The notes beneath the pieces were generated by a model. It saw nothing but the letters and a program-made list of their open reading frames with translations, did no database searches and was not told the origin of the DNA. The translations under genes and the position numbers were made by a program. From Eledone cirrhosa (taxonomy: Eukaryota), in the NCBI GenBank assembly GCA_964016885.1, contig OZ024740.1, positions 324,322,001 to 324,386,000 of the forward strand: a stretch of DNA of 64,000 nucleotides. Reading direction: 5' to 3'. Below are positions 1-64,000 of this stretch, piece after piece; the stretch's first letter is position 1; every line of letters starts with the position of its first letter.

Positions 1-206
1 TAATGAATAAAGTTAATATGTCCAAGGATACTAGGTACCCCTAGAAATACATAGGTTGTCTATGATTCAAGGTTGTTCAATGGTATTAATTTGATATACC
101 AGAACTTTAATATTAAGATAAGCAGAACAAGTAAAATTCAACCAATTTTTCAAAATAAATTAAAAAATATAATATAAATATTTACCTCTTCTAATGGCCC
201 TTACTG

Positions 207-273
<67 letters not shown>

Positions 274-339
274 CGCGTAAAAAGCTGTTACTAGCGATCC
301 TGCCAAGCTACAGCCTTTAATAATAGTAATAACTGTCCT

Positions 340-1090
340 TAATTTAATAGTCGATTAAATGAGCAACATTACTTGAGTGGTACTTAACCTAATCGACCCC
401 GAAGGGGTGAAATACAAAGTTGATCCCGATGGAATTTGAACTTTATCCGACTTCCTAATGATTCTGCTAAATCACTGCTCGATACAATAATAATTGTGTC
501 TACTTTTGGCACAAGGTCAGCAATTACCCCAGTGATTACTGGTACTTTATTTTATCGACCCTGTAAAGATGAAAGGGAAAGCTAACCTCTGCGGGATTTG
601 AACTCAAACCATAAAGGGCCGTAACTCTTTGCTGCAAAGCATGGCGTCCGACCCTCTACCGATACTGCAAATCCACCGCTCGATACAATAATAATGATTT
701 TCTAACATTTTGGGCGGAGCAAAATTGATTAAACAAATGCCAGTACTTGAGTGGTACTTTATTTTAAAGTAAATCAGCAATTTAGAGGCCAGGTTTGTCA
801 ATTTAAATTCCAGTATTTGAATTGTACTTTATTTGAACATCGAAAGAATGAAAGCAAAGTTGGCTTTGGCGCAATTCGAACTCAGAACGTAGAAAGCTGG
901 CCAAATATCACGAATCATCGTGTTCGACGTTCTCTAATAATTTTTTTAGATTGGCACAAGGCCAGAAGTTTGAGGAATGAGTTACAGTCGATTAAATCGA
1001 CCTCAGTACTTGACTGGTACTTTATTTATCGACTTTAGAAGGATGAAAGGCAAAGCTACATTTTCCTACGTTCTAAACATTCTGCTAATC
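340..1090 (-). mobile_element. Head-to-tail cluster of 4-5 decayed tRNA-derived SINE copies
   Basis: Repeated reverse complement of the SINE body seen at 18915 and 56558, e.g. 'ggtactttattttatcgaccc...atgaaagggaaag...gcgggatttgaactca' (B-box GAGTTCAAATCCC on the minus strand). Confidence 0.75.
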
Positions 1091-1103
1091 TCCCATTCAA
1101 CAG

Positions 1104-1267
1104 ATGTTGATGAATATTCATGAAATCCCGACGCAACAGCCATTACAAAAAAGTTCCAATGTGTGTGTGGGTGTAGTCTCTGTTGTCTGATTTCAAGATA
1201 TCTTTAGCCCAGTGATTTGTGATTCGTCTGTAAATGTACACGTCTGTAAGCCAGTGGTGCATGAAAG
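1104..1267 (+). other. Candidate non-coding/5'UTR host exon
   Basis: Branch-point-like ctaat, pyrimidine tract and cag (1101-1103); donor AAG|gtaaca at 1268; unique sequence; no frame open across it. Confidence 0.25.
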
Positions 1268-1693
1268 GTAACAGAAAAAGAAACAACCCCTTTGTAATGA
1301 CGGTTCTGTTCTTGAAAAAAAAAAAAAAATGTAAAAATAAAAATAAAGAAATAACACATTTCAAAGAAAGCTGATATCAGAAAAAGTTAAAACATGATAA
1401 AATATCACTGACTTTAGAAAATTTAGCGGAAGGAATCTAAAAAAAAAAAAAGTGTGAGGCTGGTGGTGGTGGTGGTGGTGGTGGGTAACGATATAATCAG
1501 CCGTTTTATATGGATTGCGGAATATAAATTTAACATCCATTCCAAACACACAACTACTTCAAGAGAGAGAAAGCAGTTTAAGAAAAAAATAAAATAAAAT
1601 AAAATAAAATAAAATAAAATAAAATAACTAATGCTCAGTATATGGCAAGACTAAAATAAAAAGATGGCGAGATAAAGACTGACAGACAAAGAA

Positions 1694-3049
<1,356 letters not shown>

Positions 3050-3114
3050 TACATGTACGTCTATGTATGCATTTGATGCATGAAGAAACATTATCTATTA
3101 TCTATTTGTCACAG

Positions 3115-3247
3115 ATTTTATTTCTTGAAATATCTCTGCTCCAGAAACGGAACCAAAATATGGAAACGATAAAATAAAATGGAATGGAGAACGTTCAAGA
3201 ACATTCCTCGAGGAAAGGAGAGGAAGAAAAGAAAGAAGAGAATAAAG
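3115..3247 (+). CDS. Candidate first coding exon of a host gene (ATG 3184: MENVQEHSSRKGEEEKKEENK, phase-1 donor)
   Basis: Acceptor 'tctatttgtcacag' ending at 3114; donor AAG|gtttgt at 3248; purine-rich protein-like frame; no recognised homology. Confidence 0.3.
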
Positions 3248-3458
3248 GTTTGTTCATATTTTTCTTATATAAAATATAGGAAGGAGGAAGGATTTTTTTT
3301 TTTTTTTTTAAGGTGTGGTTGGTATGTTTCCGATGTTACCAAATTAGAGTTTAACGCTGAACATACCACGAGCGGATATTCTACAAATATATTCAATTTT
3401 CTTACCAAAGTCTGTATGTGTTTACTTTCTTGAGGTTTTATTTTTAAACATTTCTCAC

Positions 3459-3540
<82 letters not shown>

Positions 3541-3625
3541 AAAAATTGAACGGGGACAAAACAGAGAGGCAGTACGAACAAAGGTTTATTAGTTTCACGC
3601 TCTTGAGAGTGTTGTAGTGGTGGGG

Positions 3626-3659
3626 AACGACGTTTCGGGCATAAGCCCTTCTTCAGGTG
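3626..3659 (-). ncRNA. Minimal hammerhead-like motif in a ~210-bp element (3537-3745) between (TA)n tracts
   Basis: Minus strand CUGAAGA-A-GGGC(UUAU)GCCC-GAAACGUC; stem I weak. Confidence 0.55.
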
Positions 3660-3741
3660 AAAAGTGTGTGGGAAGAGAGTTCCAAGGGTGTGTAGGAGAG
3701 TGGTGGAGAGACATATAGAAAAAAGGGGGTAAGAGGAAACG

Positions 3742-3779
<38 letters not shown>

Positions 3780-3999
3780 GCTACGGAAGCATTCGATTAT
3801 GTTGACAAGATCTCCTTTTCGGGTAGTGTTTTCGATGCTCAGAGATTGGGATTGGTCGAGTGCAAGGCCTTTCCCCACTTAAAAAACTTTCAAAGCACAG
3901 GCATGTTCAAGATCTGTTACAAGCGATTGCAATACTCTTAGCAGACTTTGCAGCCATCATATATGAGCATAGAACATGGGGTGAAAGTATCATCACTAC

Positions 4000-4037
<38 letters not shown>

Positions 4038-4051
4038 CCGCACTTCTCTTT

Positions 4052-4118
<67 letters not shown>

Positions 4119-4237
4119 TATACATATATACACATCTCGTAAATTTTAACCGCCCTATATATATATATATAATAATAATAATAATATTATTTATACTTCT
4201 ATATACACTATATATAATTATATACAGGAAAGGTCAG

Positions 4238-4311
<74 letters not shown>

Positions 4312-4766
4312 CAGTGAAGCTCACACTATATGCAAATGACCAAAATTCTATATAAACTATAGTCCATTTCATGCAAATACCCTTTGAGTGTGTCATTGGT
4401 GAACGATTAACAGCGCTGTTTGACATTTTCAGAACATACTGGAAACGCTCTGATATATTCGTATGTTTATTGTGTCTAAACTTATATATATTTTCATTTA
4501 CACTAATCACCTCTATGAAGCTAAACGCCGACTTAGTGCCACCTCCATAATATGTATCTATATAGAGAGAAGGAGGGGGAGACTGTGCATGTGAGCCGCT
4601 TTGTAACCGAGGAACAAGGTTACCTCATTGGAAATCAGACATCAACTCGTTACTTATGTCTGCCTATATAATTGTCATTATACCTGTGTTTTTGTGTGTT
4701 TTTAATCATATATATGCATATGTACATATGTTTTTGCATATATATATATGTATATATTTATTCATT

Positions 4767-4894
4767 TATTTAATATAGAAATGGCTTCTACGGGACTAGA
4801 ACTGTTTCATTCGGGAGAAATCATCAGGAAGCCCTGATGATTTCTCCCGAATGAAACAGTTCTAGTCCTGTAGAAACCTTTTCTATTTTAAATA
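4767..4894. ncRNA. Fold-back palindrome carrying a hammerhead on each strand
   Basis: Minus 4783-4833: GGCUUC CUGAUGA UUUC(UCCC)GAAU GAA ACAG..CCGU A GAAGCC; plus copy from 4834 has an ACAG/CUGU stem III; ~62-bp arms with a 4-nt loop. Confidence 0.8.
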
Positions 4895-4962
4895 TTTATA
4901 CTCTACCATGTATTGAGTACCTTACTTACTGTGCTTGCCCCCGATTGAACCCAAGATAAACC

Positions 4963-5025
<63 letters not shown>

Positions 5026-5053
5026 GTGGTTACACAACAGTTAGTTCACCATA

Positions 5054-5093
5054 CCGAGAACAATTGTTTCACCTTCACGGATCTTCAGCTCGG
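5054..5093 (-). ncRNA. Hammerhead ribozyme in the Penelope 3' terminal repeat
   Basis: CCGAG CUGAAGA UCC(GUGAA)GGU GAA ACAAUUGU U CUCGG; decayed inverted copy at 7586-7623 (+). Confidence 0.8.
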
Positions 5094-5271
5094 GATGTGT
5101 ATGGTTATAGGAACAGGAAGGACAACCGTACGAACGCGCATGCGCAGAAACTCGGTCACTTCACACAGGCAATACTAGACTGCGTGCGGGAGGTGTAAGG
5201 GAGATAACTGCGAAAGTCCGAAAAGTTTTTAGGTTGAAAATAAAAAAAATTAAAAATAAAATTACAAAGAA

Positions 5272-7310
5272 TCAGTCCGGAGCCTTGTAGTTATGCAATA
5301 GATGTTTGGTGACGTGTGGACAACGTGTGAAAAATTCACTTCTCGTGTTTAGGCAATCACTATTGCGTAATCTCTTTAGGATAGTTATTCGTTCGTCAAT
5401 ACATAAGCCACACGTCGGATTTCCCCTTGCGTATGGCTTGGACTTAGTGATGGCTTTCCATTGAATGGAGTAGCCTATACTTGAGTCCTTGAGGGACCAT
5501 ACGAGGCTCGCGAGTTTCGTGGATGAACGTCTCTCCGGGTATCTGAAGGTAGACTGGTGGTTCAGGAAACGCTCCTTGAATCGGCCCTCCGCGATGCCCA
5601 CATAGGATTTGACCTCCAGTGGTTTGTTTGGTCGGTTGGAAGTGACCACAGCTTCATAGATTACAGCTGGTGTGTTGCATTGCTGTTGAAGGGGGCAAGC
5701 TTCAGGCTTACGGTAAGAGCACCCTGGTGGGGTGTTGCTCCTAGGGCTGCTGGTGATGTGGGCCTTCATGTTCTTAGCGCAGGAGTATCCTAGTTTAACT
5801 TTGTGTCGGTTAAAGATGGAGCGGTATTTATGACCTATGGGGAAGTGTCTATCTAAGAGGGCTAGAAATGTTTTTCCTACATTGGTTTTAACGTTGAATG
5901 AGAAGGGAGGAGAGAACCAGATAGTTTGTCTATTGATGCGCTTACTTTTCTTAATGGTGTTGTTGCTAGTGGGAGAGTAGGTGATAGGTTGTGAGAAGCC
6001 GCTGTTAGCCAACGCCGTGTTATAGTAGGGTGCCGCCCTGTCAAAGATAGCCTTATTAGAGGAGAAGTTTGAGATTCTAGTACTGATATTCTTAACGAAG
6101 TTTCTAAAAACAGTGGGAGGGTGGCATGAGTCCTTGTGAATGTAATTAAGTTTCTCGTTTAGCTTATGGAAGGGTCTGTGGGTGTGTGTCCGAAGGTCTA
6201 AATTAATGTCTAAGAAATCTACTCTAGAGAGGTTGGTGGTTACTGTTATCCTAAGGCCTAACTCATTGAAGGTAGAAGATAAGTCTTTTTTAAACCGGTC
6301 GAGGTGGTGACCACTTTTATGGCTCGATAAAGTCAGTCCATCGTCACGGTATATTCCTGTGTGGAAGTCCGGGAATCTCACACGTAATATGTATAAGATA
6401 AAAAGTCAACCAAGTCGCATACGTCAGCACTGTCAAACGATCCCATGGAGACGTCGAACAGGTCTGAAGATGCAAACTTCTTTGCCCAGGCTACTCCGTC
6501 GTTGAAGAGGAGGGTTTTCCGGCAGTGAGCGATGATTTCCCTGTCTAAACCATCGACAGTGGTATAAGTGGTAGCGAAATCCAACGCTTTGTTTAACAGG
6601 GTCTCTGAGATCGACGGGTAAAAATCGACAATGTCAAACTGTGTGAACTTCGCTTTTTTTGGATTAATTACGGAGTCGCTGTTTTCCCACTGGGGCAGGT
6701 TGGACTTGGTCCTAATTGTCTTAACTATGTTTCTAAGTATGGCCTTACTGACTAGTCCCATATCTGTGCGTGCCGGGTTTATTAGTCTACATGTGGCGTT
6801 AGAAGTAAAATCTACCTTGTGATCTTTCAGGGTGAGGAACGCCTCCCGCTTAGCTAGAGATTGTAGCTTCTTATCTACCTTAAGGGTGGCGGCAAGTTCT
6901 TTGGCTTCTGTATTAATGTCGTGGTAGGCCATAGGGTTAGCTTTCTTATATTTAGAAGTAATAGCGTTATGGGCCAGGTGGCGGAAAGTGGTGTTGTCGA
7001 CTTCGTAAATATTATTAGTTTTGTCGGAAAGGACGAAGGTGTTATTAGAAGACCTAAATTTCTTAATATCGTTTCTGAGTTTTGTTTGAAAGGTGTTAGT
7101 CGCTAACATTTCCTTTCGCAAACAACTAAGTCAAGAAGGTCCATCTCGAAAGGAACAAGTTCGGTTACCTTAGGAGGGTAGGCCCTCGATTTCAGGTTGA
7201 AGGTGTTGTGTGTGCCTGTAATTTTGCCGTCGAAAGCTAGGGCTCGCCATCTTAAGCGTCTGACGACATCTTCCGCTTTTTGTAGGAGGAGCTTTTGGTA
7301 AACATGGATT
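5272..7310 (-). pseudogene. Penelope-like RT + GIY-YIG ORF, frameshifted
   Basis: N-terminal KAEDVVRRLRWRA...FNLKS...ELVPFEMDL (7122-7310); RT motifs FDIVDFYPSI, SMGSFDS, GIYRDDG; linker CSYx5Cx5C; VIY...YVG...RF..RF..H; C-terminal CGLC..E and RCPH. Confidence 0.92.
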
Positions 7311-7831
7311 CAAGGAGATTACGCAATAGCGATTGCCTAAACTCAAGAAATGAATTCTTCACACGGTGTCCGCACGTCTGGAAACACCTCTTACATAACT
7401 ACAAAGCTCCAGATTGAATTACAACAACATCCTAATTTTCTTATCAAATAGAAACTTTCGGACTTTCGCAGTTATCTCCCTTACACCTCTCGCACGTAAT
7501 TTAGTATTGCATGAGTGAAGTGACCGTTTTTGCGCATGCGCGTTCCTACGGTTGTCCTTCCTGTTCAGTATAACCATGTCCATTACGAACTGAGCACCGC
7601 TAAGGTGAAACAATTGTTCTCGGTATGGTGAACTAACTGTTGTGTAACCACTTCTATAATATATATATATGGTGAACTAACTGTTGTGTAACCACTTCTA
7701 TAACATATATATATATATAATTCCAGTTCCTCAGAGAAATAACAACCCAACCAGGAGCATGACATATTGGAGTATTGACGGAGAAAAATACTTTAACAAC
7801 ATGTGTACCTGTCTCTACCACACCAATTCGA

Positions 7832-7886
7832 ACTGCCTGAAGAAGTCACAGCCAATGATGGCTGTCACAGAAATATATATAGCAGT
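7832..7886 (+). ncRNA. Type I hammerhead ribozyme in a ~220-bp element between (TA)n tracts
   Basis: ACUGC CUGAAGA [ACAGCCA-AUGA-UGGCUGU stem] GAA AUAUAUAU A GCAGU. Confidence 0.85.
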
Positions 7887-8127
7887 ACATCTTTAATAAA
7901 TGAAGCCGAATCTTAAATATTTGACTTAATTACTTTATTTTATATATATATATATATAAAGAATTCATATCTAGTAACATATATATACATACAGATGCAT
8001 ATCAATGCTAGCAAATATATAGGTTTTGTCTTAATAACAGTGTGGTTCAATGCATGGGGTTGCAGAACAATAATATAAGAGACGTAAAATAAGAAAATTA
8101 TAAAATTAACTTACTTACTAAAATATC

Positions 8128-8210
8128 ACTTCCAACTAATTAGTTTCTGGAATGGAGTAAATATATTTTCCGAAGAATAATATGGAGAAGCATTCCGTCG
8201 TCAGGAAAGT
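8128..8210 (-). ncRNA. Hammerhead ribozyme (copy 1)
   Basis: ACUUUC CUGACGA C-GGAAUG...CAUUCC-A GAA ACUAAUUAGU U GGAAGU. Confidence 0.85.
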
Positions 8211-8652
8211 CTATTCTCATGTACGTTTCCAGGCAAAGCGAGGACACTGGAAACTTATTAAAAAATAATTCAGTGGATAGGAAATAGCGAAGCGTGGACT
8301 GAATTCCAAGCCATTGAGAAAATCACTGCCTCTACGTCTGTGGCAAATTCAAAAAGAATCGAACACGTGACATCGAGGTCAATCAGTGGAAAGTGGTTTG
8401 CTAATAAGACAGCGGCCTGCCTACAACCGTAGCAGCAGTCATGGCCAATATTGCTCGACAAATAATTTGGAGATAATAATAAAGAATTCATATCTAGTAA
8501 CATATATATATGCATACAGATGCATATCAATGCTAGCAAATATATAGGTTTTGTCTTAATAGCAGTGTGGTTCAATGCATGGGGTTGCAGAACAATAATA
8601 TAAGAGACGTAAAATAAGAAAATTATAAAATTAACTTACTTACTAAAATATC

Positions 8653-8735
8653 ACTTCCAACTAATTAGTTTCTGGAATGGAGTAAATATATTTTCCGAAG
8701 AATAATATTGTGAAGCATTCCGTCGTCAGGAAAGT
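8653..8735 (-). ncRNA. Hammerhead ribozyme (copy 2)
   Basis: Same core and stems as 8128-8210. Confidence 0.85.
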
Positions 8736-8845
8736 CTCTCTCTATATATATATGTAAATATAATATATATATGTAAAGAAAAGGAAATTGACGTTGTCCC
8801 TTGTGTAAACGTTCATCCTCTCTCTCACTTCCTCCTCTCTCCCCC

Positions 8846-8899
<54 letters not shown>

Positions 8900-9101
8900 T
8901 GATAGAGTAAGACACGCTTCACATCGGCTCCGCTATTCCATCGGGATTTACCCTTACTATTGTAAGTACCGGATAAATTTTTCAGTGCAACACATTTGGA
9001 ACACTAACCCCTGTTATTTAGGGAAACATTTTTGCATTTACCCCCTTTTTAGGGGGTAAAATAAATATCTATTTTTGCCGAAAAATTTCGTTCTTGGATG
9101 C

Positions 9102-10927
9102 ATGGCGGAAAAGATGGCAGACATGTCTGCCATTAGCTCTGCCACGCCCCCCAAGTCTGAAGAACAAAAAATAATTACAACAAAATTAGACAACGAAACA
9201 AACAAAGAAAATGAAAAAACAAATGTTAAGGAAAATGAGCAAACGGAAAACAAACAAACAGAAAATAATACAAATAACAACAGGGCAACTTTCGCCCAGA
9301 AAACAAAACAATCCATTACATACACACCAATTGACCTAACGGCCGCCAGAGAAAAACTGGCCGAAGCAAAGAAACACATTGTTTTGGGGGAAAACGGAAT
9401 GTTTTCCATTAACCCCCCCCCGCCCCCCCCCCCGAATTCAAGAAAGCGAGAACAGAGAACACAGTTCTCTTCAGAACAATCCTAAACCAAACAAGAAAGC
9501 CAGCACAGCCCAGCCAAATGGAGATAGAGTTGGTCCTAAAAGACTATATGAAGAATATTCTCTTCATACGAAAGGACCGACTCTATGGCATCATTTCGGT
9601 CCTAACAAAAGACAAGGAAACGGCGGAGAAGCTTTCCATAAGCCCACTCTCATCGACAACATACAGCTTCTATCCCTCCTACATGGGTAGAAGAACACAG
9701 AGAGTAAAAATACAAACAATGCTGCCCACAATGGACTTCTGGTGGGCTATTGCTGGCTTCATAGACATGGGCGAGGACACAGTGCTGTCAATGGGGAAGG
9801 CATCCGGAGATGCGTTCCTGGGAATAGGCCTCGACCTACTAGTCCAAATGAGGCCCGAAAGAATAGCACAAATCCCGGATCGCATCTGGCTGGATGAGCT
9901 CACCCCAATAGATATAATTGTAGAGGGGAGAAGACCAGCATGCTATTTATGCACGGAAAGGGGACACATTAAGGCTAACTGCCCGAAACGTATCCCCCAA
10001 AAAGGACTATTGCCCACACCCATCACAAACAGTACACCAACACCACCCACCTCCAAAAATACACTAATACCACACACAGCAAACAAAATACAAACACCAC
10101 CAAGCACAACACAAACATCACCAGCACCAAGCACGACACAAAAATCACCACCACCATCACCAACACAAACACCACCACCACCATTACCAACCACAAGCAC
10201 GACACAAACAGCACCACCACCACCACAAAACGCATTCCAAACAAATAATAAAAAAAACAGCAACAAATCTACCCCTCCCGCAAAAAAAAAACAACCAGAC
10301 ACGACGCCCCTCCCACCTAGCGCTGAAGAGTTTCCCCCAACTTCTGAAGAAGAAGGAGGAGAAGCCTTCAGACAAGTTAAAAGAAAAAAAAGAAAGCACA
10401 CACCCAGCACACCACAAATAACCCACACACAAACACCAACTCCAATAAAAAACACCCCACCCTCAACAAACAAAAATAAATCTGCGCCTCCCCTCTCCGA
10501 AACATTGACAGCATCACAAAAAAAGACATTGCAATACACATATATAAATAAAGAAAACAAAAAACTGTTTAAATTAATAAACAATAGCCCTTTGGTGCAG
10601 ACCGAAGGGCCAAACTTTATCTCAACAGAGAACTTCACCCATTTAAAAATGATAAAGGTCCCTCTGGACCTTTATCGTTCCTTAAAAGAACAATTTAGAC
10701 AGGACGTGAGCCCCCCCTGTTTAAAACCGTTAAATCGCGTCCTCTTGAAAGATTTCCCCATAACCTCCCCTCTCCCTGACACAACTCCAAACACCCCAAC
10801 CCAACCACACTCGGGCACCCCCACACCACCACAAAACATCCCTCCACCCAACACACCTGACGCCATGGAAATTACACAGCCCGGAGAGGTAGGTGCTTTT
10901 CTTTCTTCACTTTCAACACCAAAATAG
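9102..10927 (+). CDS. LINE ORF1 (CCHC knuckle, Pro/Thr-rich tail); frameshift at the poly-C run 9413-9433
   Basis: CYLCTERGHIKANC; homologous to copy B ORF1 (FGENG.F.IN.PP; IVEGR.P.C; C.KP.NRVLLK). Confidence 0.85.
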
Positions 10928-27435: not shown

Positions 27436-28802
27436 CAAAGACGTCATGAACGTCCAGAGTAAGACCTGATGGAATAAAAGCACGCCCATTAAAGATTACA
27501 GAGAATGTATATTCTTCTGGTTTTATAATTTTATAATTTTTTTACCAACAGAGAGAGAGAGTTGGTTCCTAACATAGACACAAGACTCTTTCATTGGAAT
27601 TTAGATAACATCAGCTAGGTAGATAGGTATGCATGTCTACATACATGTATGAGTGTACAGGTATGGATGTTATTGTGTGTAGATGTGTATGATTTAAGTT
27701 GTATGTATGCACGTGCATATGTTTTGTATCTGTACATGTGTACATACTGGATGTAGGATTTTTGAATGTTTTACATGCTTTGGAATGTTTTACATTAATG
27801 TATTGTATTTGTAATTCCCTAACTAGTCGTGTTCTTTCTGGTTCTGTCTGTGTGTATGTACGTAGCCGAAACTCTGTGTAGTTGTATTAGTCCAATTGTT
27901 GGAATAACACAAACACATAGAGAGCCAGGAATGGTCAGACCACTACTACTATCGACAGACTGGTAGTACTAGAGATAGACAGAATTTCCATCTTTAGTGT
28001 CAAGACCCATCGCAACATCCACGAGGATCTGGCATATACCTAAGATCTTATCAGCAATAATCAAGATACATTCTCCAAATAGCTCATATACTCCCAAAGA
28101 CAGGGGATATGCCGAACACGAAGATTTAAGGGAGCACAACCACAGCAGTTATATCCATATATGATGACATAAAGAATACTTATGTCAAGGAGAAACATCG
28201 ATTTTTTAGTTTGGGATATTGATTTCATTAAGGCATGATAAAACTGAGGTGTGCTTTTGTTAGGAAAAACAATGAAATCATTAATATCATCATCATCAGA
28301 AACATCACCAACAAACAACAACAACAACGACAATAACAACGTTAGCCACATCAACAACAATAACAGCAGCGATAACAATAATAACAATTTATCTAGCTAC
28401 AACGATATTAATTGTAAAAAACAATAACATTAGCAACAACATCAACCACAATATCAACGATAACTACTTCAATAACAACCACATCAACGATAGCTACAAG
28501 ATCAGGTGTAATATCAGCAATAACAAATTCAACATTAACAACAACAACAACAACAACAGGAACTATTACAACAATTAGAATGTAGTAAAGAAAACAATAT
28601 GGCGATATCTAGAAATTATATTTTACGAGATAACTGTAATGAAAACGATAACTTACCGTAAACACAACAACAGGAACAACAACAATTATTATTATTATTA
28701 TCAGCTATAATATTATCAAATACAATTAGCAATAATATAATCAACTACAAACACGAACAGCAAGAGGTAAAGAAATTAATATATTAATTAAAACAATCTA
28801 TT

Positions 28803-28903
28803 ATAGAGGATTCCTCCAAATAAGTATACACACTTTGATTACCTGTACAGGCAATATTTATTAGAATGCTTTGAAGTGTGTATACACTTTTTGGGACCCT
28901 ATG
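28803..28903. mobile_element. Short Tc1/mariner-like MITE; partial second copy at 22702-22780
   Basis: Shared cactttgattacctgtacaggcaat...aagtgtgtata; terminus resembles TACAGG.TGTCCC. Confidence 0.5.
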
Positions 28904-28926
28904 ATATATATATATATGCTACAATT

Positions 28927-28970
<44 letters not shown>

Positions 28971-28971
<1 letters not shown>

Positions 28972-29841
28972 GAGGTGTGTCAGAAAACTTCCAGAACTGA
29001 TGTCACAAAAGATTTATTTCAAACCCAAACTTCACAATAAGAGTTTTCTCTTTCAAAGTAACCCCACTGGAGTCTAATGCACTTTTTCATCCTTTTCTGC
29101 CACGCTTTCGGGATCCTCCGCAGTTCCGTTGTCACGGCCTTTTTGATGTCGTCTGGGTCTTCAAAACGTGTCCCCTTGATGACCTCTTGAGCATCCATGA
29201 CCATCACCGGTAATGACTATCCCTAGCAAGTCTGGTTCGGTTTCAAGACGCTCGAGGATCTCCTGGCACACTTGCATGCATCGACCCTTCTGGTCATCAT
29301 TCAGCAGTTTTGGCACCATCTTCGCGCAGACATTCATCATGTCCAAATATTCAATGAGAATCTTCCAGACGCTGTCCCGATTCATGCCCAGCTCATTTGC
29401 CATCAGTCGAACAGTCAGCCGACGATCGCTACGCACCATCTGCCTGACGCGCTCAACGTTGACCTCAGTCCTGGTTGTTGAGGGCCTTCTACTCCTAGGG
29501 TCATCTTCCACGTCCTCGCGTCCTTCTTTAAACCTCTTGCACCACTCAAAACCACGTGAGCGTGACATCGTCTCATCTCCATACACTTGTTGCAACAATC
29601 CCAGTGCTTCTGACGGAGTTTTCCCCAACCGGTCGTTGCTCTGTGCTCATTGCTTGACGACTTTAAACAGAGGACATGTATATAAAATTATGAAGAAAAA
29701 GGTTTGATCGCTGCAGAGAGCTAAGATTACAGTTACATACTCCAGGGGGATTACTTTGAAGGAGAAAACTCTTAGTGTGAAGTTTGGGATTGAAATAAAT
29801 CTTTTGTGACATCAGTCATGGAACTTTTCTGACACACCTCG
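28971..29841 (-). mobile_element. Internally deleted mariner with ~100-bp TIRs inserted at TA
   Basis: CGAGGTGTGTCAGAAAA...TTTTCTGACACACCTCG; transposase remnants WCKRFKEGREDVEDDPRS, VPKLL, VITGD, then KGTRF...KKCI..QWGYFE. Confidence 0.92.
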
Positions 29842-29873
<32 letters not shown>

Positions 29874-29874
29874 T

Positions 29875-29952
<78 letters not shown>

Positions 29953-30118
29953 TGGTCCCCACCTGTTTATGGTGGCGGCTGACAATGTTGTTAGAACTGA
30001 ATGTGGCCTTGAAGAGTTGGTTTCAGTGAGATTAGGCGGTATGTCCTATAGTTCTTGTGGTAGGTTCTCATCTCTCATCGTGTAAGATTTCCTCGGAGAA
30101 TCTGCTCAAGTTGCAGTC

Positions 30119-30201
<83 letters not shown>

Positions 30202-30285
30202 GTTCAAAATGACAAACAAACAAACGCAGAAGTCAATGGTACATAATGTTATTAGCTTCACACTTGGTGAGAATGGGGGGTGGTT

Positions 30286-30317
30286 ACGACGTTTCGGACA
30301 TAAGTCCTTCATCTGGA
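30286..30317 (-). ncRNA. Hammerhead-like motif, same family as 3626-3659
   Basis: CAGAUGA-A-GGAC(UUAU)GUCC-GAAACGUC; compensatory stem-II change relative to GGGC/GCCC. Confidence 0.55.
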
Positions 30318-30631
30318 GAGTAGGGGGGAGGGGGCAGGGACTCCGAGAGGGAGTTAGGAGGGGTGTTAGCAGGGAAAACATGAAAGGACGGGAAAAATAG
30401 AAGTAAAAGATAAAACATGAAATCAAAATAATTTATAAAAAAAATATATATATAAAAAAAATATATATATAAAAAACAGGTGTGTGTTAAACAATGAAAA
30501 TAAACAAAAATCGGAGATAGGTGGTTAATTAGTTTATTTTCTTACGATCGATTCAGAGGGTTGACTGATCATGGTAGATCGATATATCGACTAGCAGGTA
30601 GTGGTTATGTCGCTACCTGTGTGTGTATATA

Positions 30632-30693
<62 letters not shown>

Positions 30694-30838
30694 CGAAGGA
30701 GTTGTGGTAAGGAACCAGATGGACCATAACGCACCAGAGTACTCAATATTTAGGGTAGTAGAGTGGGTAATAGGAACATGTTTGACCCCGACGGCAGAGC
30801 TCAAGCCGTCGGGGTCATACATTTTCCTATATATACAT

Positions 30839-30879
<41 letters not shown>

Positions 30880-30907
30880 ATTATCTAATAAGCAACACAA
30901 TGTAATT

Positions 30908-30980
30908 ATTCCATGACCCAAGGTTTCGCGAAGTTAGACGATTCTAACAGAAACGTCTGATATCGCTCATCAGATGAAAT
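30908..30980 (-). ncRNA. Canonical type I hammerhead ribozyme
   Basis: AUUUCAU CUGAUGA GCGA..AGACG..CGUCU..UCGC GAA ACC(UUG)GGU C AUGGAAU; all three stems and a GUC site. Confidence 0.9.
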
Positions 30981-31132
30981 CTTTATTGTGGATATAAGAT
31001 ATGAAATTAAAATCTATTACAACATATATCCGTATGCGGTTGACGGCCGAGAGAAAACAGTACTCAATACCGAAGTGCTAAATAGTGAGTCTTGTTAATT
31101 TCGAGTTTCGCCTATTTATCACAGACTTAACA

Positions 31133-31209
<77 letters not shown>

Positions 31210-31261
31210 CAGGAAAGAAGGTTGACATGGTTTGCTATACAAAAAAGGTTTTTAATCTCAT

Positions 31262-31369
31262 AGCTGACAATTGTTTCTCTGAACTGGTAGGTCTAGAGAT
31301 CGCTATTCGCTTATCTTCACGTTACTCGATCGCCAATACAAAATTATAACCAGTCAGATCTTCGGGGCA
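31262..31369 (-). ncRNA. Hammerhead variant with long stem II and CCGAAGA core
   Basis: CCGAAGA UCUGACUGGU...ACCAGUUCAGA GAA ACAAUUGU C AGC. Confidence 0.65.
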
Positions 31370-32063
31370 TGCGAGAATGAAGAGAATACACAGGCAATAT
31401 ATATATATATATATATATATATAACAAAGAAAGTGTGGTAAGATACCAGGTGCACCATAACGCACCAGAGCACTCGATACTTAAGGTAATAGAGTGGGTA
31501 ATAGGGAAAGAGTCAGGACCCCGACGGCTGAGCTCCGGCCGTTTCGACAGCACTCAGAATGTATCGCAATCCCGGCGTTATTTGAACTCAGAATGTATCG
31601 CAATGGAATGCTATCTAACACTCTATCAATTCAGGCAATCAACTGCTGTCTTTTAAGGAATATTAAGAAATGTAAAGTGTTAGAGGAATCTATAATGTAA
31701 AAGTTAATATTCAATTAGAAGAGATAAAATAGATATGTAATGGGTGATGCAGGGTGAGGTGGGGTGTTTAGTGGGTGGCTCAGGCGAGGGAGAAACTATT
31801 CCCTTGAATCTAATCTAGGTGTTTATTGTCAGTTTGACATAGAGATTGTGTGGGTGATAAAGTTGTTTTATTTCATTTTCTGATATTCTCTTTAATCGAA
31901 GAAATAGATATTATTAATAATAATTAGGGAGAACACACAGATACACACATACACACACATACACAAACACACACACGCACACACATACATTCACACACAA
32001 ACATGCATATAACCATAAATAATATGAATGTAAAAAATATAAATGCACAAATACACACACACG

Positions 32064-32106
<43 letters not shown>

Positions 32107-32539
32107 ACATATATATATATGAACAAATAGATCTAGAAATATATATGTATATATAAATGTATATGTGTGTGTATATATATATATATATATATGTGTGTGT
32201 ATGTGTGTGTGTGTGTGTGTATTTATATATGTGTTATATGTGTATATATATATTTATATACGTATATTTAATATAAACAAACAGATCTAGAAAAATATAT
32301 ATATATATTTATATATATATGAACAGATAAACAAGGATGTAAATAAATCAATAGATAGATCAATATATAGTAGATAAATATGTGATAAATAATATATAAA
32401 TTACACAATAATATAGCAATATAGATAGATATACGTAACATAATAAATACATAAAAAGGCCGTTGTTTATTATCAATATTAATTTATTAAGTTGGATATA
32501 TTCAACGCTATCTAAAACAGTATTATCACATTTTATTTA

Positions 32540-33075
<536 letters not shown>

Positions 33076-33212
33076 ATGCATAAGCATACATGTATATACA
33101 TGGAAATACATGCACACACAAAATACCGTACGTATATACCACATAAATCCCCCAATCACTCACGCACACCTACACACGCACATAGATACATTGATACATC
33201 TATATCTATCTA

Positions 33213-33595
33213 TCTTCTTTTTTTCAAATACCACTTTGGAAGAAGAATCAGGATGGAGAGAGAGGTGCTGTACCCCAGAAAGTTTTATGAAAGGTGGGTG
33301 AGAGTGGCGAGAATGGCTCGAGGAATGGGCCTTCTCTCTATATCAGCCTGTAAGTTGAGGAAAATGAGGAGGAGAGGAAAGGAGTACAAACTCTTTGTAC
33401 TCCTGGAGATGAGGGTTGCACATTTTTTCGGGGGTATGTGTTACCCATATGAACTGTCTCCCCCTATTGGGGGAAAATCGACTAATTTTTTAAATTGCAT
33501 TTGTTATAATATTTTACACGTTTTTATTGTATGTAAACTTCCCCCTTTGTATTTGTCCCCTTCTTTTGTGCCCCTGTGGCTAATAAAGAAACATA
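33213..33595 (+). mobile_element. 5'-truncated 3' end of the Tx1-like LINE
   Basis: FFKYHFGRRIRMEREVL..FYERWV; 3'UTR matches copy A; (TCTA)n on both sides. Confidence 0.9.
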
Positions 33596-33829
33596 TCTAT
33601 CTATCTCTCTTTCTGTCTGACGCGTGGAACATCGCCGGTAAGCTTTTTTGTTAATTTCTATGCAAAAAACCGATCTAATTGTTTGAGAAAACATAACATT
33701 TTGTAGATTAACCCCCAGGCTGAATTGTCAGCTGGGTGGCAATCTTATTTTTCGCCCCCAAAGGGGCGAAAATTTAATTTGAAATTAATTTGAAAACTGT
33801 TTAAAATTTTTTATATTTTCCCATCAGCT

Positions 33830-35868
33830 ATGGCAAGCGTTCAAGGAACGCTAGCGAACGTTGAAGAAGGAAAAAGAAAAGAAATAGACTTTAACGTTGC
33901 TAAAAATTCTGCCTGTATCAAGGTAGTTAACAACAGAGCTTTGTGTAACGAAAGTGAAGTAGACAACACAAACAAAATTGAATCGCACAGTGAACCACAC
34001 AGTATACAACACACACTAAAATCAACAGAAAAAACAACTGACACAACTACAAACGGAAAGCTCGACAACCACAACCGCAACAACAACAACAACAACAACA
34101 ACAACAAAATAACTTATACAGAAACAGTCACAAATAATAATAATAACGTTACTTCTAACTCCGCATGTATTGGCGTCACCATGGAAACCAATATGAACAA
34201 CAAAAATAAAAACAAGATCGAACCACAACAGACGGAAAAAACAACAGAAAATAAAACCATTGACACAACTACAAACGGAAAACCCAACAACAACAACAAC
34301 AACAACAACACCACCACCACCAATCTTTTGCGCAAACAGTCACCAAGACACAAGATTTCACGGATCTCCATATCTCCAATGCGAAACAGATGCTCTCTGA
34401 AGCAAAGGAGTTTATCACTTTCGGTGAAAACGGGGGATTTCAGATAAACTCACCCCCACAAATTCGTCTGGAAACATTTAGAAGGACAATCACCTTCAGA
34501 ACTGTTTCAAATGAAACAAAAAAACCAGCATTCCTCAGTCAAGGGGAAATTGAGGCAACCTTAATAAAGATATTGCCAGACATTGACTTTATGCAGAGGG
34601 TCAAACAGTACGGGAGTATTTCGGTACTCCGCAAAAGCGAGGCCCTTGCACAAAGATATTCAGTGACCCCAATACTGTCACAAAAATACACCTTTTTTCC
34701 TACATACCTGGGTAAAAGGATACAAAAAATTAGAATTTCAAACATATCACCAAATATTAATATTTGGTGGATATTGGCAGGATTTTTAGAGGAGAGAAAA
34801 GACACTATTTTCTCCATCAAAAAGTCAACCAGACACACCTGGTCTGGGACAAATTTGGAGATTCTGGTGCAAATGAGCCTGGAAAGAATTTCCAAATACC
34901 AGAAAAAGTGATTGTGGACAACAACAGCCACATAAACATTGTAGTTGAGGGACGAAAACCACATTGCTTTCGTTGCAATAGCACCACACACCTAAAGGCC
35001 TCCTCCCCTTTACAAACACGCTCAACCAAAACAATAGAAAAGAAACACTGTTAACAACACCAACACCAAAGCAACCACCACCACCACAAGTACAACGACA
35101 GACGAAACGGGCAACCACACCAAAACAAACAGACACTCAACCAACAACAACATAAAAAACAGAGACAACACCCCTGAAGAACACAGCCCCACTCCATCCC
35201 ACTCCATCAAACACTACCACAAACACACACACCGAAATACCACTACCAAACAACATACCCCTACCCCACACACCTGACGATGATTATTCATCGACGGATG
35301 AAGCTACTTCTCCTTTAAGTGAAGAAGAGGGAGAACCGCGGAAATCTAATAAACAAAAAAAAGAGACACCACAAAACCCCCAAAACTCCAATCACCAACA
35401 CCAACACACAACCACAGACACAAACAACAACACAAACAACACCACAGTCAAACATCCCCCTATCAGCAAAACCAGCACCAACTCCCCACCCAAACACAAG
35501 CACCCACCATAAAAAGAAAACTCCCGGATGAACAACAAACTAAAACAACACAACAAAAGCACAAACAACAATACGCATACGTCAACACAAACAACAAGAG
35601 TTTGATGGAGGTCATCTCCCAAAACCCCAAGGTGGAGACGGAGGGCAAAACTTACGTCAAGGCAGAATCGTCTCCACACCTTAAACTTATAAGGGATTCT
35701 ATGGAAACCTATAATGACCTAAAAAATAAATTTTCACAGAACGTGGGCAACCCCTGCCACAAACCCATCAACCGCGTCCTGTTAAAATGTTTACCCACAC
35801 CACCCAACACACCATCCAGCACCCAAATGGAGATTGAACAACCCGATCTCCAGGAAACGAAAAGGTAA
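33830..35868 (+). pseudogene. LINE ORF1, frameshifted
   Basis: IVVEGRKPHCFRCNSTTHLKASS (decayed CCHC); CHKPINRVLLK. Confidence 0.8.
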
Positions 35869-35909
35869 GTGAACCTTTCGTCCTTTTTCTCCAACTTTTC
35901 TTCACCAAC

Positions 35910-38900
35910 ATGGCTAGTTTACGAGTTGGAACCGTGAATGTGCGTGGCCTAGGGATGCCCTGGAAACAGGGCCAACTTTTAAACGACCTTAGGTCACACA
36001 GTATGGATGTGATAGCCATGACCGAGTCCAGGATCCACAACAGGCATCAACTAACCCCCATCTTCGACGACTTTGAGATCTACGCATCTCTCTGTCAGCC
36101 AGGAGGTGGAGTGGCTGTCATGTTTCGGAAGAACCTAGACGTCGAAGTACAGCAAGTACACTTGGACCCGGAGGGTAGACTGGTAGTCCTAGACGTGAAC
36201 AGTATTGGAGGTGGAGCCTTCAGACTGGTGGCCGTTTATGCCCCGACCGGGCAATCGCAATCACGGCCAGACTTCTTTAAGCGTCTAGAGTCTTTTCTGG
36301 GAACGTCTCGCTCCTAACTTTTAGTGGGGGACTGGAATGGTATCCTAGATGCACGATGGGACTATGTGAGAGCATGTCCCAGTAGAGCGGGGTGCAACAG
36401 CCTCAAAACTTTAATCGGCCAATTCCAACTGGCCGATAGGTATCGACTGGATTTCCCGACTGCACCACAGTGGACGTGGGCAAACCGCAGTGGGACATCT
36501 AGATCGTATTTAGATAGGTTCTTCATTAGAGAAAGGGACAAGGAGATGTTAAGCCGTCCACGAATGCACATGGTTGCCTATTCAGATCACAAGTTAGTCG
36601 TCTGTTTAGTCAACCGTGATAGAATACATAGACAGGGACCCGGATACTGGAAGCTGAACGTGTCGTTGCCGGCATGTAAAGCTTACAGTGAACGGATAAG
36701 TAAACTAGTCAAGCAACAGTTAACGGGAGCCATCGTCAACAATAGATGGTGGTACTCTCTCAAGAAAGCAATTAGAATAGAATCGATAGGGTATAGCAGA
36801 GAGTTAGCCTTAGAGAAAAATGGAATAGAAAGAGAACTAGTAGCCAAGGTAGAGGAGGCACTTAGAAGTGGAAACGCGGCTAGAGTGTTAGCGTCGAGAA
36901 CGGCACTCGACCAGTTCTTCGATGCGAAACACGAAGGCTGCGTTGTCAGAAGAAAAACACGTGCTCTAGGAAACGAAGGAGCGAAAGCTGTCAGCTGGAC
37001 CCGAGTGGCGGAGGCAAAAAGTGGCCAAAAGTCCACGATTCGGTCTTTGAAAGACCAAAACGGACGCGTGCTACTTGACCCCAAGCAAATGTGCGCGGCC
37101 TTTCAGCATCACTTTGCGCGACTGTTTGAGCAGAACGACGGTGAGCCGAACGGGGCAATGGACTTTAGTTCATACCTCGACGGCCTGCCGCGTCTCTCGA
37201 ACACAGACGTCGAGTTCTGCGAAAGACCGATCACGGGCACTGAGATACGGGACGCTCTGGGCCGCTGCGGGAAACGCAAGTCACCCGGTATAGATGGTCT
37301 ACCCAACGAGTTTTACATAGGCATGCCGGACTTGTTCTCTGGCGCCCTCGAAGCCGTCTACTGCAATTGGCAGCAGAACGGGAGAATTCCCAGTTCTGCA
37401 GGCAAGGGCGTAGTAACGCTGATCAGGAAAGACGAGAACAAGGGGGACGAAATTAACAACTGCAGGCCCATAATGTTGCTCAACACAAAGTTAAAGATTT
37501 GGGCCAAGGTGCTAGCGACGAGGTTGGCGCTTGTCATCGAGACCTGGTAGGGAAAGCGCAAACGTGTGTAATCCCGACCAGGTCCATACACGACAACCTC
37601 CACCTCAGGCGATATATCATAGAGAGGGTGGGTAGTAAACCCGGCTTCAGTGGGGCTCTGATCAATTTGGATCAGTCTAAGGCATTTGATAGGGTCGACC
37701 ATCGATTCTTGGAAGCGGTTCTCAAGGCGGCCGGTTTCGGTCCCGTGTTCAGAGGCTGGATCGAGGCGATGCACACCAGCATCTGCTCGAGGGTCAAGGT
37801 GAATGGCTACCTATCGGAGCCGTTCGCAATCACGCGTTCCATTCGACAGGGGTGCCCTCTCTCCTCCAGTCTGTATGTTTTGACTCTAGAGCCACTACTG
37901 CGGAAATTGGAGCTGTTGCAGGGCATCCCTCTAGAACCGGGACTGCGCAAAGTGGCGTCGGCTTATGCCGACGACGTAACGGTAATGGTGTCGAGCACCT
38001 CGGAAATCGGGGTGATCGGCAACTTACTGAAAGAATACGAAACGCTGACGGGAGCAAAACTAAACCCAGACAAGTCTGTCGGTTTGCAACTCGGTACGTG
38101 GAGAGGCAAACCGATGACGTCCGACAGCGTCGTTGGACGCTGGACGGACGGACCGGTGAAATTGCTCGGAGTCTGGTTCGGTCGAGACCTCGAGGTGGAG
38201 AAAAACTGGAACGAGGTCACGGCCAAGGTTTTTGCACTCACTCAGAAGTGGGCAGAGTGCAAACTGTCCTTGAAAGGTCGAGCGGAGGTGGCGAACACTT
38301 TCATAGCGTCCGTCATCTACTACCGCTTGACTGTCGTGCCTTGTCCCTGTGAACCCCTCGCCAAGATGGAACGCATGCTCTTCCAGTTTCTGTGGAAGAA
38401 GCAGGCTCCGCTGGTGAGGAGATCCGTCTGCTGTCAGCACCCTTCCAACGGAGGGATGGAAATGCCGTGGCTGATGATGCGCAAACATGCGCTGAGGTTG
38501 CGGCATCTCCAGGTATTCCTCACCGACACCCAACCGGTGTGGGCACCGTTTGTGAGACAGGCTTTCCCACAGCTCGTCTCGCTGACGGAACTGCAGTCCT
38601 GGGTCAAGAAAAGACCGAAAACGATGGGCGCCTGTCACATTGAATGCGCCCAGGCGCTCACAGTCCTCTGGCAAGCGGGCGCAGCAATCAGTGGATACTC
38701 CACTTCGTCATTCTTTAGAGGGATTGTACGTTACAAGGGCGACGACGTGCTCGGAGAGACTCTGGGCGTCGAAGACGATGATCTCACCAGTCTGTTTGGT
38801 AGAACTTTCCGCCCGGGACCTATGGACAACTTCCAGAGGTCCCTGGCCTGGCAGTGCTACCGAGGAGCTCTACCGGTTCGTGACAAGATCTAGAGGCACG

Positions 38901-39350
38901 GACGCCTCGGCAGGGCTCCTTCCAAGAGGATGTGTCCAAGATGCGCGCAGGACATTGAAACAGTCCTGCACGCAATTGTACACTGCCACCGGCGTAACCG
39001 ACCTGTGGAACTATGCAGAACAACTGCTGTCGCGTATGGGACAAATACAGTTGACTGCCGAGTCCATAGTAAGGATCAAACCGCCAGTCTCTTTCAAAAA
39101 CGAAAGAGAGGCGGTTTTCCTCTGTACGGTGGCTATGGTGAAAGAAGTTATATGGTGGACGAGGTTGAGAGGACTGAGGACAGATGCCTTTCTCTCCGGA
39201 CAACAATTGATTCCCTTCTTTAAGTATCACTTTAGAAGGAGAATCAGAGTGGAGAGACAGGCACTGCACCCCAGTAAATTTACTGAAAGGTGGGTGAATG
39301 AAGCGAAAATGGCCCGAGTGATTGGGCCTTCTCTGTTTATAAGCCTGTAG
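35910..39350 (+). pseudogene. LINE ORF2 APE-RT-zinc finger with stops and frameshifts
   Basis: MASLRVGTVNVRGL, GDWN, SDH, LDQSKAFDRVDH, RQGCPLS, YADD, CPRC...ETVLHAIVHC. Confidence 0.93.
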
Positions 39351-39624
39351 GTTGAAGAAGGGAGCAAAAGGAAGAAAGGTGCACTTGCACAACACGCTCC
39401 TGGAGTTGAGGGTTGTTCTATCGACGGGGTATTAAACAACCCATTTGTGGCGCTTCCCCCCCTATTGGGGATTTCGATTGTTGTAATTGTTTGTTTTTAT
39501 GTTTTTTACACGACTGCATGTAAAATCCCCGGCATGTCTTTGTATTGTCCCCTTTTCTTGTGCGCCCTTGTGGCTAATAAAGAAATATATTTATCTATCT
39601 ATCTATTTATCTATCTATCAATCT

Positions 39625-40465
39625 GTTACAAGTGCGACGACGTGCTCGGAGAGACTCTGGGCGTCGAAGACGATGAGCTCACCAGTCTGTTTGGTAGGAC
39701 TCCGCCCGGGACCTATGGAAAACTTCCAGAGGTCCCTGGCCTGGCAGTGCTACCGAGGAGTTCTACCAGTTCGTGACAAGATCAACAGGCACGGACGCCC
39801 CAGCAGGGCTCCTTCCAAGAGGACGTGTCCAAGATACGTGCAGGACATTGAAACCTCCCTGCACGCAATTGTACACTGCCCGGGCGTAACTGACCTGTAG
39901 AACTACGCGGAACAACTGCTGTCGCGTATGGGACAAATCCGAGTCCATAGTAAGGATCAAACCGCCAACTTCTTTCAAAAACGAAAGAGAGGCGGTTTTC
40001 CTCTGTATAGTGGCTATGGTGAAAGAGGTTATATGGTGGACGAGATTGAGAGGACTGAGGACATATGCCTTTCTCTCCGGACAACAACTCATTCCCTTCT
40101 TTAGATACCACTTTAGAAGGAGAATCAGAGTGGAGAGACAGGCACTGCACCCCAGTAAATTTACTGAAAGGTGGGTGAATGTGGCAAAAATAGCCCGAGT
40201 GATTGCGCCTTCTTTGTATATAAGCCTGTCGGTTAAAGAAGAGAGCAAAAGGAAGAAAGGAGAACTTGCACAACACGCTCCTGGAGTTGAGGGTTGTTCT
40301 ATCGACGGGGTATTAAACAACCCATTTGTGGCGCTTCCCCCCTATTGGGGATTTCGATTGTTGTAATCGTTACTTTTATATATTTTTACACGATTGTATG
40401 TAAAATCACCGGCATGTCTTTGTATTGTCCCCTTTACTTGTGCGCCGTTGTGGCAAATAAAGAAA
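39625..40465 (+). mobile_element. Further 3' fragment (~840 bp) of copy-B-type LINE stacked behind copy B
   Basis: Repeats 38730-39590 with substitutions and small deletions; (TCTA)n before and after. Confidence 0.92.
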
Positions 40466-40889
40466 TCTATCTATCTATCTATCTATTCATCTATCTATCT
40501 ATCTATCTATCAATCTGTTGATCTCTCTCTCCTTCTCTCTCTTTTTCTCTATATATACATACAAAGACTCACATATACCCCTACACACACTCACATGGAT
40601 ACATCGATCTATCTATGTAGATATATACACAAACACTCACTCACACCCCCCTACGTACAAACACGCACACACACATACACAGTGATATGGAAATAAATAC
40701 GTAATTACAGTAAACGTGAGTGGTTGTTAGAAGTAGCAGTCAAATCTACCTCAAATTACAACACACCTTTCTATATAAGTTTAATGAATTAGGTTTGACA
40801 CGAAGCTAAACAGCAAGAAGAAAAATACAAAAATAATTCATTAATACACACTGGAATTTACTGAGTCTCTATATGATTATATATATATT

Positions 40890-40950
<61 letters not shown>

Positions 40951-40990
40951 TATAGGCATACATGTGTGTGTGTGTATATATATATATGCA

Positions 40991-41043
<53 letters not shown>

Positions 41044-41044
41044 A

Positions 41045-41145
<101 letters not shown>

Positions 41146-41146
41146 A

Positions 41147-41189
<43 letters not shown>

Positions 41190-41451
41190 TGGCTTTGTGC
41201 AGTGCCTTTGCTCACTATAAAAGCTTCACGGCACAGGCATTGCTTTATATCTGGAGATCTCTCTGCACTTGTCGTCACATGGTACCATGGGCCCAGCACT
41301 ATGTGTCAGTAATTGTCACAAGTGTAGTGTTTGTACCAGAGTTTTCAAGTCGCTGGCTGGACTAAAAAGTCACACTCGTTCAGTGCATCGGTAGGGGTTC
41401 TCCTACATGGATATAAAGTAGTGGCCGTACTCGAAAACGAGTTGGCAGCCA

Positions 41452-41503
<52 letters not shown>

Positions 41504-41555
41504 AAATATATATCTATATATACATAAATCAATATTTATTTATGCACACACACAC

Positions 41556-41679
<124 letters not shown>

Positions 41680-41946
41680 ATATACATACAGATCTGTATA
41701 TGCATATGTATAAATAAATGCATACTTACACATGACATAGTAATATGAGTAAGCGAAATTATGTTTGCAAACATGTACATACATGTGTATGCATGTACAT
41801 GTATGTGTTTATATATGCACATATATGTATGTCGGGGAATAATTAGGATGTATTAAATACTATTACCTCCAAGAAAGAGAGACGTTAATATGTTTGTAAG
41901 ATACGTATACTCACACGTTCAAACACGCATACACACAAACACGCAT

Positions 41947-41977
<31 letters not shown>

Positions 41978-42184
41978 TACAATACAATACAACATATATG
42001 ATACATATTAAATTGCTTGTATGAAAAACAGTGGGAAGATAATAGTTTCACACCATTGACATAAACAATAATCCAGAAGCACAAATTAACACCCTGTACC
42101 TATATATATATATATATATATGTGTGTATGTATATATATATGTATATATATATATGTATATATATATATGTATATATATTTATG

Positions 42185-42245
<61 letters not shown>

Positions 42246-42256
42246 GTATATATATT

Positions 42257-42321
<65 letters not shown>

Positions 42322-42332
42322 GTATATATATG

Positions 42333-42363
<31 letters not shown>

Positions 42364-42377
42364 GTATATATATATGT

Positions 42378-42418
<41 letters not shown>

Positions 42419-42539
42419 CATACCTATGTATGTCTATGCATATTCATGTACACATTCATGTACATTAATTTACAGTGCTCCCCAATACAGTTAAAATAAT
42501 TGCTTCTAAGAACCTAATATTATAGTATAGACATTTGTA

Positions 42540-42571
<32 letters not shown>

Positions 42572-42573
42572 CG

Positions 42574-42660
<87 letters not shown>

Positions 42661-42761
42661 TGCAAATATATGCGTGTAAGCTTATTATATACATATTTCA
42701 ATATAGGCAATTGTATGCATATATACTTAAAATTCACGTGTAATATGTGTTAACACTTTTG

Positions 42762-56232: not shown

Positions 56233-56557
56233 AGTGTGAGTGTGTATGTGTCATGTATACGAGTGAAAGGTGAGACCCAGGTATGAGGAACGTAGTATGT
56301 AGCCCTTACTACAGCTGTTGTGTTCTTACAAGACTAGCACTACTGAGAGAGGGTTGCACCAATCAGCAAAACAACAGACCAACCCCAGTAGCAACATAAC
56401 TTACTTCATGAAATAAAATACTAACAGACGGCTGGAGACTTCCGTATCATATTTAGTAAGATAAAGAAACACTCCCAGAACAACCAGATGATTTTACATA
56501 CAAATTGTTCTACAAAAATAATATAAATCTAATATTATTATTAATGTAGCATTAAAG

Positions 56558-57592
56558 GGCGGTGGATTGGCAGTATCGGTAGAGGGTCGGACGCCATGCT
56601 TTCCAGCATAGTTACGTCCCTTTATGACCTGAGTTCAAATCCCGCCGAGGTTGACTTTGCCTCTCATCCTTACGGGGTCGATAAAATAAAGTACCAGTAA
56701 TACACTGGGTATTTGCTGGCCTTGTGCCTAAATTAGAAACAATTATTATTAATGTAGCATGCTTCGTCTCATCTCTTTACGTTCTCAGTTCAAATCCCGC
56801 TGAAGTTAGCTTAGTCTTTCATCCTTACAGCAGTCGATAAAATAAAGTACCAGTCACGCACTTGGGTCGATTTAATCGACTTTCCTCTCCCCCAAAATCG
56901 CTGGCCTTGTGACTAGTATCGGTAAAGGGTCGGACACCATGCTTTGCAGCAAAGAGTTACGGCCCTTTATGGTCTGAGTTCAAATCCCGCCAAGGTTAAC
57001 TTTGCCTTTCATCCTTACAGGGTCGATAAATTAAAGTACCAGTAATTCACTAGGTAATTGCTGGTCTTGTGCCAAAAGCAGAAACAATTATTATTAGTGT
57101 AGTATGATTCGCCTCATAATTACATCCCGGTAAGTTCTGAGTTCAAATCCTCCCGAGGTTAGCTTTGCCTATCATCCTTACGAGGTCAACAAAATAAACC
57201 ACTAGTAATACACTGGGGGTCGATTTAATGGACTTTCTCCTCCCCTCAAATTGTTGACCCAGAGCCGAAGTCAGAAATCATATTGGCAGTATCAGTAGAG
57301 GATCGGACGTCATGCTTTACAGCACAGAGTTACGCCCCTTTACGACCTGAGTTCAAATCCCGCCGAGTTTAACTTTGCCTTTCATCCTTACGGGGTCGAT
57401 AAAATAAAGTACCAGTAATGCACTGGATAATTGCAGGCCAAATGTAGAAACAATTATTATTGTAGCAAGGGTGGTGGATTGGTAGAGTCGTTAGAGCGTC
57501 GGACAAAATCGTTTACTTTGTGAGTTCAAATATCGCTGAGTTCAATTTTCAGGGTCGATAAATTAAATACCGGTTTATTACTGGCGATCGAT
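56558..57592 (+). mobile_element. Tandem array of ~6 tRNA-derived SINE units
   Basis: Repeated (ga)gttcaaatccc..cgagg..actttgcct..catccttac.gggtcgataaaataaagtaccagt. Confidence 0.88.
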
Positions 57593-58154
57593 TTCTTTAT
57601 ATAGATTTCTACTTATCTGCTTTTTCTTCTCTGGACTCCGCCAGATTTAAATGTCCATGACATGCCGTACATTAAACAGTTTTAACCACATGAACACAAA
57701 CTGCCGTAAAATGTAGTAGTAGTAGTAGTAGTAGCTGCAGTAGTAGTAGCAGCAGCAGCAGTAGTAGTAGTAGTAGTAGAAGTAGTAGTAGTAGCGGTAG
57801 TGTCGGTGGTCATGGTGGTAGTTGTGGCAGTAATGGTGGTGGCGGTGGTGGTGGTGGTAATGTCAAGCTCCGTATGAATTAAATCATTTGCCAGCAATGT
57901 GTCACAAATGAAGAACCAACTCTCGCTGATGCAATAATAAATCGTCAGACACACACACACACACACACACAGACACACACACACACACACTCATACACAG
58001 ACACGTAGTCACATATACATTAACACATAGTGATGTTTACAGAGAAATTTACATACGTAGGATATCATATATACATGCATAGATATATAGTTATATATAC
58101 ATTGACATAAACAGCGCGATGAGTGTAGACAGATTTATACATGTGAACCCTCAT

Positions 58155-58389
<235 letters not shown>

Positions 58390-58709
58390 TTTCATATACG
58401 GTCATATAAACATAGCGATCTGTGAAGATAAATTTATACATGGCCATTCAAACAGCCACACTCAAACATATTTTATATATATATATAATACCTGATTATA
58501 CGACTGTGTATATATACATTATATATATATATATATAATGTATATATACACAGTCGTATAAGCATAGCAATGTGTGTAGACAAATGTAAACATGTTGGTC
58601 ATCATAATTCTTCTGGTTCTTCTCATTCCGTTCATTAGATCGTTTAAGCCATTACGATTTGGCAAGCTTGATGGTTCACACCTCATATATGCGTGTGTGT
58701 GTGTGTGTG

Positions 58710-58795
<86 letters not shown>

Positions 58796-58873
58796 TGGGT
58801 ACATATTGTTACAGATATGAATAACTAGACATAACCTTGTTTATACGTATGTGTATATGTATTTACTCTCTCT

Positions 58874-58913
<40 letters not shown>

Positions 58914-58929
58914 GATATATGTATGTATG

Positions 58930-58980
<51 letters not shown>

Positions 58981-60287
58981 GTATATATATATATATAATG
59001 TAAACGCTATAAATCTCATCACGCTAAACATCTTTACATCAATTTTCCAAAGCCGGCACTGACAGAATCGTCCCATTAATGCAAACGGCGTTCGGATATT
59101 CCATAAATCTGTCTGTCGGTCAGTATGTCTGTCTATTACTCTGTCTGTCCGCATATCAATCTGTATGTCTTTATGTTTGTCTGAATGTCTGTTAGTCTTT
59201 CTGTTTCTTGCTCTGTTTATGTGTAATAATTTACCTGCCTCTACGTCTATGTGTCTGAAAGTCTGTCTGTCTGTCTCTCTGCCTATATATTTCCCCCCTT
59301 GTTTGTCTAACTATATATTTGCCCCCTTATTTGTCTAACTATCTATATGTCCGTTTCTCTGTTTGGATGGTAATCTATAAAGAAAGATATCTATCAATTT
59401 GTCTATCTGACTCTCTATATATCTGTTTGTCTGTATGCCTATCTCTCTATCTACCTCGTTGTTTGTCTGTTTGTTCGTTTTTTTTGCTTATGTGGAATGC
59501 CTTACCATCTTTCCAAACTCTGTTTATCTTAAATGTTTATCAACATCACTATATTCGGCTACATCTCTCCTCACATCGCAAATTACTCCAACTTTTATCA
59601 ATATACTCTGTCCCAATAAAGCCTTTATTTTATAACAGCATCACTGTTAATGCTGAGTAGAAATGTGTTCATAGTTAGTGTTGTTCAGTCTCGAAACCAA
59701 TTCTAACAAGATTCGTAATCACGAACTTTTGTTTGATGATCTCAGGTTCTATCCTCAGATCACCATTATCGTCATCATCATCATTATAGTCTTACATCGA
59801 CTTTCCACGCTAGCATGGGTTGGACGGGTTGTCACAGTCTGAGAACCGACGAATCGGAGTAACACATTCTTACTCATTACGTTCCATATTTGTCATGATT
59901 TCTACAGGTGAATGCCTTTCATAACGCCAAGCACCTTACAGTGTATACTGGGCGTGATTTTTTTAATGATACTAGCACTTTACAAGAAGGACTGGATGCC
60001 TATTATTGTGCCACCAACATTCCCATTTTACAGCATGGTGGGCGCATTTTATCATGACACCATCACTTAAAAATTGGCTCATGCTCGATCAGATTAAAGA
60101 GTCTTCTCAGATACTAACTTGTCTCTGTTCAATTGTCAAACACTGTTGCTTTCGGTCTCTCACCACGTTTACTTTTAATGTTACAATGCTAACAAAAGAG
60201 AGAGAGGGACTTAATATATTTTTCATTTTTGAACTCACGAATTGTTTATATTTCTGTACAGCTTCCCCCATAGTTTTCGTCACTTGT

Positions 60288-60566
60288 TTGGCGCTGGTAC
60301 GACCATGTCGAGCGCAATAGGGGCTGCATCAGCAAAGTGATGAATGTCGATCCAGGAGGCAGTAGAGGCTCTGGAAGACAGAAAAGGACTTGGATGGAGG
60401 ATGTCGGTCGAGTTCAAGCTAGGCCTAGCCTGGGCCAAGTGAGACCGGCTGACAGAAATACGCGGTACAGGACGCTAAAGAGCGCTATCAGACAAGACCA
60501 ACCCCGACTTAGGGATTAATTGTGCCCTGCATAATCAAACACTGGATGAGGATGATGATGATGATG
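60288..60566 (+). mobile_element. RTE-clade LINE 3' end with (GAT)n tail
   Basis: RWYDHVER...GSRGSGRQKRTWMEDV...DRNTR, then gatgatgatg. Confidence 0.65.
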
Positions 60567-60815
60567 TTTTTGCTAAAGTTTTCTAAAACACTCTAATTGA
60601 TTTGGCAGTAGTGGTTTACAATGGTGTACAAGGGTATCATCCGTGTTTATCTCGGGAATTCGAGTTACTTTGTGGTAACAGTGTTTGGCTCATGATAGTG
60701 AGATCCCAACCTCGATTCCTGGTGAAGCGTTGTGTCTTTAAGCAAGATACTTTACTTCAGGTTGCACCAATCAACTCAGCTGGCAAAATCAGTAGTACCT
60801 GTAACTCGACGAGCC

Positions 60816-62555
60816 AGTATAGTATAGTGTAGTATAGTATAGTATCGGATAGTATAGTATAGTATAGTATAGTATAGTATAGTATAGTATAGTTTAGTAC
60901 AGTATAGTATAGTATAGTTTAGTATAGTATAGTATAGTATAGTATAGTATAGTATAGTATAGTATAGTATAGTATAGTATAGTATAGTGTAGTATAGTGT
61001 AGTATAGTATAGTATAGTATAGTATAGTATAGTATAGTTTAGTATAGTATAGTATAGTATAGTATAGTATAGTGTAGTATAGTATAGTATAGTGTAGTAT
61101 AGTATAGTATAGTATAGTATAGTATAGTATAGTATAGTATAGTATAGTATAGTATAGTTTAGTATAGTATAGTATAGTATAGTATAGTGTAGTGTAGTAT
61201 AGTATAGTATAGTATAGTATAGTATAGTATAGTATAGTATAGTATAGTATAGTTTAGTATAGTATAGTATAGTATAGTATAGTATAGTATAGTATAGTAT
61301 AGTATAGTGTAGTATAGTGTAGTATAGTATAGTATAGTATAGTATAGTATAGTATAGTATAGTGTAGTATAGTATAGTATAGTTTAGTATAGTATAGTGT
61401 AGTGTAGTATAGTGTAGTATAGTATAGTATAGTATAGTATAGTATAGTATAGTATAGTGTAGTATAGTGTAGTATAGTATAGTGTAGTGTAGTATAGTAT
61501 AGTATAGTATAGTATAGTATAGTATAGTATAGTATAGTGTAGTGTAGTGTAGTGTAGTATAGTATAGTATAGTATAGTATAGTATAGTATAGTATAGTTT
61601 AGTATAGTATAGTTTAGTATAGTATAGTATAGTATAGTATAGTATAGTATAGTATAGTATAGTGTAGTATAGTGTAGTATAGTATAGTATAGTATCGGAT
61701 AGTATAGTATAGTATAGTATAGTATAGTATAGTATAGTATAGTTTAGTATAGTATAATATAGTATAGTATAGTATAGTATAGTATAGTGTAGTATAGTAT
61801 AGTATAGTATAGTGTAGTATAGTATAGTATAGTATAGTATAGTATAGTATAGTATAGTATAGTATAGTATAGTATAGTATAGTTTAGTATAGTATAGTAT
61901 AGTATAGTATAGTATAGTATAGTATAGTATAGTGTAGTATAGTGTAGTATAGTATAGTATACTATAGTATAGTATCGTATAGTATAGTATAGTATAGTAT
62001 AGTATAGTATAGTATAGTATAGTATAGTATAGTATAGTATAGTATAGTATAGTATAGTATAGTATAGTATCGGATAGTATAGTATAGTATAGTATAGTAT
62101 AGTATAGTATAGTGTAGTATAGTATAGTATAGTATAGTGTAGTATAGTATCGTATAGTGTAGTATAGTATAGTATAGTATAGTATAGTGTAGTATAGTAT
62201 AGTATAGTATAGTATAGTATAGTGTAGTATAGTATAGTGTAGTATAGTATAGTATAGTATAGTGTAGTATAGTATAGTGTAGCATAGTATAGTTTAATTT
62301 AGTATAGTTTAGTTTAATATAGTGTAGTATATTATAGTTTAGTATAATATAGTATAGTGTAGTATAGTGTAGTAATGTGTAGTATAATATAGTGTAGTAT
62401 AGTTTAGTGTAGTGTAGTATAGTATAGTGTAGTATAGATAGCAGTGCCCCAGCATGGCGTCAGCTTTTAGTCTCGAACATGTAATAGCGTAATATAGTAT
62501 AGTATAGTATAGTATAGTATAGTATAGTATAGTATAGTATAGTATAGTATAGTAT
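60816..62555. repeat. 1.7-kb (TAGTA)n pentanucleotide satellite
   Basis: agtat/agtgt/agttt units; short unique insert at 62440-62485. Confidence 0.95.
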
Positions 62556-63759
62556 AAAGAGTAAGGCATGAGTGTATAAAATATGGAGAGAGTATATAAA
62601 GTGTGTTAAATATATTGAACAGTGAATAGAACGGAACAAAACTTCTTTTTAAGATTGTTTTGAATTGATGAATATAAAGTGATATACACATCATACACAC
62701 ACATGCACATACAAACAGCCATATACACACACATACAAGCGTACACACACATACAAGCGTACTCACACATACAATAGTACACACACATACAATCGTACAC
62801 ACACCTACATAAACATACGCAAACCACACATAATACTCATGCTTTGGGACCTCCGTCGTTTTCGACGACGAAAGTTCCAATCTCTCGAACAACAGAAAAA
62901 AAAAACCTGCTCGGGAAATTAGTGTGCAAGTGACTGAGCATTCCACAGACACGTGTACTCTTAGCGTAGTTTTGAAAGATATTCAGCCTGACACTGTGTG
63001 ACGAGGTTGAGACTTTGAATTACAGGAACAACTCATGTTTGCCAGCTGAGTGGACTGTCGCAACATAAAATAAAGTATGTTGCTCAAAGACACAACGTAC
63101 TGCTAGAGATCGAACCCACGATTTTATGAAAACCCATGATTTTATGTCGGGTTTGTAGATTCTGGGGAGGTATTAGATGGTGGGGACGATGAAGTGGGAG
63201 GAGTTGAGAAGTAGAAGGGAGGCGGAGACGAGGTGTTGGATGGTGGAGGTAACTTGTTGCTGGTAGTGGGGGGGTGGGGTCAGCGAGTAAGGGCGGTAGA
63301 AGAAGGGGTTGCGGAGCTGCCTGAGGGCCTCAGTCGTGTTGAGGTCAATGCGCCAAAGCCACGTGCCTCAAACAATGAACATACACACACATAAGTGTGT
63401 TTTAAGTAAATATATTTGTGTGTGTATATTTCTGTATGTATGGTGAGCGTCTATAGAGAAATAAATGTAAAAATCTCTGAGGATTAAAACAAACATACTT
63501 CACTACAATATGTATATAGAGGGGAATATGTGGAAGAGTTGTAATAAAACGTTCCAGTGTGTATATAAAAATATAATGCATTGGGTGTATATCAGGAGTA
63601 ATTAATACACATAGGAAAATATTGATAGGAAATTTAATATCATAGATGAAGTTCACTGGTTCAATACTCAGCAGGAGACAACGGAAGTTTATGATAAGAT
63701 TATTTTTGAAATTTTGTTATATCGCCATTTTGTCTTTATTTGTTTCCTTCTTCTAACAG

Positions 63760-63808
63760 ATTCTCTTTCCATAAACAGGAAGATTACTCACAGAGAGTGT
63801 GCGAGAGG
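63760..63808 (+). CDS. Candidate 49-nt internal exon (DSLSINRKITHRECARG in phase 1)
   Basis: Long pyrimidine tract ending ttctaacag at 63759; donor GG|gtgagg at 63809. Confidence 0.3.
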
Positions 63809-64000
63809 GTGAGGGATGGGTGGGTGAAGAATGAGGGTTATACGGGGGGGGGGATGGGTAGGGATGAGGGAGTGGAATATGAGAAGAATGGAACAGTCCC
63901 ACCTGTTCTATTTCATGCATGAAACCCTTATCCCGAGGCAGATTTTTTTTTTTTTATGAAAGCAAAACATTAGCAAGAACAACACCCCACGGGCTATTTC

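What the first reader, a model, noticed from the sequence alone, without database searches (positions are those of the whole stretch)
5022..7656. The inverted 'LTR' of Penelope element 1 comes from a different subfamily template
The inverted arm (7311-7656) includes the ORF C-terminus RRLRNSDCLNSRNEFFTRCPHVWKHLLHNYKAPD*, versus KRLRNSDCLNTRSEFFTRCPHVTKHLLHNYKAPD* in the body. About ten differences are synonymous (agt/agc, ttt/ttc, cgt/cgg, cca/ccg, cat/cac, cta/ctc, ttg/tta, aag/aaa, ccg/cca, gac/gat), which indicates divergence under selection rather than post-insertion decay. The outermost 54 bp are nevertheless identical. This suggests two different PLE RNAs were reverse-transcribed from opposite ends of one break and joined at ~7310, which bears on how inverted pLTRs form.
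Basis: partly seen in the sequence, partly recalled or inferred. Interest (0 to 1): 0.75.

Follow-up and report, generated by a model that had tools for sequence, protein, structure and literature searches.

The report
Young Penelope copy joined to older
The two back-to-back halves of this Penelope-type jumping gene belong to two different subfamilies, but such mixed pairs are rare in this genome, and this one is likely a young copy that landed against a piece of an older one rather than two RNAs copied at once.

Summary
The body (5022-7307) is subfamily A and the inverted arm (7308-7655) is subfamily B: 82% identical, discordant at 32 of 33 diagnostic sites, pN/pS 0.14 between subfamilies. 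The identical last 54 bp mean nothing, because both subfamilies share them. The reading that this shows how inverted pLTRs form is not supported. Other inverted pairs have same-subfamily arms: 0 A/B among 35 classifiable loci and among 63 short A or B fold-backs genome-wide (14 expected if arms paired at random). Pair-mates share rare alleles, and 61 of 62 pairs carry the tail on one arm only. This locus has no tail on either arm. Its arm is as decayed as the older B wave (3.5% against 1.7% for the body), and no donor copy was found. Best reading (0.7): a solo A insertion was joined to a pre-existing B fragment in a (TA)n hot spot. Two-RNA co-insertion stays possible (0.15); locus L110 is a weak candidate. 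Reads did not bridge the junction. The protein motifs fit the Hydra clade. Earlier notes of this scan report similar mixed arms in other genomes.

The parts
5022..7307 (-). Body: 5'-truncated, decayed subfamily A copy of a Hydra-type Penelope-like element (about 2.29 kb of a roughly 2.56-kb unit); 3' end without tail, joined to (TA)n
   Evidence: 83 of 86 diagnostic sites A; 33 private substitutions in 1,985 sites
5272..6405 (-). Open stretch of the ORF: RT YRDD motif, thumb, GIY-YIG-like endonuclease, stop at 5272-5274; upstream part 6378-7307 broken by frameshifts and a stop
   Evidence: 40% identical to P0002; homologues P0001/P0002 have weak Pfam GIY-YIG hits below cut-off
5067..5088 (-). 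Hammerhead-like core (CUGANGA, 11-nt spacer, GAAA) in the body's pLTR
   Evidence: read from the sequence; no Rfam match; MFE fold not better than shuffles, z 0.22
7308..7314 (.). Head-to-head junction: no microhomology; either B sequence from 7308 with one deleted and one changed base, or up to 7 nt of filler
7308..7655 (+). Arm: 3'-terminal fragment of an older subfamily B copy (last 34 codons, 3' UTR/pLTR), no tail, hammerhead core hit by private changes
   Evidence: 12 private substitutions in 345 sites; private motifs unique in the genome
7602..7655 (+). Terminal 54 bp identical to 5022-5075; conserved in both subfamilies, so uninformative
7668..7701 (+). 34-bp extra copy of the element terminus with near-identical AT-rich 14-mers on both sides: tandem duplication, or a mini insertion with a target duplication
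4968..5021 (.). (TA)n tract that holds the body's 3' end

Best explanation
The locus joins a subfamily A body head to head with a subfamily B arm, and it is likely a composite of two insertions of different age. Shown: two subfamilies, a junction without homology, no tail on either end, more private changes in the arm than in the body. Inferred: an older B copy inserted first in a (TA)n-rich patch. Later an A ribonucleoprotein cut the (TA)n tract to its left and primed reverse transcription from the tail-less start site. The end of that cDNA was then joined, by end joining with loss of the DNA in between (at insertion or by a later deletion), to the B copy at or inside its 5' end. The arm is thus host DNA at the time of the A insertion, not the A element's own inverted pLTR.
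For: (1) Mixed pairs are absent elsewhere: 17 A/A, 16 B/B, 1 M/M, 1 B/M, 0 A/B among 35 classifiable non-focal loci. Genome-wide short fold-backs: A/A 8, B/B 55, A/B 0, against 14 expected, P about 1e-7; M/M 3 and no M with A or B. (2) Tail rule: 61 of 62 other pairs have the tail on exactly one arm, while the focal pair has none; 17 of 43 unpaired ends lack the tail. (3) Age: arm 12/345 against body 33/1,985, Fisher p 0.032. Arm-to-arm divergence is 2.67% in A pairs and 5.08% in B pairs. The tree is a ladder B - intermediates - A. (4) No donor: best other copy 95%; two arm-private motifs occur once in the genome; nothing in 60 kb upstream, the window or 20 kb beyond it. (5) Precursor states exist: 26 of 39 solo arms join non-(TA)n DNA at the 5' end and 13 have a (TA)n tract there. 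Loci L064 and L115 hold head-to-head copies of different type 701 and 169 bp apart. The window's left flank is another PLE family's fold-back.
Against: The two pieces abut directly with no (TA)n or host DNA between, and the junction looks like ordinary inverted junctions (23 overlap, 1 blunt, 28 with 1-30 nt filler, 2 longer, of 54). The age signal is moderate: over the same interval 2 of 49 A arms and 4 of 34 B arms have 12 or more changes, a ratio near 3, against 13 from the binomial model; both sets are partly top hits and so biased young. Three of the arm's four private coding changes are synonymous against a 30% background (p about 0.08 by my hand calculation), as a rare active source lineage would give. 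One three-part A locus (L072) also has tail-less outer ends. The ancestral allele with B alone was not seen.
Confidence: 0.7

Rival explanations
1. Two RNAs in one event: an A RNA and a B RNA were reverse-transcribed from the two ends of one break, or from two synchronous breaks, and joined at their 5' ends.
For: Direct abutment with an ordinary-looking junction. Both 3' ends face AT-rich DNA. PAc protein cleaves and extends both strands in vitro and is predicted to be a dimer (PMC11167929, parts 1-2 read). For L1, bridges of two 5'-joined inverted insertions are reported (bioRxiv 2024.08.27.596794, passages), as is one case of two ends extended on different mRNAs (bioRxiv 2024.12.14.628481, passages). 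L110 has a B arm with tail and an intermediate-type arm without, discordant at 3 of 7 sites. The arm's private coding changes are 3 synonymous to 1.
Against: 0 of 63 short fold-backs and 0 of 35 classifiable loci are A/B (95% upper bounds 4.6% and 8.2%). Neither arm has the tail. A and B sit at opposite ends of the subfamily ladder and differ about twofold in age. No source copy for a B RNA with the arm's changes was found.
Confidence: 0.15
2. The arm was copied from a genomic B copy as DNA: a template switch of a free end during the A insertion, or later gene conversion of an original A arm.
For: Explains both the direct junction and the arm's old look.
Against: No donor within 60 kb upstream or 77 kb downstream; arm-private motifs are unique in the assembly. 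Conversion of a normal pair would leave the tail on the right arm, and the arm is B-like from its first letters.
Confidence: 0.09
3. Assembly chimera: two separate loci joined at 7307/7308.
For: No listed contig or read bridges the junction (24 of 8,607 pieces shown). The arm's private letter at 7372 was not seen in runs X2-X4, although X2 and X3 hold the left flank exactly at depth 2-4.
Against: The junction has no shared sequence to mis-join on, and mis-joins usually need one (general knowledge). The contig is 443 Mb and the arm is single-copy. Logan contigs drop low-depth sequence, so absence proves nothing.
Confidence: 0.06

Closest known systems
Hydra clade of C-terminal EN+ Penelope-like elements (Craig et al. 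2021, PMC8557442; section 11 and passages read)
   Same: Unit under 3 kb, RT followed by GIY-YIG, DKT motif, RW(R/K), no cysteines between the GIY and YIG positions, CxxC and CxH near the C-terminus, (TA)n targets, hammerhead-like core, inverted 5' copy with a one-sided tail as the family norm.
   Different: The tail here runs about 66 nt rather than 30-40. At this locus the inverted piece is another subfamily and no tail is present.
Inverted-pLTR insertions such as Pen2a_Av of Adineta vaga (PMC3846280, passages) and the two RT start sites of PAc (PMC11167929)
   Same: Head-to-head layout; tail optional on one inverted pLTR; two start sites match the tailed and tail-less ends seen in 61 of 62 pairs.
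   Different: In the passages I read, the inverted copy is the element's own pLTR; mixed-subfamily arms are not described there.
L1 bridges made of two independent insertions joined at their 5' ends, and L1 insertion with target deletion (bioRxiv 2024.08.27.596794 and 2024.12.14.628481, passages)
   Same: Two 5'-truncated copies in inverted orientation joined internally; an RT end can be joined to an unrelated DNA end.
   Different: Those are somatic or experimental L1 events, many of them synchronous, with poly(A) and target heteroduplications; here the two pieces appear to differ in age and (TA)n hides any duplication.

Membership tests
Hydra-clade PLE | C-terminal GIY-YIG EN after RT, unit under 3 kb | tested here: met
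   YRDD and YEA...YVG motifs in order; unit about 2.56 kb from L072. Pfam has no hit on the body; homologue P0001 hits GIY-YIG at E 0.0011, below cut-off.
Hydra-clade PLE | DKT in place of DKG; RWK motif | tested here: met
   SDKTN present; RWR in place of RWK
Hydra-clade PLE | No CCHH cysteines between GIY and YIG; CxCX5C linker; CxxC and CxH near the end | tested here: met
   No Cys between the motifs; CGLC and CPH present; the linker reads CxYX5C in this copy through a private change, other A copies keep the Cys codon
Hydra-clade PLE | Canonical hammerhead in the pLTR | tested here: inconclusive
   Core letters and 11-nt spacer present; no Rfam match; fold z 0.22; cleavage not testable
Hydra-clade PLE | Insertion in (TA)n | tested here: met
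Hydra-clade PLE | Placement in an RT tree with reference clades | not tested
   No named reference set was fetched; the paper's supplements were not opened
Canonical single-event inverted-pLTR insertion | Both arms from one template lineage | tested here: not met
   32 of 33 diagnostic sites discordant, against at most 2 in 34 of 36 other rows
Canonical single-event inverted-pLTR insertion | Tail on one arm | tested here: not met
   Neither end has it; 61 of 62 other pairs have it on one arm
Canonical single-event inverted-pLTR insertion | Target-site duplication | tested here: inconclusive
   Both flanks are TA repeats

The most novel reading that the evidence does not exclude
The two DNA ends at a Penelope insertion site are served by independent enzyme-RNA complexes, so that one insertion can be built from RNAs of two subfamilies; this locus and L110 would be such events, and same-subfamily pairs would dominate only because one source element supplies nearly all RNA in a germ cell.
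Probability: 0.15. Interest if true: 0.55.

Novelty: new member of a known kind. Interest (0 to 1): 0.24.

Why it matters
How PLE inverted arms form is open (PMC8557442 and PMC11167929 say so). This locus is an outlier and should not be used as evidence for two templates. The control set is the more useful product. In one family, pair-mates share minor alleles 16-fold (A: 5.13 against 0.32 per kb) and 2.5-fold (B: 2.08 against 0.83) more often than non-mates, and 61 of 62 pairs carry the tail on one arm only. That points to both arms coming from one RNA, or one source element, at two fixed start sites; later conversion between arms could add to the sharing. It also warns that back-to-back arms in (TA)n hot spots can be composites.

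Tried and rejected
Terminal 54-bp identity as evidence of a shared event: rejected, it is family-wide. Mosaic body (a B element overwritten by A from the 3' end): rejected over the range with diagnostic sites, body positions 684-2235, 83 of 86 A; the 5'-most 680 nt had none. Recombination between an A right arm and a B copy: no A-type stretch at the arm's start. Nearby donor for the arm, a lead from e1-10275773: none. L064 as a second mixed pair: its two copies are 701 bp apart with host DNA between. Read support: neither lay bridged the junction, so inconclusive. Pfam, PDB and Rfam gave nothing useful on the element itself; the Atlas gave no answer. A genome-wide count exists only for fold-backs whose motifs lie within 30 nt; long pairs rest on fetched loci. 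Paper searches for mixed-subfamily PLE arms listed no such report; I saw listings only, apart from the papers cited, and opened no supplements.

Full report
Observation. The element lies on the minus strand from a (TA)n tract at 5021 to 7307, followed by a plus-strand piece to 7655. The outer 54 bp are identical.

Two subfamilies. DNA searches of the own genome (40 of 2,786 and 40 of 2,594 candidates scored; 30 loci fetched each, self included) gave two separate sets: 93-95% to the arm (B) and 96-99% to the body end (A). At 86 diagnostic sites the body is A at 83; the arm is B at 32 of 33. Majority codons of A and B differ with pS 0.174 and pN 0.024 (pN/pS 0.14), while private changes of single copies are about 30% synonymous, as expected for decay. 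A tree of 95 3' ends puts the arm inside B and the body inside A, with ten intermediate copies mostly forming a ladder between them (bootstrap not settled). The terminal 54 bp are shared by both sets, and a 38-mer from them has 3,370 exact matches.

What the family is. The translation has DKT, RWR, YRDD, a GIY-YIG-like end without internal cysteines, CGLC and CPH. These match the text definition of the Hydra clade (PMC8557442 section 11; the lead came from earlier notes). The unit is about 2.56 kb (L072). No tree against named references was made.

What ordinary pairs look like. I analysed 128 loci with element pieces: top hits to arm or body, and position-ordered exact-motif matches on contig C1 (72 of the first 88 such loci fetched). 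Dropped before counting: the two self loci, 20 short duplicates of longer fetches, L104 (overlaps L105), L101 (duplicate of L100) and the eight neighbour stretches. One search gives 64 rows: the focal pair, 62 other pairs, and a second row for the three-part locus L072. Of the 62, 61 have the tail on exactly one arm and one (L119) on both. Of 35 loci with at least 5 diagnostic sites per arm, 17 are A/A, 16 B/B, 1 M/M, 1 B/M and none A/B; 27 were too short to class. Genome-wide exact patterns for fold-backs with motifs within 30 nt gave A/A 8, B/B 55, A/B 0 and M/M 3 (one search adds one single-site variant); random pairing of A and B arms would give 14 mixed. Mates share minor alleles at 5.13 against 0.32 per kb for non-mates in A, and 2.08 against 0.83 in B. 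Ordinary arms therefore likely come from one RNA or one source element, in line with the two RT start sites and two-strand extension shown for PAc (PMC11167929).

How the focal locus differs. It is discordant at 32 of 33 sites, has no tail on either end, and its arm carries 12 private substitutions in 345 sites against 33 in 1,985 for the body (Fisher p 0.032). The evidence is moderate: 2 of 49 A arms also reach 12 changes in that interval, against 4 of 34 B arms, and the arm's coding changes are 3 synonymous to 1. No donor was found: best other copy 95%, two private motifs unique, nothing nearby. The junction has no microhomology, which is within the normal range.

Mechanism. The simplest account is two steps (inferred). 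Solo arms are common; 26 of 39 join other DNA directly at the 5' end (a few of these are tail-only mates) and 13 leave a (TA)n tract there that a later copy can target. Independent neighbours within 2 kb occur in 9 rows among 128 loci, two of them head to head and of different type, 701 and 169 bp apart. The window's own left flank is a fold-back of another PLE family. A tail-less A insertion whose 5' end was joined to an old tail-less B piece explains subfamily, tails, age and the missing donor together. It needs loss of any DNA between the two, which I could not see. Two-RNA co-insertion explains the direct abutment best and has L1 precedents, but needs A and B RNAs at one time and an exception to the tail rule. 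L110 (B with tail, intermediate type without; 3 of 7 sites discordant) is the only candidate that keeps the rule, and it is 100 bp long.

Reads. Seven runs were listed. X2 and X3 hold the left flank exactly at depth 2-4. No listed piece bridges 7307/7308, and only 24 of 8,607 pieces were shown. The junction is therefore unconfirmed.

Verdict. A real mixed-subfamily locus of a likely Hydra-clade element, most likely a composite, and not a model for how inverted pLTRs form. Earlier notes of this scan describe similar mixed arms in other genomes; they are unchecked and are not counted as support. Interest 0.24.

Noticed in passing
window 4767-4960: Fold-back of a different, very abundant PLE-like family (near-perfect hairpin 4785-4876 with a CUGAUGA...GAAA core, plus a one-sided tail), directly left of the focal (TA)n; further copies near window 22847-22936 and 49647-49714.
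   Followed up: partly
window 7668-7701: 34-bp copy of the element terminus with near-identical AT-rich 14-mers on both sides: tandem duplication, or a mini insertion at the end of an old copy.
   Followed up: partly
window 7715-8737: Fragment of another repeat at 7715-7930 (also in L078, L104) and a 98% direct duplication 7956-8212 / 8479-8737.
   Followed up: no
L110:5480-5690: Short fold-back with a B-type tailed arm and an intermediate-type tail-less arm (3 of 7 diagnostic sites discordant): best candidate here for a true two-template insertion.
   Followed up: partly
L119: Both arms carry the same internally deleted tail; the only pair with a tail on both arms, pointing to one variant template.
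   Followed up: no
L072:3125-6373: Inverted arm plus pLTR, tail and a whole unit (partial tandem); shows the tail of about 66 nt is the start of the next unit and holds a small hairpin.
   Followed up: partly
L100 and L101 (C1, 0.93 Mb apart): The same fold-back in opposite orientation at two places: likely a segmental duplication.
   Followed up: no
window 14930-20856 and 53492-54467: Long inverted repeats (351 and 323 nt arms at 97-99% around 4-5 kb; 475-nt arms 26 nt apart); LINE-type RT and endonuclease ORFs at 11027-14369 and 37457-38893.
   Followed up: no
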